Below are positions 1 to 64,000 of a stretch of DNA of 64,000 bases, piece by piece. Location: positions 1-64,000 of IMG/VR virus record IMGVR_UViG_3300030419_003648; one strand, given 5' to 3'. The notes beneath the pieces are model-generated. The model was given only the letters and a program-made list of their open reading frames with translations, was not told where the DNA came from and ran no database searches. Source of the DNA: a virus. A program made the position numbers and the translations under genes. Every line of letters begins with the position of its first letter. The first letter of the stretch is position 1.

Positions 1-192
1 ATGCCTGAATACAGAGCAAAGATTAGAAATAAAAAAGGAAGAGCAAAGACTAGAGTAGTAAAAATATTTGCTGGTTGTTATTCTGACGCAGAATCAGAAG
101 CTCAAAGAGAAGCAAAACGTGGAGAGTATGTATACTCTTTAGACAATGTAAATTTTCCAAAAGATAAATTCAAAGTACTAAGCAGAGGATAG
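1..192 (+). CDS. hypothetical small basic protein
   Basis: 63-aa ORF, stop 1 nt before next start. Confidence 0.55.
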   Translation: MPEYRAKIRNKKGRAKTRVVKIFAGCYSDAESEAQREAKRGEYVYSLDNVNFPKDKFKVLSRG

Positions 193-193
193 A

Positions 194-688
194 ATGACTC
201 AATATAGATTTCAATGTTGTGGTCAAATTGCAACACACAAGCAATGCACTCAAAATCCATGTCCTTTTTGTGGTAAACAAAATCCTATCTGTGAAGAGGT
301 TGACAAAGAAGATATGGTCTTTCCCACAGTTTCTGGTTTTTCAGGTGATAAAAAGCACGAAGAAAGAGCTTGGGGTTCATTTGATGTTTTATTAGATGAA
401 GAGGGCATAAAGGTTAAGAGGATTATAGTTAAGTCTGGTGAACGACTTAGTTTACAGTTACACACAAAGAGAGAAGAGAAATGGTTCATTGTTGAAGGCT
501 TTGGGACTGTCCAAGTCGGGAGTGATGAGTTTGATTTAGAAGCTGGCGACAGCATCACTATTAGAAAATACGAAGTACATAGAGTTAGAAACTCTGGATT
601 GATTGATCTGGTGATTGTAGAAATACAAACTGGTGACTGTCAAGAAGATGACATCATTAGATTACAAGATGATTATGGAAGAGAATAG
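194..688 (+). CDS. mannose-6-phosphate isomerase type II C-terminal cupin with N-terminal Cys-rich (Zn-ribbon-like) extension
   Basis: RAWGSF, KVKRIIVKSGERLSLQLH..REEKW, HRVRN, EIQTG..EDDIIRLQDDYGR match the ManC/PMI cupin; N-terminus CCG..C..CPFC..C. Confidence 0.85.
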   Translation: MTQYRFQCCGQIATHKQCTQNPCPFCGKQNPICEEVDKEDMVFPTVSGFSGDKKHEERAWGSFDVLLDEEGIKVKRIIVKSGERLSLQLHTKREEKWFIVEGFGTVQVGSDEFDLEAGDSITIRKYEVHRVRNSGLIDLVIVEIQTGDCQEDDIIRLQDDYGRE

Positions 689-741
689 ACTGGTTTTGTT
701 TACATTTAACGTGCAAACATCCTGATACTTTCACCAGTCTA
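686..741. other. stem-loop (putative structured RNA element)
   Basis: TAGACTGGT (686-694) / ACCAGTCTA (733-741), inner TGTTTACAT / GTGCAAACA. Confidence 0.45.
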
Positions 742-742
742 A

Positions 743-848
743 GCTAGATAGCAAGCCGCTGGTGACCCTTTGAGACTATTCATTACTTTACTTACGCAAA
801 GCATGAAACTTCTCTGTTCGGAGGTGAACCAAAGGCGAACTATCTAGC
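743..848. ncRNA. putative ~106-nt rod-shaped non-coding RNA, family unknown
   Basis: GCTAGATAG/CTATCTAGC closing stem, then GCC/GGC, TGGT/ACCA, CCTTTGA/TCGGAGG, TTCAT/ATGAA, CTTT/AAAG; no ORF; ends 3 nt before tRNA-Glu. Confidence 0.5.
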
Positions 849-851
849 AAT

Positions 852-924
852 GCCCCGTTCGTCTAGTGGACTAGGACATCGGCTTTTCACGCCGAAGACA
901 GGAGTTCGATTCTCCTACGGGGTA
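852..924 (+). tRNA. tRNA-Glu(TTC), CCA not encoded
   Basis: acceptor GCCCCGT/ACGGGGT, anticodon arm TCGGC-TTTTCAC-GCCGA, T-loop GTTCGATTC. Confidence 0.95.
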
Positions 925-943
925 CTTATTGTAAAAAATTGAT

Positions 944-1022
944 GTAAACCATTGCAAACAAAGGACTTAGAGTAATTGCATTTTGCTCATTAACGTAAGT
1001 CCTTATATATCAAACACTTACG
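944..1022. repeat. two 27-bp imperfect palindromic sites (consensus GTAAGTnnTTG-N5-CAAnnACTTAC)
   Basis: GTAAACCATTGCAAACAAAGGACTTAG (944-970) and GTAAGTCCTTATATATCAAACACTTAC (995-1021). Confidence 0.55.
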
Positions 1023-1036
1023 ACGAAAATGTACAG

Positions 1037-1510
1037 ATGAATAATTGGAAAGCATACTTTGAAGAGCAGAAACTAAGAGACTCTCTGAAGAAAGAGAACA
1101 CTAAGAGGAATATCAAATACCTTTTGGTTGCTATTGCCTCTATCCTTTTGGTTTCTTTACTTGCGGCAGTAGTTGGCTCACCATCTTTAGCAAAGATAAT
1201 CTTTGGAAGTCTATTTGCTTTACTTGGTATAGCTGCGGCAATAGCTCATGTTGTTTGTTACTACTGGGTAATTGCGGCTGTGTTTCAAGATGAAGGAGTT
1301 AGTGGAGGACTTACCTTCTTATTCCTTTGCGGCATAACTTGCTACTTATATTATATATATTACGCATTTGTAAATTGCACTCCTTTACTTGCTGTATTGA
1401 GTAGCTTCGGAGCTTTACTTGCTAAGTCATTAGCGGCGGCGGCAGTCTACACTTACACTGGTGGTGCTTTCACTATACCGTTGTTTGGCTTTCAGGTGAT
1501 TCCTGTATAG
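1037..1510 (+). CDS. multi-pass membrane protein
   Basis: 4-5 hydrophobic segments; ATG 1037 preferred over TTG 983, which lies within the repeat region. Confidence 0.7.
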   Translation: MNNWKAYFEEQKLRDSLKKENTKRNIKYLLVAIASILLVSLLAAVVGSPSLAKIIFGSLFALLGIAAAIAHVVCYYWVIAAVFQDEGVSGGLTFLFLCGITCYLYYIYYAFVNCTPLLAVLSSFGALLAKSLAAAAVYTYTGGAFTIPLFGFQVIPV

Positions 1511-1517
1511 AAACTAT

Positions 1518-1591
1518 GGGCTTGTAGCTCAGTTGGTTAGAGCAGGGGACTCATAATCCCTTTGTCGTAGGTTCGAGTCCTACCAAGCCTA
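1518..1591 (+). tRNA. tRNA with CAT anticodon, most likely tRNA-Ile2 (lysidine type); CCA not encoded
   Basis: GGGCTTG/CAAGCCT acceptor, TAGCTCAGTTGGTTAGAGC D-arm, GGGGA-CTCATAA-TCCCT arm resembling ileX-type tRNAs; no initiator features. Confidence 0.9.
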
Positions 1592-1613
1592 CTACCTTTA
1601 ATGGAGAGATAAG

Positions 1614-1943
1614 ATGTATAAATTTTTGAACTATGTAAACAGAAAGTGGAATAATACTGTATTTTTATTTCACGACATTGCTACAAAGACAAGGGTTGGA
1701 TGGCTAGTTAAGCTAAGTATATGGGCGCATGACCGAATGTTTTGGGAGTTGCCAGAAAAAATGCAACTCATAGATGGAGTTCCTGTTAGCGAACTCAGAC
1801 TGCAAAGGGAATTAGAGTTAGCTAACCATCAAATCAAATACTGGGTGGACTATGCTACTGAATTGCAAACTTCATTGTTTGAAATAACGGAAGAGATTGA
1901 AAAGTCAAAAGAAGAAAATCTTGTACCAGTAACTACTGATTAA
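1614..1943 (+). CDS. hypothetical protein with C-terminal coiled coil
   Basis: 109-aa ORF, GGAG RBS upstream. Confidence 0.65.
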   Translation: MYKFLNYVNRKWNNTVFLFHDIATKTRVGWLVKLSIWAHDRMFWELPEKMQLIDGVPVSELRLQRELELANHQIKYWVDYATELQTSLFEITEEIEKSKEENLVPVTTD

Positions 1944-1955
1944 GCGAGCTTTAAT

Positions 1956-2654
1956 ATGAACTATCTATTTGACGTAGACGGAACATTAACAGATGCGCGA
2001 AAGCCAATCGTTAAAGAATTCAAGGATTACTTTGGTAAATGGATTACTTTTCAGAGATCGAAAGGTAACAAAGTATATTTAGTAACTGGATCAGATAGAG
2101 ACAAAACAGTAGAACAAATAGGCGTTGACCTCTGGAGGCATGTTGACGGAGCTTACCAGAACTGTGGAAATGTATACTATGAACATGGCAAGCTGATTCG
2201 TCAGTCTACTTGGCAAATGCCTGTTGATCTACATTATGAGATATTAACAGAAATAGAGAAAAGTAAATGGTACGGAAAAGCCGATAACAATATAGAAGAA
2301 AGAATTGGCATGGTGAACATGTCAACTCTTGGTCGATCTGCTAGTGCCGTTTTGAGGAGAGAATATTACAAATGGGACAACACCAGAGGAGAGCGAAAAG
2401 AAATTGTTGAGTCGCTCTCTGGTAAGTTTCCCGATCTCGATTTTTCTATTGGGGGCGAGATAAGTATAGACATTTACCCAAAGGGTATGGACAAGGCTCA
2501 AGCTATTAATGATATGGATGGTGCATGTATGTTTTTTGGCGACAGATGCGAAAAGGGTGGAAACGATCATTCCATAGCTATAAATTGTTCTGAGTACCAC
2601 AATGTAAACGGATGGAAAGAAACGTATGAAATACTTACTTACTTGCTGCGATAG
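1956..2654 (+). CDS. eukaryote-type phosphomannomutase (HAD IIB, PMM family)
   Basis: FDVDGTLT, VTGSD, IEERIGMVN..GR, SIGGEISIDIYPKGMDK, FFGDRCEKGGND. Confidence 0.88.
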   Translation: MNYLFDVDGTLTDARKPIVKEFKDYFGKWITFQRSKGNKVYLVTGSDRDKTVEQIGVDLWRHVDGAYQNCGNVYYEHGKLIRQSTWQMPVDLHYEILTEIEKSKWYGKADNNIEERIGMVNMSTLGRSASAVLRREYYKWDNTRGERKEIVESLSGKFPDLDFSIGGEISIDIYPKGMDKAQAINDMDGACMFFGDRCEKGGNDHSIAINCSEYHNVNGWKETYEILTYLLR

Positions 2655-3063
2655 AATCGTAGACGTTGACAATAAACCAAAGTGGTGCATCAAATGTGGT
2701 CGTCATGACATGGAAGTTATTGACTGGAACACTACAAAACTAACTTCATTCAAAGACGAGTTAGGCAAAGAAATCTACGCCGTAGACACACCCAATGGAA
2801 TTAGGTATTATTCAGATGAAGTTTACCTGAATCAGCTTATCTTTGCAGATGCGGTGACAGACTTTGAATCGTTAGAAGCTGTTTGTAAAAATCACAAATG
2901 GATAAAGAGTATGAGAGACATGATTGAATGGGACTCAGAGATGGGAGAATACTTCTTCTGGGATGAAGCAGCTCAAAAAAGAGGCTGGTGGAAAACAAAA
3001 GAAGATGCCGCTGAAGCGTTTATTGAATACTGTAGAAAAGATTTAGAATTTGGTGATGAGTAA
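2626..3063 (+). CDS. hypothetical protein with N-terminal Zn-ribbon-like motif
   Basis: CC..CIKC; overlaps neighbours. Confidence 0.6.
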   Translation: MKYLLTCCDRIVDVDNKPKWCIKCGRHDMEVIDWNTTKLTSFKDELGKEIYAVDTPNGIRYYSDEVYLNQLIFADAVTDFESLEAVCKNHKWIKSMRDMIEWDSEMGEYFFWDEAAQKRGWWKTKEDAAEAFIEYCRKDLEFGDE

Positions 3064-3503
3064 TGAAAGTAATAGTTATATCAGGTTATTTTAACCCAAT
3101 ACACAGAGGTCATATTGATTACATTGCCTCAGCCAGAAATTTAGGAGATTTCCTAGTTGTCATTGTTAATAATGACGAGCAGGTAAAGATAAAAGGCTCA
3201 ACTCCTTTTATGGATCAAGATGAAAGACTTGAAATAGTAAGAAACATCAAAGGTGTGGATCGTGCTGTTATTTCTATAGATGAAGACGGAACTGTATGTC
3301 AAACCATTAGGCAGGAATATTATAGACTTACTGATGACCCCTTCTTTACCGCTATGGCATTTGCCAATGGTGGAGACAGGAAGGAAGGTGGTGTACCAGA
3401 AGATGTCCTTGAGGAGGAGATTGGGGTAAGGATGATATACAATGTCGGCGGTGGCAAACTACAGTCCTCAAGCGACCTCCTAAAAAATGTAAAAAAATCC
3501 TAA
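3063..3503 (+). CDS. cytidylyltransferase-like nucleotidyltransferase (HxGH family)
   Basis: SGYFNPIHRGH, VIVNND, ERLEIV, FANGGDR, KLQSSS. Confidence 0.88.
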   Translation: MKVIVISGYFNPIHRGHIDYIASARNLGDFLVVIVNNDEQVKIKGSTPFMDQDERLEIVRNIKGVDRAVISIDEDGTVCQTIRQEYYRLTDDPFFTAMAFANGGDRKEGGVPEDVLEEEIGVRMIYNVGGGKLQSSSDLLKNVKKS

Positions 3504-3540
3504 AACTTTGAAAAAAAAGTCTTCTTGTATTGTTTTCTTT

Positions 3541-3593
3541 TGTTAATATTACCTATGTGCCAACTGGCACAATCGAACGTGCCAACTGGCACA
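3541..3593 (+). promoter_or_regulatory. extended -10 (TGTTAATAT) followed by two palindromic operator-like sites
   Basis: GTGCCAACTGGCACA at 3557-3571 and 3579-3593, 22 bp apart. Confidence 0.55.
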
Positions 3594-3623
3594 GTCTGGT
3601 AAAGATATAAAGGTAAACAAATC

Positions 3624-3848
3624 ATGGAAAAGTGGTTAAGGACAAAGGCACTTACCGTTTTAGTTGAGCTTTCTAATAATACAACCAATGGCGTAGAAGC
3701 ATTGGAAGAGTTTGCAAAGTATACTGGGAGAAAAGACTCTCAAGATATGCTTTATTATTTGTTTAAGACTGTTGCAGATCATGTAAGATATGTAACACAG
3801 AATCCTGATATTGAGGACGATATAAATGAAATTCGCTATCATATATAA
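3624..3848 (+). CDS. hypothetical protein
   Basis: 74-aa ORF, AAGGT RBS. Confidence 0.6.
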   Translation: MEKWLRTKALTVLVELSNNTTNGVEALEEFAKYTGRKDSQDMLYYLFKTVADHVRYVTQNPDIEDDINEIRYHI

Positions 3849-4206
3849 CGACGGTAATCTGAATTACAAAGACTTTGGTTCTGAGTGTCGTGACGAAGGA
3901 TGGCTTCCAGTAACTGTACTTCGTGACAAGGCAAGCACTGATATATACGTCCCAATATTTACTAATTCAAATACTGCTCATAATTTTATGAAGCGTAATT
4001 TTAATACAAAAGAAGTCCAAAGCGGAATACTATTGCTTTGTGATGAAGATATAGCAAACATGGAAGATAGAGGTTGGAAAATGATGCCACTTAGATTTCC
4101 AAGAAGGTTTGCTGAAGGACATCCAGAATACGAGTTGGATGTTGAAGTTTTAGAGTTAGACGAATCACCAGAATTAAAAAGTTATAATTCGCCTAATGTA
4201 CTATAG
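3826..4206 (+). CDS. hypothetical protein
   Basis: 126-aa ORF, GAGGA RBS. Confidence 0.65.
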   Translation: MKFAIIYNDGNLNYKDFGSECRDEGWLPVTVLRDKASTDIYVPIFTNSNTAHNFMKRNFNTKEVQSGILLLCDEDIANMEDRGWKMMPLRFPRRFAEGHPEYELDVEVLELDESPELKSYNSPNVL

Positions 4207-4372
4207 ATTGTATAGACTCTTAGAAGATTGTTATTCCTTTAGCGTATGGGACAAGGAAGGAAATATGCTAACATTAAGTGTCGGTAAAAAGAAAACAATT
4301 CTTGATGCCGCAAAAGATCTGAATATAGATATTACACGGGAGATGAAGAATGTTAGTGCAGGATCATTTTAA
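4196..4372 (+). CDS. small hypothetical protein (58 aa)
   Basis: hand-translated MYYRLYRLLEDCYSFSVWDK...; fills the gap, overlapping both neighbours. Confidence 0.45.
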   Translation: MYYRLYRLLEDCYSFSVWDKEGNMLTLSVGKKKTILDAAKDLNIDITREMKNVSAGSF

Positions 4373-4472
4373 GAAAATGTTAGTTACTATTGGCTGGTTC
4401 AGTACAGGTGCTTTTATTGTTTCAACATCTGTAATGACATACAAGGGTCTTATAAGTTTATTAGCAGGTTAG
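4350..4472 (+). CDS. small single-pass membrane peptide (40 aa)
   Basis: hand-translated MLVQDHFKKMLVTIGWFSTGAFIV...; GGGAG upstream. Confidence 0.4.
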   Translation: MLVQDHFKKMLVTIGWFSTGAFIVSTSVMTYKGLISLLAG

Positions 4473-4473
4473 T

Positions 4474-4773
4474 ATGCACGAATATAGAGCCAAGCTAATC
4501 CGGTGTGTTGATGGTGACACGGCAATATTTTTAGTTGACTGTGGGTTTCATATACACCATGAGATTACTACTAGGCTTGTTGGTGTCAATACACCTGAAA
4601 GAGGAAAGCCGGATTTCAAGAAAGCAACCGCAATGCTTGAAAACTTAATAGCTACCAATCAAGACAAGGATGGATGGATTGTTATTAAGACCGGAAAGAC
4701 TGGCAAGTACGGTAGATGGTTAGTTGATATAGAAGGTGTCAACAAGGTTTTAGCTGAGAAGTGGCCTTACTAG
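4474..4773 (+). CDS. thermonuclease (SNase-like)
   Basis: VDGDT, RLVGVNTPE, GKYGRWL. Confidence 0.85.
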   Translation: MHEYRAKLIRCVDGDTAIFLVDCGFHIHHEITTRLVGVNTPERGKPDFKKATAMLENLIATNQDKDGWIVIKTGKTGKYGRWLVDIEGVNKVLAEKWPY

Positions 4774-5012
4774 TGCTATCAATACACCAACTATTAATTT
4801 TACTAGAAGACAAGATACCAAAAGATAGTTTGGTATTAGCAGTAGAGTCTTTGGTAAAGAAGGGATTTTTGGAACAATATACAGATGAACATGGAGATTT
4901 TACTTTTGCCGTAACGGAGTCCGGTAATAGAATGTCTCAACTATTAGAAGAGAATCCAGAACTCTTCTATGAACAACTGATGGAAGATCTGGAAGAGGAA
5001 GATAATGAGTAG
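4761..5012 (+). CDS. small acidic protein, possible winged-helix
   Basis: LVKKGFLE...FAVTESG wing-like pattern. Confidence 0.45.
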   Translation: MALLVLSIHQLLILLEDKIPKDSLVLAVESLVKKGFLEQYTDEHGDFTFAVTESGNRMSQLLEENPELFYEQLMEDLEEEDNE

Positions 5013-5169
5013 TGACGATGAAAAGATGCTCACTGAAAGACTCTTGATCTTATCTCAACAAACTGACGCAGTAGAGTCTTATATTGACGAGGATGGCGAG
5101 CTAGTATTTGAAATAGATTACGATGAGTTCGTCAAGATGATCGAAAACTGGGGAAAAGAAAATGAGTGA
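5005..5169 (+). CDS. small acidic hypothetical protein (54 aa)
   Basis: hand-translated MSSDDEKMLTERLL...; GAGG RBS. Confidence 0.5.
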   Translation: MSSDDEKMLTERLLILSQQTDAVESYIDEDGELVFEIDYDEFVKMIENWGKENE

Positions 5170-5261
5170 CTTTCCTGACTGGGAAACCATAGGTAAAGTT
5201 TGTGTTGGTATTTTCTTTTTGCGGATGGTTATAAACCTGACTCTAGGAAAGAAACTTAAAG

Positions 5262-5600
5262 ATGAACAACGAACCATATAGAGAGTTCGATGTCAGAAAG
5301 TTTACTGACTACAAACAGGAAATAAACAGAAACAAAGGTGTTGCCAATATTTGGGCAGACAAAAAGATTCGCCATAGGGAAGAGTACATGAAAGCGAGAG
5401 TTGAAAAACTCAAGGAGCTTTATGAACAGTGCGAACCCGAATGTGTGTATAGGTGGGAACTTCCAGAGGGAGAGACAGACGGAAGAAAGGCTTATAAAGT
5501 CGAAACGATAATTGGGGATGATATAAGTCCATTTGACCTACCCAACTTTGAAGAGTTAATGCCTAAAGAGATTGATTATGTAGAGAGGTACATAGAGTAA
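5262..5600 (+). CDS. hypothetical protein
   Basis: 112-aa ORF. Confidence 0.6.
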   Translation: MNNEPYREFDVRKFTDYKQEINRNKGVANIWADKKIRHREEYMKARVEKLKELYEQCEPECVYRWELPEGETDGRKAYKVETIIGDDISPFDLPNFEELMPKEIDYVERYIE

Positions 5601-5824
5601 TGCCAGACTATGAAATAGTATATGAACCCAATGATTGTCATTGGATAGTTGTCAAAAGCGATGATTTGGATGGCAAAGAAGAAAACATTATGAGGTTTGT
5701 CAATCGAGATCAGGCCGAAGAGTGGTTAGAACAACGCTTAGAGAGTTAAAAAAAAGAGTTGTTTTTTTGCCGAAATCAAAAAATAAATAGTTGAACCCCA
5801 CCTTGTTTTGTTAAGATTGTACCT

Positions 5825-6169
5825 ATGAAAACTAAATCAAAACCTGAACAAACCCCTTCCCGAAAAAGACGACAACCTACAGACGCTCAGTCTAAAAACA
5901 AAAAGTTTGAGCGATATGTATCTGAACAGGTAATGGAAAAACTAGGTGAAGTTGAAGGTTTCAATTCAATAAGATCAAGCAATGTCTTTGATAATAATTG
6001 GAGGGTTGATGTATTTTGCGTTTTTGAATCTGCAACAGAACTATCTGTTTTCAAGGACACAAAAATAGATTACAGTTTTTTCGTTCGGACTGACGATTCT
6101 GGTGTTATAATAAAGTCTGACCCAGAAATAGTTTCTTCAAACAAGTTCGGAAAAGGAAGTATATTATGA
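5825..6169 (+). CDS. hypothetical protein
   Basis: 114-aa ORF just after extended -10 TGTTAAGAT (5809-5817); possibly leaderless. Confidence 0.6.
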   Translation: MKTKSKPEQTPSRKRRQPTDAQSKNKKFERYVSEQVMEKLGEVEGFNSIRSSNVFDNNWRVDVFCVFESATELSVFKDTKIDYSFFVRTDDSGVIIKSDPEIVSSNKFGKGSIL

Positions 6170-6486
6170 ACGAGATTCAGTTTTTACTCGCCCTACAAAA
6201 AACAAAGAAATCCTACAAGTGGCACATCAACGGAAACAAGATTCGTGGTAAAGCCAGAAATGGAAGAGATAGAGGAGAAATCTTCGACCCGATTACAGCA
6301 GTTTCTAGGTACACAGGAAATGGTACATATGATACTACAAAACGTAGTCGGCAGAGAGCTGGTAGGTCATTAGGCATTAGTACCACCCTAACTAACACGA
6401 TTGTGGGTGCTTCTGATGCTAACAAGAATAGAGGTAGCGACCAAGTATTGCGAGGTCGCATTAAAGAAATACTAGATTTGAAATAG
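6166..6486 (+). CDS. basic hypothetical protein
   Basis: 106-aa K/R-rich ORF, ATGA overlap. Confidence 0.65.
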   Translation: MNEIQFLLALQKTKKSYKWHINGNKIRGKARNGRDRGEIFDPITAVSRYTGNGTYDTTKRSRQRAGRSLGISTTLTNTIVGASDANKNRGSDQVLRGRIKEILDLK

Positions 6487-6525
6487 CCAAGTTTTTTAGA
6501 TTTTTCATGTAGAAAGGAAGATAAG

Positions 6526-6891
6526 ATGGCTGCTTTTAATAAGAGTGTATTGGTTGGTAATCTTACCAATGACCCAGAATGTTCACAAGTAGGCGAGAAG
6601 AAGATTACTAAATGTAATTTTCGTATTGCTGTGAATAACCCCCGAAATAAAGAAGAAGTTCTTTATATGAATGTAGCTGTTTGGGGTAAGCCTGCTGAGT
6701 CATGCAATACCTATTTACAGAAGGGTAGTTCGGTTTTGGTCGAGGGTCGTATTCGCCAAGCTAAACTAGAAAATGGTTCGTATTGGACTGAAGTAGTTGC
6801 TGATACTGTTCAGTTCTTAGGTAAGACTAAGAAAGCTAATTCAGCAGAAATCCAAACTGAATCAATTACCGATGACGATGTTGCATTTTAA
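6526..6891 (+). CDS. ssb: single-stranded DNA-binding protein
   Basis: NKSVLVGNLTNDPE, FRIAVN, VWGKPAE, YLQKGSSVLVEGRI, acidic tip DDDVAF. Confidence 0.92.
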   Translation: MAAFNKSVLVGNLTNDPECSQVGEKKITKCNFRIAVNNPRNKEEVLYMNVAVWGKPAESCNTYLQKGSSVLVEGRIRQAKLENGSYWTEVVADTVQFLGKTKKANSAEIQTESITDDDVAF

Positions 6892-6909
6892 TGTAAAAAG
6901 GATTTTGAT

Positions 6910-7458
6910 ATGAATACTAGTAAGTATTTTTTCGGTTTTGTTTTGCTTACAGTTCTCAATGTAGGCATTTTGCAGCAATGGCAAATTTCCAAACTGAATA
7001 ATCAGTTGGAGCTTTCTGACATGAGAGCTAAAGTTAATGCTGAATTTGCTGATGAACTACTTTGGTTGCAGATCAATGATGTTCAACAGCTAACTGAAGA
7101 CTCTTTGATTGCTCAAGGTCGTTTAGAAGGATTAGTAAACTATTTTGCTACTCCTGAAGATGATCGTAATCAAATTGATAATCTCTGGCATGAAGGATAC
7201 ATGCGTGGTCTATCACAGACTGAGTGGGAATTTGATGTCATTTCGGAAAACAATTACAATCGTGGATACAAAGATGCGATTGAAAAGGCTTTCCCTGATG
7301 GAAAATATCCACAGTACGTTAATTATCCTCCAAGAGAAGTGAGTGGTGGTGCCATTAAGACTCCAGAGTTTGATACCAAGCTCGACAGTCTTAAAGACAA
7401 CACTGAAGTTGTTGACCAGCTTAATGATAAAATTAAGCAGATCAAGAACGAACAATAA
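6910..7458 (+). CDS. N-terminally membrane-anchored hypothetical protein
   Basis: hydrophobic N-terminus, coiled coil, two GY..G motifs. Confidence 0.65.
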   Translation: MNTSKYFFGFVLLTVLNVGILQQWQISKLNNQLELSDMRAKVNAEFADELLWLQINDVQQLTEDSLIAQGRLEGLVNYFATPEDDRNQIDNLWHEGYMRGLSQTEWEFDVISENNYNRGYKDAIEKAFPDGKYPQYVNYPPREVSGGAIKTPEFDTKLDSLKDNTEVVDQLNDKIKQIKNEQ

Positions 7459-7475
7459 CTGTTAGTTGTTGTTAT

Positions 7476-7515
7476 AATAGCGGTGTAGGCTTCGGCTTGC
7501 ATCGCTATTTTTTTT
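7476..7515 (+). terminator. rho-independent terminator
   Basis: ATAGCGGTGTAGGC-TTCG-GCTTGCATCGCTAT followed by a T run. Confidence 0.88.
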
Positions 7516-7574
7516 GACCATTGCCCATTTATAGACCTATTGGCTATATCTGTACAGGGTGGGCAATGGTTTTT
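7516..7574 (+). other. long-stem, large-loop hairpin followed by T run (second terminator or small RNA)
   Basis: ACCATTGCCCATTT / GGGTGGGCAATGGT. Confidence 0.5.
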
Positions 7575-7578
7575 ATAC

Positions 7579-7588
7579 TGTGTATAAT
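7579..7588 (+). promoter_or_regulatory. extended -10 promoter of tmRNA (TGTGTATAAT)
   Basis: TATAAT at 7583-7588, 6 nt before the tmRNA 5' end. Confidence 0.7.
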
Positions 7589-7594
7589 ATATTA

Positions 7595-7933
7595 GGGGGT
7601 GAAATGGTTTCGACTGGTTGTTAAAATGATAGTTGCATTGAGTAGTTGAACGAAGGGCTACTTAAAAAATCGTTCAAACTTTTTAAGTGCAGAAAAGAAT
7701 TTCTCACTAGCCGCCTAGTGCGGCAGGGGTATCACAGCCCTGTAAACCAAATAGTGATGACTCAGATAATTCTGATAGAGATTATGTACTCGAATTAAAT
7801 ACATATGATTGCAGTAAACTGCCTGACTCCGATAATCGGATAACTTTGTTTGTTGTGTGATTACAATAAACTAACAATGTAGATACTATCACAGAGGCAA
7901 TACAGGACGCGGGTTCAACTCCCGCCACCTCCA
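7595..7933 (+). ncRNA. ssrA: tmRNA, tag (A)AEKNFSLAA
   Basis: 5' GGGGGTGAAATGGTTTCGAC; 3' GACGCGGGTTCAACTCCCGCCACCTCCA with G3-U70; pk1 (GAGTAGTT/GGCTACTT, TTGAACGA/TCGTTCAA); tag ORF 7689-7718. Confidence 0.95.
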
Positions 7934-7936
7934 CTT

Positions 7937-8122
7937 ATGAGCGATTACTCTAATAAACGAAAATACAAAAAGAAGAAAGCCAAAGAACAGGCGAGAAAGA
8001 AGAAGCAGGCTAGAAGAAGCATTGCGATCAAGTCTGAAAATAGACAAAAGAAAGCCATTGAAAAAATAAAGTGGCAGAACAGGTCAAGAATTACACCAAC
8101 TAGAAGCGAAGATGGTGAATAA
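7937..8122 (+). CDS. very basic 61-aa protein between tmRNA and tRNA-Arg
   Basis: K/R-rich ORF exactly filling the gap. Confidence 0.55.
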   Translation: MSDYSNKRKYKKKKAKEQARKKKQARRSIAIKSENRQKKAIEKIKWQNRSRITPTRSEDGE

Positions 8123-8128
8123 GAGAAT

Positions 8129-8200
8129 GGCCTCATAGTTAAATGGATATAACAAAGGTCTTCTAAACCTTAGTTCGGGGTTCGATTCCCTGTGGGGCTA
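8129..8200 (+). tRNA. tRNA-Arg(TCT), CCA not encoded
   Basis: GGCCTCA/TGGGGCT acceptor, AAGGT-CTTCTAA-ACCTT arm, GTTCGATTC. Confidence 0.95.
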
Positions 8201-8235
8201 CTAGATGATAGTTGTGTTTTTAATCATGAACAGAG

Positions 8236-8532
8236 ATGAAGATAACAGAGGCTGAATTAGATGACATATTGAGATCTTATAATGACCCAAACCTACAACA
8301 AGCCGCCGTAGAGTTCATTGGCTTGTTAAAGAAATTTGATAAAACAGAAGACGATAAATATATATACTTGATGGACGATGTTGCTAATAGGGTTAAAGAC
8401 AGGATTCCTTATGACGAGGTAATGTTCAACGATTCGTGGACAACGGAGCCGAGCTTTGTTCTGATGGCTACCGTTATGAAAATGATTAGTTTGGACTATT
8501 TACCCAGTCTAAAAAAATACGAAGGTTTTTAA
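8236..8532 (+). CDS. hypothetical protein
   Basis: 98-aa ORF. Confidence 0.6.
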   Translation: MKITEAELDDILRSYNDPNLQQAAVEFIGLLKKFDKTEDDKYIYLMDDVANRVKDRIPYDEVMFNDSWTTEPSFVLMATVMKMISLDYLPSLKKYEGF

Positions 8533-8626
8533 TTATTTTTGGATTTAGGGACTACAACTTTTAGATTCATGTCGATAGAATTTATAGAGTTGATAAACAA
8601 GTATCCCTTTTCTTAGGAAATCCAAA

Positions 8627-10789
8627 ATGAAATTGCAATCCGAAGTAAACAGTGTTGTCCGATCAAACGACTTTGAACAATCCAACTACACCATCGAAGC
8701 GTCAGCTAAAGCCTTCTCAATTCTTTCAGATGGCTTATACTCAAACAAAATAAAAGCTGTGATTCGTGAGCTATCTACAAATGCTTACGATGCTCATGTT
8801 GATGCTGGCAAAGCTGACGTTCCATTCAACGTCACCATGCCAGATAGATTCAGTCCTCAATTTGCGATTCGTGACTTCGGCACTGGCCTATCTCACGAAG
8901 ACTGCATGAATCTTTACACTACATACTTTGGTAGCACTAAGACTAATACTAATGATGCAGTTGGATGTCTTGGTCTTGGTAGCAAGTCGCCATTTGCTTA
9001 TACAGATAGTTTCATTGTTACTTCTTATCACAATGGCAAAGTGCGTGTTTATAATTCTTTCAAAGATGAACACAATAAACCTGTGTTTGCTTTGATGTCA
9101 GAAGATGATACTACTCAGCCTAATGGGTTGCATGTATTGTTCAGTGTAGATGCTGACGATGTACAGGAGTTCGAGCAGGAAGCTAAAGAAGTATACAAAC
9201 ACTTTAAGGTTAAGCCTAACTTTAATAGCGATATTGAAATAGAAGAGTTTGATTATGTCTTTACTGGTAGCACTTGGGGCTTAGTCAACAAAGATGCTCA
9301 GCGACGATGGGATATTAAGGCTAAAGCTATCATGGGTCAGGTTGCATATGATCTTGATGGAGATCAGTTTTCAGACAATGATACCGTTACTGCTGTATTG
9401 AAAAGCAATGTGCATATCCATTTTGCTATTGGTGATGTAGATATTACACCAAGTCGTGAATCTCTTAGTTACAACGAGTATACTAAGAAAGCTATTGTTG
9501 AGGCTTGCGAGTTTATTATTGAAGAGTTGAAAGAGACTCTTGGCGAGAGCTTTGATGATTGTCCTACACATTGGGATGCACGAATCAAATACAAAAACTT
9601 CCGCAGAGAAGGTGGTCACTTAAATGAGATAATCAGATCATTCAGTGATGACATTAAGTGGAATGGCAAAGACTTGTTTGATGATGCTTACGATAGAGTA
9701 TATACACCAAAGAAGACTGTTTCAGACTACAACGGTGGAGATATGGAAGTTCCCATGTACAAGATGCGTAAGATGTACCGAGATTTCTGGAAAACTGCTA
9801 TTGCTTGTGACGATGTGGAGTTTATTCGATTTGATAACGGTACTAAGAACATAGTGCTAATCCTTGATGACTTGAAACGTGGTGCTGTTGCTCGTACTCG
9901 AAAGTATGCTAAGGAACAACTTGGCGATAAGCATGACCGAGAGAAGAACAAGTTTGAGTATTATCTAATTAGTGGTGGCGACAAAGAAGCTATCATGAAA
10001 TGGTTGGGTTGTACTGAAGAACATTTGATTCTTGCTTCAAGTCTTTCATCAGTTACTAGAAGCAGAAGCAATAACTCTGGTGCTAGTTATAGAAGCAAAG
10101 TGTGTATCTGGGATTACAGTCGTGGCCAGTGGAAAGACGTTGAAGTAGACATGGAAGAAGGTGGTCTATACTTCGAGATCAATCGCTATGAGATTGTTGG
10201 TCGTGATGGCAACCGCATGGGTGATTGGAATAACATCAGAAGGTTCAATGAGCTACTCACAGATATTGGCTGTGAGATTGATGAAGAAGTTCCTATTTAC
10301 GGCATCAAGAGTCAAGAGCTAAAGAAGAAGAAGTTCAATGCCAACGGTCAGTGGACTAACTACTTCGAGTACATGCAGTCGGCATACAATGATCGCATTA
10401 CTGAAGTCCTTGAGTGGAATGTTGAACACATTGCTTGGAGACAACATGAAAGTTCTGAGCGTGAAGTTATTGCCAACTGGTTGTCTGAAGTGGACAATCT
10501 GCCTGAAGAGATACGAGAGTATGTCGATGACTACAAGTGGTGTCGTTCAAACGAGAAGTTGTGGGTTGCCATGAGTGCGCTCAAAAGACATCTTGGTTTG
10601 GGTAATGGTCTTCAGCAGGATGTTGATGTAGACCCTGTTGAGTGGAACAAGAGGGAGAGTAAAATCACTGAGACTTTCCCTGTGCTGAACTACACCAACC
10701 TTCACTCGTACTACGACAATGAAGCAGAGCGAGACATTCGCAAAGCACACATTCTGGACTACATCAAGTTAGTCCTTTCCAGTAAATAG
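8627..10789 (+). CDS. rIIA: rIIA-like protein (N-terminal GHKL ATPase)
   Basis: AFSILSDGLYSNKIKAVIRELSTNAYDAH, IRDFGTGLS, STK, GCLGLGSKSPFAY, ITPSRESL. Confidence 0.9.
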   Translation: MKLQSEVNSVVRSNDFEQSNYTIEASAKAFSILSDGLYSNKIKAVIRELSTNAYDAHVDAGKADVPFNVTMPDRFSPQFAIRDFGTGLSHEDCMNLYTTYFGSTKTNTNDAVGCLGLGSKSPFAYTDSFIVTSYHNGKVRVYNSFKDEHNKPVFALMSEDDTTQPNGLHVLFSVDADDVQEFEQEAKEVYKHFKVKPNFNSDIEIEEFDYVFTGSTWGLVNKDAQRRWDIKAKAIMGQVAYDLDGDQFSDNDTVTAVLKSNVHIHFAIGDVDITPSRESLSYNEYTKKAIVEACEFIIEELKETLGESFDDCPTHWDARIKYKNFRREGGHLNEIIRSFSDDIKWNGKDLFDDAYDRVYTPKKTVSDYNGGDMEVPMYKMRKMYRDFWKTAIACDDVEFIRFDNGTKNIVLILDDLKRGAVARTRKYAKEQLGDKHDREKNKFEYYLISGGDKEAIMKWLGCTEEHLILASSLSSVTRSRSNNSGASYRSKVCIWDYSRGQWKDVEVDMEEGGLYFEINRYEIVGRDGNRMGDWNNIRRFNELLTDIGCEIDEEVPIYGIKSQELKKKKFNANGQWTNYFEYMQSAYNDRITEVLEWNVEHIAWRQHESSEREVIANWLSEVDNLPEEIREYVDDYKWCRSNEKLWVAMSALKRHLGLGNGLQQDVDVDPVEWNKRESKITETFPVLNYTNLHSYYDNEAERDIRKAHILDYIKLVLSSK

Positions 10790-10814
10790 TTTTTTTGATT
10801 TTAGGAGTATTGAT

Positions 10815-11642
10815 ATGAGTTACATTGTAAGTAACAAAGGCGTTGTAAATTGTGTTGTCGCTGGTAAGACCTACACCTTCGACAAGAACCATCCAAACTA
10901 TACCAAGTTAGTAGGTCACTTGATTGATGGTAATGTTGAATACTTTGAAGCTGACTATGATGTCGTTGCGGCAATAGACAACTTCTGTGAAGGATACATT
11001 GACGTTAAGAATGGTACACTTCAGTGGGATGGCATTGAGATGCCAGAACTATTCACTGAGCGTATCTTGAAGATGAAGACTGAAGGGTTTAACTTCCAAC
11101 CAATGTTGGAGTTCTTAAACAATATGAACGAGAATCCTTCTGACCATGCTATTGTGGAGTTGTTTGACTTCATGCAACATGAACACTTACCTATTACTGA
11201 TGATGGTCACTTCCTTGCGTATAAGGCTGTGAACAAAGACTTCAAAGATAAGTGGAGTGGAACCTTTGACAACTCAGTTGGTAATGTAGTTGAAGTTGAT
11301 CGAGGTAATGTTGATAGCAATCGTAACAACGGTTGTAGCAAGGGACTTCATGTAGGCTCTTTGGATTATGTCAAAGACTATGGAAGTGAAGATGGTGGCG
11401 ACCAGTTCTTAGTGGTCAAAGTCAATCCTATGGATGTAGTAAGCGTACCTCACGATTCACGATACCAGAAGTTGCGTTGTTGCAAGTATGAGGTTGTAGC
11501 TCTGTTCACTGATCCACTCAAGGATTCTGTTCAGATGAGCGACAAGCCTCCTGTAGAGGTCGAAGTGACTCACTACGATGAGGCATGGCGTGACAATGTT
11601 CGTGAGCGTATCGAGTCGCTGACGAGCTTAATGACCGCTTAG
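10815..11642 (+). CDS. rIIB: rIIB-like protein
   Basis: LPITDDGHFLAYKAV, CSKGLHVGSLDY, VKVNPMDVVSVP, KLRCCKYEV; follows rIIA. Confidence 0.9.
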   Translation: MSYIVSNKGVVNCVVAGKTYTFDKNHPNYTKLVGHLIDGNVEYFEADYDVVAAIDNFCEGYIDVKNGTLQWDGIEMPELFTERILKMKTEGFNFQPMLEFLNNMNENPSDHAIVELFDFMQHEHLPITDDGHFLAYKAVNKDFKDKWSGTFDNSVGNVVEVDRGNVDSNRNNGCSKGLHVGSLDYVKDYGSEDGGDQFLVVKVNPMDVVSVPHDSRYQKLRCCKYEVVALFTDPLKDSVQMSDKPPVEVEVTHYDEAWRDNVRERIESLTSLMTA

Positions 11643-11654
11643 TATTTTCAGGGA

Positions 11655-11717
11655 GGCCGATGCTCGTTGTATCGGTCAGGGCGGCAGGTTGTGTTCCAGC
11701 CTGTCGTCCTTTATTTT
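11655..11717 (+). terminator. tandem hairpins / intrinsic terminator after rIIB
   Basis: GGCCGATGC/GTATCGGTC, then AGGGCGGCAGGTTG/CAGCCTGTCGTCCT followed by TTATTTT. Confidence 0.75.
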
Positions 11718-11734
11718 GCTTGAGAGGATGGAGT

Positions 11735-12142
11735 ATGATTTTTTCGTATTATTCCATTGGCGATGTGATACTTGATATTGTTGGTGGTATTGCTGCTTTT
11801 ATAGTCTTGTGTGCTTGGGGAGTGGCATCAGTCGAACCTAAGAAAAAACAGGTCGAGACTAAGAAACCAAAACGGGTTCAAAACAATGCAAAGCCAGCAC
11901 AAATCAAACCAATAGAACTAGAATTGGTATTCGAGTATGACGAGTCTGATAAAACTAAACCTAAGCCTAAGCCTGTTCCCAAGACCTCAGAGAAGATAAT
12001 TGAAGAGGCTGTATTCGCTCTTCATAACTTAGGTTTTAAGAAAACTGAAGCTAAAAAGGCCATAGAAAGAGTGTCTAATGGCAGGGTTTTTGATAATGTT
12101 CAAGACTTGATAGTAGCCACGATGGATAGAACTAATGTTTAA
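11735..12142 (+). CDS. membrane-anchored protein with C-terminal RuvA-CTD/UBA-like domain
   Basis: TM helix, K/P-rich linker, EEAVFALHNLGFKKTEAKKAIERV; GGAG before ATG 11735. Confidence 0.65.
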   Translation: MIFSYYSIGDVILDIVGGIAAFIVLCAWGVASVEPKKKQVETKKPKRVQNNAKPAQIKPIELELVFEYDESDKTKPKPKPVPKTSEKIIEEAVFALHNLGFKKTEAKKAIERVSNGRVFDNVQDLIVATMDRTNV

Positions 12143-12144
12143 TT

Positions 12145-12153
12145 GTGTATAAT
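12145..12153 (+). promoter_or_regulatory. GTGTATAAT promoter motif
   Basis: same motif as before tmRNA and nrdA. Confidence 0.55.
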
Positions 12154-12164
12154 AAGGTAGAGCT

Positions 12165-12734
12165 ATGAATAGGTTAAGAGGGATGACTGCATACTTATGC
12201 GGTGCTATGGATAGAGTAGAAGATGGTGGAGTTAAATGGAGAAACTATGTAACTCCTAAACTTCAAGAGCTTGGTGTTGGCGTTTTAGACCCTTGCGATA
12301 AAGCAAGTGACTATGGCACTGAAGATCATGACACTAGAGATCATATAGCCAAATTAAAAAAGTCTGGCAAGTATGATGAGGTGTCTAAGATAATGAAACC
12401 TATTTGCGCTATAGATTTGAGAATGGTTGACATTGCTCACTTTATTGTAATGAGCTTGGATGTTGACACTCACCTATGTGGTTCTTACCACGAAGCCTCA
12501 ATCGCTATAGCCCAGAAGAAACCTGTTGTCATAATGTGCAAACAGGGGAAGGAAAATTTACCAAACTGGATGTTTGGTGTAGTTCCCCATGAAATGGTAT
12601 TTTCAAATTGGAGTGAACTATTGGAGTATTTACGTCACATTGACGAAGATGATGATGCAAAACATATGAACCGTTGGCGGTTCTTTGACTTCGATAAGGT
12701 TTACAATAATGATAGATTTACAATTCAACCGTAG
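12165..12734 (+). CDS. nucleoside 2-deoxyribosyltransferase-like protein
   Basis: YLCGAM..W, VLDP, IDLRMVD..HFIV, GSYHEASIA, KKPVV. Confidence 0.75.
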   Translation: MNRLRGMTAYLCGAMDRVEDGGVKWRNYVTPKLQELGVGVLDPCDKASDYGTEDHDTRDHIAKLKKSGKYDEVSKIMKPICAIDLRMVDIAHFIVMSLDVDTHLCGSYHEASIAIAQKKPVVIMCKQGKENLPNWMFGVVPHEMVFSNWSELLEYLRHIDEDDDAKHMNRWRFFDFDKVYNNDRFTIQP

Positions 12735-13941
12735 AGACTTTATGAGAGTAGGTGGCATTAGTGCTGGACTAAGTGCCATTGGATTATCAGATATAAAAGC
12801 AGAAGACGCTCCTTTATGTTTATCGCCAAATGACAAATCCGTTATATGGGTTTGGCTTGGTGGTGGAGCAACACAAGTAGAAACATTCGATCCAAAGCCA
12901 GACGCTCCTGACAACGTAAGAGCAGTTAATGGCTGGGTTAAAACAAACGCTGGTTACAGAATTGGTGCTGACTGGGAAAACCTAGCAACAGTTGGCGATA
13001 AGATGACAGTTGTTAGATCGTTTGCTCATGGCAATGCTAGTCATAGAACTGGTACTCATTGGGTAATGACTGGCTACAATAGCACAGACAATACACCACT
13101 GTCACCAGCTTATAATCCTTCATACGGTTCTATGGTTGCTAGTTCATATGGCTCAAACAATCCAATTACTGGTATGCCAGCTTATGTAAGAGTCAACAAT
13201 ATCACTTATGATGGTGGAGCTTGGTTAGGTACTGACTACAAACCTTATGAAGCTACTGGCGAAGGTGTTAAAAACCTACAATTAAAAATAAACAGAGAGC
13301 ATTTTCTCGGTCGTCAGGATTTACTGACGGGTCTTGATAGATTGCGAGACAATACTAGCTTGCGCGATCAATCCTACAATATGCTTTTAGGCAATATTGC
13401 AGATGCTTTTGATGTAAAAAAAGAAGACCCAAAGAATTTAGAAGAGTATGGAAGTGGTATTGGAGAACAGCTACTTCTCGCTAGAAGACTTGCCGAAAGA
13501 GGCACTAAATTCGTCACAATCCAATACGGCGGCTGGGATATGCACTCTAATATCTCTAAAGCATTAAAGAGTAGAGTTCCACCCGTCGATAAAGCCCTTA
13601 CCGCACTGATTAACGACATCCACAATAGAGGTCTGAATAAAGACATTATGGTAGTTGTGACGGGCGAGTTTGGACGAACCTATAAGATTAATGCTAATTC
13701 AGGTAGAGATCATTGGCCTAGATTGTCGCCATTGATGATCTCTGGTGGAGACTTTTTTATGGGGTATGCTCTTGGTGAATCCACTTCTAAAGCAGAAGAA
13801 CCAAAGACAGACCCTCATAACCCACAGAATTTAACAGCAACATTACTTAAACATTTTGGTATTGACCAACACACACAAAGATTAGACATGGCTGGAAGGC
13901 CACGTTATTTCTTAGATGTTGGTACAGAATCTATTATCTAA
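12709..13941 (+). CDS. DUF1501 family protein with twin-arginine signal
   Basis: NRRDFMRVG Tat motif; SVIWVWLGGGATQVETFDPKPDAP, LLARRLAERG, GGWDMH, GEFGRT, GRDHWP. Confidence 0.88.
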   Translation: MIDLQFNRRDFMRVGGISAGLSAIGLSDIKAEDAPLCLSPNDKSVIWVWLGGGATQVETFDPKPDAPDNVRAVNGWVKTNAGYRIGADWENLATVGDKMTVVRSFAHGNASHRTGTHWVMTGYNSTDNTPLSPAYNPSYGSMVASSYGSNNPITGMPAYVRVNNITYDGGAWLGTDYKPYEATGEGVKNLQLKINREHFLGRQDLLTGLDRLRDNTSLRDQSYNMLLGNIADAFDVKKEDPKNLEEYGSGIGEQLLLARRLAERGTKFVTIQYGGWDMHSNISKALKSRVPPVDKALTALINDIHNRGLNKDIMVVVTGEFGRTYKINANSGRDHWPRLSPLMISGGDFFMGYALGESTSKAEEPKTDPHNPQNLTATLLKHFGIDQHTQRLDMAGRPRYFLDVGTESII

Positions 13942-13991
13942 TAGATATTGAGGAGGATTTGTCACTAGGAACCTAACATTCGAGGTGGCAA

Positions 13992-14108
13992 ATGAAAAAA
14001 TTTTGTTCAACTATAAAGTTTGTATTTGAAAATGCTTACTACATAAGTGGTACTGCGTTTTTCATATTTGTAATTTACTTTTTAACCAAGTTTACTATGT
14101 GGTGGTGA
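13992..14108 (+). CDS. small membrane peptide (38 aa)
   Basis: hand-translated MKKFCSTIKF...FFIFVIYFLTKFTMWW; GAGGT RBS. Confidence 0.45.
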   Translation: MKKFCSTIKFVFENAYYISGTAFFIFVIYFLTKFTMWW

Positions 14109-14109
14109 T

Positions 14110-14478
14110 ATGAAGAAGGTATTGATAATATTGGCAATTTTAATGGTTACTGGAACACTGAAAGCTCAAGAAAAAAGAGTGATAACAGTTCCTAAACCTC
14201 AAGTTCAAAGACCGCAAGGTTTTGGAAAACAGCAATGGCAACAACCCAGACAAGCTCAGCCTCCTGTTCAAAGAAACCATATTCATGGACGAATCATAAT
14301 TGGACAGCCAATGTATTATCCTTACTATAGGAACTACAGTTGGGTTAGAAACAACCATAACTTTCACCCTCATTGGTGTGGGTGTGCTATGTGTTGCCCT
14401 CCTGTTATAATTCAGCCACAGCCTGTCCCTGTATACCCAATGCCTTTTGGCGGGTTTTACTTTCAATTTAGGTTTTAA
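14110..14478 (+). CDS. secreted P/Q/Y-rich protein
   Basis: signal peptide MKKVLIILAILMVTGTLKA; low-complexity body; HWCGCAMC. Confidence 0.65.
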   Translation: MKKVLIILAILMVTGTLKAQEKRVITVPKPQVQRPQGFGKQQWQQPRQAQPPVQRNHIHGRIIIGQPMYYPYYRNYSWVRNNHNFHPHWCGCAMCCPPVIIQPQPVPVYPMPFGGFYFQFRF

Positions 14479-14480
14479 CA

Positions 14481-14813
14481 ATGAAAAAACTAAACATGCT
14501 TTGCCTAGCAATAATGGCAATCACAATAGGATGTTTAGGATTGATAAACTACAAGCAAGGAAAAAGAATCACTCAACTTGAAGGTGAAATGTATCTCACC
14601 AATACGTATCTTAATCACACATCAATGAAACTTGAAATGTTTTTAGAGATGATAGAAGATGAGATGCACTCATCAATTAGAAGAATATCAAGACCGATAG
14701 CAAGAGAAGAGGTTATAAAGGGCTTCCAAGAATTTGCTGAGAACTTCCGTAATGCAGGAGTTCAGAAAGGTTCCTCTGATGAAAGATCTAATAGCGAGAC
14801 TGAAAAGAATTGA
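14481..14813 (+). CDS. membrane-anchored coiled-coil protein
   Basis: N-terminal hydrophobic helix. Confidence 0.6.
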   Translation: MKKLNMLCLAIMAITIGCLGLINYKQGKRITQLEGEMYLTNTYLNHTSMKLEMFLEMIEDEMHSSIRRISRPIAREEVIKGFQEFAENFRNAGVQKGSSDERSNSETEKN

Positions 14814-14928
14814 TTGGACAGTGTTCAACAGGTATGTTATATTAACATTACTTGTCATTAGCCCAGTAGTATTTATGCTTATGGGGATTGGAATTTTACT
14901 GGACATTCTAGGAGCTTTACAAAAATAA
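14779..14928 (+). CDS. small membrane protein
   Basis: ATG 14779, AAGG RBS, hydrophobic C-half. Confidence 0.5.
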   Translation: MKDLIARLKRIDWTVFNRYVILTLLVISPVVFMLMGIGILLDILGALQK

Positions 14929-14929
14929 A

Positions 14930-15907
14930 ATGACTCAGGAAGATGAGATTATACATGTAAAATCTTGGATGGACTTAGGCGACTGCAACTATGAAATAGA
15001 CCACGACGATGATTCTATACCTGAGTCCGGCGTGGTCTATTGCAATATAGAACACATACATAAGTTCTTTGAAAAGTGTAAACGAACAGATAACAAATAC
15101 ATTGTAATTAGCGGATTCAGCGATTACGGTGTTGCTCTACAAAAAGAACATCCTGTAGCCAATGATATGATTAAATGGCTACCATTCATAGAAAATGAAA
15201 TACCAAACATTGGCTATTCGCCTTTGATAATACCAGCTAGGTGCGAAGTCGAAAAATGCAAGATAGAAGATAAGTATTCTGTCAAATGTTATTCTAGTAC
15301 ATACTCTACATTTAGTAGCATACCAGACAATATCATCAAATGGTTTACTGTAAACCCAATGATAGAAGATGATAGAATAGTCAACATACCTCTTGGTGTT
15401 GGAAAAGATGCACCATCTGAAATAGCCGAGGTTTGTCTTAGCGAATCAGACCTGCTCAAACATTCGCCCTCAGACCGAGTGAAAATGGTCTACATAAATT
15501 GGCAAGATCACACAATAGAAAGAATAAGATTAAAGAACGCTTTAATTAGGCTAGACCCTGCGTGGGGAACTATTGTTAGAGAGCCTAAAGAATACAAAGA
15601 CTATTTAACAGACCTAATGAATCATGCTTTTGCAATATGTCCAGAAGGTAATGGCGTAGACTGTTACAGGATATTGGAATGTATATATTGCGGCACTATA
15701 CCAATAGTGACCAAAAAGATAGCCTATCAATACCTTGAAGGTTTGCCTCATGTCGTAATAGAAAACTGGAATAATTTGAATTATGAGTTTCTGAAATCAG
15801 AGTTAGACAGAATTGAAAAAACTGAGTATAATCTTGATAAGGGTAAACTGTCTTATTGGAAAAAACAGATAGAAGACGAGAGGTCAAGAGTATGGAAGGG
15901 GTTTTAG
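14930..15907 (+). CDS. exostosin (GT47)-like glycosyltransferase
   Basis: IPLG, FAICPEGNGVDCYRILECIYCGTIPIV, YWKK. Confidence 0.72.
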   Translation: MTQEDEIIHVKSWMDLGDCNYEIDHDDDSIPESGVVYCNIEHIHKFFEKCKRTDNKYIVISGFSDYGVALQKEHPVANDMIKWLPFIENEIPNIGYSPLIIPARCEVEKCKIEDKYSVKCYSSTYSTFSSIPDNIIKWFTVNPMIEDDRIVNIPLGVGKDAPSEIAEVCLSESDLLKHSPSDRVKMVYINWQDHTIERIRLKNALIRLDPAWGTIVREPKEYKDYLTDLMNHAFAICPEGNGVDCYRILECIYCGTIPIVTKKIAYQYLEGLPHVVIENWNNLNYEFLKSELDRIEKTEYNLDKGKLSYWKKQIEDERSRVWKGF

Positions 15908-16010
15908 CTGGCCTAACTGCTTGGGGTGTAGAACTAGCAATAGCTGTAGCAATATTACTTGTGCTAAAACACGAAGAAAACAAAGTGTATAAAAGAAGGA
16001 AGAATAACAA

Positions 16011-17153
16011 ATGAGTTTCTTGGAATCAACTGTAAGCATGAACCTTTTAGCGCCTTTGAATCAGCTTGGCTATGGTGTTACTGGGCTTAATCTGTCAACA
16101 GCTTTGACTAAAGCCGGACATACAGTGGCTTTATTCCCTATTGGAAACATAGATGTTCCAGATCAATACGGAGAGCTTATCCGGCCAATGATGGCTAATT
16201 CAAGGTTTCCTGACTTTAATGCTCCGTCTATACGTTTATGGCATCAGCATGACATGTCTCAATTTGTTGGTCGTGGAGCTAAGATTGGTTTTCCAATATT
16301 CGAGCTAGAGACTTTTACAGACCTAGAGCTACATCACCTTTCTCATTGTGACTACTGGTTTGTTTGTAGTCAGTGGGCAAAAGATATTTTAGTCAAGAAT
16401 GTAGGAGAACATCTCAAGAGTGATGATATTGCTAGTAGGGTATACGTCATACCTTTAGGTGTTGATAGAGAAATCTTTAGAGAAAACATTTCCCACAGAA
16501 AAGAAACCATATTCTTCAATGCTGGAAAATGGGAGCGTCGAAAAGGTCATGACATCCTAGTTACAGCCTTTAATGAAGCATTTGAAGAAGATGACGATGT
16601 AGAGCTTTGGATGCTTTGCGACAACCCATTTTACCCAGAAGAAGAGAATTTTAAGTGGGAAAGGCTCTACAGATCATCTAAACTAGGCGACAAGATAAGG
16701 GTCATCCCTAGACAGAAAACGCAGCTAGATGTGTATAATATTATGGTACAAACTGACTGCGGAGTATTCCCATCCAGAGCAGAAGGTTGGAATCTTGAGC
16801 TGCTTGAGATGATGTCCTGTGGCAAAAATGTTATTGCAACTAACTATTCAGCGCATACTGAATTTTGCAATGATGAAAATTGTCATTTAGTAGATGTACC
16901 GGAAGAGCTTGAAGAAGCTCAAGATGGAAGATGGTTTAGAGGTCAAGGAAAATGGGCTTCTATTGGAGAAGATCAAGTATCTCAGATTGCTGAACATATG
17001 AGAACTGTTCATCAGTTGAAGCAGAAAGATGATCTAAAGATAAATCAGGCAGGTATTGATACATCTAAGGAATACACTTGGGCTAACGCTGCAAATCACA
17101 TAGTGGCTGCGTTAAATGAAATAAACGAAAAACAAAATGATTCACATACTTAA
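16011..17153 (+). CDS. GT4 (GT-B) glycosyltransferase
   Basis: GYG, VIPLGVD, GKWERRKGHD, PSRAEGWNLELLEMMSCG, YTW. Confidence 0.85.
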   Translation: MSFLESTVSMNLLAPLNQLGYGVTGLNLSTALTKAGHTVALFPIGNIDVPDQYGELIRPMMANSRFPDFNAPSIRLWHQHDMSQFVGRGAKIGFPIFELETFTDLELHHLSHCDYWFVCSQWAKDILVKNVGEHLKSDDIASRVYVIPLGVDREIFRENISHRKETIFFNAGKWERRKGHDILVTAFNEAFEEDDDVELWMLCDNPFYPEEENFKWERLYRSSKLGDKIRVIPRQKTQLDVYNIMVQTDCGVFPSRAEGWNLELLEMMSCGKNVIATNYSAHTEFCNDENCHLVDVPEELEEAQDGRWFRGQGKWASIGEDQVSQIAEHMRTVHQLKQKDDLKINQAGIDTSKEYTWANAANHIVAALNEINEKQNDSHT

Positions 17154-17826
17154 TGCGACTGGTGGCTCCGAAGATATAAATAATATAAAGTATGTTGGTA
17201 AACCTAGTGATAAAGAAGCAAAGTGGATAAAAAAAGCAACTCCTCTTGTTTCAGTTGATTGGAAAGAATTACTTCCACCACCTCCCAGCAATACAAGTGA
17301 TGTCACAAAGACAGATCTTGAGCAGGTTCAAAGAATAACAAGAAACATATCAAAAGAAGATTTTGATATGATTATGCTCGTTGACGACGAACCCTCTCAT
17401 GTTTTTATGCCTTACCTAAAGAGGCATAACCTCTCTTATCCACAAGAGCTTATAGACCTTGTGTTGGATAATGTGTATCCAGTTTGGCTAAAGCTAAAGT
17501 ATTACCATAAACGGCCAAGACCGTTTCAGATAGCTCCACATCTGGGATACATAATATCCGTTATTCAAACATCTACACATCAAACGCCAGCTTATCCTAG
17601 TGGACATCAAGCTGAAGGTGCTATCATAGCGGAGATATTATCTGACATATATCCAGAACATCAAACAGCCTTTTACGAAGCGGCTGGAAAAGTAGGACAC
17701 GCTAGACTTTTACAAGGGGTTCATTACCCTAGCGATAATGAAGCCAGTATGATTCTTAGTAGGATATTATGGGAAAACATAAAGGGAAACTTAGATGATA
17801 ACTGGACTGATATTATCAAAAAATAG
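17137..17826 (+). CDS. PAP2 / vanadium-haloperoxidase-superfamily phosphatase
   Basis: KYYHKRPRP, PAYPSGH, ARLLQGVHYPSD. Confidence 0.85.
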   Translation: MIHILNATGGSEDINNIKYVGKPSDKEAKWIKKATPLVSVDWKELLPPPPSNTSDVTKTDLEQVQRITRNISKEDFDMIMLVDDEPSHVFMPYLKRHNLSYPQELIDLVLDNVYPVWLKLKYYHKRPRPFQIAPHLGYIISVIQTSTHQTPAYPSGHQAEGAIIAEILSDIYPEHQTAFYEAAGKVGHARLLQGVHYPSDNEASMILSRILWENIKGNLDDNWTDIIKK

Positions 17827-18631
17827 AGCATCTCAATTAAGATTATTATTAGAAAGTATAAAGCTAAATGCGCCAAATCTATTCTCTGAAATAAAAATAT
17901 TGTACACCTCAACTGACGACAAGTTTGATGAGGGTTACAAAAAATTGATAAACGAAGAAATCCTGAATAATATTGTTTGGCAAAGAGAAAATGATTTTGT
18001 TCAGGATTTTTTGCAATCATTAAGAGATTGTAAAACTGAGTATATTTGTGGAATAGTTGATGACTGCGTAATCTATAAAAGATTAGCGTCTACTCCACAA
18101 CAAATAATAGATAGTTTCGATGAGGATGTTTTTTGTTTTTCTTTACGTCTTGGTTTGAATACTACAATGCAATTCTACCTAGACCCCAAAAGAAAAATAC
18201 TGCTTGAGGATTTCCAACAAAGTGGATTTTTCATCCGTTGGAATTGGAAAGAGTGGGCAGACACATTGAATTATGGTTATCCAATATCATTAGATGGTCA
18301 TATATTTAGGACGAAAGAATTATCAGATCTGTCGCACAGCTTTGAGTTTGAATACCTCAGACAATGGGAAGGTGTTTTAGCAGGTAAGTGCAGAGAAAAA
18401 ACAGAACGAGATAAGATGATTGCTTACAAACAAAGTGTTTTGTTTAGCATACCAGCAAACTGTGTACAAGATCCTCCATTAATAGCAGGTCAAATACATG
18501 AGTTTACAGAGGAAAAACTTAACGATTTATATTTAGAAGGAACCGTTATTGACTTAGGGGCTTTAGAGTTTGCCTTTCAAAATGTTAAATGGTCACATAA
18601 CGAAGTTCCGTTTTTCTTTAAGGAGTTATGA
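17795..18631 (+). CDS. putative GT-A glycosyltransferase-like protein (paralog of 27641-28525)
   Basis: SKNRASQLRLLLES, VDD, SLRLGLNT, YGYPISLDGHIF. Confidence 0.6.
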   Translation: MITGLILSKNRASQLRLLLESIKLNAPNLFSEIKILYTSTDDKFDEGYKKLINEEILNNIVWQRENDFVQDFLQSLRDCKTEYICGIVDDCVIYKRLASTPQQIIDSFDEDVFCFSLRLGLNTTMQFYLDPKRKILLEDFQQSGFFIRWNWKEWADTLNYGYPISLDGHIFRTKELSDLSHSFEFEYLRQWEGVLAGKCREKTERDKMIAYKQSVLFSIPANCVQDPPLIAGQIHEFTEEKLNDLYLEGTVIDLGALEFAFQNVKWSHNEVPFFFKEL

Positions 18632-18632
18632 G

Positions 18633-18851
18633 ATGGAAAATCTAAGAGAAAAGGGTTTAGAATATTTAAAGAATAAAGCACTGACTGACAGGAATAAAGC
18701 AGAGCTTTCTCTTACTCTTCTTCTTGATTTAAGCGTCGGGATTGGAGATCACTCAACTGAAGATTTTTATAACAACCTTGATGAAGCACTGAACACTTTG
18801 GTAGATGCTGAAGATAGGCTAGAAATACTCAAGAAAAATTTTGATGCTTAG
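18633..18851 (+). CDS. hypothetical helical protein
   Basis: AAGGAG RBS; VGIGDH motif. Confidence 0.6.
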   Translation: MENLREKGLEYLKNKALTDRNKAELSLTLLLDLSVGIGDHSTEDFYNNLDEALNTLVDAEDRLEILKKNFDA

Positions 18852-19263
18852 AAGACTATTCAAAAAATTATTTCGTTCTTCAAAGAAAGAAGAATTTGCG
18901 GCAGAAATATCTTACAAGGTAGATGCCGAAGGTGATATATGGTTAGATTTCAAATGGAAGTCTGACGTTAATAAAAATGCAGCTAAGATGTTTTCTGAAT
19001 TATTTGTAGAAGTATCATCTGGAGGTTTAGTTGATAGTTCTTTAGAGTTTTTAGAAAACAAATTTAAGGAAATGGGATCTGAAGAGGATTATGATGGATT
19101 CTTACAATATATAAATCTCTTGCAAGACATCAAGTTCATGGAACAAATGACAGATGAGATTGAAGAGCAAGACGAAGATGACGATGACCAGCCTCTTATT
19201 AGACCAACAGAAGTTGCAAACATAATAGAGACTGGAACTGTCAATGATTCCTTAAACAATTAA
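18844..19263 (+). CDS. acidic hypothetical protein
   Basis: ORF overlapping upstream stop. Confidence 0.6.
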   Translation: MLRRLFKKLFRSSKKEEFAAEISYKVDAEGDIWLDFKWKSDVNKNAAKMFSELFVEVSSGGLVDSSLEFLENKFKEMGSEEDYDGFLQYINLLQDIKFMEQMTDEIEEQDEDDDDQPLIRPTEVANIIETGTVNDSLNN

Positions 19264-19276
19264 AGGGAGTACGAAG

Positions 19277-19891
19277 ATGCCCAGTACAAATAAAAAAGTA
19301 GCGTGGGAAAAATGGGATGAGGACGTACTTGACCAAGAAATAATAGAAGATACAGTCAGTGAGTTTGGAGAATACGAAGAAGACTCTAGTCTTGCCGAAG
19401 ATGCTCTTTTGTTTTTAGAAAAGATACCCAAGTTGGTAACAACTCCTCTTGGAATGTTCCAGCTATACGACAAGATGAGTGTTATGAACCAATACGAATG
19501 TTGGATGGGTTATACCAATTTTGATATTACAAACAAAGTAAAAACAATAATAGAAAAAACTCAAGGCGTTGAACTGCTAACAATAATTAGTAGGTACAGA
19601 TTCTTTGTGGGTATTGGAAAATTATTTGATTTTTCAGACGTAAGATTATCCATAGAAGGATCTTTGTGCGGAGCCAAGTTTGAATTAGACGACGAGACAA
19701 AAGAAACTGTAGAGGTTGTAAAAGACGCTCTATCCTCAGATAGATACTGGGCTATATTTGTTTCTCCAAATGGAGAACTTTTATACTCTAGTACGAATGA
19801 TGATAATGATGAAAGCTATTTAGAAACATTAATGTCATACGAAAAGAAAAAGAAAAAATCTGGTGGAAAAATTATTCAAAATGAACAGTAA
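19277..19891 (+). CDS. hypothetical protein
   Basis: 204-aa ORF, GGGAG RBS. Confidence 0.7.
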   Translation: MPSTNKKVAWEKWDEDVLDQEIIEDTVSEFGEYEEDSSLAEDALLFLEKIPKLVTTPLGMFQLYDKMSVMNQYECWMGYTNFDITNKVKTIIEKTQGVELLTIISRYRFFVGIGKLFDFSDVRLSIEGSLCGAKFELDDETKETVEVVKDALSSDRYWAIFVSPNGELLYSSTNDDNDESYLETLMSYEKKKKKSGGKIIQNEQ

Positions 19892-20486
19892 GATTATTAG
19901 CCCCGAAGACTCTTTCTTGCTTGATTGTGGAAAGGTTTTTGTTTGGGGTGATATAGACGAAGATTTAGCTTTGAAATTTTCTAGGCATATAAGATATGTA
20001 GCTAGTAAAGGACTAAAAGTCATGTACGTTTATATACATTCTGATGGTGGAGATGTAGATGCTGTTTGTTCGATGATAGATGAGATTGAAGGTGTTAAAT
20101 CGCAAGGAATAGAAGTAAATACTATTGCAAATGGAAAAGCATTTTCCGCAGCGGCTTATTTACTGACGTTTGGGACAAATAGATATGCAACAAATAACGC
20201 CACAATTATGCTGCATCCTATACTTTTTGATCTTGATTTAGATTATATAGATGCTCAAAGATCTTACACAGATTTTACAAACTTAAAGTATCAAAATTTG
20301 ATTTCCAAAGTTGCAAAAAACTGCGGAAGGAAAAGCAAAAACACAATAGATAAGTTTATGTCTGAGATAAAAGATGGACTATGGCTTATGCCTAAACAGG
20401 CTATAAAAATGAAAGTCATAGACTCTATTTGGGATTACGGTTGGGAAAATGAAATAAATGAACAATGTAACAAACGACGAGTTTAA
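19881..20486 (+). CDS. clpP: ClpP-family serine protease subunit
   Basis: GDID, YIHSDGGDV, GKAFSAAA (Ser), IMLHP (His), WLMPKQA...ID. Confidence 0.85.
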   Translation: MNSKIISPEDSFLLDCGKVFVWGDIDEDLALKFSRHIRYVASKGLKVMYVYIHSDGGDVDAVCSMIDEIEGVKSQGIEVNTIANGKAFSAAAYLLTFGTNRYATNNATIMLHPILFDLDLDYIDAQRSYTDFTNLKYQNLISKVAKNCGRKSKNTIDKFMSEIKDGLWLMPKQAIKMKVIDSIWDYGWENEINEQCNKRRV

Positions 20487-20955
20487 AGAAGCGTTCAAAA
20501 ACCTAGACAACATAAGGATAATGAACAAAGTATGCTCAAGGTATAGAGCTACAATACCTTATGAAGAAATAGAACGCTGCAAAATGATTGCTCTCTGGCA
20601 AGCATTAAAAGCATTTGACCCAAATGGAGGAAGAAAGTTTACCTCGTTTTTGTATAACAGGATTGACTGGGAGTGCAAAAAACAAATATATGAGATAAAC
20701 AAATCCAGAAGAATCAAAATAGACATGCCCCTTGAGTTTTCTGACGCATCTACACCAGATGACTTCTTGGAGCTATTAGAAATAAAAGACATAATGGAAA
20801 AGATAGATGAAAATTCACAGAAAATAATTTATCAAAGATTTTTCCAAAGGATGACAATGAAGGAAATAGCCAAAGAGAATGGCTATAGCAGAGAGACGGC
20901 TAGGAGAAACATAATTTGTTCCATAGATAAAATTAAAAAATGCTTACAGAATTAG
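20458..20955 (+). CDS. small sigma-70-family factor (regions 2 and 4)
   Basis: ALWQALKAFDPNGGRKFTSFLYNRI; QRFFQRMTMKEIAKENGYSRETARR. Confidence 0.82.
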   Translation: MNNVTNDEFKEAFKNLDNIRIMNKVCSRYRATIPYEEIERCKMIALWQALKAFDPNGGRKFTSFLYNRIDWECKKQIYEINKSRRIKIDMPLEFSDASTPDDFLELLEIKDIMEKIDENSQKIIYQRFFQRMTMKEIAKENGYSRETARRNIICSIDKIKKCLQN

Positions 20956-21572
20956 CTTGCTACAACCAAGACGCAACATTTCAAGAGTTGCTAGAAACAA
21001 TATTCATATCTTGCCAAAAAGAAATAGATTCAGTAGCGATACCGTCTGGCTTTATGAATAGAGTAAATGACTTTCTAAAAGACCAAAAATTTTCAGCAGC
21101 GATAGATTTCCCCTATGGTGTCAACGGAACTCAAGTCAGAGTTCACGAAATAATACTAGCCATAAGACAAGGCGCTTCCTATATAGACCTAGTGTTGAAT
21201 AGCGGGTTAATTAAAGATAAAAACTGGCATAAAATAAAGGAAGATCTGAAGGCTTGCATGACGGTTTGCAAAACCAATGATGTCGAATTGAGAGTAATCA
21301 CTGAGTATAGATTGTTTGATACAAAAACGCTGCTTTTATTGTGCGATCTGGTGTACGGGTTTGGTGTCTATAACATGATTAATTCTACTGGCTTTATAGC
21401 CGATGATCTTTCTGATAACGCATTAATTTCCCATGAAATACAGTCAAAGACAGGCATGAACGTGACTGCATGTGGAAGATTCACAAGCGAAAAGCATTTT
21501 AAGATGCTTGAAGATGCAGACATATACGGTCTTAGGCTAATGTCTCCTAGAATAGCGGAAGACCTGCTCTAA
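20940..21572 (+). CDS. DeoC (deoxyribose-phosphate aldolase)-like protein lacking the catalytic lysines
   Basis: IDFPYG, AIRQGASYIDLVLN, LRVITE, INSTGF (canonical KTSTGF), VTACG (canonical VKASG). Confidence 0.78.
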   Translation: MLTELACYNQDATFQELLETIFISCQKEIDSVAIPSGFMNRVNDFLKDQKFSAAIDFPYGVNGTQVRVHEIILAIRQGASYIDLVLNSGLIKDKNWHKIKEDLKACMTVCKTNDVELRVITEYRLFDTKTLLLLCDLVYGFGVYNMINSTGFIADDLSDNALISHEIQSKTGMNVTACGRFTSEKHFKMLEDADIYGLRLMSPRIAEDLL

Positions 21573-21656
21573 TAAGTGTATATTATATTAGGACTTGGAT
21601 TTCTATCATAGGAACTATCGGACTTGTGCAATATAGTCATATGAAAGGTTAATATC

Positions 21657-22292
21657 ATGACTGTAAGCACACATAAATCTACTGCTCAGGGAAGCGGAAG
21701 CTTCAAAGATGACGGTGGAACAATTTTGAATGGTGGGAATATTAGTGGAAGTAAATTTCAAGCTAAGACTCCTATCGAAATAGTACAGGGTCGTAAAGTT
21801 TCTGGTTCTAAAGTCGTTGCTAAATCTGGAGATGCCTACAATGCAGGTATCACCACAGCTAACTCCGGTGGAACTCTAGCTTTTAACCCAAGTGGAAGAT
21901 CAGTTACTCGTTCTGCTACTGACACGGGCTTCTTGATTAGAGGCGGTGTTGCGAACAACATTTCTGGTATTTCCAGTTTGAACCCAATCTTGAGTGGTGC
22001 TTCCGATACGACAAGTCGTCGTGGTGGAAACATTCACCCAATGAAGAAGTATCGTCAGAATGGTACTTGGGCAACTGCTATCTTCGATATCTTCGGTGGA
22101 GGACTATTGCAGAGCGATGGTACAGCCAAAGATGGTATCACTGACAGAGGAACTGCTATCACACTTGGTGTTGACCATGCAGCAGAACCTGTTGGTGGCG
22201 TAAGAGCAATTCCGGGTGAATTTGTAATTCTGTTTGACTTTGCTACGTTTACTAATAACTACAAAGACTACAGTGCAATCACTGGTGCTTAA
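21657..22292 (+). CDS. G/S/T-rich protein, possibly virion-associated
   Basis: composition; own promoter-like GTGTATATT (21576-21584) and AAAGG RBS. Confidence 0.5.
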   Translation: MTVSTHKSTAQGSGSFKDDGGTILNGGNISGSKFQAKTPIEIVQGRKVSGSKVVAKSGDAYNAGITTANSGGTLAFNPSGRSVTRSATDTGFLIRGGVANNISGISSLNPILSGASDTTSRRGGNIHPMKKYRQNGTWATAIFDIFGGGLLQSDGTAKDGITDRGTAITLGVDHAAEPVGGVRAIPGEFVILFDFATFTNNYKDYSAITGA

Positions 22293-22314
22293 TCGTTTTT
22301 CTTAGAGGTGTATC

Positions 22315-22626
22315 ATGAGTTCATTAGAAATGCCAGCACTAGCTGCTGTTATTGCAATCACTATGGGATTGATAAAGGTAATTGAAATGTTGATTTCTAA
22401 GAAGTCTTCTAAAGATTCTTGTTTGAATCAGGAAGAAAGAAATTGGTTACAAGGACTGCATGATTTACACGAAAAGTGTGATACCGATGGAACCCCCTTG
22501 GTTTATGTTCCTAGAAGTTGGGCTGAAATTCAGCGCAATATGCAACATATCATGACCAAGATAGTTAATGACCAACGGAGGATCGCAGATATTCTAGAAA
22601 GAATTGATAAGAAGATAGATAAGTAG
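22315..22626 (+). CDS. single-TM protein with coiled coil (holin-like architecture)
   Basis: N-terminal TM; GAGGTG RBS. Confidence 0.5.
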   Translation: MSSLEMPALAAVIAITMGLIKVIEMLISKKSSKDSCLNQEERNWLQGLHDLHEKCDTDGTPLVYVPRSWAEIQRNMQHIMTKIVNDQRRIADILERIDKKIDK

Positions 22627-22632
22627 TAACTA

Positions 22633-22670
22633 ATGGGGGTATGGGGTAATTGCTCCTTACCCCCTATTTT
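22633..22670 (+). terminator. intrinsic terminator
   Basis: GGGGGTATGGGG-TAATTG-CTCCTTACCCCC then TATTTT. Confidence 0.65.
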
Positions 22671-22683
22671 ATGGAGAAGCAAA

Positions 22684-22926
22684 ATGAAAGAAGCAATTAA
22701 AAGCAAAAAAGGAATCATGGCAATAGTATCAATACTTATTGCACTCTTTGCTGCTATATGGCAAAACGGAGGACTTGATGGAATTATTATAGATGTACCC
22801 GGATCTGATCCGATTGAAGTAAACATTCCAGAAAGTTGTGAAGATTGTGAAGAGGCTTGTAAGTGCGATATTGATGACGGCGATTGTGTCTGTGACACTG
22901 ATTGCGCCTGTCCTGTCTGCGCCTGA
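22684..22926 (+). CDS. membrane-anchored protein with Cys/Asp-rich (metallothionein-like) tail
   Basis: GGAG RBS, TM helix, 9 Cys in the last 29 residues. Confidence 0.6.
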   Translation: MKEAIKSKKGIMAIVSILIALFAAIWQNGGLDGIIIDVPGSDPIEVNIPESCEDCEEACKCDIDDGDCVCDTDCACPVCA

Positions 22927-23356
22927 TAACTATGAGGTGGAAGTAGTTGAATACTGTGATTACGTGGAACTTAATCATGTATACAGATACGATGAAATAG
23001 ACGAGAGAGTGGTTTGCTATATGAAGCAGGCCATTTTCTGGTCTTTTAGGCATGACGTTTTATTACCAGTAAAAAACTCAGAAGGTAAATTAACCGATGA
23101 GTATAAGATGACTTCAGACTTTGTTATAAGAGATTTTATTGTATTAAAAACTGGCTGGAGCAATAAGCAAAACGTAAGATGGAATCTAATAAATGGAAAA
23201 TGGCACTTTACCTTCTACGATATGAATAGCGATACGTATCTAAGAGTCATATGTGGAAGCATGAAAACGACTCACACAGATTATGATGTCGAACGCAGAC
23301 ATCTTAAAATGTTAAAAAAAGATTTCAGACACGAATTTATGGGGAGAAGAGAATGA
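22838..23356 (+). CDS. secreted hypothetical protein
   Basis: GTG start gives signal peptide MKIVKRLVSAILMTAIVSVTLIAPVLSA. Confidence 0.6.
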   Translation: MKIVKRLVSAILMTAIVSVTLIAPVLSAPDNYEVEVVEYCDYVELNHVYRYDEIDERVVCYMKQAIFWSFRHDVLLPVKNSEGKLTDEYKMTSDFVIRDFIVLKTGWSNKQNVRWNLINGKWHFTFYDMNSDTYLRVICGSMKTTHTDYDVERRHLKMLKKDFRHEFMGRRE

Positions 23357-23745
23357 AATACCCAAAGATTAGAGCAGAGTGGCAACCAATAAACAATCCT
23401 GATATTGATATAAAAAGACAAGACATAAAGATATACAAAAACTCAGAGCTTATTCAAGAGTATTCACTGAACCGTTGGGAAGGGGCGTTAGAATTTTTTA
23501 CCCCTGCTTGGGACAAGAAGGGGCATCTGATACAAGACCCAACTAGAATATACTACACTGTGGAAGCTATCACAGATAACTTTTCATCTGAAGTTGTAGC
23601 TTCAAATGTCATAGAATTACAAAGCATTGCTATTGATGAAAAACCAACGGACTTGAAGGTGTCCGTAATGCCCTTTCCAGAGGTTTATCAAGAATACGAT
23701 CCGTCAAATCCAAACATTTCTATCATGGGTAGTGGGGTTATTTAA
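23353..23745 (+). CDS. hypothetical protein, possible Ig/FN3-like fold
   Basis: W...IYKN...YYTVEA..S..SN pattern. Confidence 0.5.
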   Translation: MKYPKIRAEWQPINNPDIDIKRQDIKIYKNSELIQEYSLNRWEGALEFFTPAWDKKGHLIQDPTRIYYTVEAITDNFSSEVVASNVIELQSIAIDEKPTDLKVSVMPFPEVYQEYDPSNPNISIMGSGVI

Positions 23746-25005
23746 ATGAACTGGCAAGATATTCACGACCAAGCTATTGTATTTGATTGGCATAATCACG
23801 GCACACTTAAAAATTTCTTATTCGACCGTTCTCTGAACGGTAAAGACTCTAGGTTCTTAAGCAGGTTATTCAAAAGGGCTTTCTGGCCTTTGAGTGAAAG
23901 AAACACTTTACCAAAGATGAAAGAAGGAGGATTAAACGTAGTTCTCTCGACTTCTTATATACCTGAAATAGAATGGGTAGACGATCAAAAGTTAATTAAG
24001 TTTTTGAAGTGGATTTATCCTTCAGTAAATAAGAGGGTTTTCAAACCAACTTACTTCGATGCAACTAATGCGATGATGGATCGTATGGAAGAAGAAGTAG
24101 AATTGTACAATGATATTTCTCTGATCTTAGATTCTGACAGCAAATTTAAGTTTGTAAAGAGTCTAAAAGAATTAGAAAATTCCATTGTTGAACATGACAT
24201 AGCAATGATTCATTCTGTTGAAGGAGGTCACTCTCTTAATGGTGAATTAGCAAAGAAGCGTGTTGATGAGGCAACTGCTGTAAAACCGCTTATAGAAAAT
24301 GAGCTAATGGAAAATCTTGAACACTTCTATAACAGGGGTGTTGCCTATCTTACTCTTGCTCACTTTTACCCAAACCATTTAGTGTCTCCTGTTTTTCCAT
24401 ACCCAGAGTATGGTATCAAGAGTAGTAATTGGAAGAACCTAATGGCTGGCTGGGACATGAATAAGGGTCTTACATCTACTGGCAAAAAGGTTGTGCAAGC
24501 CATGAAAGACATGGGTATGATTATAGATATAAGTCATTGTACCCCAACGGCAAGACAACAAGTTTATGAAATTGTTGGAGATGACTTATCGAGGATAGTT
24601 GCGAGTCATATTGGTGCATTTTCTATTAACCCAGACCCCTATAACTTAGAGGACTGGGAAATTAAATGGTTAGCAGATCATAATTGTTTAATAGGTTTAA
24701 TTTTTATGAACTATTGGTTAAGCCCAATAGATTCAGGTCTTGGATTAAAACACCTAGAAAGAACAATAGATCATATAATTAACATAGCCGGAGACCAAGT
24801 CTTGGCTATAGGGACTGATTTCGACGGGTTTACTGATCCTCCAGACGAGATAACTGACATTTCAGAATTGCCTAGACTTACTAGATATTTATCTTCGTTA
24901 AAGGGTGGGATTGATAAGGATAAGTATTCAAATAACACAATTACTAATATACTTGGTAGAAACTCACTTAGATTTATCCTAGAAGGCTGGGGCAAAAAGA
25001 AATGA
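23746..25005 (+). CDS. M19 membrane-dipeptidase family (amidohydrolase)
   Basis: DWHNH, SVEGGH, LTLAH, GLTSTG, IIDISH, ASH, IGTDFDG, ILGRN. Confidence 0.85.
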   Translation: MNWQDIHDQAIVFDWHNHGTLKNFLFDRSLNGKDSRFLSRLFKRAFWPLSERNTLPKMKEGGLNVVLSTSYIPEIEWVDDQKLIKFLKWIYPSVNKRVFKPTYFDATNAMMDRMEEEVELYNDISLILDSDSKFKFVKSLKELENSIVEHDIAMIHSVEGGHSLNGELAKKRVDEATAVKPLIENELMENLEHFYNRGVAYLTLAHFYPNHLVSPVFPYPEYGIKSSNWKNLMAGWDMNKGLTSTGKKVVQAMKDMGMIIDISHCTPTARQQVYEIVGDDLSRIVASHIGAFSINPDPYNLEDWEIKWLADHNCLIGLIFMNYWLSPIDSGLGLKHLERTIDHIINIAGDQVLAIGTDFDGFTDPPDEITDISELPRLTRYLSSLKGGIDKDKYSNNTITNILGRNSLRFILEGWGKKK

Positions 25006-25514
25006 AAAAATACATAGAGGCATTAAAACAATACTCGGAAGACGCAACTACTAGCGATGCAAAAACTGGAGCTTGCTGGGAAGGCTACGAAAGAGTGCCT
25101 AATACTAAAAAAGGTGAACCCGGAAGTTGCAGAAAGATTGGATCAACTACAGCAGATTATAAGTATGAAAACCCAAAGACTGGCGAAGTGTTTATATACA
25201 CACGAAAGGGAACTTATAAAAAGGGAAACACAGTATTAATTTATAGAGGTAAAGCAGAAGAAGCAGAAGCTGCTGAATATCAAGGAAGAAAGGTTACTCT
25301 CAACAAACCTTTCTTAACACCAGATGGGCCAAAGAAACGTTCTGTATATGTAAAAAATGATAAGGGTAATGTAGTCAAAGTTAACTTCGGAGACCCTAAC
25401 ATGAAAATAAAAAAGAACGACCCAGAAAGGCGTAAGAGCTTTAGAGCTAGACATAATTGTGATAACCCCGGACCTAAATGGAAGGCAAGATATTGGTCTT
25501 GTAAAATGTGGTAA
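25002..25514 (+). CDS. basic Cys-containing protein of a type seen in phages
   Basis: CWEGYE..GSC; VNFGDPNM..RRKSFRARHNC..RYWSC. Confidence 0.65.
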   Translation: MKKYIEALKQYSEDATTSDAKTGACWEGYERVPNTKKGEPGSCRKIGSTTADYKYENPKTGEVFIYTRKGTYKKGNTVLIYRGKAEEAEAAEYQGRKVTLNKPFLTPDGPKKRSVYVKNDKGNVVKVNFGDPNMKIKKNDPERRKSFRARHNCDNPGPKWKARYWSCKMW

Positions 25515-25515
25515 C

Positions 25516-25806
25516 ATGCCGAATAATAGTAATAGATTGCAGACTATCTTAGAAAAACGTCGTCAAAAACATCAGATCAAATCTGAGAAAAAAGACGATA
25601 AGGAAGAAAAGAAAGAAACTAAAAGAAATTACAGGCTTGATAAAATCAATGCCGTAAAAGAAAAAATCTACGCTGTTGCAGCCAAAAGGAAGTGGTTGTT
25701 TTTAATAATAGCAGCTGCGATAGTAGCCTACTTAGTCATTTTCAAAGGCGGGTTTAGCTTTGGTGGCGGAGGAGGCATTTTAGAGAAGGTTAAAAGCTTC
25801 TTTTAA
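25516..25806 (+). CDS. basic protein with C-terminal TM
   Basis: KRKWLFLIIAAAIVAYLVIF. Confidence 0.6.
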   Translation: MPNNSNRLQTILEKRRQKHQIKSEKKDDKEEKKETKRNYRLDKINAVKEKIYAVAAKRKWLFLIIAAAIVAYLVIFKGGFSFGGGGGILEKVKSFF

Positions 25807-25827
25807 TTTTTATTAAGGAAAAGAACT

Positions 25828-26007
25828 ATGGAAAAGGTAAAAGCCTTATTCAAAAGTCGTCGTTTTTGGACTGCCGTTGGTGGCGTTGTTGTAGTAGTCG
25901 CTCAGGAAACTCTTGGGGTAGATTCAGAAACAACAAATAGAATTGTCGCACTTGCTGTGGCTTGGATTTTAGGAGACTCTTTGAGAGTTACTTCTACAGA
26001 AGAGTAA
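25828..26007 (+). CDS. small two-TM holin-like protein (59 aa)
   Basis: hand-translated MEKVKALFKSRRFWTAVGGVVVVV...IVALAVAWILGD; AAGGA RBS; SR(R/K)FW start seen in small holins. Confidence 0.55.
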   Translation: MEKVKALFKSRRFWTAVGGVVVVVAQETLGVDSETTNRIVALAVAWILGDSLRVTSTEE

Positions 26008-26018
26008 TAATGCTATTT

Positions 26019-26079
26019 GAAATAGCGGCTCACCCAAATCTTCAATGACCCTCGCACCCGTAGGGTGAGCTGCTGTTTC
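26019..26079 (+). other. 17-bp stem with 27-nt loop
   Basis: GAAATAGCGGCTCACCC / GGGTGAGCTGCTGTTTC. Confidence 0.6.
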
Positions 26080-26094
26080 CTTTAGGAAAGAAAT

Positions 26095-26382
26095 ATGGAA
26101 AACAAAAATAATCATTTGTTGGTTTTTTCTGCTGCATGGTGTGGGCCATGTAGAATGATGAAGGCTTTAGTATGGTCTGATTCTAGTGTTCAACAAGCTC
26201 TTTCTAGCTTCAAGTCTCACAAGTTCATAGACATAGACGACGTTCAAGGTCAAGCCTTAGCAAGAATCTATCATGTTAGATCTGTTCCAACTATTGTAGT
26301 CACCGATAAAGAAGGGCAACCTCTGAAGATTGCCAATACAATGGATGCAAAAGAAACTGTGAGGTTTTTAGAAAATGCTTAA
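26095..26382 (+). CDS. thioredoxin
   Basis: FSAAWCGPC, VRSVPT. Confidence 0.85.
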   Translation: MENKNNHLLVFSAAWCGPCRMMKALVWSDSSVQQALSSFKSHKFIDIDDVQGQALARIYHVRSVPTIVVTDKEGQPLKIANTMDAKETVRFLENA

Positions 26383-26674
26383 ATCAAAATATCAAGTGGT
26401 TGTTTTCATGGCTGAATGGTGTCCTCATTGTACACACATGAAAAACAATGTCTGGACTGACCAAAAAGTATCAGAAAGTGTCTCAAAATATCATGGAGGC
26501 AAACCAGCTTTCATCGTTTGTTCTAAACCTCAGAACAGACATCTAGTAGACGAATTCAACATAGAAAAATATCCCACTGTTGTGATTATGGATGAAGATC
26601 ACAATATAAAAAGACAAGCTAATAATATGACTACTGATGAAGTCGTAAGTTTTTTAGAGGACTTTAATGGTTAA
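26375..26674 (+). CDS. thioredoxin-like protein
   Basis: FMAEWCPHC, IEKYPT. Confidence 0.82.
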   Translation: MLKSKYQVVVFMAEWCPHCTHMKNNVWTDQKVSESVSKYHGGKPAFIVCSKPQNRHLVDEFNIEKYPTVVIMDEDHNIKRQANNMTTDEVVSFLEDFNG

Positions 26675-27644
26675 TCACGACAGCCGTATACTAATCACAG
26701 GTGGCGACGGCTTTATTGGTTCACACTTAGCTTTATATCTACAAGGGCTTGGCTACAAAAATATTTTTCCATGCCCTAAAACAGCAGAAGCTAACTTAAA
26801 TGTTAGTGCCGCAGTAGGGTATGCTTTCGAGTGGGCAAACCCTGACTGCGTTATTCATTTAGCCTCTAAGAATTCTGGGCTTCATAATAACATTAAATAT
26901 CCTGCTGGAATCATGCACGAAAATCTTGATATGGGATTAAAAGTGTTTGAAGAGTCTAGGCTATACAATGTAAAAAAATTCATTATGGCTGGGGATATGT
27001 CATGTTACTCTCCACAATCACCTGTCCCATTTAAAGAAGAAGACATGTGGATGGGAGAAGCCCATATCTCAAAAAGATTCTACTCACACGCAAAAAGAAT
27101 CTTGATGGAATACAATGGCGCGATGTCGAGTCAGTTTGATTGGTGTGGAATAAATCTAATATTTAGTGATGTTTACGGTGTTGGTAATAAATGGAATCCC
27201 CTTGCCGGAAATATAATTCCAGTAGCGATAAGCCAAGTAGCACTAGCACAAGATGAAGACAGACCTTTAGAGCTTAGTGGAGATAAAAATTTAACTAGAG
27301 ACTTCATACACATAAACGATGTCTGTAGAGCCATAGAGCTTTGTGTTTCAAAACAAGATCAACCTATAGGATTTAATGTTGGCTCAGGTGTAGGAACTAC
27401 CCTAGAACAACTTCATGAAAAAATAGCCTATCTAATGGGATACACAGGAATTACTTGGAGTGAAGGTGAAAGTTATCTACCCAAAAAAGCGGTGCTGTCC
27501 AACAAGTTAATTGATAAAACTCTTGGATGGAAGCCAATCATGGACATAGACAGTGGTCTAAAAGAGTTAGTTTTACATCAAAGAACTCATATGAATGTCG
27601 GAAGATTCACAAGAGATAGCTTGGGTATGAATCATCTAATATGA
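26667..27644 (+). CDS. GDP-L-fucose synthase-like extended SDR
   Basis: ITGGDGFIG, NIKYPA, YSHAK (YxxxK), RDFIHIND. Confidence 0.8.
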   Translation: MVNHDSRILITGGDGFIGSHLALYLQGLGYKNIFPCPKTAEANLNVSAAVGYAFEWANPDCVIHLASKNSGLHNNIKYPAGIMHENLDMGLKVFEESRLYNVKKFIMAGDMSCYSPQSPVPFKEEDMWMGEAHISKRFYSHAKRILMEYNGAMSSQFDWCGINLIFSDVYGVGNKWNPLAGNIIPVAISQVALAQDEDRPLELSGDKNLTRDFIHINDVCRAIELCVSKQDQPIGFNVGSGVGTTLEQLHEKIAYLMGYTGITWSEGESYLPKKAVLSNKLIDKTLGWKPIMDIDSGLKELVLHQRTHMNVGRFTRDSLGMNHLI

Positions 27645-28525
27645 TTACAACAGTAGTAATATCAAAAGATAAGCCAGCACAACTTCACTTGCTGCTAGAA
27701 AGCTTGTACAAATATGGAGGAAATTTATTCGATATCCATGTTTTGTATGAAGCTACCTCTACCATGATAGAAGAAGGCTATTTAAAAACAAAACTTGCTT
27801 TCTACAACAAATCTAAATTTGGCCTAAGCTTTCCAGTACGATGGTACACCAGAAAAAATGATAATCTTTGCGAGGACATCCTAAGTTTATTAGAAGAGCC
27901 TAGATATTTATCGTGCTTGTTCAATGATGAGAACATACTTTTTGACAGGGTGGCATCATATAAAAAGATAAAGGAATTATTTTTAGAGTTTAGTTTGGCA
28001 AGTCTTTCTTTGAGGCTTGGCAACAACACTGTTATACAAAATCCTTACGATGCGCAAAACTATTTTGCAGAACTACCTGAAGAAGGCAGATTTGTAATGG
28101 ATAGATTTTTAGTTTGGAACGCTGCGCAAATTAAACCGTTCACTAATTTTGGTATGCCTATGTCAATAAATGGACATATATATTCTTCTAACCTACTAAA
28201 AAAAGTTTTAGAGCGATCCAGAACTGAAGATAGGGATACATTTGAAACTGATATACAAAAAACCCTATACGTAGGTGATTTTCTAGGGAATATGCCGCCA
28301 TTAATGGCGTGTACAGAATATAGTTGTGTACTAAATAATAGTGCAACAAGAATATCTGATGATGACACTAACGACTTAGGCATATCTGATATAGAGTTAA
28401 ACGAAAGATATATTAACGGCAAAATAATAGACTTTAATTTTTTCGATTTCAGTCATGTATCAAAACCATTTCAAGATTTTATAGTACGTTTTAAGAATGA
28501 AAATTATATGTACAACGGTGGTTAG
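27641..28525 (+). CDS. GT-like protein, paralog of 17795-18631
   Basis: SKDKPAQLHLLLES, SLRLGNNT, FGMPMSINGHIY. Confidence 0.6.
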   Translation: MITTVVISKDKPAQLHLLLESLYKYGGNLFDIHVLYEATSTMIEEGYLKTKLAFYNKSKFGLSFPVRWYTRKNDNLCEDILSLLEEPRYLSCLFNDENILFDRVASYKKIKELFLEFSLASLSLRLGNNTVIQNPYDAQNYFAELPEEGRFVMDRFLVWNAAQIKPFTNFGMPMSINGHIYSSNLLKKVLERSRTEDRDTFETDIQKTLYVGDFLGNMPPLMACTEYSCVLNNSATRISDDDTNDLGISDIELNERYINGKIIDFNFFDFSHVSKPFQDFIVRFKNENYMYNGG

Positions 28526-29417
28526 AGCCGCCAAACAAGGTGATATACATGGAGGTCTTTATGTAATAGATCTCGAAACAGAAGAAGTGATTCATCATGC
28601 TCCTTATGAAAAAGATTTTGTTAATGATAACGAGCGTGGAGGAGAAAGAGGTCTGCGTGGCATTGTTGTTCTTTCTGACCGTATTATCGTTTCTGATTCT
28701 GCTGGTTTTATTGAATTAGATAAATCGACATACGAAATATTACGAACACATCAGGATAGAGACTACTTCAAAAGCATACATGAAATTGCTTTTTATGATA
28801 ATCACATATGGGTTACATCTACAGCTTATGATGCTATCGTCAAAGTAGATCCTAATGATTTCAGCGTGAAAGGTTTTTGGGAAATATTAGGAAGGGACGT
28901 TGAGGACTACAAGGTTTTAACTGGAAAGAAAGAGATTACTCCAGACACTCGGTCTGAAGAAGACAGGTATCACATAAACTCAATATTTGTTTCTGACGAA
29001 AGACTTCTTTTTTCTGGTTTAATAACTCCTCTATATGACTTCAACACTATGGAAAAAGTTTGTGACATTCCAACACTCCAGAATGGAGCGAAAAGTTTTG
29101 TTCATAACTTCTATCAGTACGATGACCTTTACGCTTCAAATCTTACATCGTTTTCTTCTCTTGGATTGTCTGATGGGGAATCTTTTGTTCCTATCGAGAT
29201 ACCAAGAATGAAGAAGGCAAAGTTTCACGTTGACGACATAGCTTCTAATAACTGGAACAGAGGCTTAGCTCGTTATGGAAACAGGTTGGTAATTGGTTCT
29301 TCGCCAGCAAGGATACTGGTTTATAACCTTGAGACTCAGGAATTTGAAAAGGAAATAAAATTAGAACAGGACATCAGACACGCCATACATGGATTGGAAA
29401 TATTAGATGAAGTTTAA
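28497..29417 (+). CDS. probable beta-propeller protein
   Basis: repeated blade-like units: GLRGIVV, IHEIAF, HINSI, WNRGLA, IHGL. Confidence 0.6.
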   Translation: MKIICTTVVRAAKQGDIHGGLYVIDLETEEVIHHAPYEKDFVNDNERGGERGLRGIVVLSDRIIVSDSAGFIELDKSTYEILRTHQDRDYFKSIHEIAFYDNHIWVTSTAYDAIVKVDPNDFSVKGFWEILGRDVEDYKVLTGKKEITPDTRSEEDRYHINSIFVSDERLLFSGLITPLYDFNTMEKVCDIPTLQNGAKSFVHNFYQYDDLYASNLTSFSSLGLSDGESFVPIEIPRMKKAKFHVDDIASNNWNRGLARYGNRLVIGSSPARILVYNLETQEFEKEIKLEQDIRHAIHGLEILDEV

Positions 29418-29595
29418 TGAGCAGCTAGCTCTAAAAAATGGGGCAGAAAAAGTTAAAAATGGCAAGGTTTTCTGGGCTTGGCTATTGCCAGAGAAGGATG
29501 GCTTTCGTAAGATGGTAGCCTACGCCCGAAAAAATGATATTTTTTGGATTCATCCAGAGTACCAAAATGGGCAAAACGATAAGAAGAAAAAGTAA
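29407..29595 (+). CDS. small hypothetical protein
   Basis: 62-aa ORF. Confidence 0.5.
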   Translation: MKFNEQLALKNGAEKVKNGKVFWAWLLPEKDGFRKMVAYARKNDIFWIHPEYQNGQNDKKKK

Positions 29596-29671
29596 GCAAG
29601 ACAAAAAACGCTTAAAAGAACAGCGTAAGGTGCGAAGTAAAAAACGGGACGGTCTGGTTCACCCCAAGTAG
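29567..29671 (+). CDS. very basic 34-aa peptide
   Basis: hand-translated MGKTIRRKSKQDKKRLKEQRKVRSKKRDGLVHPK. Confidence 0.4.
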   Translation: MGKTIRRKSKQDKKRLKEQRKVRSKKRDGLVHPK

Positions 29672-29730
29672 GTCTTACTCAAACAAAACTACACGACTTT
29701 TCAAAAATAAATCAAGCCATTTTCTGAATC

Positions 29731-29881
29731 GTGTATAATACTTTGTTGGGCAATAAAAGAGCCTCCTTGAGAGCGCTAGAGCGACACAAGCTCAACATGC
29801 CTTGTTGCACCAAGCAAAAAGTTTTTAATCGTGTTTTACTGTCCTCTAACATTGTTTGGTAAACAAGTGTCGCTCTTTTTT
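29731..29881 (+). promoter_or_regulatory. GTGTATAAT promoter plus structured leader before nrdA
   Basis: AGAGCGACAC (29778-87) / GTGTCGCTCT (29867-76) plus T run; inner CAACA/TGTTG and ACCAAGCAA/TTGTTTGGT. Confidence 0.55.
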
Positions 29882-29898
29882 GATAACTAGGAAACAAC

Positions 29899-32355
29899 AT
29901 GGCATCAGATATTAAAGTCAAGAAAAGAAACGGTCGTCTTGAAGATATAAACTTAGACAAAATTAATAAATGTGTAGAAAGAGCTTGTGAAAACCTTGAG
30001 GATGTAAATGCAAGCGAAGTTGTTTTAGATGCGAGTCTTCAGCTATATAACAAAATCACGACATCTGAAATAGACTCAGCTCTTGTAATGTCTGCCCGTT
30101 CTAAAATAGAACAAGAGCCAAACTACAATTATGTAGCAGCTAATTTACTCTTGACTTCTCTCTATAAAGAAGTATTTGGAAAGAGTGTAAATGGTGACTT
30201 TGAAGAAGAGTACAGATCTTGCTTTATAAAAAACATCAAAGCGCTAGTAAAAGAAGATAGACTTAGCAAAGAGATGTTATCTTATGACTTGAATATGCTT
30301 AGTGAAAATCTGCGTATTGAAAGAGATAAGAATTTTAAGTACCTTGGAATTCAAACTCTTTATGACAGATACTTCATACACAAAGAAGGTAGGAGGATGG
30401 AAAATCCTCAAGCTTTCTATATGAGAGTTGCGATGGGTCTTTGTTTGAAGGAAGAGAACAAAGAAGAAAGAGCCATCGAAATATACAACATGATGTCTGA
30501 ATTTAGATATTCACCATCAACACCAACGCTGTTTAATAGTGGAACCTGCCATTCGCAATTATCTTCTTGTTATTTAAGTACTGTTGATGACTCGATTGAC
30601 GGGATCTTTGGCACTATACATGGTCAAGCTAGGCTATCCAAATACGCAGGAGGTCTTGGTGTAGACTGGAGTTCTGTGCGTTCTACTGGAGCTTACATCA
30701 AAGGAACAAATGGTCAATCCTCTGGGTTAATTCCTTGGTTAAAGATTTTTAATGATACACTCGTTGGTGTAAATCAAGGCGGTAAACGAAAAGGTGCTGG
30801 CTGTGCCTATCTAGAGGTTTGGCATCTCGATGTAGAAGATTTTCTAGACCTGCGAAAGAATACTGGGGATGACCGTAGAAGATGTCATGACATGAATACC
30901 GCTTTGTGGGTTTGCGATGAATTCATGGTTTCCGCACAAAAAGGAAGAGATTGGTATTTATTTGATCCATCTGAGTGTCCTGACTTACATGAAACATATG
31001 GCAAAAAATTCACAAGGTTATATAACAAATACAAAAAGATGGCGAAAGACGGACAGATTAAAAACTTCCGCGTTATAAACGCCAAAGACCTATGGAAGAA
31101 AATGTTGAAGTCTCTCTATGAGACAGGACATCCGTGGATTACTTTCAAAGACCCTTCTAATATTCGGTACAGCAATAAACATGAAGGTGTAGTCCATTCT
31201 TCCAATCTATGTACAGAAATACTTCTTCATACAAAACCGACAGTGTATGAAGATGGTGAAGTTGTTGAAGTAGGAGAGACTGCTGTTTGCAACTTGGCTT
31301 CTATCAATCTTGAAAACCATGTTAAGGTTCGCAGTATTGACTGGAAGAAATTACAGCAAACAGTAGAGGTGGCAATCAGAGGTTTGGATAATGTGATTGA
31401 TCTCAATTTTTATCCAACTAAAGAAGCGGCCAAGTCTAATCTACGAAATCGTCCTATTGGTTTAGGTATCATGGGTACTCACGGCTTGCTACATAAGCTA
31501 GGGATTGTTTACAATTCCCAAGATGCTGTTGTTCTCTGTGGCAAGATACAAGAATTCATCTCTTATCATGCTATTCTTACTTCTTCTAAGCTAGCGAAGG
31601 AGCGAGGACACTACGAATCTTATGAAGGTTCTGAGTGGAGCTTTGGTAATTTGCCCATCGACACTTATTGTCGGTTGATGAACGAGAGATACCCAGAACA
31701 CTTAAAGAGTGGTAATGATAATCATTACAAACCTTCTGACTTTGAAAAAATGGACTGGAACAAAGTTAGAAGTCATATAGCTGAATATGGAATGAGAAAT
31801 TCAAATGTCATGGCTATCGCTCCTACTGCAACAATTTCTTACATACAAGGATGCTCACAGTCTATTGAGCCTGACTACTCCGTGCTTTTTGTCTATTCAA
31901 CATTAAGCGGAGAGTTCACAATGATTAATGAGCATTTTGTAGAAGTCGCCAAGAAAAATGGAATATGGGGAAAAGACCTCATCGAAGCGCTAAAAGCCGC
32001 CGATGGAGATGTCATGTCCATTAATCTAGACGAAGAAATACAACGAGAATTCAAAACAGCCTTTGATATCGAAGCAAATATATTGATAGACGCTGCGGCT
32101 GAAAGGCAAAAATGGATTGATATGGGAGAGTCCTTCAACCTATACAACAAAGGCACAAGCCTCAAGTACCTCAACGACATGTATATGCACGCTTGGGAGC
32201 AAGGCTTGAAGACTACATATTATTTAAGAAGCAAAGCTGCAACCAGACTTGAGAAGTCTACAGTTGTAGCTAGCAAAGAAGAAGTACCTGAAGAAGATTT
32301 GAGTCAAGTAAAGGCTTGTTCTTTAGAAGATCCAGATTGTGAAAGCTGTCAATGA
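29899..32355 (+). CDS. nrdA: class I ribonucleotide reductase alpha subunit with ATP cone
   Basis: VKKRNG cone, STPTLFNSGT, LSSCYL, SNLCTE, VCNL, APTA, TTYYLR, terminal CESCQ. Confidence 0.96.
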   Translation: MASDIKVKKRNGRLEDINLDKINKCVERACENLEDVNASEVVLDASLQLYNKITTSEIDSALVMSARSKIEQEPNYNYVAANLLLTSLYKEVFGKSVNGDFEEEYRSCFIKNIKALVKEDRLSKEMLSYDLNMLSENLRIERDKNFKYLGIQTLYDRYFIHKEGRRMENPQAFYMRVAMGLCLKEENKEERAIEIYNMMSEFRYSPSTPTLFNSGTCHSQLSSCYLSTVDDSIDGIFGTIHGQARLSKYAGGLGVDWSSVRSTGAYIKGTNGQSSGLIPWLKIFNDTLVGVNQGGKRKGAGCAYLEVWHLDVEDFLDLRKNTGDDRRRCHDMNTALWVCDEFMVSAQKGRDWYLFDPSECPDLHETYGKKFTRLYNKYKKMAKDGQIKNFRVINAKDLWKKMLKSLYETGHPWITFKDPSNIRYSNKHEGVVHSSNLCTEILLHTKPTVYEDGEVVEVGETAVCNLASINLENHVKVRSIDWKKLQQTVEVAIRGLDNVIDLNFYPTKEAAKSNLRNRPIGLGIMGTHGLLHKLGIVYNSQDAVVLCGKIQEFISYHAILTSSKLAKERGHYESYEGSEWSFGNLPIDTYCRLMNERYPEHLKSGNDNHYKPSDFEKMDWNKVRSHIAEYGMRNSNVMAIAPTATISYIQGCSQSIEPDYSVLFVYSTLSGEFTMINEHFVEVAKKNGIWGKDLIEALKAADGDVMSINLDEEIQREFKTAFDIEANILIDAAAERQKWIDMGESFNLYNKGTSLKYLNDMYMHAWEQGLKTTYYLRSKAATRLEKSTVVASKEEVPEEDLSQVKACSLEDPDCESCQ

Positions 32356-32486
32356 GATTTATAGAAATAAAACAATCTAATACATCTCCAATAAGATATT
32401 CTCTAGAGCTAAGACCAGAGGAAGCAGAAAAGGTAAAAGACCTTCTTCAAAAAATTATTGAAAGACTGGAAAATGAAAAAGACTAA
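32352..32486 (+). CDS. small ORF between nrdA and nrdB (44 aa)
   Basis: ATGA overlap with nrdA stop; overlaps nrdB start. Confidence 0.45.
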   Translation: MRFIEIKQSNTSPIRYSLELRPEEAEKVKDLLQKIIERLENEKD

Positions 32487-33480
32487 GGAAATTATTTCGG
32501 ACAAAGTTGCAGTAGTTAATCAAATACTTCCACACACTAATAAATGGGCGTGGGACTTATTCATTGATGGGGCTGCGAATAATTGGATGCCAACAGAAAT
32601 CTCAATGGCAAAAGATATTGAGCAATGGAGATCAGATTCGCTTACTAATGACGAAAAGTTAGTCGTCAAAAGATCTCTTGGGTTTTTTGCAGGTTCAGAA
32701 TCTTTAGTTGCAAACAACCTTCTACTTAGCATTTTCAAATATGTCACTGACCCTGAATGTCGCCAATACATTCTAAGACAAGCATACGAAGAGAGCCTAC
32801 ACAATCTTACAGTAGTCTATTGCTGTGACTCTCTTGGGCTAAAGATAGACGAAGTATATCAAGCCTATAATTCAATCCCTAGTATCAAATCTAAGGATGA
32901 GTTTCTGATGAATATCTGCACAGATATTAATAGGCCAGAATTTAACATCAATACCCTAGAAGGGAAAAGAGAATTTCTTCGCAATATAATTACATACTAT
33001 GTAATCTGCGAAGGTATCTTTTTCTTCTCCGGTTTTGCAATGCTACTTTCTTTTAATAGACAGAATAAGCTACCGGGAATAGGTGAGCAGATCCAATATA
33101 CTTTGCGTGATGAAAGTCTGCATATTAAGTTTGGAACTACACTTATTAATAGAATTAGAGAAGACAACCCTAAAGTGTGGACTAAAGCTTTTGAAAAAGA
33201 AACTTTAGAACATATAGATAAGGCTATGGAGCTTGAACTTGCTTACGCAAGAGATGTTTTACCAAATGGTATCCTTGGGCTTAACTCAGACATGTTTATT
33301 GATTATGTCCAATACATAGCCAATCGTAGACTAGAGGACTTAAATCTTCCAAGCCCTTACGAGGATACCAAAAATCCATTCCCTTGGCTAAGTGAAATAA
33401 TTGACTTAGAAAAGTGTAAGAACTTTTTTGAAACCCGTGTTACTGAATATGCAGTCGGCAACATAGAAGATGACTTTTAA
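32473..33480 (+). CDS. nrdB: ribonucleotide reductase beta subunit, class Ic (Mn/Fe)-type signature
   Basis: WMPTEI, FFAGSESLV, EESLHNLTV, EGIFFFSGF, RDESLH, NFFETRVTEY. Confidence 0.93.
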   Translation: MKKTKEIISDKVAVVNQILPHTNKWAWDLFIDGAANNWMPTEISMAKDIEQWRSDSLTNDEKLVVKRSLGFFAGSESLVANNLLLSIFKYVTDPECRQYILRQAYEESLHNLTVVYCCDSLGLKIDEVYQAYNSIPSIKSKDEFLMNICTDINRPEFNINTLEGKREFLRNIITYYVICEGIFFFSGFAMLLSFNRQNKLPGIGEQIQYTLRDESLHIKFGTTLINRIREDNPKVWTKAFEKETLEHIDKAMELELAYARDVLPNGILGLNSDMFIDYVQYIANRRLEDLNLPSPYEDTKNPFPWLSEIIDLEKCKNFFETRVTEYAVGNIEDDF

Positions 33481-33634
33481 TGCTTAGAAATATAACAATA
33501 GATAACGACATGCTTAAATGGGTTGCCAAAGAACTGAACAAGTATGTTGATCAAGGTGAAAAGATAACCAGAGGAACTTTGTCTAAATTACTTTGGCGTT
33601 ATGAGACAAATGGAAGATTTGAAAAGGAAGAAGA

Positions 33635-34069
33635 ATGATCTGCGGCTATAAACATTTTGAAACTAAGCTGCTATACGAGTCTGCTAAAGCTCCAACTAAA
33701 GGCCATCTTGATGATGCTGGCTGGGACTTATACGCTTTTGAAACAATCTCTATACCTGCTGGAGAGACTGTTCTTGTTTCTACTGGTATTGCTATTGCTA
33801 TTCCTAAAGGTTATGTAGCTTTAATATGGGATAGATCTTCAATGGGTGTGAAGGGTGTACATAGACATGCAGGAGTTATAGACTCCGGTTATAGAGGCGA
33901 AGTAAAAGTTTGTCTGCATAATACGACAAAAGAACCGTATCATATAGAAAGAGACGATAGAATCGCACAAATGTTAATACAAGAAGCCCCAAACTTTAAA
34001 CAACATGTAGTTCAAGAACTAGACTCAACAAACAGGGGCGATGGAGGGTTTGGTTCAACAGGTAAGTAG
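33635..34069 (+). CDS. dut: trimeric dUTPase
   Basis: AGWDL, RSS, GVIDSGYRGE, DRIAQ, RGDGGFGSTG. Confidence 0.96.
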   Translation: MICGYKHFETKLLYESAKAPTKGHLDDAGWDLYAFETISIPAGETVLVSTGIAIAIPKGYVALIWDRSSMGVKGVHRHAGVIDSGYRGEVKVCLHNTTKEPYHIERDDRIAQMLIQEAPNFKQHVVQELDSTNRGDGGFGSTGK

Positions 34070-34070
34070 T

Positions 34071-34757
34071 ATGGCTAGAAAAAAGAACAACGAGTCGGGA
34101 TATACTACTAGACGGAAGGCTTTAAAGCCTAAAACGGAAAACCAAACAGAATATATTGACATCATAAATAATAATGATGTTACTTTTTGTACAGGCCCAG
34201 CAGGTACTGGCAAAACAGCAGTCGCAGTGGGTCTAGCCTGTGACTATCTACTAGATAAAAGAGTAGAAAAAATTGTAGTAACTAGACCTGTAATAGAATC
34301 TGGAAGAGGTTTGGGTTTCTTACCCGGAACCTTTGAAGAAAAGATACACCCATATCTTGTGCCTGTATTAGAAGAGATGCAATACAGACTAAATAGTAAT
34401 AGGGTGCAGTCTTACAGGGAAGAAGGCAAAATAGAAGTTGTCCCTCTTGAATATATGAGAGGGCGAAATTTTCATAATTGCTTTATGATATTAGATGAAG
34501 CTCAGAACGCTACGTTTGAACAGTTAAAGATGTTTATTACGCGGATAGGCTGGGATTCAAAAGCTGTCATAAATGGTGATATTGATCAAACAGACCTTGT
34601 TAAAAAAGACAGAGGTGGTCTTGAAGAATTTCTTGACCGGCTTGAGCTTGTAGAAGGTGTGGGTATTGCAGAATTGACAGAAGATGATATAATTAGAAAT
34701 AAGATTATTTCTAAAATCTTAGACGCTCTTTACGACGACACGGTGAAATACTCCTAA
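34071..34757 (+). CDS. phoH: PhoH-family ATPase
   Basis: GPAGTGKT, TRP, LGFLPG, YMRGRNF, LDEAQN, GDIDQTD. Confidence 0.95.
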   Translation: MARKKNNESGYTTRRKALKPKTENQTEYIDIINNNDVTFCTGPAGTGKTAVAVGLACDYLLDKRVEKIVVTRPVIESGRGLGFLPGTFEEKIHPYLVPVLEEMQYRLNSNRVQSYREEGKIEVVPLEYMRGRNFHNCFMILDEAQNATFEQLKMFITRIGWDSKAVINGDIDQTDLVKKDRGGLEEFLDRLELVEGVGIAELTEDDIIRNKIISKILDALYDDTVKYS

Positions 34758-35110
34758 TGCCAACTTATGACTATCTGTGCAACAAATGCGGTTGTGAATT
34801 TGAACAATTTCATGGGTTCAACCAAACTCCCGAACCATGTGAATGTGGAAGTTCAGATATTAAAATAGTCATTAATCAACCTCCTGCTGCGTTCGTAAAA
34901 GGCGAACCTACAACTCTTGGCCAGCTAGCTGAATCTAACACTAAGAATATGGGTAGGTATGAACTAGAAGATAGAAGGGCTTATCAAAACGAAGGCAAAC
35001 AAAAACCCAAAAAAGATTGGTGGCAAAAATCTGGGTCTGCCAGTAGGGATGATATAAACAAGATGTCAAAGTCTCAAAAGGCTAAGTATATCAAGGACGG
35101 AAAAAAATGA
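34757..35110 (+). CDS. FmdB-family zinc-ribbon protein
   Basis: MPTYDYLCNKCG..FE..CECGS. Confidence 0.8.
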   Translation: MPTYDYLCNKCGCEFEQFHGFNQTPEPCECGSSDIKIVINQPPAAFVKGEPTTLGQLAESNTKNMGRYELEDRRAYQNEGKQKPKKDWWQKSGSASRDDINKMSKSQKAKYIKDGKK

Positions 35111-35400
35111 GCGAAGAGCCTGAAATGATTGATGTCAATGACATGCAAGACCATGTTATTAAATGTTCAGACTGCGGCAAGCCTTTACTGCAAGTTGTTA
35201 AGGTTAGAGACTCGGACAAATTCAATAGAATAATTGTTAATTGCTACTCTAAAAAATGCGGTGGTTCCAGCTTTCTCAAAGAAATCGAAGGTGATTTGTT
35301 TTTTGCTCCAGCCGTCCATGTTTACGAAGTTACTGATATGGACTATGATGAGGATGACAACTTAATGACTATTCAGGTCAGAAAGAAAAAAGGTTCCTAA
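35107..35400 (+). CDS. zinc-finger hypothetical protein
   Basis: CSDCGKPL..CYSKKCGG. Confidence 0.6.
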   Translation: MSEEPEMIDVNDMQDHVIKCSDCGKPLLQVVKVRDSDKFNRIIVNCYSKKCGGSSFLKEIEGDLFFAPAVHVYEVTDMDYDEDDNLMTIQVRKKKGS

Positions 35401-35714
35401 TGGAAGACATTTCAGAATTTATTGGCAATGACGCTAAGAGCCACACATTTTACGATAGCAACGCGCATGTCGTTGATGAAGTAGACAGATCGTGTGCTTA
35501 TATTGTTTCGCAAAAGTCTAAAGAATCGTACTATGTAAAATTCTTTCGTGGGACTTTGTTTGATCCATCAGGCATAGACGCAAACAAAATAAATGCAATC
35601 AATACGGAATTTAAAAAAGTAACCGCTGAAACATTCCATCACTACATCAACTATTTGCAGTCAAAGAAAAACAATTTTTTGAGATGGGCTGAGAGGAGTA
35701 ATATTGATGTCTAA
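35400..35714 (+). CDS. hypothetical protein
   Basis: 104-aa ORF, TAATG coupling. Confidence 0.65.
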   Translation: MEDISEFIGNDAKSHTFYDSNAHVVDEVDRSCAYIVSQKSKESYYVKFFRGTLFDPSGIDANKINAINTEFKKVTAETFHHYINYLQSKKNNFLRWAERSNIDV

Positions 35715-36033
35715 AAAAACCGGAAAACTAACCAAAGTAGAGAAATTCTACATCGACAATAACTCGGACAAAACAGTTGAAGAAATCGCTTCTGATTTGA
35801 ACCGTACTGCAAACGCAGTAAAAAAACATATAGAAAAGACCACAGGTCATGTTGACTCTGCACAAGATGAAAAAGCAGACATCAGCGACTTGTTTGGTCA
35901 CAAAGAGGGCAGAGGTGTCACTGTCATGACTCAGGCCGCATCTGAAGTTGCGGATGATTCTCGAAAAGGCAGAATTAATGTCTCTAAAAAACACCAACAA
36001 GCAATACACATCATAAACCCAGATAAAAAGTAA
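35707..36033 (+). CDS. hypothetical protein with N-terminal HTH
   Basis: TVEEIASDLNRTANAVKKH; GAGGAG RBS. Confidence 0.65.
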   Translation: MSKKTGKLTKVEKFYIDNNSDKTVEEIASDLNRTANAVKKHIEKTTGHVDSAQDEKADISDLFGHKEGRGVTVMTQAASEVADDSRKGRINVSKKHQQAIHIINPDKK

Positions 36034-36515
36034 TGACGGTATTTGTATCAAAGGAATATGATTCGTATGTAAATATATACGCTGATAACAATCCGATTTG
36101 GATTGCTACGCTTTCTAATGGTGATACAGTCTATCAAGACGATGGAAGACCAGAAGTAGAACCGGAAAGCGCTTGGGCTAGATTAAAAATTTACTGCGAA
36201 GAAAACAGTCTTCATATAACAAACATTAAAGTTAAAAATAGGTCACATTTAGAAGACGTTGGTTCAGACTATGATGGCTATTTTTTCTGCAAGGGTGTAG
36301 GCGCTGTGATGTTTGGTGATTTCACCTTACACACTTTTAACATTGGAATTATTGAAAATGGAAAACTCAGGGTTAGAACTTGGAGACTCCCTGAACTTAT
36401 TCCAGAAAGATTTGAAGATAGAGAGCTAGAAGGTTCTCATGAATTTATTATTGCCAAAGAGGGTGTTTTAGATGGACAAAAATTACAAGCATCAGACGAC
36501 GGGTCAAGAATGTAA
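36033..36515 (+). CDS. hypothetical protein
   Basis: 160-aa ORF. Confidence 0.65.
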   Translation: MTVFVSKEYDSYVNIYADNNPIWIATLSNGDTVYQDDGRPEVEPESAWARLKIYCEENSLHITNIKVKNRSHLEDVGSDYDGYFFCKGVGAVMFGDFTLHTFNIGIIENGKLRVRTWRLPELIPERFEDRELEGSHEFIIAKEGVLDGQKLQASDDGSRM

Positions 36516-36897
36516 TGCGGCTCAATTCATAGCCGAAATGGTTTCTATAAGAAAAGCTGAAGTCGAGAACGTAGGAAGACCAGCTTACGCTTTATGGAAT
36601 ACCAAAAAGTGGAAAAACTATTTTAAAAGCCAAGTCACTATGGCTTATAAACTTCTGAAAAAGTATAGCGACAAAGCTATCATCAATGCGCTTAATACTT
36701 ACAAATGTCGAAGGGTCTATTCTTTGCGCGTTGCATTTCTTGAACCTGTTATAAAACAGGAACAGAAGAAGTTAGATAATATCAATAGCCTAGAAATAAA
36801 AGAAAAAGAATACAAAGACTCTACCAAGTCTGCTCCAGCAAAACCTTTTGGTAAGCAAGGAAGGTTTTCAAGATTAAGGAATTTAGAAGATGAATAA
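36472..36897 (+). CDS. hypothetical protein
   Basis: 141-aa ORF upstream of recA. Confidence 0.65.
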   Translation: MDKNYKHQTTGQECNAAQFIAEMVSIRKAEVENVGRPAYALWNTKKWKNYFKSQVTMAYKLLKKYSDKAIINALNTYKCRRVYSLRVAFLEPVIKQEQKKLDNINSLEIKEKEYKDSTKSAPAKPFGKQGRFSRLRNLEDE

Positions 36898-37957
36898 TGC
36901 AGTATTAAAAAACATAAGCAAGAAGTATGGAAACATTTTGGTTAATGGCGCTGAGGTTTTTGAAGAACTGCGCGACATGCAAGTCATTCCGGTAAGTCCG
37001 TCACTAGACTATGCTCTAGGAGGGGGTTTCCGTGAGGGAACTTGGGTTCAAATGATTGGCGATCCAAAGTCTGGTAAAACTACAACAGCGCTTCAATTTG
37101 CTGCGAACTGTCAAAAAAAGGAATATGGTGAAAGACCGATATTCTATGTCAATGTTGAAGGCAGATTGAGTACAAAAAACTTTGAAGGTGTTCATGGTTT
37201 AGATGCTAGTAAAATTACGGTTGTTCAATCTGAAGGAGAGCCTCTAAGTGCTGAGCAATATTTAGGAGCTGTAGAAAAATTAGTCAAAGCTCATCCAAAA
37301 TGTGTTGTAATTATTGATTCAATATCTAGCTTGATAGCTCAAAAAGATTTAGACGAAGAAGTAAGAGGCGACTATAGGCCGGGAGTTCCTAAGATACTTT
37401 CTAATTTCTGTAAGAAGATGAGCAGTGTAGTTCCTAAGCAAAGGGCTGTAGTGATAATGATCACTCACTTTATTGCTAACACTGGAGGAATGGGCAAGAA
37501 GAAAGTTGCAGATGGAGGCGTAAAGGTTCGCTATCAAGCAGACACTATTTTAGAGATTGCTTGGATTCAAGCGTGGAAAGAAAAAACTGACGGCAGGCAG
37601 ATCGGACAGGCTTTGCATTGGAAAGTTGTCACTTCTGCTTTGGGTGGCTTTGTAGGCGCTGAGGCTATTGGCTGGCTTCGTTATGGAATTGGTATTGATT
37701 ACAAGCAAGAACTTTTTGACCAAGCAAATGACTTTGATTTAATCTCTGCTGCTGGAGCTTGGTATACTTGCGACTTTTTACTGGACAATACAAAGCCCAT
37801 CAAAAAACTTTTGGAGGCAGAAGGTATAGACCCAGAAGACGAAGAGAAGCTTGCAAAGTTCGTTAAGTTTCAAGGACAACAACGACTAAAAGACTTCTTA
37901 GACCAAAACGATCTTTGGCCTGCATTACAAGAGTCTTTGAAGGAGATGTTGTTTTGA
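36890..37957 (+). CDS. recA: RecA/UvsX-like recombinase
   Basis: SLDYALGGG, GDPKSGKTT, IIDSISSL, GGVKVRY, GID, AGAWY. Confidence 0.9.
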   Translation: MNNAVLKNISKKYGNILVNGAEVFEELRDMQVIPVSPSLDYALGGGFREGTWVQMIGDPKSGKTTTALQFAANCQKKEYGERPIFYVNVEGRLSTKNFEGVHGLDASKITVVQSEGEPLSAEQYLGAVEKLVKAHPKCVVIIDSISSLIAQKDLDEEVRGDYRPGVPKILSNFCKKMSSVVPKQRAVVIMITHFIANTGGMGKKKVADGGVKVRYQADTILEIAWIQAWKEKTDGRQIGQALHWKVVTSALGGFVGAEAIGWLRYGIGIDYKQELFDQANDFDLISAAGAWYTCDFLLDNTKPIKKLLEAEGIDPEDEEKLAKFVKFQGQQRLKDFLDQNDLWPALQESLKEMLF

Positions 37958-38376
37958 AGGCGTTAGGTTTTGATGGCCGTGAAAGAAATTGGAACCTGAC
38001 AAAATGTGTTGTTATGGGGGATCAAAAAAGACCTCGAAGTAAATTGCATATTTTGGCAAGAAAGTTACTCCGTGAACAGTTTCCTTATGATACAATTCTT
38101 GAGGAAGTTCCACTTCCCGGCTCTCACAAGCCATCTAGGAAATCTACTTTGTATGTGGATTTTTTTGTACCTTCCTACTCTCTAGCCGTAGAGGTTCATG
38201 GTAGGCAGCATTTTGAGTTCGTCGCTCACTTTCATGGCAACAAGCAAGGATTCAGAAAATCCAAAGCTAGAGATCGTGACAAATCAAATTGGCTCAAAAA
38301 CAATGACATAGACTTAATCGTTCTAAGTTATTCAGGAACTGAAGATGAATGGAGAGAATCAATTATCAATAGATAA
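37954..38376 (+). CDS. Vsr/DUF559-like endonuclease
   Basis: VDFFVP..LAVEVHGRQH..RDRDK; TTG start with AAGGAG. Confidence 0.72.
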   Translation: MKALGFDGRERNWNLTKCVVMGDQKRPRSKLHILARKLLREQFPYDTILEEVPLPGSHKPSRKSTLYVDFFVPSYSLAVEVHGRQHFEFVAHFHGNKQGFRKSKARDRDKSNWLKNNDIDLIVLSYSGTEDEWRESIINR

Positions 38377-38824
38377 GCTGGAAGAGTTTATTCAAAACAT
38401 TGATAATTACATGTCGGACGTTATTTCCGTAGAACCAAACCCAGAGGTAGAAAAGATATTAAACTTATCTTCCTTTGAATTGAAGAGTTTGACTTCGGAA
38501 GAATGTTGCGAAAAAGCATATGCGATATTCAATTACTGCAACTTCTTACAGAAGAAGCATAACAAAGAATTAGCTAGGCTTAAATGGTGTAATGAATTTA
38601 TATCACATGTAGTTGCAAGCAAATCTCATCACTTTGATAAATTCACGAAATGGGAAGTCAAAGTAAACTGTGTAATAAGAGAAGATGAACTTACACAGAA
38701 GGTTTGGAGAGTAAAGCGAATAGTTGAAGGCAATGTTACAGCCTCCACAGACATCATTAGAGATGTCAGAAGACAGGCCGATACATTGCTTGAATTGAGT
38801 AGGAAGAAATATAGTAGAGGATAA
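38345..38824 (+). CDS. helical hypothetical protein (possible recombination mediator)
   Basis: 159-aa ORF; context only. Confidence 0.55.
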   Translation: MNGENQLSIDKLEEFIQNIDNYMSDVISVEPNPEVEKILNLSSFELKSLTSEECCEKAYAIFNYCNFLQKKHNKELARLKWCNEFISHVVASKSHHFDKFTKWEVKVNCVIREDELTQKVWRVKRIVEGNVTASTDIIRDVRRQADTLLELSRKKYSRG

Positions 38825-38825
38825 A

Positions 38826-39284
38826 ATGTCACCACTAGAACTTATAAAAAATGGAATTTTAGAAAATGATTTTCAAAAAGTTATTCAAGGCTATGAAGCC
38901 CTCACAGGAGAAGACCTCTCTTCAATCAGAGGAGAAGATCCAACAACCTCAAGAGAAGAAAGCACCAGCGACCAATCAGAGGAAGTGCGGAGGCCACAAG
39001 TGCCGGTGCGGTCGTCGGAGTTAGACTTCACAGTCCAAAGAGATGAACTCCCGAATGGAAAGTTTGGAAGAAAAGAATCAATACAAGTAGGCGCAAATCA
39101 ATTTGTGGATGATGGATCTGAGTCGCAGGGAAAAGAGTTTGATACTCCAAAAGTTGAACCAACCCCAAGACGAAGCCCAGTAAAAATGATAGAAGTTGTT
39201 TGCAACGCATGTGGAGCTAAGGAAGAGATAAATCCAAAATATAAAACTGGTAGCTATCATCGTTGCGGGAAGTGTGTAGGTTAA
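38826..39284 (+). CDS. hypothetical protein with C-terminal Zn ribbon
   Basis: CNACG..CGKC. Confidence 0.6.
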   Translation: MSPLELIKNGILENDFQKVIQGYEALTGEDLSSIRGEDPTTSREESTSDQSEEVRRPQVPVRSSELDFTVQRDELPNGKFGRKESIQVGANQFVDDGSESQGKEFDTPKVEPTPRRSPVKMIEVVCNACGAKEEINPKYKTGSYHRCGKCVG

Positions 39285-40762
39285 TGGAAAATTTAAAAGA
39301 TTTAGTAGCAGAAAAGTCTGTTTTGGCTGGAGTAATTCAGCACGGCGAAGAAGTATATTACGATATAAAACATGTTGTTAAGGTGTCATCTTTTACAGAA
39401 GAAGATAATATCGTATTGTGGACAACGCTGGAGAGGTTATTTGATTCATCTGAGTCAGTTGACTATCCAACCCTGTGTACAAATGCCCCATCTCTTGAGA
39501 TGTTTAGCAAGTATATACCGAAGGAAAAGTACAACAAACTACGGAATACGGAAATAAGCCTTAAGAACACAAAGCTGGCAGCGGCTAGAGTTTTTAAGTT
39601 TGAAGCCGCTAGAGAAGCATACGCTGCCACTGTTGAAATGCAAAGAAAGCTAAAATCTATTGAGGGAAAAGAATCTGTCAGTGAAATAGTTGGACTTGTT
39701 GAGCGTGAAGCTTTTTCAATTTCCGATAAGCTCGATGACAAACTAGATTCAAAGCCAGAGCTAATTGGTGATGATGTTATGGAACATATCCAGCATCTAA
39801 GAGACAATCCATCTGAAATGATTGGCATTAGTAGTGGCTTCACTAGATTTGATGATGCTATTGGCGGTGGTTTTCGCAGCGGTAATGTTGATTTAATAGC
39901 CGCAAGAACAAAAGTTGGTAAGAGTATGTTTGCTGACGCAGTAGCTCTGCATGTAGCTGGAGTGCTAAAAATACCAGTATTGTACTTAGATACTGAGATG
40001 CAGAAAAAAGACCACCAAAGAAGAATGCTTGCAAGCTTGAGTAACATTAAAACTAAGGATATTGAAACCTCCAAGTTTAATGAGTCTCAAGGTATGAATG
40101 AAAGAATTGATAAAGCAGGTCTCAAGATAAAGGACATGCCTTATCACTTTAAGAATATTGCCGGAAAAAAGTTTGAAGAAACAGAGTCTTTGATAAGAAG
40201 ATGGATCATCAAAGATGTCGGCTTTAACGAACAAGGTGAAACAAATCCTTGTTTAGTTATATACGATTACTTCAAGCTCACCACTTCTTCAGACATGGAC
40301 AACCTAAAAGAGTTTCAAGCTCTTGGCTACCAAATGCAAGACATGGTTAATCTTACGATTGAATACAATTTCCCTTGCTTGAGTTTTGTTCAAACTAATA
40401 GAGATGGCGAGACTAAAGAAACTCTAGAGACTATCAGTCAGTCAGATAGGCTCTCATGGTTTGCGAGTAGTATTACGATCTTCAAGAAAAAATCATCTGA
40501 TGAAATGGCTGAAGATGCAGGTGCTAGTGGGAATAGAAAGTTAATACCAGTTGCTTCAAGGTATGGTGGTGGACTGGAAGACTTTGATTATATCAATGTA
40601 AATCTTTTTGGAGACTACTCTAGAGTTGAAGAGGGGCTGACTAAAAATGAACTAGTCCTAGCCTCTAAAAAACAAAAAGAGGGATTTGAAAATACAGTTG
40701 GCGATGAACAACAAGAGTTCAAGCCAGAAAAAGAAATTGAAGATGAAGGAAAACCATTTTGA
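39284..40762 (+). CDS. dnaB: DnaB-like replicative helicase
   Basis: AEKSVL, GISSGF..D, AARTKVGKS, LDTEM, IYDY, VQTNR, SRYG. Confidence 0.9.
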   Translation: MENLKDLVAEKSVLAGVIQHGEEVYYDIKHVVKVSSFTEEDNIVLWTTLERLFDSSESVDYPTLCTNAPSLEMFSKYIPKEKYNKLRNTEISLKNTKLAAARVFKFEAAREAYAATVEMQRKLKSIEGKESVSEIVGLVEREAFSISDKLDDKLDSKPELIGDDVMEHIQHLRDNPSEMIGISSGFTRFDDAIGGGFRSGNVDLIAARTKVGKSMFADAVALHVAGVLKIPVLYLDTEMQKKDHQRRMLASLSNIKTKDIETSKFNESQGMNERIDKAGLKIKDMPYHFKNIAGKKFEETESLIRRWIIKDVGFNEQGETNPCLVIYDYFKLTTSSDMDNLKEFQALGYQMQDMVNLTIEYNFPCLSFVQTNRDGETKETLETISQSDRLSWFASSITIFKKKSSDEMAEDAGASGNRKLIPVASRYGGGLEDFDYINVNLFGDYSRVEEGLTKNELVLASKKQKEGFENTVGDEQQEFKPEKEIEDEGKPF

Positions 40763-41838
40763 TGGCAAAAAAGAGAACTAACGAACAGTTAAAAAGACTG
40801 TCTGACGAATTAGCTCTTAAACCGGAAAAGTTGCACCCTATTGGAATATTCATCTCTGAGACTGGGCATTTGCCCTGCCCAATTCATGGAGGTGATAATC
40901 CTCAAGGTTGTTCAGTGGTTCTAGATCCAGACAGTCCTTACTTTGGCACTTACACCTGCTGGACTGGAAACAAAGAAACTGGTCGCAAGTGCCACGAAGT
41001 TTATAGAAACTCAATGATTGGCTTGGTCAGAGGGAAATTGTCATATGATGCTGGTCATGATGTTGGGTTCAACAAAGCCTTTGAAGTGTGCTTGAAACTT
41101 GTAGACTTGGACGAAGACTACCTAAGAAAAAATGCAACTAAGTTCAAAGCTCTTAGCGAACAAGAAAAGATTGACAGGATAAAAGAAAAAAAAGAAGAAA
41201 GGCTCAAACAAGCAAATCATAGAGAGCTGGTCAGAAAGAGCTTGAAGATGCCTTCAAAATATTTTGTTGACAGAGGGTACTCAGAAAAGGTCTTAGACTA
41301 TTTCGACATAGGGACATCTAATCATCCTAAAAGCACCATGAAAGGACGCTCGATTGTGCCTGTGTATGACGACGATGAACCTTTGATGGTAGGTTTTTTA
41401 GGAAGATGGAATGGTGATGATTATGACGAAAGAGGAGTTCCAAAATGGAAAAACAATTATGGATTTGCTAAGAGTCAATATCTTTATGGGTTTTATCAGA
41501 ACAAAGAAGATATAGTAAGAACAAAGACGGTAGTTTTAGTCGAGGGGCAAGGCGACGTATGGAGGTTATGGGAAGCTGGTATCAGAAATGCAGTTGGGCT
41601 GTTTGGAACTAGCTTATCAGCCGCTCAGTTATTCACATTAAGAACTGCATGTATAGTTAACCTAGTCGTTATACTTGATAATGATCCGGCAGGAATCATC
41701 GCTAGAGAAAAAATCAACACAACCTGTAGTAACATATTCAATATCATCAATATTGAAACAAGTAGTAACGATGTTGGCGATATGACAATCCAAGAAATTA
41801 ATGAACAAATAAAACCCAATCTTGAAGGACTCATTTAA
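40759..41838 (+). CDS. dnaG: DnaG-like primase (Zn finger + TOPRIM)
   Basis: CPIHGGDN..C..C, GFLGR, PKWKN, VEGQGDV, LDNDPAG. Confidence 0.9.
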   Translation: MMAKKRTNEQLKRLSDELALKPEKLHPIGIFISETGHLPCPIHGGDNPQGCSVVLDPDSPYFGTYTCWTGNKETGRKCHEVYRNSMIGLVRGKLSYDAGHDVGFNKAFEVCLKLVDLDEDYLRKNATKFKALSEQEKIDRIKEKKEERLKQANHRELVRKSLKMPSKYFVDRGYSEKVLDYFDIGTSNHPKSTMKGRSIVPVYDDDEPLMVGFLGRWNGDDYDERGVPKWKNNYGFAKSQYLYGFYQNKEDIVRTKTVVLVEGQGDVWRLWEAGIRNAVGLFGTSLSAAQLFTLRTACIVNLVVILDNDPAGIIAREKINTTCSNIFNIINIETSSNDVGDMTIQEINEQIKPNLEGLI

Positions 41839-42596
41839 TGACTAATATACTTGGACTATCTGGTCATAAACAAAGCGGCAAAAGCACATGTGCTAAATTT
41901 TTACATGGCTACCAACTACGATTCAACGATGTAGTTGAAAAATTCTTAATGGACGAAGATGGAAATTTAATAGTCAATGCTACCCAATTAAATGAACGAG
42001 GAGAAGAAGTAGAAGGCTTTGGATTCTTGGATGTTGAGCGTAGAGATGAAGAATTTATTGAGTATGCTAGTCGAACTGTTTGGCCTTTTGTTCGCTCTTT
42101 CAGTTTTGCTGATCCTCTGAAATCAATCTCAATACAATTATTTGGATTGTCAGATGAACAATGCTTTGGTTCTGATGAGGACAAAAACACACCCATTAAT
42201 GTTAAGTGGGAAAACATGCCGGACGCAGGAGATAAGTCTGGGTTTATGACCGCTAGAGAATTTTTACAGTATTTTGGTACTGATATTTGCCGAAAAATAA
42301 AAGATGACATCTGGACAAGTTCTTGCATCCGTAGGATACTTTCCAGTGGGACTGATCTAGCAATAATACCTGATGTCAGATTTCCAAACGAAGTGGAAGA
42401 AATTCAAAAGGCTGGCGGCAAAGTAATCAGGTTAACACGGAAGCCACACGAAGATTGTCACCCCAGCGAGACAGCTCTGGATGACTATGACGGTTTTGAC
42501 CGTGTTATAAACAACGAAGAATTAGATATTGACCAGACTAACATAGAATTGATGAACGTGCTAAGGGAGTGGCAATGGCTACAAACAAAATCGTAA
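41838..42596 (+). CDS. deoxynucleoside monophosphate kinase
   Basis: GHKQSGKST, FADPLK, REFLQYFGT, DVRFPNE, HPSE. Confidence 0.88.
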   Translation: MTNILGLSGHKQSGKSTCAKFLHGYQLRFNDVVEKFLMDEDGNLIVNATQLNERGEEVEGFGFLDVERRDEEFIEYASRTVWPFVRSFSFADPLKSISIQLFGLSDEQCFGSDEDKNTPINVKWENMPDAGDKSGFMTAREFLQYFGTDICRKIKDDIWTSSCIRRILSSGTDLAIIPDVRFPNEVEEIQKAGGKVIRLTRKPHEDCHPSETALDDYDGFDRVINNEELDIDQTNIELMNVLREWQWLQTKS

Positions 42597-43180
42597 GAAT
42601 AGACTGGGATGACAGAATGGTAACTCGCGCCCAGAATAAAGCCAAAAAACTAGGCAAAATAAAGAATTCAATCCTGAGAGGTGGTGGCAATGCCGCTGGA
42701 TACTTAGGGGAAGAAGCTGTCGCGTCCTACATCGGGGCAAATATCACTAGCTGTGACAAAGGATCGGATAAATACGATTACGATATTGTTGCTAGAGATG
42801 GCCGTAGGATAGAAATCAAAACTAAAAGAAGAACTGTTTCTTGTATTGATGGCGATGGAAATGATCGAGGCAACTACGAAGTGTCAGTTGCCAAGACTAG
42901 CGTTCATCAAAGACCAGACCTATACATTTTCGTTAATATTCATTTTGAATTAATCGAATACAACTTCGTTAATGGTCGAAAAGTGAAGCAGTACAAGAAG
43001 ATTAAAAACATTGAAATACTAGGTCAGATGGAGCCGGAAGATTATTTCGCTGAGGCTTGGCTAGTACAAAAAGGCGATCATGACCCTAGCAATGATTTTA
43101 CAGCGCACGCAGATATGTACAATCTCTATATAAAAGATTTGGAACCGTTAGATGATAGTTTGTTACCACAGGAGCAGTAG
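42569..43180 (+). CDS. PD-(D/E)xK endonuclease-like protein
   Basis: GEEAV..YD..IEIKTK..DLYIFV. Confidence 0.65.
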   Translation: MAMATNKIVRIDWDDRMVTRAQNKAKKLGKIKNSILRGGGNAAGYLGEEAVASYIGANITSCDKGSDKYDYDIVARDGRRIEIKTKRRTVSCIDGDGNDRGNYEVSVAKTSVHQRPDLYIFVNIHFELIEYNFVNGRKVKQYKKIKNIEILGQMEPEDYFAEAWLVQKGDHDPSNDFTAHADMYNLYIKDLEPLDDSLLPQEQ

Positions 43181-44174
43181 TCTTGGAACATTAGAGTTCT
43201 GTCAGCAAAAATACTTTTTGCAGTATAACCTTTCGTTCAAAGATAAGACCAATCCAAAAGCCTTAATGGGTACGATTACCCATAAGGTGATGCAGACTCT
43301 TGGAGACAAGAAAGTTGCAATGAACAAAGGTCTTGACATCGTAGAAGACGAAGAAACAGGAAGGAACCTAACGCTAGAAGAATGTGACGATCTTGAACTT
43401 CTCAACAACATAGCGTTTGACTATTACACTAACGCCTTTCCAGAAGTAAAGATTGGTGACAAAGAAAGAAGGCAATGTCTTCGCTGGGCTGAAAAAGCGA
43501 TAGCTTTTAAAGACGGAATGCTAGACCCTAGAAACCAAGATGTATTTGCTACTGAACTCTTTTTTGACATCGAGATAAAGAAGCCTTGGGCTAAATACAA
43601 ATATGAGTTTGAAGATCAAACAATCGAAGGCTATTTATCTATTAAGGGAACTGTTGACCTTATATTAGATCAGGGCAATGGCTTCTTTGAAATACTTGAT
43701 TATAAAACTGGAAGACGTTTGGATTGGGCTACCGGAGAAGAAAAGACTTACGAAAAGCTACAAAAAGATAAACAGCTTTTGCTTTATTATTACGCTCTGA
43801 AGAATATGTATCCTGACAAAGAATTTTCAGTAAGTATATATTATATCAACGACGGTGGATTATTTTCTATGGTCTTTGACGAAGAAGACTATGAGGATGC
43901 GGAAGAGATACTTCGTAAAAAATTTGAACAAATAAGAAGTATACAACAACCAAGACTACTATCAAATGAACATACTCACTGGAAGTGTCAAAAGCTATGC
44001 CTGTTTAGCAGTGAGTATGAGGATAGCGGAAAAAGTATATGTCAGCATATACGAGACGAAGTTAAAGAAAAGGGTGTAGTCAAAGTAGTTGAAGAATATG
44101 GCAAAATTGACAAGATCGCCACGTATGGAGATGGCGGCGGAAGATTGGCAGACGATAGCGATAGCAAAAAATGA
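43152..44174 (+). CDS. Cas4/AddB-like PD-(D/E)xK exonuclease with probable Fe-S cysteines
   Basis: C..KY, GTITH, GTVDL, ILDYKTG, QLLLY, C-terminal CQKLC..C. Confidence 0.82.
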   Translation: MIVCYHRSSSLGTLEFCQQKYFLQYNLSFKDKTNPKALMGTITHKVMQTLGDKKVAMNKGLDIVEDEETGRNLTLEECDDLELLNNIAFDYYTNAFPEVKIGDKERRQCLRWAEKAIAFKDGMLDPRNQDVFATELFFDIEIKKPWAKYKYEFEDQTIEGYLSIKGTVDLILDQGNGFFEILDYKTGRRLDWATGEEKTYEKLQKDKQLLLYYYALKNMYPDKEFSVSIYYINDGGLFSMVFDEEDYEDAEEILRKKFEQIRSIQQPRLLSNEHTHWKCQKLCLFSSEYEDSGKSICQHIRDEVKEKGVVKVVEEYGKIDKIATYGDGGGRLADDSDSKK

Positions 44175-46093
44175 ATTGGACACCTTTACACCTGCATAGC
44201 CATTACAGCCTCCTAGACGGCCTCTCAAAGCCTTCTCAGATAGCTTCTCGGTGTGCGAACCTTGGTTTTGAATCTTGCGCTCTAACGGATCACGGGACGA
44301 TCTCTGGCGCTGTCGCATTTTCTAAAGCAATGAGGCAAAAGAATATCAAGCCAATACTCGGTTGTGAGTTCTACCTAAGCCAGCAAGATTGCACGGTTAA
44401 GTCCGAAGAAAATAGAAAACTGAGTCATCTCTGTGTCATTGCAAAGAATAAGAAAGGTTGGGGTCAGCTTATACAGGCGACTTCAAGAAGTAACGATGAA
44501 GAAAATTTCTATTATAAGCCTCGTCTTGATCTTGATACTCTAGGTCAATACGCAGATGGAAACTTGATAGCTTTTAGCGGACATCTTGGAAGTGATTTAG
44601 CAAATGTGATTTTCACTGATATTAAATCTGGTTATCAGGCTACAACTTTAGATGAGTTCAAAAGGTATACTCATGCTGACTGGCCTGAGAGAGTTTCCAA
44701 GTTAGCTCATAGGTATCGAGATATATTTGGTAAAGATAATTTCTTCCTTGAAGTGCAATCAATAGACCAAGAGAATTCCATTGCAGCTAAGATGGTCGCT
44801 GAAGGAATGAGATATGTAGCGAATAAATACGACTTCAGAACTGTAGCTACAGCTGACTCTCACTACCCTGAACAAAAAGATGCAGGAGATCAACTTCTAC
44901 TTCTCTGCTCAGCGATGAGAACAACCCTTAGAGGTGTGAAAAAGAAAATCCAAGCCAATGAAGATGTGGCATTTTCTGGCTTTATGAAGTCAACAAATTT
45001 TCATATTCCAACATTAGAAGAAATACAATCAGTCAATTCGTCAAAAGAGATTGATACTTCTATGGAAATAGCGAGTATGTGCGAAGACTACGACATACTC
45101 GGCCAACCTATGCTCCCAGAATTTGAATGTCCTGAAAATAAATCAGAAGAAGCGCATCTAAGACAGTTGTGCCGTGATGGTTGGCGCGATAAGCTGTCTG
45201 GAATTTTGACAAAAGATCAAAAGAACGAATACACCGAAAGAATTAAAAAAGAACTTGATGTCATAAGCAGTGCTAAACTGTCTGGCTACTTCCTTATTGT
45301 CAGAGATATAGTTAACAGTGTCAGGTCTAGAAATCATATACCCGGTCCGGGAAGAGGTTCTGCTGCTGGATGCTTAGTTTCTTATCTGATTGGGATTACA
45401 CAATTAGACCCTATCAGATACGGTTTAATCTTTGAACGCTTTTATAACGCAGGAAGAAATACAGGTGGGCATGTATCGCTTCCAGATATTGATATTGACG
45501 TTCCAGCTACTAAACGAGACGAAACTATAGACTATATCAGAAGTAAATATGGTAATGATCGTGTTGGTCAAATGGTCACGTTTGGAAGGCTTCAAGGTAG
45601 AAGCGCGTTAAAAGAAGTTCTTAGAATGAATGACGCTTGTAGTTATGACGAAATGAACGCTATCACTAAAAGCCTTCCTCACGAACACGAAGTGTCTGAT
45701 CAATTAGCTGAAATGGACGAACCGTCTGTAATTCAATGGACGTTAATGAATCAGCCGGATTCACTGAAAGATTATTGCCGATTAAATGACGATGGTAATC
45801 TTGAAGGCGACTACGCCAAATTATTTGCGCAGGCCATGCGTATAGAAGGCACATTTAAATCACAAGGAAAACACGCCGCTGGAGTCGTGATCTCTTCCCA
45901 TAAACTAGATGAAGTTTGTCCAATGGTTAGAGATAAGAAAGGCGCTGAGAAGATAGCAGGGCTTGAAATGAACGACCTAGAAGCAATGGGACATGTAAAG
46001 TTTGACATTTTAGGAATTTCCCTAATGGACAAAATCATGGGGATCAGAGATAAATTGGAGGAGGACGATGACCAAGAAAACTTGGAAAGATAA
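44171..46093 (+). CDS. dnaE: DNA polymerase III alpha, N-terminal part (PHP + palm/thumb)
   Basis: HLHSHYSLLDG, LTDHG, GCEFY, DSHY, GPGRGSAAG, FERF, PDIDID, HAAGVV, KFDILG; ends there. Confidence 0.93.
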   Translation: MNWTPLHLHSHYSLLDGLSKPSQIASRCANLGFESCALTDHGTISGAVAFSKAMRQKNIKPILGCEFYLSQQDCTVKSEENRKLSHLCVIAKNKKGWGQLIQATSRSNDEENFYYKPRLDLDTLGQYADGNLIAFSGHLGSDLANVIFTDIKSGYQATTLDEFKRYTHADWPERVSKLAHRYRDIFGKDNFFLEVQSIDQENSIAAKMVAEGMRYVANKYDFRTVATADSHYPEQKDAGDQLLLLCSAMRTTLRGVKKKIQANEDVAFSGFMKSTNFHIPTLEEIQSVNSSKEIDTSMEIASMCEDYDILGQPMLPEFECPENKSEEAHLRQLCRDGWRDKLSGILTKDQKNEYTERIKKELDVISSAKLSGYFLIVRDIVNSVRSRNHIPGPGRGSAAGCLVSYLIGITQLDPIRYGLIFERFYNAGRNTGGHVSLPDIDIDVPATKRDETIDYIRSKYGNDRVGQMVTFGRLQGRSALKEVLRMNDACSYDEMNAITKSLPHEHEVSDQLAEMDEPSVIQWTLMNQPDSLKDYCRLNDDGNLEGDYAKLFAQAMRIEGTFKSQGKHAAGVVISSHKLDEVCPMVRDKKGAEKIAGLEMNDLEAMGHVKFDILGISLMDKIMGIRDKLEEDDDQENLER

Positions 46094-46286
46094 AATTCGG
46101 GACAAAATTCAAAACGGAAGATACGAAGAATACAAAGGTCTTTCCATTTGCAAAATAAACGATTTCTACCAACCAATGAACCGGAAGGTAAGATACCAAG
46201 TCCACTCGTATCGTTTCAGCGGACTTTTTGAAGATATTGAAGAAGCATTGGATAAATTTTTTGAGATTAAGAGGAAAATAAGATGA
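46068..46286 (+). CDS. small hypothetical protein between the dnaE fragments
   Basis: GGAGG RBS; 72 aa. Confidence 0.6.
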   Translation: MTKKTWKDKIRDKIQNGRYEEYKGLSICKINDFYQPMNRKVRYQVHSYRFSGLFEDIEEALDKFFEIKRKIR

Positions 46287-46963
46287 ATTACAAAGACATT
46301 ATTGTTTTTGACTTTGAAACAGGTTCTAGGAATCCGCACAAAACACAACCAGTCCAGATCGCAGCTGTAGCGATTCACGGAAGAAAGCTGACCATTCAGC
46401 CTGACGGAGAGTTTAACAGTCTTATCAGGCCAGTGCTGGACGATGAAGAGGCCATAAAGCTAGGATTAGACCCTATTGAAGACGAAGCCTTAGCTGTGAA
46501 TGGAAAGACCAGAGAAGAGCTTGCCAAAGCTCCTCAACCAAAAGTGGTTTGGGATAAGTTTGCAAATTTTGTAAACAGGTACAATTTCAAAAAAACACCT
46601 TATTATGCCCCAATCGCTGCTGGATACAACATAATCGGCTTCGATCTGCCGATAGTACAAAGGATGTGTGAAAAATATGGGCCAGTTGACAAGAAAACTG
46701 GTCAGCAAACACTCTTCAATAAAATTCACAAAGTTGATATGCTTGATATTGTCTGGATGTGGATGGAGAATAATGCCGATGTTAAATCTCTGAGCATGGA
46801 TTCAATGCGTGATTTACTAGGTATGTCTAAAGAAAATGCGCATGACGCTTTGCAGGACGTTAAGGATACAGCTTTGATGATGATATCCTTCATGAAATTC
46901 CACCGAAAAATTGCACCAAAAGTAAAATTTGAGAAAGCCTTTGCAGATGGCCGAGACTTTTAA
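46283..46963 (+). CDS. DEDDh 3'-5' exonuclease (DnaQ-like)
   Basis: FDFETG, YNIIGFD, HDALQDV. Confidence 0.9.
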   Translation: MNYKDIIVFDFETGSRNPHKTQPVQIAAVAIHGRKLTIQPDGEFNSLIRPVLDDEEAIKLGLDPIEDEALAVNGKTREELAKAPQPKVVWDKFANFVNRYNFKKTPYYAPIAAGYNIIGFDLPIVQRMCEKYGPVDKKTGQQTLFNKIHKVDMLDIVWMWMENNADVKSLSMDSMRDLLGMSKENAHDALQDVKDTALMMISFMKFHRKIAPKVKFEKAFADGRDF

Positions 46964-48539
46964 TTTAATTGAAGATGATAGCTTTGCCGACGAAGCTACT
47001 TGGGACTTAATATGCTCAGGAAAGACTAAAGGTGTTTTCCAACTAGAAAGCAACTTGGGTAAGTCTTGGGCAAAAAGAGTCAAACCAAGAAACATTGAAG
47101 AACTAGCAGCCCTGCTGTCAATAATAAGACCCGGAACATTGAAGGCTATACAAGATGGCAAATCAATGACCCAAAGGTTTGTTGATAGGAAAAATGGGTC
47201 TGAAAAGATTACTTACCCACACCCATCTTTAGAGCCTATACTCAAAACAACCCAAGGGGTTCTTGTGTATCAAGAGCAGTCTATGCAGATTGCTCAAATG
47301 CTTGCTGGTTTTGATCTTCAAGAGGCAGATAACCTTCGTAAAGCAATCGGTAAGAAAAAAGCCGATCTAATGGCGAAAGTCAAAAAGGCATTTCTAGCTG
47401 GAGCTATTAAAGAGGGGATTGTTGATAAGGACACCGCTGAGGAAATCTTCAGTTGGATTGAGAAGTCCAGTCGTTACGCATTTAATAAGTCTCATGCGGT
47501 TTCGTATGCAGTATGTGCTTATTGGAGCGCTTTTTGTAAAGCTCATCACCAACTAGAATTTTACTGCAATTATTTGATCTACTCTTCAGGCAAGCCAGAC
47601 CCTCATCAAGAAGTCAGAGAGCTTGTCAACGATGCAAAGAATAATGAAATCTATATCAGCCCTCCATCAATAAAGAGCTTAAATGTTCAGACTGACATAA
47701 TTGATGGCCGTATACATTTCGGCATGTCTAATGTTAAGTCTATTGGCGTAAAGCATATAGAAAAATTCAAATCAATAATTAAAGAAGTAGAAGAGCAGAT
47801 AAACAAACCATTCATTGAATGGTCTTGGTATGATTTTTTGGTCTTGGCTTCGCAAAAGGTCAATAGGCCGGTGGTGATCGCTTTATGTTCGATTGGATTC
47901 TTTTCGCATTTGCCAGAGACCAGAACGGAAATGTTAGATAGGTTCCACACTTGGGGTCAACTTACTAAAAAGGAACAAGAGTGGGCGGTCGAAAACCATT
48001 CCAAATTTACCTGCATTGAAAAGATATTGAGCAAAATGGTTCCTGTCAAGAAAGAGGGCGGAGCTACATTCAATAAAAAGCGCTCTGACATGCTGCGCGA
48101 CCTTTTGAACGAAATGCAGAATCCATCAAGTCCAATGTCTGACTCTAGACGGTGGGTTATACAAGAAGAAGAAAGGTACTTAGGGGTAGCTTTAACATAC
48201 TCTAGAATTGAAGCCTGCAACACGAACCTAGCAAATACCACGATCAAAGAGTTTTTAGATGGTAAGCGAGGCGACATTAAAATGGCTGTTACCATTTCCG
48301 ATGTCAAAAAATGGGTAACTAAAAACGGTAAGATGAAAGGTTCTGAAATGGCATTTCTTTGTGTAGAAGATACCACTGGAACTTTAGACACGGTAACAGT
48401 GTTTTCTGACCAGTGGCAAGAGAACAAAGGTATACTGTATACTGGTAACAATGTTATAATTTCTGGCACATCATCGAAAGACAAAAGACGACAAATTGAC
48501 GATGGTTTCATTGTCAACAGCGTTATAGAATTAAGTTGA
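46947..48539 (+). CDS. dnaE: DNA polymerase III alpha, C-terminal part (fingers, HhH, OB)
   Basis: GVFQLES, IRPG, GVLVYQEQ, ADNLRKAIGKK, YAFNKSHAVSY, MAFLCVEDTTG; start uncertain. Confidence 0.92.
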   Translation: MAETFNLIEDDSFADEATWDLICSGKTKGVFQLESNLGKSWAKRVKPRNIEELAALLSIIRPGTLKAIQDGKSMTQRFVDRKNGSEKITYPHPSLEPILKTTQGVLVYQEQSMQIAQMLAGFDLQEADNLRKAIGKKKADLMAKVKKAFLAGAIKEGIVDKDTAEEIFSWIEKSSRYAFNKSHAVSYAVCAYWSAFCKAHHQLEFYCNYLIYSSGKPDPHQEVRELVNDAKNNEIYISPPSIKSLNVQTDIIDGRIHFGMSNVKSIGVKHIEKFKSIIKEVEEQINKPFIEWSWYDFLVLASQKVNRPVVIALCSIGFFSHLPETRTEMLDRFHTWGQLTKKEQEWAVENHSKFTCIEKILSKMVPVKKEGGATFNKKRSDMLRDLLNEMQNPSSPMSDSRRWVIQEEERYLGVALTYSRIEACNTNLANTTIKEFLDGKRGDIKMAVTISDVKKWVTKNGKMKGSEMAFLCVEDTTGTLDTVTVFSDQWQENKGILYTGNNVIISGTSSKDKRRQIDDGFIVNSVIELS

Positions 48540-48564
48540 CGAAAATCAAAAAGAACAGTATGAT
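48536..48564 (+). promoter_or_regulatory. sigma70-type promoter
   Basis: TTGACG-17 bp-TATGAT upstream of second ssb. Confidence 0.7.
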
Positions 48565-48596
48565 ATTTGTATCGTATTGCAATTTAGAGGGAAAGT

Positions 48597-48953
48597 ATGA
48601 ATACAATTTCTAATTATTGCCGCTTTATAGGACGGTTAGTTCAAGATCCAAAGACTGTAAAATTTGAAAATACGGAGCTTTGCACTTTTACGCTAGCTGT
48701 CACTGAGTACAGAAGAGAAAAAGATGGCAACAAAAAAAAGAATGTCAATTTTTTTGACTTTGAAGCATGGGACTCTGGCGGTTCAACTATTCAAAAACAC
48801 TGTAGTAAAGGCGACATAATTGATTTGGTGGCATCTGCCAGAAACAATTCTTGGACAGATAAGGATGGTAAGAAAAGATTCTCAACAAAGTTCAGAGTCA
48901 AAGAATTCAAACTCTTTGGAAATCAGCAAAAGCAAAAAACTGAAAAAAGCTGA
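48597..48953 (+). CDS. ssb: second SSB (OB fold) without acidic tail
   Basis: GRLVQDP, FTLAV, FFDFEAW, KGD, WTDKDG; ends QKQKTEKS. Confidence 0.85.
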   Translation: MNTISNYCRFIGRLVQDPKTVKFENTELCTFTLAVTEYRREKDGNKKKNVNFFDFEAWDSGGSTIQKHCSKGDIIDLVASARNNSWTDKDGKKRFSTKFRVKEFKLFGNQQKQKTEKS

Positions 48954-49443
48954 AAAAGAAAAACTGAAAACACAAAAAGAGCTTGAAGAAGAACTAGTTC
49001 ATGAACACTATGGGTTAGTTGTGTCTCAGGCTCTTTCTTTTTTCTATAGCTCATACTTTGATGACTATATTCAAGCCGGTCTAATAGGACTACTCAAGGC
49101 TATAAGAAACTACAATAGCGACAAATCAAAGTTCAGCACCTTTGCAACAGTTTGCATACGCAACGAAATGGTGACTTTTGATAGAAAAATAAAGAAGAAA
49201 AGCTTCAGCAACATAGTCTTTGACACAGAGAACATTGAAATCTTTGTGAAAGATAAAAACAAAGAACCTTTACCAAAAGACTGGCTTCCTAATTCACTTA
49301 CAGAAGAAGACAGGTTTATAATAGAATTAAAACTACAAAATTATACTAACAAAGAAATATGTAGTTTTTTGAGCTGCTCAAAGTATGTACTTTCTAACAA
49401 GATAAAAAATATTTCAGCAAAAGTAAAAGAGCATAACAAATGA
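48916..49443 (+). CDS. sigma-70-family factor (start uncertain)
   Basis: DDYIQAGLIGLLKAIRNY..KFSTFATVCIRNEM; region 4 LTEEDR..YTNKEI; candidate starts TTG 48916, ATG 48865. Confidence 0.8.
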   Translation: MEISKSKKLKKAEKEKLKTQKELEEELVHEHYGLVVSQALSFFYSSYFDDYIQAGLIGLLKAIRNYNSDKSKFSTFATVCIRNEMVTFDRKIKKKSFSNIVFDTENIEIFVKDKNKEPLPKDWLPNSLTEEDRFIIELKLQNYTNKEICSFLSCSKYVLSNKIKNISAKVKEHNK

Positions 49444-51074
49444 GAAAGAAGAGAATACTTTTTTGCGGAGAGGCTACATATCTAAACACTGGATATGCTA
49501 CCTATGGTAGAGAAGTTCTCAAGAGGCTTCACTCTACTGGCAAGTATGAGATAGCAGAATTTGCTAGTTACGGCTCAGAAAAAGATCCTAGATGCTCTAC
49601 CATTCCGTGGACTTTCTATGGCAACATGCCAGACCCTAACGACAAGGCTCAAATGCAAGAGTATGAGTCTATACCAACAAATCAATTTGGTGAGTGGAGA
49701 TTTGAAGCTGTCTTGTTAGATTTTCTTCCTGATATTGTTTTTGATATCAGGGACTTTTGGATGTTCGACTACCAAAATAGATCTCCATTTAGAAATTATT
49801 TTAATTGGACTATTATGCCAACTGTTGATGCGGCTCCACAAAATGAGCAATGGTTGGACACTTTTATAAGTGCCGATGCTGTATTCAATTATTCAGATTG
49901 GGGTTGGGACGTAATAAACAAAGAGTCTAATGGAAAAATAAACTGCTTAGGATCAGCACCTCCTTCTGCCGACTCTGCTTATCAACCAGTAGAAGACAAA
50001 GCCGAACACAAAGAATCTATGGGGTTCACAAAAGATACCAAGATAATTGGTACTGTGATGAGAAACCAAAGAAGAAAGCTGTTTCCAGACTTGTTTGAAG
50101 CGTTTAGAAAATTTCTAGACAATTCTGGAAGAACAGATGTCTTGCTTTATTGTCATACAAGCTATCCTGATTTGGGATGGGATATACCAAAACTGCTTTT
50201 GAAATATAAGCTTTCGTCAAAAGTTTTATTCACTTACGTTTGCAACAACTGTGGACATACTTTTCCGTCATTCTTTTCAGACGCAAGAAGAAAATGCCCA
50301 AAATGTGGACAATTTGCAGCTGGCCTTTCAAGCGTACAAAAGGGAGCGTCTTACGAATATTTATCAAGCATAATGAATTTATTTGACTTGTACGTTCAAT
50401 ATGCAAACAGTGAAGGGTTCGGTCTTCCTCAAGTCGAAGCTGCGGCTTGTGGAGTTCCCGTAATGAGCGTTGACTACTCAGCCATGAGCAGCGTTGTAAG
50501 AAAGTTAGATGGCTTTCCAGTAAAACCTAAAGCCCTGTACAACGAAGTTGAAACTGGTTGCAATAGAGCCGTTCCAGATAATGACCATGCAGCTGAACAA
50601 ATGCAAAAGTTCTTCGATATGACGGATGCAGAGCAGCAAACATTGTCAAAAAATACTAGATTGAACTTTGAAAAATATTACCAGTGGGACAAGACTGCTA
50701 AAAAATGGGAAGACTATTTTGATTCAGTAGAAATCAGACCTATTGAACAAACATGGAAATCTCCCCCAAGAATACACCAACCCTCAAACACAATACCTCA
50801 AAACCTTTCACCAGCACAATTTGCTAAGTGGCTTATAACAGATGTCTTAGGCGAGCCAGAAAGATTGAATACATATTTTGAGTCTAGGCTGTTAAGAGAC
50901 TTAAATTATGGAATGTACATTCAGGGTACAGGAGAAATGTATTTGAATGAGGATTCTTATAAGTTCATAAAGCCCGTATATGAAAAGTTTGAAAAGCAAG
51001 AAGCTTACAACATGATGGTAGGATTATGCAACCGACGCAATCAATGGGAAGCAGCTAGGAGTAAACTTCAATGA
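49440..51074 (+). CDS. GT4 glycosyltransferase with inserted Zn ribbon
   Basis: TGYA, RNQRRK, CNNCG..CPKCG, SEGFGLPQVEAAACGVP. Confidence 0.85.
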   Translation: MRKKRILFCGEATYLNTGYATYGREVLKRLHSTGKYEIAEFASYGSEKDPRCSTIPWTFYGNMPDPNDKAQMQEYESIPTNQFGEWRFEAVLLDFLPDIVFDIRDFWMFDYQNRSPFRNYFNWTIMPTVDAAPQNEQWLDTFISADAVFNYSDWGWDVINKESNGKINCLGSAPPSADSAYQPVEDKAEHKESMGFTKDTKIIGTVMRNQRRKLFPDLFEAFRKFLDNSGRTDVLLYCHTSYPDLGWDIPKLLLKYKLSSKVLFTYVCNNCGHTFPSFFSDARRKCPKCGQFAAGLSSVQKGASYEYLSSIMNLFDLYVQYANSEGFGLPQVEAAACGVPVMSVDYSAMSSVVRKLDGFPVKPKALYNEVETGCNRAVPDNDHAAEQMQKFFDMTDAEQQTLSKNTRLNFEKYYQWDKTAKKWEDYFDSVEIRPIEQTWKSPPRIHQPSNTIPQNLSPAQFAKWLITDVLGEPERLNTYFESRLLRDLNYGMYIQGTGEMYLNEDSYKFIKPVYEKFEKQEAYNMMVGLCNRRNQWEAARSKLQ

Positions 51075-52192
51075 AAGTCTTATACATAGGCTGTTACAGA
51101 GATGGTACTGGTTGGGGTCAAGCGGCTACTGACTACATATTGTCATTAGATAGTATTGGCGTACAAGTAGTACCTCGTCCAGTAAAATTGAATTCTAATC
51201 TAATTGAACTTCACCCTAGAATAGCTCAGCTCGAAAATAGAGATTCTAGTGGTTGTGATATTTGCATTCAGCATGTTCTTCCTCATATGATGGATCATAA
51301 TCCTAGATTCAAAAAGAACATAGCTTTATACGCTACAGAAACAAGCAACTTCAAAAGATCTGGCTGGTCTAGAAGAATCAATTTCATGGATGAGGCTTGG
51401 GTTATCAACAACCAAATGGTTGAAGCCTCAAGAAACAGCGGAGTAGAAATACCCATAAAGGTTGTCCCGCACGCAACTAACTTTGGAAAATTTGATACTA
51501 ATTACAACAAAATAGAATTTCTAGACAACGACACTTTCAAATTTTATTTTATTGGTGAGCTAAACGAAAGAAAAAACCTAAGAGCATTTTTGAAAGCTTT
51601 TCACTCTGAGTTTAGAAAATCTGACAATGTTTCAATAGTCATCAAAACAAGCAAGCACGGAGTATCACCAGAACAGTGCGCGTCTGAAGTTAGAGACATA
51701 TGCAACGAAGTTAAGGTTGGTTTAAAACTATACCCTAATCTTAACGATTACAAAGAAGATTTAATAATCACAGACAGACTAAGCGAAGTAGACATGATGA
51801 GGCTTCATGCAAGTTGTGACTGTTTTGTGATGCCAAGTTACGGAGAGGCTTGGTCTATACCTTGTTTTGACGCTATGGGATTTGGAAAAACCCCAATATG
51901 CACAAACATTGGAGGTATGTCTGATTTTATTGGTAACGCAGGATTTCTAATAGAAGGAAGACAAGAGCCTGTTTATGGCATGTTAAATACGTTTCCATAC
52001 TTATTTACGGCAGAAGAAGAATGGTGTTCTATAGACATCAGTGAATTAAAGAAAGTCATGCGGCATGTGTACGAGAATAGAGAATCTCTAGAGGAGATGC
52101 GAAACTTGGGAGCTAAAAACGCTTATGACTATTCATACCCTAAGATTGGAGCATTGATGAAGAAGTTAATAGAGGAGAGCAATGATGATTAG
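51071..52192 (+). CDS. GT4 glycosyltransferase
   Basis: GTGWG, ERKN, PSYGEAWSIPCFDAMGFG. Confidence 0.85.
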   Translation: MKVLYIGCYRDGTGWGQAATDYILSLDSIGVQVVPRPVKLNSNLIELHPRIAQLENRDSSGCDICIQHVLPHMMDHNPRFKKNIALYATETSNFKRSGWSRRINFMDEAWVINNQMVEASRNSGVEIPIKVVPHATNFGKFDTNYNKIEFLDNDTFKFYFIGELNERKNLRAFLKAFHSEFRKSDNVSIVIKTSKHGVSPEQCASEVRDICNEVKVGLKLYPNLNDYKEDLIITDRLSEVDMMRLHASCDCFVMPSYGEAWSIPCFDAMGFGKTPICTNIGGMSDFIGNAGFLIEGRQEPVYGMLNTFPYLFTAEEEWCSIDISELKKVMRHVYENRESLEEMRNLGAKNAYDYSYPKIGALMKKLIEESNDD

Positions 52193-53201
52193 TCCTGTTA
52201 CTTCCATCACAAGAGCTGCTACCAGAAGGATAAAAGAGCCTCTTAACATACTTACATTTCCCACGCACGAGAGATATGAAAGTATGCTCGCTAAATGCGG
52301 ACATAACTTCTATGCGTATAGGGCGCAGGGTATAAAAGATTGGAACACTAACTACGCTGATATACCTGATAATTATTTCTTATTAGATCCAGATTTAGGC
52401 GAAGAGCAGATACCAGAACATGTGGACTTCGACCTTGTTTTGTCTCAAAATAAATTTGGGCAATTTCAAATAGCTAAAAAATTAGCTGGAATGTTACATC
52501 TACCCCTTGTAAGCCTTGAACACACACTTCCAATCCCGACTTGGGGCGAGGATGTGTTAGAATCCACAAGACAAATGAGAGGTCATCTAAATCTATTCAT
52601 ATCTAGATACAGCATAGACGCTTGGGGATGGCAAGAAGGCAAAGATACATTGGTGATAACACACGGTGTTGATACCGATTTGTTTAAACCAAATGATAAA
52701 GTAGAAAGAGAAGACCATATCCTGTCTGTGGTGAACGACTGGATTAATAGAGATTGGTGTTGTGGTTTTGGTATTTGGCAAAACGTCATAAAGGGGCTTC
52801 CCTTTAAGGTGGTAGGCGACACTCCGGGCTTGTCAGAGCCAGCGTCTTCTACGGAAGAGCTTGTCGCCTCCTACCAAAACAGCAGAATTTTTCTCAACAC
52901 TTCTACTATTTCTCCGGTTCCAACAGCGCTGCTAGAGGCCATGTCTTGTGGTTGTGCTATTGTGACTACTGCTACATGTATGATTCCTGAAATAGTGGAA
53001 AACGGAGTAAATGGTTTTATCAGTAATGACATGGATGAACTCAAAGAGTATTTAGTCATGCTTCTAAACGATGAAGATCTTGCTGAAAAAATGGGAAAAG
53101 CAGCGAGAAAGACTATAGTAGACAGGTTTTCTGTAGAACGATTTGCTTCAAAGTGGGACTTTATACTAAACACTGCTTCTAAAAAGGTTTTTGTGGGATG
53201 A
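52182..53201 (+). CDS. GT4 glycosyltransferase
   Basis: HGVDTDLF, LLEAMSCGCAIV, VENGVNG, FSVERF. Confidence 0.85.
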   Translation: MMISPVTSITRAATRRIKEPLNILTFPTHERYESMLAKCGHNFYAYRAQGIKDWNTNYADIPDNYFLLDPDLGEEQIPEHVDFDLVLSQNKFGQFQIAKKLAGMLHLPLVSLEHTLPIPTWGEDVLESTRQMRGHLNLFISRYSIDAWGWQEGKDTLVITHGVDTDLFKPNDKVEREDHILSVVNDWINRDWCCGFGIWQNVIKGLPFKVVGDTPGLSEPASSTEELVASYQNSRIFLNTSTISPVPTALLEAMSCGCAIVTTATCMIPEIVENGVNGFISNDMDELKEYLVMLLNDEDLAEKMGKAARKTIVDRFSVERFASKWDFILNTASKKVFVG

Positions 53202-53662
53202 AAGTAAGAATAACAGTAGGCGAAGAAACCAAACTAAATGGGTATCTGAATATAGACCCTATTACTAAGTTTGACGACGTTGCTGTAGATATTAGAAATA
53301 TCGACGAAGTCGTAGAAAATGCTTCTTGTAAAGAGCTTATATCCGATCATATATTAGGTTTTTTAGAAAAAGAGGAAGCGATTAGAGTGCTAAAGGGGTA
53401 TATGAAAAAAATACGCCATAATGGTACTATAATAGTGTCGGAAATAGACTCTTACGAAGTGGCAAGGTCTTTCTACAGGAAAGAAATAGACTCTGACTTT
53501 TTTAACAAGGCTGTGCATGGAAACTTTTCTCATCCTTGGGATGTGAAAATGAGCAGTTACACTTTAGAAGAATTAGCTGATATTCTTGCTTCCGGCGGAT
53601 TTAAAATAATTAAAAAAAGATTAAACGGTATTAGACTAACAATAGAGGCCCAAAGACCATGA
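53198..53662 (+). CDS. degenerate class I SAM methyltransferase-like protein
   Basis: GYLNID..VDIR..HIL..G.I..L..GF pattern. Confidence 0.6.
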   Translation: MKVRITVGEETKLNGYLNIDPITKFDDVAVDIRNIDEVVENASCKELISDHILGFLEKEEAIRVLKGYMKKIRHNGTIIVSEIDSYEVARSFYRKEIDSDFFNKAVHGNFSHPWDVKMSSYTLEELADILASGGFKIIKKRLNGIRLTIEAQRP

Positions 53663-54468
53663 CTCAAGCATCCGATATAGCTTCATTTGAGCAAGGACAA
53701 GTCGAAGAAGAAAAGCAGGTACTACACACGACCTGTAAAAACTGCGTCTTTTCAGTTGTAGAAGGCAAAACTCAAACTGGATGCAAATTGAAAAGGATAG
53801 AAGCCTACAAAAAGCTAGGCACTACTGTAATCGAAGCAGAAGATTTAGAAGAAAATGAATTTTTTGTTATCGAGTCTTGGTGTAATGGTTACAGAGAGAA
53901 AGAATGGCTCCTCACTATTCCAGAAGATACAGACGATTTAGAGGCTGTGAGAAAAGAGATCCTTCCAAGACTTGGATTTTTTGTTTTAGTAAATGAAGAA
54001 AATTCTGATGTCAAAAAGACGATAGAGTCGGTAATAAAAGCAAAAGCAAGCTACGTAGTCGTCGTTAATAATAGCAAAAAGGACTATGTTGACCTGATTG
54101 AAGAATGTCAAAGCTACGTAGAAAATTGTGATTTGACGCTTAAAGTCATGAATCTAATTGAAGAAGTCAATGAATACGAAGCTATAGACGAAGCCTTTGG
54201 TAATGCCCAAAGCGGTTATTACTCAGTGATTGTTTCTGGCGAAGAAGCTAGAGAAGATATTTTGGAACGACTAGATGTAGCCATCAACGAAAATCTAACT
54301 CGTGTTGGATATGTAAAACCATACGATGGCGTGAATGGAATGACTGTTCTTTCGCTAATGCACAAACATTTAAACGGGAACGTAAATGGCTTCTTAGAAG
54401 AAAAAGTCATAGGAGCTGCAAAAATGGACAATTCGTCTAACCTTGTACAAAGCTGGGAAACCATCTAA
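53659..54468 (+). CDS. hypothetical protein (Cys cluster plus possible degenerate GT-A domain)
   Basis: CKNC..C..C; VVVVNN. Confidence 0.5.
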   Translation: MTQASDIASFEQGQVEEEKQVLHTTCKNCVFSVVEGKTQTGCKLKRIEAYKKLGTTVIEAEDLEENEFFVIESWCNGYREKEWLLTIPEDTDDLEAVRKEILPRLGFFVLVNEENSDVKKTIESVIKAKASYVVVVNNSKKDYVDLIEECQSYVENCDLTLKVMNLIEEVNEYEAIDEAFGNAQSGYYSVIVSGEEAREDILERLDVAINENLTRVGYVKPYDGVNGMTVLSLMHKHLNGNVNGFLEEKVIGAAKMDNSSNLVQSWETI

Positions 54469-55232
54469 TGCTGCCAAAAGTCACTATTCTTATAGCGAAC
54501 TATAACGACGAAGAATATATAGACAATGCAATAGAAAGTGCGGTTAATCAAGATTATCCGGGTTCTATGACTGTATGTATAGTGGATGATGGATCAAAAG
54601 ATGATTCTTGGGAAATCATAAGCTCTTATTTTGATGACAAAGATGGTGATGTTCTTACAAAAAATAACTCTGGAAGATTTGGACAGACAAATCTTGTAGC
54701 TATAAAAAATGTAAATTCTGGCCCAAGCGAAGCAAGAAATGTAGGGATTGAATATACTTTAGAAGACACTGATATATATGCAATACTAGATTCTGATGAT
54801 GAAATGTACGAAAACAAAATCAGCTCTTGTGTTACTGTATTTGAGCAGGGTAATGGTCTAGTAGGTGTCGTGTATGGAGATTATGACACGTTACATGTTG
54901 AATCAGGAAAGATTATAAGAGAATTTAAAGAGCCTTACAGTAGAAAAAGGTTGGTACAAGAGTGCATTGTTCATAGCGGGTCTCTCATTTCTAAAGAAGC
55001 TTTGTTGTCAGTAAAAGAAGAAACTGGATTTTATGACAAAACAATGAGAACCTGCGAAGACTATGATCTTTGGATGAGAATAAGCGAAAAATATATAATT
55101 GCTCACGTACCTAAATCTTTAACAAAAGTAAGAGTAACTGGTGATAACTCTTCTTTTATTGTTAACCAAGACATTTGGCAAAAAAACTGGTTAAGAGTAA
55201 TGGAAAAAATGCAACAAAGAATAAATGAGTAG
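54468..55232 (+). CDS. GT2 glycosyltransferase
   Basis: IANYN, VDDGSKD, GPSEARNVG, LDSDD, CEDYDLWMR. Confidence 0.9.
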   Translation: MLPKVTILIANYNDEEYIDNAIESAVNQDYPGSMTVCIVDDGSKDDSWEIISSYFDDKDGDVLTKNNSGRFGQTNLVAIKNVNSGPSEARNVGIEYTLEDTDIYAILDSDDEMYENKISSCVTVFEQGNGLVGVVYGDYDTLHVESGKIIREFKEPYSRKRLVQECIVHSGSLISKEALLSVKEETGFYDKTMRTCEDYDLWMRISEKYIIAHVPKSLTKVRVTGDNSSFIVNQDIWQKNWLRVMEKMQQRINE

Positions 55233-55929
55233 ATTTACCTCCGCCATAAAGAAAAATGGTGCTGGTCAATACAACGGTGAAAAACTAAGTATTGTAATAC
55301 CAGCGGCAGGAATGGGTCACAGGATGAAATCCTATGGCCCTAAATGCTTATTGGCGGCAAATAGTAGAGACACTATTCTTCAGAAGATAATAAAGAACGC
55401 AAAAAGAGAATATCCAAACTCAGACATAGTAGTAGTGACTGGGTTTGAATCAGAAAAAGTTATAAAGTCACTTCCACAAGAAATAAGAATTGTAGAAAAC
55501 TCAAACTACGAAACAACTAACACCGTAGAAAGCCTAAGAATAGGAATTAACGCCTGCGCGACAAGAAATGTCCTAATCATATACGGCGATCTTATCTTTA
55601 ATACATATTCTATACGCGACTTAACAAACGATGGTTCATCCATAGTTTATGATAAAAAGCAACAATTCAAGAGCGATGAAATTGGCGTAACAATAGTAGA
55701 TAATTGTGCAACCAGATTTGCTTACGGTTTAGAAAACAAATGGTCTCAAATAGCTTTTTTTGAAGGCGAAGACTTTGACTTATTAAAACAATTTTGTTCT
55801 GACAAAAGAAAAAGTAAACTTTATCCATTTGAAATATTTAATTACATGATCAACAAGGGTTGCAGCATAAAAGCCATAGCACCAAAAGGGATGATCATAA
55901 GAGAAATAGATTCTTTAAAGGATTTATAA
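55225..55929 (+). CDS. LicC/IspD-like sugar-phosphate nucleotidyltransferase
   Basis: IPAAGMGHRM, PKCLL, N..Y.TTN..SL, YGDL, EIDS..DL. Confidence 0.8.
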   Translation: MSRFTSAIKKNGAGQYNGEKLSIVIPAAGMGHRMKSYGPKCLLAANSRDTILQKIIKNAKREYPNSDIVVVTGFESEKVIKSLPQEIRIVENSNYETTNTVESLRIGINACATRNVLIIYGDLIFNTYSIRDLTNDGSSIVYDKKQQFKSDEIGVTIVDNCATRFAYGLENKWSQIAFFEGEDFDLLKQFCSDKRKSKLYPFEIFNYMINKGCSIKAIAPKGMIIREIDSLKDL

Positions 55930-56078
55930 TGGGAAACTATTGGGGCTGGATTAAAAATAACTACAAGTGGTATGCTTGGAAGTATGTAAAAAATAAGGTC
56001 AAAGTTAAACTTGGACCATTTTATACTATAGAAGAAGCTCAAGAAGCGGCAGAAAAATATGAAGATTCTAATAAGTAG
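55929..56078 (+). CDS. stand-alone AP2-like mini-protein (49 aa)
   Basis: KWYAW..KVKLGPFYTIEEAQEA. Confidence 0.5.
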   Translation: MGNYWGWIKNNYKWYAWKYVKNKVKVKLGPFYTIEEAQEAAEKYEDSNK

Positions 56079-57105
56079 CGATGGACCTCATGCTCATTAT
56101 TATATAAGAATGGCTTGGGCTAGAGTTTTTAGTTCAATGGGTCATGACGTTGAATTATGGAGCAAGGATAGCATCCCAGCATATGATGTTTTTGATGAAT
56201 ATGAACCAGACATATTCATGGGACAGACCTACAACATCACTGAACCTTTAATTAATTGTATTAAAGAAAGACCTCATATGAAGGTTGTGATGAGAGGTTC
56301 TGACTGGGGAGACTTCCAAAAAAATATTAACACGCAAGAGTATCCTATTTTAGTCGCTTCGGAAGAAGAGAAGAAAATGATGGAACGGCTTAAGGAAGAA
56401 ACGGGAAAGCCTGACTTCATACATAATCATTACACTCAAAACTGGATTGATGTAACTCATAACAAATGGAAAGATATAGGAATACGTCCAGTATCATTAA
56501 TACATGCTGGCGATATATTTGAGTACAGTCTACAGCCAAAATCTAACTTGTTTAGCTGTGACGTTGGTTTTGTTGGTGGTTATTGGCCTTATAAAGCAAA
56601 GAGTTTAGACAAGTTTTTAATTCCTCTTTGTCACCCTGTAGGAAAATACAAGGTAAAGATTTTTGGAAATTCCGATTGGCCTGTAGTCCAATATCTAGGA
56701 ACAATAAAATCTAAAAATGTTTCTTCGTTTTTTCAGTCTGCAACTGTATGCCCAAACGTCAGTGAACCTCATTCTCAGGACTTTGGTTATGATATTATCG
56801 AGCGTCCTTTCAAAATTCTCATGTCGGGAGGTTTTTGCATATCAGATTATGTAGAGTCTATGGCAAATGATGTTTTTACAAACGAGGAAATTATCTTCGC
56901 AAAAACACCAGAAGAGTTTGAGACTCTAATTGAATATTATGTTAATAATCCTGACGAGAGAATGAAACATATAGAAGCAGGCTATAATTCTGTCATGTCT
57001 AAACACACCTACTACCATAGGATGGCAAAAATGTTTGAAGAATTAGAAATGCCAGAAGAAGCTGAGAAGTGCATGGAAACTCTCAAGAATTACGTTGGAG
57101 AATAA
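56059..57105 (+). CDS. CgeB-like GT-B glycosyltransferase
   Basis: DVGFVG, IFG..W, ERPFKIL..GGFCISD, HTYYHR. Confidence 0.78.
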   Translation: MKILISSDGPHAHYYIRMAWARVFSSMGHDVELWSKDSIPAYDVFDEYEPDIFMGQTYNITEPLINCIKERPHMKVVMRGSDWGDFQKNINTQEYPILVASEEEKKMMERLKEETGKPDFIHNHYTQNWIDVTHNKWKDIGIRPVSLIHAGDIFEYSLQPKSNLFSCDVGFVGGYWPYKAKSLDKFLIPLCHPVGKYKVKIFGNSDWPVVQYLGTIKSKNVSSFFQSATVCPNVSEPHSQDFGYDIIERPFKILMSGGFCISDYVESMANDVFTNEEIIFAKTPEEFETLIEYYVNNPDERMKHIEAGYNSVMSKHTYYHRMAKMFEELEMPEEAEKCMETLKNYVGE

Positions 57106-58039
57106 TATGACAGTTTTAGTAACTGGAGCTAGTGGGTTTGTTGGTAGAAATCTAATTCAAAAACTTAGGTCTCAGAAGTCTCTTTTTGGAGATATTATTT
57201 CTGTAACGAGGAGTAACTTTGTTTCACCTTTTGTTACTAAAAGCTACAGTATTGACTTAGGCTACTCTGACGTAACTAAGCCTACTTTCTACGATTTCAA
57301 AAAAATATTAGACAGACATAAGCCTGACGTTATCTTTCACCTAGCAAGCAAAGCTACAGTGAAGATGGAAGGCGACGAAGCTTTTCAGATACTGCAAGAT
57401 AATGTATTAAGCACACAGAAGATTTGCGAATGGGCGCCTTTAGGCGCTAAAGTTGTGTTAGCATCCTCAGTGATTGTCTATGGAGACTGGATGTTTAACA
57501 CAGAAAACCCTTCTGCATACACCGAATTAGATAGAACAGAACCAACTTCTATATACGGTATGACTAAGAGAGCTTCTGAAAGTATATTAAGGTACTACAC
57601 CAGTACGGGACAAATAGATGGCGTTTCGGCTCGTATGTGTGCTACTGTTGGGCGTGGGTTAACACACGGTGTTGTTTATGATTTTATTCGTAAAATTCAA
57701 AACAACCCTACGTTGCAAGCTATTGGAAGCAAGCCGGGTTCGAGAAAACCTTATTGCTATATAGATGACTTAACAAGTGCTTTGGTATTGCTAGGTCTTT
57801 CAAAGCAAACAGGCGAATTTAATGTTACTCCAGACGACACAGCTAGCATAGAAGATGTAGCCTATGCTGTTATGGAAGGTCTAGGTGTCGAAAAACCTTT
57901 AGAATGGCTAGGGGATGGAGCCAACTGGAAAGGCGACAATAAACTAATAACTGCAAGTAATCAAAAACTAAAAGATCTTGGATGGGAGCCTAAATACAGT
58001 TCTCGACAAGCAATCGTTGAAGCTGTAAAAAACAGGTAG
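57095..58039 (+). CDS. NAD-dependent sugar epimerase/dehydratase
   Basis: VTGASGFVG, FHLAS, SSVIVYG, YGMTK. Confidence 0.88.
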   Translation: MENNMTVLVTGASGFVGRNLIQKLRSQKSLFGDIISVTRSNFVSPFVTKSYSIDLGYSDVTKPTFYDFKKILDRHKPDVIFHLASKATVKMEGDEAFQILQDNVLSTQKICEWAPLGAKVVLASSVIVYGDWMFNTENPSAYTELDRTEPTSIYGMTKRASESILRYYTSTGQIDGVSARMCATVGRGLTHGVVYDFIRKIQNNPTLQAIGSKPGSRKPYCYIDDLTSALVLLGLSKQTGEFNVTPDDTASIEDVAYAVMEGLGVEKPLEWLGDGANWKGDNKLITASNQKLKDLGWEPKYSSRQAIVEAVKNR

Positions 58040-58041
58040 CT

Positions 58042-59055
58042 ATGAAAATTCTTTACAACCCATTAATGCCATCGGATATTAACCAAGCAGACATGGTGTC
58101 TGACTACCAAGCAGACATGGTCTTTCACGGTTTGGTTAAAAGGCTTGGAAAAGATGTTCACACGTTCTTTGACATGTGGTGGCATCAAAAGAAAATAAAA
58201 GAAGACAGACCCAACCTATTTAGCAAGATATGGGGTAAAGGGTTCACAATGTATGGTCTTCTAGATGAACAAGACTATACCGTACTAGACAGAAACGAGC
58301 ATGTAGGCGAATACGATGCAGTCGTTGTTCCTATTCATCACACAATGACCAGACAAGACGGGCATTTGAAATCAATCATAGACTTCTTTGTAGACCGAGG
58401 TTATGGAAGAAATAGAATAATCGTGGTTGATGGATGGGATAGAGACTACATATGTGAAGACGCAGCGAATAAGTGTACATACTATAAAAGAGAAATGCTC
58501 GACTCACAAGAAGAAATAGCAAACCCTATATCTTTTGCATTTCCCGAAGAAAAAATAAGAGAGCTAGATGACTCAAACAGGTCAGTTCCTTTTGCCCCGT
58601 TAGTTCCGGTTAATCAGTCTATTGACCCTTCTTACATGTCTACGTATATATACGAAGAAGAAGAAAGTTATTACGACATGTATCAAACAGCTTATTTCTC
58701 ATACACATCAAAAAAGGGTGGATGGGATACTCTTAGGCATTATGAGATAATCGCAAACGGTTCAATTCCATTCTTTGTAGATATTGAAAATTGCCCAAAG
58801 AATACATTGTGGAATTTACCTAAAGAAAAACTAATAGAAGCTAAAAACACGCTAGGTGGAATACCAAACCTAAAAGAAGGCGAATGGACAAATGAGCCTT
58901 TACCACATTGTGGAGTGATAGAAAAAGAAAACCCCGGAAAGCTAGAAAACTTTAACCTTGAAAAATGGATCGAATATAGAAAATTTTTCTATGACTGGTT
59001 AAAAGAAAAAAATACAACTACGGCGCTAGCAGATTACATATTAGGAAGAATATGA
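58042..59055 (+). CDS. GT-B-like glycosyltransferase
   Basis: VDGWD, YYKRE, KKGGWDTLRHYEIIANGSIPFF. Confidence 0.65.
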   Translation: MKILYNPLMPSDINQADMVSDYQADMVFHGLVKRLGKDVHTFFDMWWHQKKIKEDRPNLFSKIWGKGFTMYGLLDEQDYTVLDRNEHVGEYDAVVVPIHHTMTRQDGHLKSIIDFFVDRGYGRNRIIVVDGWDRDYICEDAANKCTYYKREMLDSQEEIANPISFAFPEEKIRELDDSNRSVPFAPLVPVNQSIDPSYMSTYIYEEEESYYDMYQTAYFSYTSKKGGWDTLRHYEIIANGSIPFFVDIENCPKNTLWNLPKEKLIEAKNTLGGIPNLKEGEWTNEPLPHCGVIEKENPGKLENFNLEKWIEYRKFFYDWLKEKNTTTALADYILGRI

Positions 59056-59768
59056 TGTTTGGAGTTAAGAAAGCTTATTGTTTATGTTTAGACAAACGAG
59101 AAGAACACTGGCTTGATTTGAAGAAACAAGTTGAATCAAAAGGTTTAGAATTCAACAGGTTTTTAGTCGGCTCAGGTGAAATCTTTCCAAAAGAAGAATA
59201 TTCCCATATAGATGAAGACAACCCTGTCGTTGATATGTGGGGTTATGGAGGTCATCAAACAGACGCAGATGAAACCGTAACAAAGAAAAAGCAAAATCAT
59301 TACAAGGCATTTTTGTCCCATCAAGCGATGGCTAGAAAAGCTTTGGAAGATGGCGATGAAAAGGTTTTGTTTTTAGAGGATGATGCTTATTTTACCGACA
59401 GGTTTGACGAGGTTGTATCCAAAGCCGAAGAACACATTGGTGAAATAGAATATGATATGCTCTATTTAGGCTGGTGGATTGGCGATGAGGGAGACGAATT
59501 AAATGAGCAAATAGAAGGTATTTGGCGTGACACTAAACGTATAGGAATATCGAGAGTCAAAAGGGTTGGCGGTCTACACGGAGTAATACTTAGTAGAGAT
59601 ATTCTTGATGTAATCACTAGACTAGATCCTGTTGATCCTATAGATGCTCAGTTTAACAAGTATTTTCATCACTATGTGAAGTCTTATTTTATAGCTCCTA
59701 AAATTATCCACGATAAGGGCATATACAGTGAGTGTGAACTAAACGTAGTAGAAAGAACCAAGCTGTAA
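59052..59768 (+). CDS. GT25-like glycosyltransferase
   Basis: LCLDKR, FLSH, FLEDDA, MLYLG, PID. Confidence 0.8.
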   Translation: MMFGVKKAYCLCLDKREEHWLDLKKQVESKGLEFNRFLVGSGEIFPKEEYSHIDEDNPVVDMWGYGGHQTDADETVTKKKQNHYKAFLSHQAMARKALEDGDEKVLFLEDDAYFTDRFDEVVSKAEEHIGEIEYDMLYLGWWIGDEGDELNEQIEGIWRDTKRIGISRVKRVGGLHGVILSRDILDVITRLDPVDPIDAQFNKYFHHYVKSYFIAPKIIHDKGIYSECELNVVERTKL

Positions 59769-61138
59769 TGATTAAATTAGTTGTTTTTGATTTAGACGGC
59801 GTTTTAGTAGAAGCAAGAGATATTCACTATGAAGCTTTGAACTTAGCTTTGGCTGAGGTAGGCGAACAGTATGTCATTGGACGAGCAGAACATTTGTCAT
59901 CTTACGATGGTCTATCAACAACTAAAAAGCTCAAAAAACTAACTGTAGAAAAAGGTCTTCCTGAGCATTTTCATAATCAAATATGGGAAGGCAAACAAAA
60001 ACACACGCATAATGTTATATCAAACACCGTAAAACCAAACTGGTCTATAGCATCAGCTTTAAAAAGACTAAAGCATGAGGGTTATACCATTTATTGCGCT
60101 TCTAACTCTATTAGATCTAGCGTAAAGCTTATGCTCTTAAAAGCTCACTATATGGAATATATAGACGAGTATTTTTCCAATCAAGACGTTGAGAATCCAA
60201 AGCCTCATTCTGAAATTTATTTAAAATGTATGGTGAAGGCTGGGGTCAATCCTGATGAGTGTCTAATAGTTGAAGATTCTCATATAGGACGAAAAGCTGC
60301 GGTTAAATCTGGAGCGCATGTTTTAGGCGTGGCAGGTTTACAAGACGTAAATATCAAAAACATATTATCTGCTGTAGAAAGAGCAGACGATAAAAGCAAA
60401 GACGTAAATCCAAAATGGCAAGGTGGAAAGATGAAAGTTTTAATACCAATGGCTGGTGCTGGATCGAGATTTGAAAAGGCTGGATACACATTTCCAAAGC
60501 CTTTAATTGAGGTCAATGGAAAGCCAATGATACAACTGGTAGTTGAAAATTTAAACATTGATGCTGAGCATATTTTCATCGTGCAAAAAGAACACTATGA
60601 AAGATACAATCTTCAGTATTTATTAAATTTAATATCGCCAAACTGCAAAATAGTTCAGGTTGATGGAGTTACCGAAGGTGCAGCATGTACAACTCTATTA
60701 GCAAAAGAGTATATAAATAATGATGAGCCTTTACTGACAGCAAACTCAGACCAGTTTATTGAGTGGAATAGCAATGAATTTCTTTATTCAATGCAAGCTG
60801 AAGGCGTTGATGGAGGGATATTGACTTTTGAATCAATGCACCCAAAGTGGAGCTTTGCAAAACTAGACGATAAAGGTTTTGTTTCTGAAGTAGCCGAAAA
60901 GAAACCAATCAGCAACAAAGCTACGGTTGGAGTCTACTACTGGGCAAAGGGAAGTGATTATGTCAAATATGCAGAACAGATGATCTATCTTAACAAGAGG
61001 GTAAACAATGAGTTTTATGTTTGCCCAGTTTTCAACGAAGCTATTGAAGACAAGAAGAAAATAAAGACTTTTGACATAGAAAAAATGTGGGGTCTTGGCA
61101 CTCCAGAAGACTTGGAGGTATTTTTAAATGACACTTAA
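59768..61138 (+). CDS. HAD phosphatase fused to sugar-nucleotidyltransferase
   Basis: FDLDGVL, ASN, PKP, VEDS; then IPMAGAGSRF, PKPLI, GAACT, NSDQ, GLGTPEDL. Confidence 0.88.
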   Translation: MIKLVVFDLDGVLVEARDIHYEALNLALAEVGEQYVIGRAEHLSSYDGLSTTKKLKKLTVEKGLPEHFHNQIWEGKQKHTHNVISNTVKPNWSIASALKRLKHEGYTIYCASNSIRSSVKLMLLKAHYMEYIDEYFSNQDVENPKPHSEIYLKCMVKAGVNPDECLIVEDSHIGRKAAVKSGAHVLGVAGLQDVNIKNILSAVERADDKSKDVNPKWQGGKMKVLIPMAGAGSRFEKAGYTFPKPLIEVNGKPMIQLVVENLNIDAEHIFIVQKEHYERYNLQYLLNLISPNCKIVQVDGVTEGAACTTLLAKEYINNDEPLLTANSDQFIEWNSNEFLYSMQAEGVDGGILTFESMHPKWSFAKLDDKGFVSEVAEKKPISNKATVGVYYWAKGSDYVKYAEQMIYLNKRVNNEFYVCPVFNEAIEDKKKIKTFDIEKMWGLGTPEDLEVFLNDT

Positions 61139-61790
61139 AATTTTTATTGGTTGGGACAGTAGAGAAACAGACGCTTACCAAGTTTGTATTGATTCTCTAC
61201 AAAAACACTCATCTCAAAAACTTGACATTACACCAATAGTCAAAGATACACTCATTGACACTGGTGAGTATTATAGACCACAGCCAGAAGCTGGATCTGT
61301 TGAGTTTACTTATACTAGATTCTTAACTCCATACTTAGCAGAGTTTAATGATTGGGCTTTGTTCATAGATTGTGACTTTTTGTTTACTAGAGATGTGGCT
61401 GAATTATTTGCTATGGCAGATGATAAATACGCATTAATGTGCGCTAAGCATGATTATATTCCTAAAAATGCAGTAAAGATGGATGGTCAAAAACAAGTTT
61501 CCTACCCAAGAAAAAATTGGTCTAGCTGTATATTGTGGAACTGTGGACATCCTGCAAATGCAATACTAAATCCAGATGTGGTTAGTAAGGAGTCTGGAGC
61601 GTTTTTGCATAGATTTTATTGGCTACCAGATGAATTAATTGGAAGTATTCCTATTGAATGGAATTGGCTAGAAGGAGAATACGACAAGCCTGATGTTCCT
61701 CCTGCGGCAATTCACTTTACAAATGGAGGCCCTTGGTTTGATGAGTGGCAAGACGTAGACTATGCTGATTTGTGGAGATCGTACCTGTGA
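61128..61790 (+). CDS. GT8-like glycosyltransferase
   Basis: IFIGWDSRE, EFTYTRF, FIDCD, YPRKNWSS, HFTNGGPWF. Confidence 0.85.
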   Translation: MTLKIFIGWDSRETDAYQVCIDSLQKHSSQKLDITPIVKDTLIDTGEYYRPQPEAGSVEFTYTRFLTPYLAEFNDWALFIDCDFLFTRDVAELFAMADDKYALMCAKHDYIPKNAVKMDGQKQVSYPRKNWSSCILWNCGHPANAILNPDVVSKESGAFLHRFYWLPDELIGSIPIEWNWLEGEYDKPDVPPAAIHFTNGGPWFDEWQDVDYADLWRSYL

Positions 61791-62713
61791 GCATTAATGT
61801 TTACAACATTAAACGCAACAGAAAAATATACTCAACAATGTGCGATGCCTTTGTAAAAGGTCTTAAAAAACATAACGTCGCGTACAAATACTACGATAAA
61901 TTACGCACTCCTAAAAGCTGCGACTTAGCCGTATGTTTTACAAATGCACCTTCAACAAAAAAAATAATAGAGAAGCAATATGAAGATAGAAATAAATACC
62001 TTAGATTAGACAGAGGTCGCTTTCGTCTAAATGGAATAACAAATATTAAAAACAGAAATGACCTAGAGTTTATATATTGCAACCTATTTGACAAAGATTA
62101 CATTTCAAATTACTACATAAAAAACAAGCCTAACGATAGGCTTATCAAGTTTAATAATTTTGGCATACAAATAAGGCCGTTTAAAACAAAAGGATGCGTT
62201 TTAATACCAGAACAAGTACGCCCTGAAGGTGGATACAATAAGCCAGAAAAACTAAGAGGTCACAAATTTGATAGCTGGATAGAATGGTCAAAAAACATTT
62301 GTAATTTAATAAAGTCTAAAACCGATTTACAAGTAAGAATTAGAAGACATCCCAATAGAAATTTTTGGAAAGATTTTAATGACCATGTAGAAGAAGTTTT
62401 CAACGACATAGAATTTAGCTATGGAGAAAAAGTAGATCTTAAACAAGATCTAAAAGATGTTTCAAGGCTTATAACCATCAGCTCTAAATGTTCAATCGAA
62501 GCATTTTTTAATGGTGTAAACATTTTTGTGGAAGACAAGAGTTCAGTTGTTAAAGACGTTTCAAATAAAATGAATAATTTAGAATCCCCTATAAAATTTA
62601 ATAGACAGCAATGGCTTCAAGATATGTCTTACACTCATTGGACTATTGATGAAATTTCTAATGGTGACTATTGGCAATACTACAAAACGTTTTTAGAAAG
62701 AGATGAGGCATGA
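61787..62713 (+). CDS. GT-B / capsule-synthesis-like protein
   Basis: IRRHP, SSKCSIEA..GV, RQQWL..SY..WT..EI..G. Confidence 0.6.
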   Translation: MSINVYNIKRNRKIYSTMCDAFVKGLKKHNVAYKYYDKLRTPKSCDLAVCFTNAPSTKKIIEKQYEDRNKYLRLDRGRFRLNGITNIKNRNDLEFIYCNLFDKDYISNYYIKNKPNDRLIKFNNFGIQIRPFKTKGCVLIPEQVRPEGGYNKPEKLRGHKFDSWIEWSKNICNLIKSKTDLQVRIRRHPNRNFWKDFNDHVEEVFNDIEFSYGEKVDLKQDLKDVSRLITISSKCSIEAFFNGVNIFVEDKSSVVKDVSNKMNNLESPIKFNRQQWLQDMSYTHWTIDEISNGDYWQYYKTFLERDEA

Positions 62714-63648
62714 AAATTGCAATCTGTATATCAGGATCTTTGAGGCAGTTTGTTACATGCTATGCCAACCTGCAAGAAAATATACTCAATAGCTTAGACG
62801 AAAACGGAGTTGAATATGATTTCTTTTTAAGCACTTGGAAAGATGAATATGGTTATGAAAAAATTAATTTTGAAGACGAAGAAACATTTGAATATGCCCT
62901 GAATTTGTATAAACCAAAAAAATATAACTATGAAATTTACAGTAATGAAAAGAGGAAAAAACTAGCCGAAGAATCAGGGCTAGCTAAGCATCAAAAAAAA
63001 TACAAAGATCAAAAGACAAGCAGTTCCTACAAAGAAGCAGTCACGGGAGGAAAATATGCTAATAATTCGGTAGGACAGCTTTACAATATATACAAGGCAA
63101 ACGAAGTCAAAAAAGAATACGAACAAGAAAATAATTTTACATATGACTACGTAATAAGATACAGATTTGACAATATGATCATAAATTTAGAAAAGCACCC
63201 CAAGATTGCTTTTTTTGATTTTGTAAAAACAATAGAAAAAAACCATTTATATTTTCCTAAAACTAGATGGTATTATCCGCGTATAGATTCACGAACGGGT
63301 TACAACGATACTGATCACTATGAGGAAATAGAAAATTTGCAAGTAGTGCCTTCTTGTCCAGATGACAAATTCGCTATAGGGCATTCTAAAGAAATGGATA
63401 TACTTTCCTCTATATATCCTAACCTGCCTAGAATAATCGAAGTAGGTATGGAAAAATATAGAGTTTATCCTAGTATTCATTACATGATGAAGTTCATGTG
63501 CGACGAAAATAAAATCCAAGCAGTTCCATCCCCTTATATCTTCAATATTTACTACAAGTGTGCAGGTCTCCGAGAAGAAGGGTCAAATAACTCACTGACG
63601 CACTTAAGAAAAGTAGAGAAAAAGAAAAAAAAGAAAGGAAAGAAATGA
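62710..63648 (+). CDS. glycan-related hypothetical protein
   Basis: KIAICISG.LR, STW, YDYVIRYRFD, DKFAIG. Confidence 0.6.
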   Translation: MKIAICISGSLRQFVTCYANLQENILNSLDENGVEYDFFLSTWKDEYGYEKINFEDEETFEYALNLYKPKKYNYEIYSNEKRKKLAEESGLAKHQKKYKDQKTSSSYKEAVTGGKYANNSVGQLYNIYKANEVKKEYEQENNFTYDYVIRYRFDNMIINLEKHPKIAFFDFVKTIEKNHLYFPKTRWYYPRIDSRTGYNDTDHYEEIENLQVVPSCPDDKFAIGHSKEMDILSSIYPNLPRIIEVGMEKYRVYPSIHYMMKFMCDENKIQAVPSPYIFNIYYKCAGLREEGSNNSLTHLRKVEKKKKKKGKK

Positions 63649-64000
63649 TTCTATACGTAACGTCTTTTAATAAAAATCTCTACCAAGTTACTGGTAGAAG
63701 CATGATAGAGTCTTTCGTAAAATGGAAAACCGAAGGAGATCTACTTATAACATTTGAAGACGGTATAGACTCAGACATACCAAAGCATAGAAAATTTTTA
63801 TTTCATGATCTAGACAAAGATGAGTTTCTAAAAAACTGGCTAAAAGAAAACGAAGACATAATCCCTATAGCTTACGGTGGTAAATTTGTTGGAACTTTTG
63901 CAAACAAGTTTAATAGAAGAGCTGCTTGTTGGTTTAGAAAAATAGTCGCTGTCAAAGCTTCGTTAGATTTGGGTTACGATAAAGTTATATTTGTAGATAG
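63645..64000 (+). CDS. probable glycosyltransferase, truncated by window end
   Basis: hand-translated MILYVTSFN..WFRKIVA..KVIFVD (start of a DxD). Confidence 0.6.
   Translation, partial: MILYVTSFNKNLYQVTGRSMIESFVKWKTEGDLLITFEDGIDSDIPKHRKFLFHDLDKDEFLKNWLKENEDIIPIAYGGKFVGTFANKFNRRAACWFRKIVAVKASLDLGYDKVIFVD

Follow-up and report, generated by a model that had tools for sequence, protein, structure and literature searches.

Family-C DNA polymerases are the replicases of all bacteria. In the E. coli Pol III core, α is joined with ε and θ; in PolC, a DEDDh domain is inserted in the PHP domain. To our knowledge, the family-C polymerases so far described are either single chains or intein-ligated halves, the latter in cyanobacteria and at a few metagenomic loci. 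One metagenomic arrangement, the "fractured" dnaE, consists of a split intein together with a free-standing homing endonuclease (Dassa et al. 2009, PMC2677866). Polymerases that are split without inteins are known from family B: gp43A/gp43B of the T4-related phages 25, 44RR, 31, 65 and 133, the polymerase of Methanothermobacter thermautotrophicus, and an engineered split Pfu (PMC2988022, PMC3061061). Their halves reassemble non-covalently: in T4-like phage 25, 43A co-purifies with 43B and the pair is active, and split Pfu made by coupled translation has full activity (PMC2988022, PMC3061061).

The locus described here is a new form of these already known split polymerases: DnaE in two intein-free pieces, with a DEDDh exonuclease gene between them. 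No paper describing such a two-piece DnaE layout was found in the literature.

The four genes and their products

The stretch of DNA that was analysed (the window, 64,000 nt) comprises positions 1 to 64,000 of IMG/VR record IMGVR_UViG_3300030419_003648, an uncultured marine phage. The record is a metagenome-assembled virus genome, 66% complete, whose missing third could hold another polymerase or a clamp. The ORF listing bears out the four genes originally described; all are intact, overlap and lie on the + strand:

44171..46093, + strand: dnaE-N, the PHP, palm and thumb of Pol III α, 640 aa (ORF, Pfam)
46068..46286, + strand: ORF72, a small conserved protein, 72 aa (ORF, sequence)
46283..46963, + strand: gene of a DEDDh 3'-5' exonuclease, 226 aa (Pfam, PHROG)
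46947..48539, + strand: dnaE-C, fingers, (HhH)2 and an OB-like tail, 530 aa (ORF, Pfam)

Successive genes overlap by 26, 4 and 17 nt: ORF72 extends across the dnaE-N stop and meets the exonuclease start at ATGA, and dnaE-C begins ahead of the exonuclease stop. This is not a single continuous α polypeptide: dnaE-N stops at 46091-46093, two genes follow, and a new start lies at 46947. The halves are separate cistrons, intact and under selection, with no splicing element, which places them among the intein-free split replicative polymerases. A search of the 66%-complete genome found no PolA, PolB, second DnaE, clamp or clamp loader, and the split DnaE is the sole DNA polymerase detectable there.

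DnaE-N begins with the PHP domain that had been predicted (PF02811, residues 6-197, E 1.2e-39). Most of the metal ligands had been credited to it; in fact all nine are kept (H7, H9, D16, H41, E66, H86, H138, D229 and H231), and some clades of relatives have lost PHP ligands. The palm and thumb match DNA_pol3_alpha over its full length (PF07733, profile 2-260 of 260, residues 329-615, E 1.7e-70), and the protein aligns with the Taq, E. coli and Mtb α subunits as far as E. coli residue 562. The three catalytic Asp are present in the anticipated motifs PDIDID and KFDILG; as D441, D443 and D612 they are invariant in 42/42 diverse relatives. Their E. coli counterparts are D401, D403 and D555. DnaE-N does not end right after KFDILG, as had been thought: 28 residues lie between Asp612 and the TAA stop, and residues 617-639 form one helix in the AF2 model. 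That single-chain model has pLDDT 93.3 and pTM 0.91, with low confidence only in the last 10 residues, and predicts that DnaE-N folds by itself.

DnaE-C supplies what DnaE-N lacks. Its fingers (PF17657, DNA_pol3_finger, E 1.8e-48) begin at profile position 27 of 166, and a match to HHH_6 (PF14579, E 8.6e-07) accompanies them; the alignment to E. coli α covers residues 592-899. The OB part of the fingers-(HhH)2-OB set is read from a weak stretch of similarity to E. coli 978-1057 and from the PF01336 (OB) match in relatives. The sequence resumes with TWDLI..GVFQLES, as originally described, and the cyanobacterial split point, before FNKSH, is intact, that motif being continuous within DnaE-C. 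The start is most probably ATG 46947 rather than TTG 46929 of the mechanical ORF, since the Met is conserved in relatives and gene calls elsewhere give 528-531 aa. The ribosome-binding site upstream of this ATG is weak (GAGAAAG, 9 nt upstream).

The exonuclease and the 72-aa ORF lie between the halves, where the original prediction had them. AGAGGA (46270-46275) precedes the exonuclease ATG at 46283, and its stop is TAA at 46961-46963. The protein matches RNase_T (PF00929, E 1.9e-14) and PHROG 192, "DNA polymerase exonuclease subunit". Its motifs are DFET, GFD and H-x4-D, and D10, E12, D121, H187 and D192 are invariant in 131/131 loci, which makes it a DEDDh (DnaQ-like) enzyme. Against the curated NCBIfam models of ε it misses every cut-off, the best scores being 17-23 bits with cut-offs of 196-245. 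By this score it is not a DnaQ equivalog, and it appears to be only distant kin of ε. The suggestion of up to two proofreading sites is plausible, since the nine-ligand PHP site and the DEDDh site are both intact.

ORF72 is preceded by GGAGGAGGA at 46057-46065. It has no match in Pfam, PHROG or NCBIfam; its AF2 model (pLDDT 89.4) predicts a helix, four strands and a helix, and comparison with PDB folds gave nothing significant, the top entry being YkuJ (Z 5.8). Homologues exist all the same: 51 further distinct ORFs occupy the same slot.

The break, and whether the halves are rejoined

The predicted location of the break at the palm/fingers junction is confirmed by mapping onto E. coli α: DnaE-N residue 619 corresponds to E. 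coli 562 and DnaE-C residue 20 to E. coli 592, so that the interruption falls in a variable loop of α (E. coli ~562-592). By the Pfam boundaries of the fingers domain, its first helix remains on DnaE-N.

Are the two chains made into one after translation, or their messages before it? Trans-splicing by an unrecognised mini-intein, or RNA splicing of a large ORF-bearing intron, would do so, and the lineage lends the idea some color. Inteins abound in it: they occur in the DnaE-N and in the fingers of relatives, and one relative (L052) has a split intein with a DUF559/Vsr-like endonuclease gene within DnaE-C. Covalent rejoining is known, too, for cyanobacterial DnaE and for metagenomic "fractured genes" (PMC2677866). 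Nevertheless, we consider rejoining of either kind very unlikely here. The Pfam search found no Hint/intein domain in either half, in keeping with the original observation that intein ends are absent. The tail of DnaE-N and the head of DnaE-C, each of which aligns to α, add up to 40 residues (29 in E. coli); there is thus no space for an intein. In the window's clade the C-half junction has no conserved Cys, Ser or Thr. The break is not at the cyanobacterial site, and the genes in the gap are ORF72 and the DEDDh exonuclease, not a homing endonuclease. As for RNA splicing, which had been named as a possible objection, the Rfam search matched no intron or other family, and the insert consists of conserved coding genes that have their own ribosome-binding sites, are under purifying selection, and in some relatives are joined by up to ~6 kb of unrelated, variable cargo in a gap that reaches 7 kb.

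Because there are two separate proteins and nothing to splice them, the enzyme is most likely a non-covalent complex. Very probably this is a genuine two-gene form of the phage's replicative C-family polymerase that works as a non-covalent hetero-oligomer, although we infer both assembly and activity. One mRNA would carry the four cistrons, with translational coupling between them. From DnaE-N would come the catalytic Asp triad and a PHP site that appears to be active. Docking of the C-terminal helix of DnaE-N into the DnaE-C fingers module would re-form a composite active site, with its palm from DnaE-N and its fingers, DNA-binding HhH and OB from DnaE-C. The DEDDh exonuclease would join as an ε-like proofreading subunit and ORF72 possibly as a small accessory subunit, giving a hetero-oligomeric replicase with two potential proofreading sites.

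Conservation of the layout and what it decides

Uncultured phages, most of them marine, share the layout across a very large family. The split form is found in 139/140 distinct IMG/VR loci, which is far beyond chance, and the exonuclease lies between the halves in 139/139 split loci (directly before DnaE-C in 126). The gap measures 750-6997 nt across these loci, and its cargo can include methyltransferases, UDG, an RCC1-repeat protein or a 6-kb metabolic cassette. All 64 distinct split junctions have a stop after the tail helix and then a fresh Met before "F(D/N)xxx..TWDLI", and 142 of the best 150 representative clusters (50% identity) terminate at the same break. The four genes have dN/dS of 0.005-0.17: 0.04 for dnaE-N and 0.02 for dnaE-C (both against the relative L001), 0-0.07 for the exonuclease, and 0-0.17 for ORF72. 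An intein-free split that is real, ancient and under strongly purifying selection is thus supported, and breakpoint and gene order, whose conservation had been suggested as a check, are kept in relatives.

The source being an incomplete metagenome-assembled record, one might suspect an assembly artefact or a decaying pseudogene; there is next to no chance of either, and the conservation data refute both. Mis-assembly does not produce the identical break in 139 distinct contigs from many samples, and decay is excluded by the dN/dS values and the invariant catalytic residues.

A second possibility is that the exonuclease and DnaE-C are made as a fusion by +1 ribosomal frameshifting at TTT-TAA (46958-46963). 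In the window the DnaE-C frame (+1) is open across the exonuclease stop and the ATG at 46947 has its weak ribosome-binding site; in 109/131 loci, too, the DnaE-C frame is open at that stop. Across the family, though, 67 loci have DnaE-C in the +1 frame relative to the exonuclease and 56 have it in the -1 frame, while in 8 the two genes share a frame; the pre-stop codons vary, and no recoding signal is conserved. In 29 loci the two genes are separated by 20 to >200 nt, some of these gaps holding whole genes. The best 120 of the 3642 stand-alone DnaE-C relatives that were found include 0 exonuclease fusions. The Met at the DnaE-C start is conserved, and short overlaps are what translational coupling typically shows. 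As a conserved feature the frameshift is rejected, since reading frames differ among loci, and in the window it is decidedly unlikely.

Could the halves be real and yet not be one polymerase? They might have become sub-functionalised, with DnaE-N serving as a PHP nuclease or in gap filling and DnaE-C binding DNA or a clamp; the genome would then be copied by the replicase of the host or by a phage polymerase that escaped notice. In favor of this are the facts that assembly of the halves is a deduction, that clamp and clamp loader were not found in the 66%-complete genome, and that loss of PHP ligands in some clades implies different constraints on different parts. It is nonetheless unlikely: the polymerase Asp triad is invariant (42/42), the halves co-occur in fixed order in 139/139 loci, purifying selection is equally strong on both, and the genome search turned up no other polymerase. 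In addition, two unsplit clades nest inside the split clade. They suggest re-fusion of the halves, and imply that these had stayed mutually compatible.

A cultured phage with a known host, Rossellomorea phage phiT1 (PV767480), carries the same break in its gp20/gp19/gp18 region, where the GenBank annotation has only two "DNA polymerase III subunit alpha" CDSs. The intein-free interruption is in the same loop (gp20 ends with ..KFDLLGLKTLKVIQNSVDQINQGVAV and a stop; gp18 starts MFDILDIPLDDAKTYKLL..GVFQLES). Like the window, phiT1 has a small ORF in the gap; unlike the window, it has no exonuclease gene there. Its identity to the window's DnaE-N is just ~32%. It falls outside the marine clade, with unsplit closest relatives, so its split probably arose independently.

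One can also think of the split as adaptive, a new architecture of C-family replicase in which the palm/fingers seam serves as an interface between subunits and there takes in the DEDDh exonuclease together with a small protein specific to the clade (of the ORF72 type or of a 60-aa "SCC" type), making a four-chain core. This is a more tentative proposition, and on balance a doubtful one. The core would have two sites for proofreading, and its fingers and its clamp-binding modules could be exchanged. A Cys-rich (CxC...C) metal site where DnaE-C begins would, in some clades, hold the interface together. Selection on the interface would then account for the exonuclease inside the break in 139/139 loci, for the independent recurrence in phiT1 and for the apparent re-fusions.

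Comparison with known polymerases

A two-gene family-C replicase would mean that a very large group of marine and aquatic phages normally has a catalytic core permanently shared by two proteins. The break points to a loop at which Pol III α can be interrupted, a useful site for engineering and for studies of domain motion, and it raises the question of how a proofreading exonuclease is integrated. For annotation, it means that "truncated DnaE" calls, of which viromes contain thousands, do not represent fragments; and phiT1 offers a cultured phage with the same break.

The halves have the domain order of single-chain DnaE α (E. coli 2HNH/5FKU, T. aquaticus 2HPI/3E0D, M. tuberculosis 5LEW; among phages, the gut-phage record MT836213 and Bacillus phage 276BB001 are unsplit examples). 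They share with it the Asp triad, GSAAGS and FNKSH, and the nine-ligand PHP site resembles those of Taq and Mtb DnaE1. The phage enzyme differs in being two polypeptides, cut at ~563-591 (E. coli numbering) with two genes in the gap, and in having no evident τ-binding C-terminal domain. As in the E. coli core and PolC, a C-family polymerase goes with a DEDDh enzyme, here a putative proofreader, and another small protein is encoded alongside. Unlike the E. coli subunits, the phage exonuclease is distant from ε, below the NCBIfam cut-offs, and no similarity of ORF72 to θ was seen.

Cyanobacterial dnaE-n/dnaE-c and the fractured dnaE are likewise in two pieces, and the window's own phage lineage includes an example of the fractured kind (L052). 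The phage halves, in contrast, have no intein parts and another break point, and their product cannot be ligated; the gene intervening is that of a DEDDh exonuclease rather than a homing endonuclease. With the split PolB enzymes the phage DnaE has in common that a replicative polymerase is divided between neighboring cistrons, that the break is in the fingers or beside them, and that the DNA in between varies (from 2 bp to 3 kb in PolB). The PolB family and its catalytic fold are unrelated to the Pol-β-like palm of family C. The PolB inserts are untranslated spacers or homing endonucleases, whereas the DnaE gap holds a universally conserved gene for a proofreading-type exonuclease; and split DnaE is dominant across a very large lineage, not just in a few phages.

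An intein-free DnaE in two pieces

The locus encodes a real and very widespread DnaE (the α subunit of Pol III) in two pieces, without inteins, that carries the gene of a DEDDh exonuclease and a second, small gene within the break. This confirms what had originally been predicted from the sequence, and the four open reading frames in question are present exactly as then described. They are part of a replication module, the genes of the region lying all on the + strand:

DnaB-like helicase, primase, dNMP kinase, two nucleases, split dnaE locus, SSB, sigma factor (module order, + strand)
44171-46093, + strand: DnaE-N, 640 aa; PHP domain and complete DNA_pol3_alpha model
start ATG 46068, + strand: ORF72, 72 aa, without an assigned family
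start ATG 46283, + strand: exonuclease, 226 aa; RNase_T/DEDDh
end 48539, + strand: DnaE-C; DNA_pol3_finger from profile position 27 of 166, and HHH_6

The ATG of ORF72 is preceded by GGAGGAGGA and lies within a 26-nt overlap with dnaE-N; that of the exonuclease gene is preceded by AGAGGA and overlaps ORF72 in an ATGA. The mechanical dnaE-C frame begins at TTG 46929 (region 46929-46963). The most likely start, judged by comparison of sequences, is ATG 46947 (a 17-nt overlap with the exonuclease gene), because this Met is conserved in relatives and the relatives are called at 528-531 aa; conservation of the in-frame residues just upstream ('LKRLLQM' in relatives) is probably due solely to their overlap with the C-terminus of the exonuclease, which is read in a different frame. 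Promoter and terminator scans stayed at shuffle level, the latter finding no + strand terminator between the halves. The source record is 99,882 nt long (66% complete by CheckV's estimate), and no PolA, PolB, second DnaE, β clamp or clamp loader was found in this available part of the genome.

Where, precisely, is the polymerase broken? Against solved structures, DnaE-N can be aligned to residue 619 (562 of E. coli α, 625 of Taq) and DnaE-C from residue 20 (592 and 651, respectively). Beyond the alignment there are 21 more residues of DnaE-N and 19 preceding residues of DnaE-C, 40 in all, compared with 29 in E. coli: nothing is missing, therefore, and there is no room for a hidden intein. The DnaE-N tail ('GISLMDKIMGIRDKL..') and the DnaE-C head ('FNLIEDDSFADEATWDLI') match the E. 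coli segments that flank a variable loop. A domain search found no Hint (intein) domain in either half, and rejoining of the halves by protein splicing is excluded because there is no intein sequence. An AlphaFold2 model of DnaE-N (42 relatives in the input; pLDDT 93.3, pTM 0.91) places a single long helix, residues 617-639, after the strand that bears Asp612, with low confidence in the last ten residues only. Pfam's domain borders assign this helix to the fingers, as their first element; it would be the part by which DnaE-N docks onto DnaE-C. The interpretation first offered, a multi-chain replicase, is supported; its halves would assemble non-covalently, and that they work separately is unlikely.

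Conservation of the break

Queries of IMG/VR with each of the halves, and with one unsplit relative, yielded more than 200 loci, and the split/unsplit count was taken on 140 distinct loci holding both the N end and the C start. DnaE is split in 139 of these, the sole contiguous locus (L123) being a distant outgroup, and the exonuclease gene lies between the halves in 139/139 (directly upstream of DnaE-C in 126). At each of 64 distinct split junctions (the 65th row of the junction listing is the unsplit outgroup and is not counted) the N frame closes with a stop downstream of the tail helix, and the C frame opens with a Met of its own ahead of the conserved head. Break point and gene order, which the original prediction had left to be checked in relatives, are thus conserved, and mis-assembly is refuted. 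So is another objection then raised, that the fragments are decaying: each of the four genes has pairwise dN/dS values within 0.005-0.17, and the catalytic residues do not vary, neither the Asp triad of the polymerase (42 of 42 diverse DnaE-N proteins) nor the DEDDh pentad (131 of 131 loci). The full set of nine PHP ligands is present in 117/131 loci, the window among them.

A search of 1.84 billion representative proteins was also made: of the 150 best DnaE-N clusters (36-56% identity), 142 stop 15-40 residues past KFDxLG. With DnaE-C as query, 3642 relatives were found at E <= 1e-20, of which the best 120 (Tara, ENA, JGI and NCBI sources) are all stand-alone proteins of 333-561 aa, mostly 500-561, and none of these 120 is fused to an exonuclease domain. 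A nucleotide search of 50,697 phage records with the 4.4-kb region returned zero matches, and searches with its proteins reached 34% identity at most. The sole match in a single-protein search of genome contigs (35% identity) lies on a 2.4-kb MAG contig, and accordingly gives no hint of a prophage or host.

Could the halves be rejoined at the level of RNA or of translation? Splicing of the RNA is very unlikely: Rfam had zero matches to 43800-48800 at E <= 1, and the distance between the halves ranges from 750 to 6997 nt across relatives, with additional contents that vary (TylF- or FkbM-type methyltransferases, uracil-DNA glycosylase, an 820-aa RCC1-repeat protein, HTH proteins, a 6-kb metabolic cassette), which is not compatible with either an intron or a device for recoding. 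A +1 frameshift joining the exonuclease to DnaE-C is at most a remote possibility for the window phage; it is not a feature of the family, in which the frame of DnaE-C relative to the exonuclease is +1 in 67 loci, -1 in 56 and the same in 8, the codons preceding the exonuclease stop are unconserved, and spacers or whole genes separate the two in many loci.

Variable contents of the break

ORF72 has no match in Pfam, PHROGs, NCBIfam, the protein atlas, Foldseek-PDB or VIA-align wide, and its top structural match (YkuJ, Z 5.8) is under the tool's stated noise level. In loci L104-L207, the slot directly after dnaE-N holds another conserved protein of ~60 aa (e.g., L112:4539-4721) with the motif 'G.EY.K....R(I/V)SCC(K/R).(L/V)NA', and in L109, L110 and L115 an acidic 92-97-aa ORF instead. 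A single family of ORF72 and the 'SCC' proteins was considered and rejected, jackhmmer leaving them unlinked.

More distant split clades have a Cys insertion at the start of DnaE-C, 'F(D/S/N)CGCxF ...20-35 aa... (D/L)Cxx(T/A)WxLI', and in some of them Cys is also found in the DnaE-N tail (e.g., IMCIQ..NNIC*); the window's clade is without these motifs and has an acidic tail instead. The motif may form a metal-binding knuckle where the two subunits meet. Its strict co-occurrence with the SCC proteins was rejected, since L083-L090 pair the Cys head with ORF72-type proteins.

Several sublineages have genes of SAM-dependent methyltransferases (TylF/Methyltransf_24 or FkbM type) between exonuclease and dnaE-C. 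The gene of the RCC1-repeat protein (816-820 aa, repeats N-terminal) separates the small ORF from the exonuclease gene at L112:4748-7210 and also in L114, L116 and L117. The 6-kb cassette, L083:1302-7227 (also in L084, L085, L088 and L090), lies between dnaE-N/ORF72 and the exonuclease gene; its products are glyoxalase-like, aldehyde dehydrogenase, DDAH/amidinotransferase-like, class-III aminotransferase, UDP-glucose dehydrogenase-like and saccharopine-dehydrogenase-like. The cassette resembles an auxiliary metabolic module, perhaps one of amine or polyamine metabolism.

Features of relatives (L, loci; P, representative proteins)
Methyltransferase insertions: L002:10780-11550; L009, L011, L024, L035, L039, L062; L052:10468-11103; L102:7348-8001
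Cys-motif DnaE-C heads: L083-L090, L095-L099, L104-L117, L036, L040 (e.g., L083:7839-8000)
Intein-bearing DnaE-N: P0007, P0011, P0015, P0023, P0024, P0034, P0036, others

Origin of the split and known systems

Of the 150 representatives, six read on past the break point. Three of them (P0012, P0044 and P0051; 1102-1151 aa) are simply unsplit; the other three (P0004, P0080 and P0038), also unsplit at this point, have inteins or split inteins at other sites. The six fall into two clades in trees built from the N region with FastTree and IQ-TREE; both clades lie within well-supported split clades, and the starred branches force at least four changes between the split and unsplit states. The simplest reading of the trees would be one old split followed by two re-fusions; repeated splitting is the alternative. 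The loci of P0012, P0044 and P0004 were sought in IMG/VR and metagenomes, which returned only split relatives or a 31% match.

In many DnaE-N relatives of ~1000-1400 aa, the PHP or palm regions house full inteins, one or two per protein, that include LAGLIDADG endonuclease domains; P0091 has a circularly permuted YpsA (SLOG) domain fused past the break point. At L052:11130-13962, DnaE-C is broken again in the manner of a "fractured gene" (the fingers part ends in a Hint fragment of an N-intein, and a DUF559/Vsr-like endonuclease gene separates it from the rest of DnaE-C, which bears the HhH), so that the polymerase is in three pieces, with one break lacking an intein and one having it. Bacillus phage vB_BceM_WH1 (LC597490: 194353-198551) has DnaE annotated as three CDSs, gp235, gp236 and gp237, with spacers of ~700 nt and ~400 nt and break positions unlike the window's.

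The same break is present in a cultured phage, Rossellomorea phage phiT1 (PV767480; host Rossellomorea aquimaris), where the 49-aa gp19 lies between gp20 and gp18 and the gap has no exonuclease gene; GenBank annotates two 'DNA polymerase III subunit alpha' CDSs and nothing more. Since phiT1 falls outside the marine clade and has unsplit sequences as its closest relatives, the same loop seems to have been broken independently, which would mark the loop as permissive.

Full-text literature searches found no published account of a family-C polymerase split without an intein, and PMC12926913, PMC3919608, PMC4889955, PMC11348598, PMC2147016 and PMC2677866 are without any description of an intein-free split DnaE; the finding is of solid interest for replication specialists. 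In domains and motifs the protein is like other DnaE-type Pol III α; it differs in not being one chain. It is outside the class of split-intein DnaE, because the site of the break differs and an intein is absent. Functionally, it comes closest to the PolB enzymes that are split without inteins: in T4-related phages the halves gp43A and gp43B co-purify and show activity, and M. thermautotrophicus PolB and an engineered split Pfu are functional when made by coupled translation (PMC2988022, PMC3061061).
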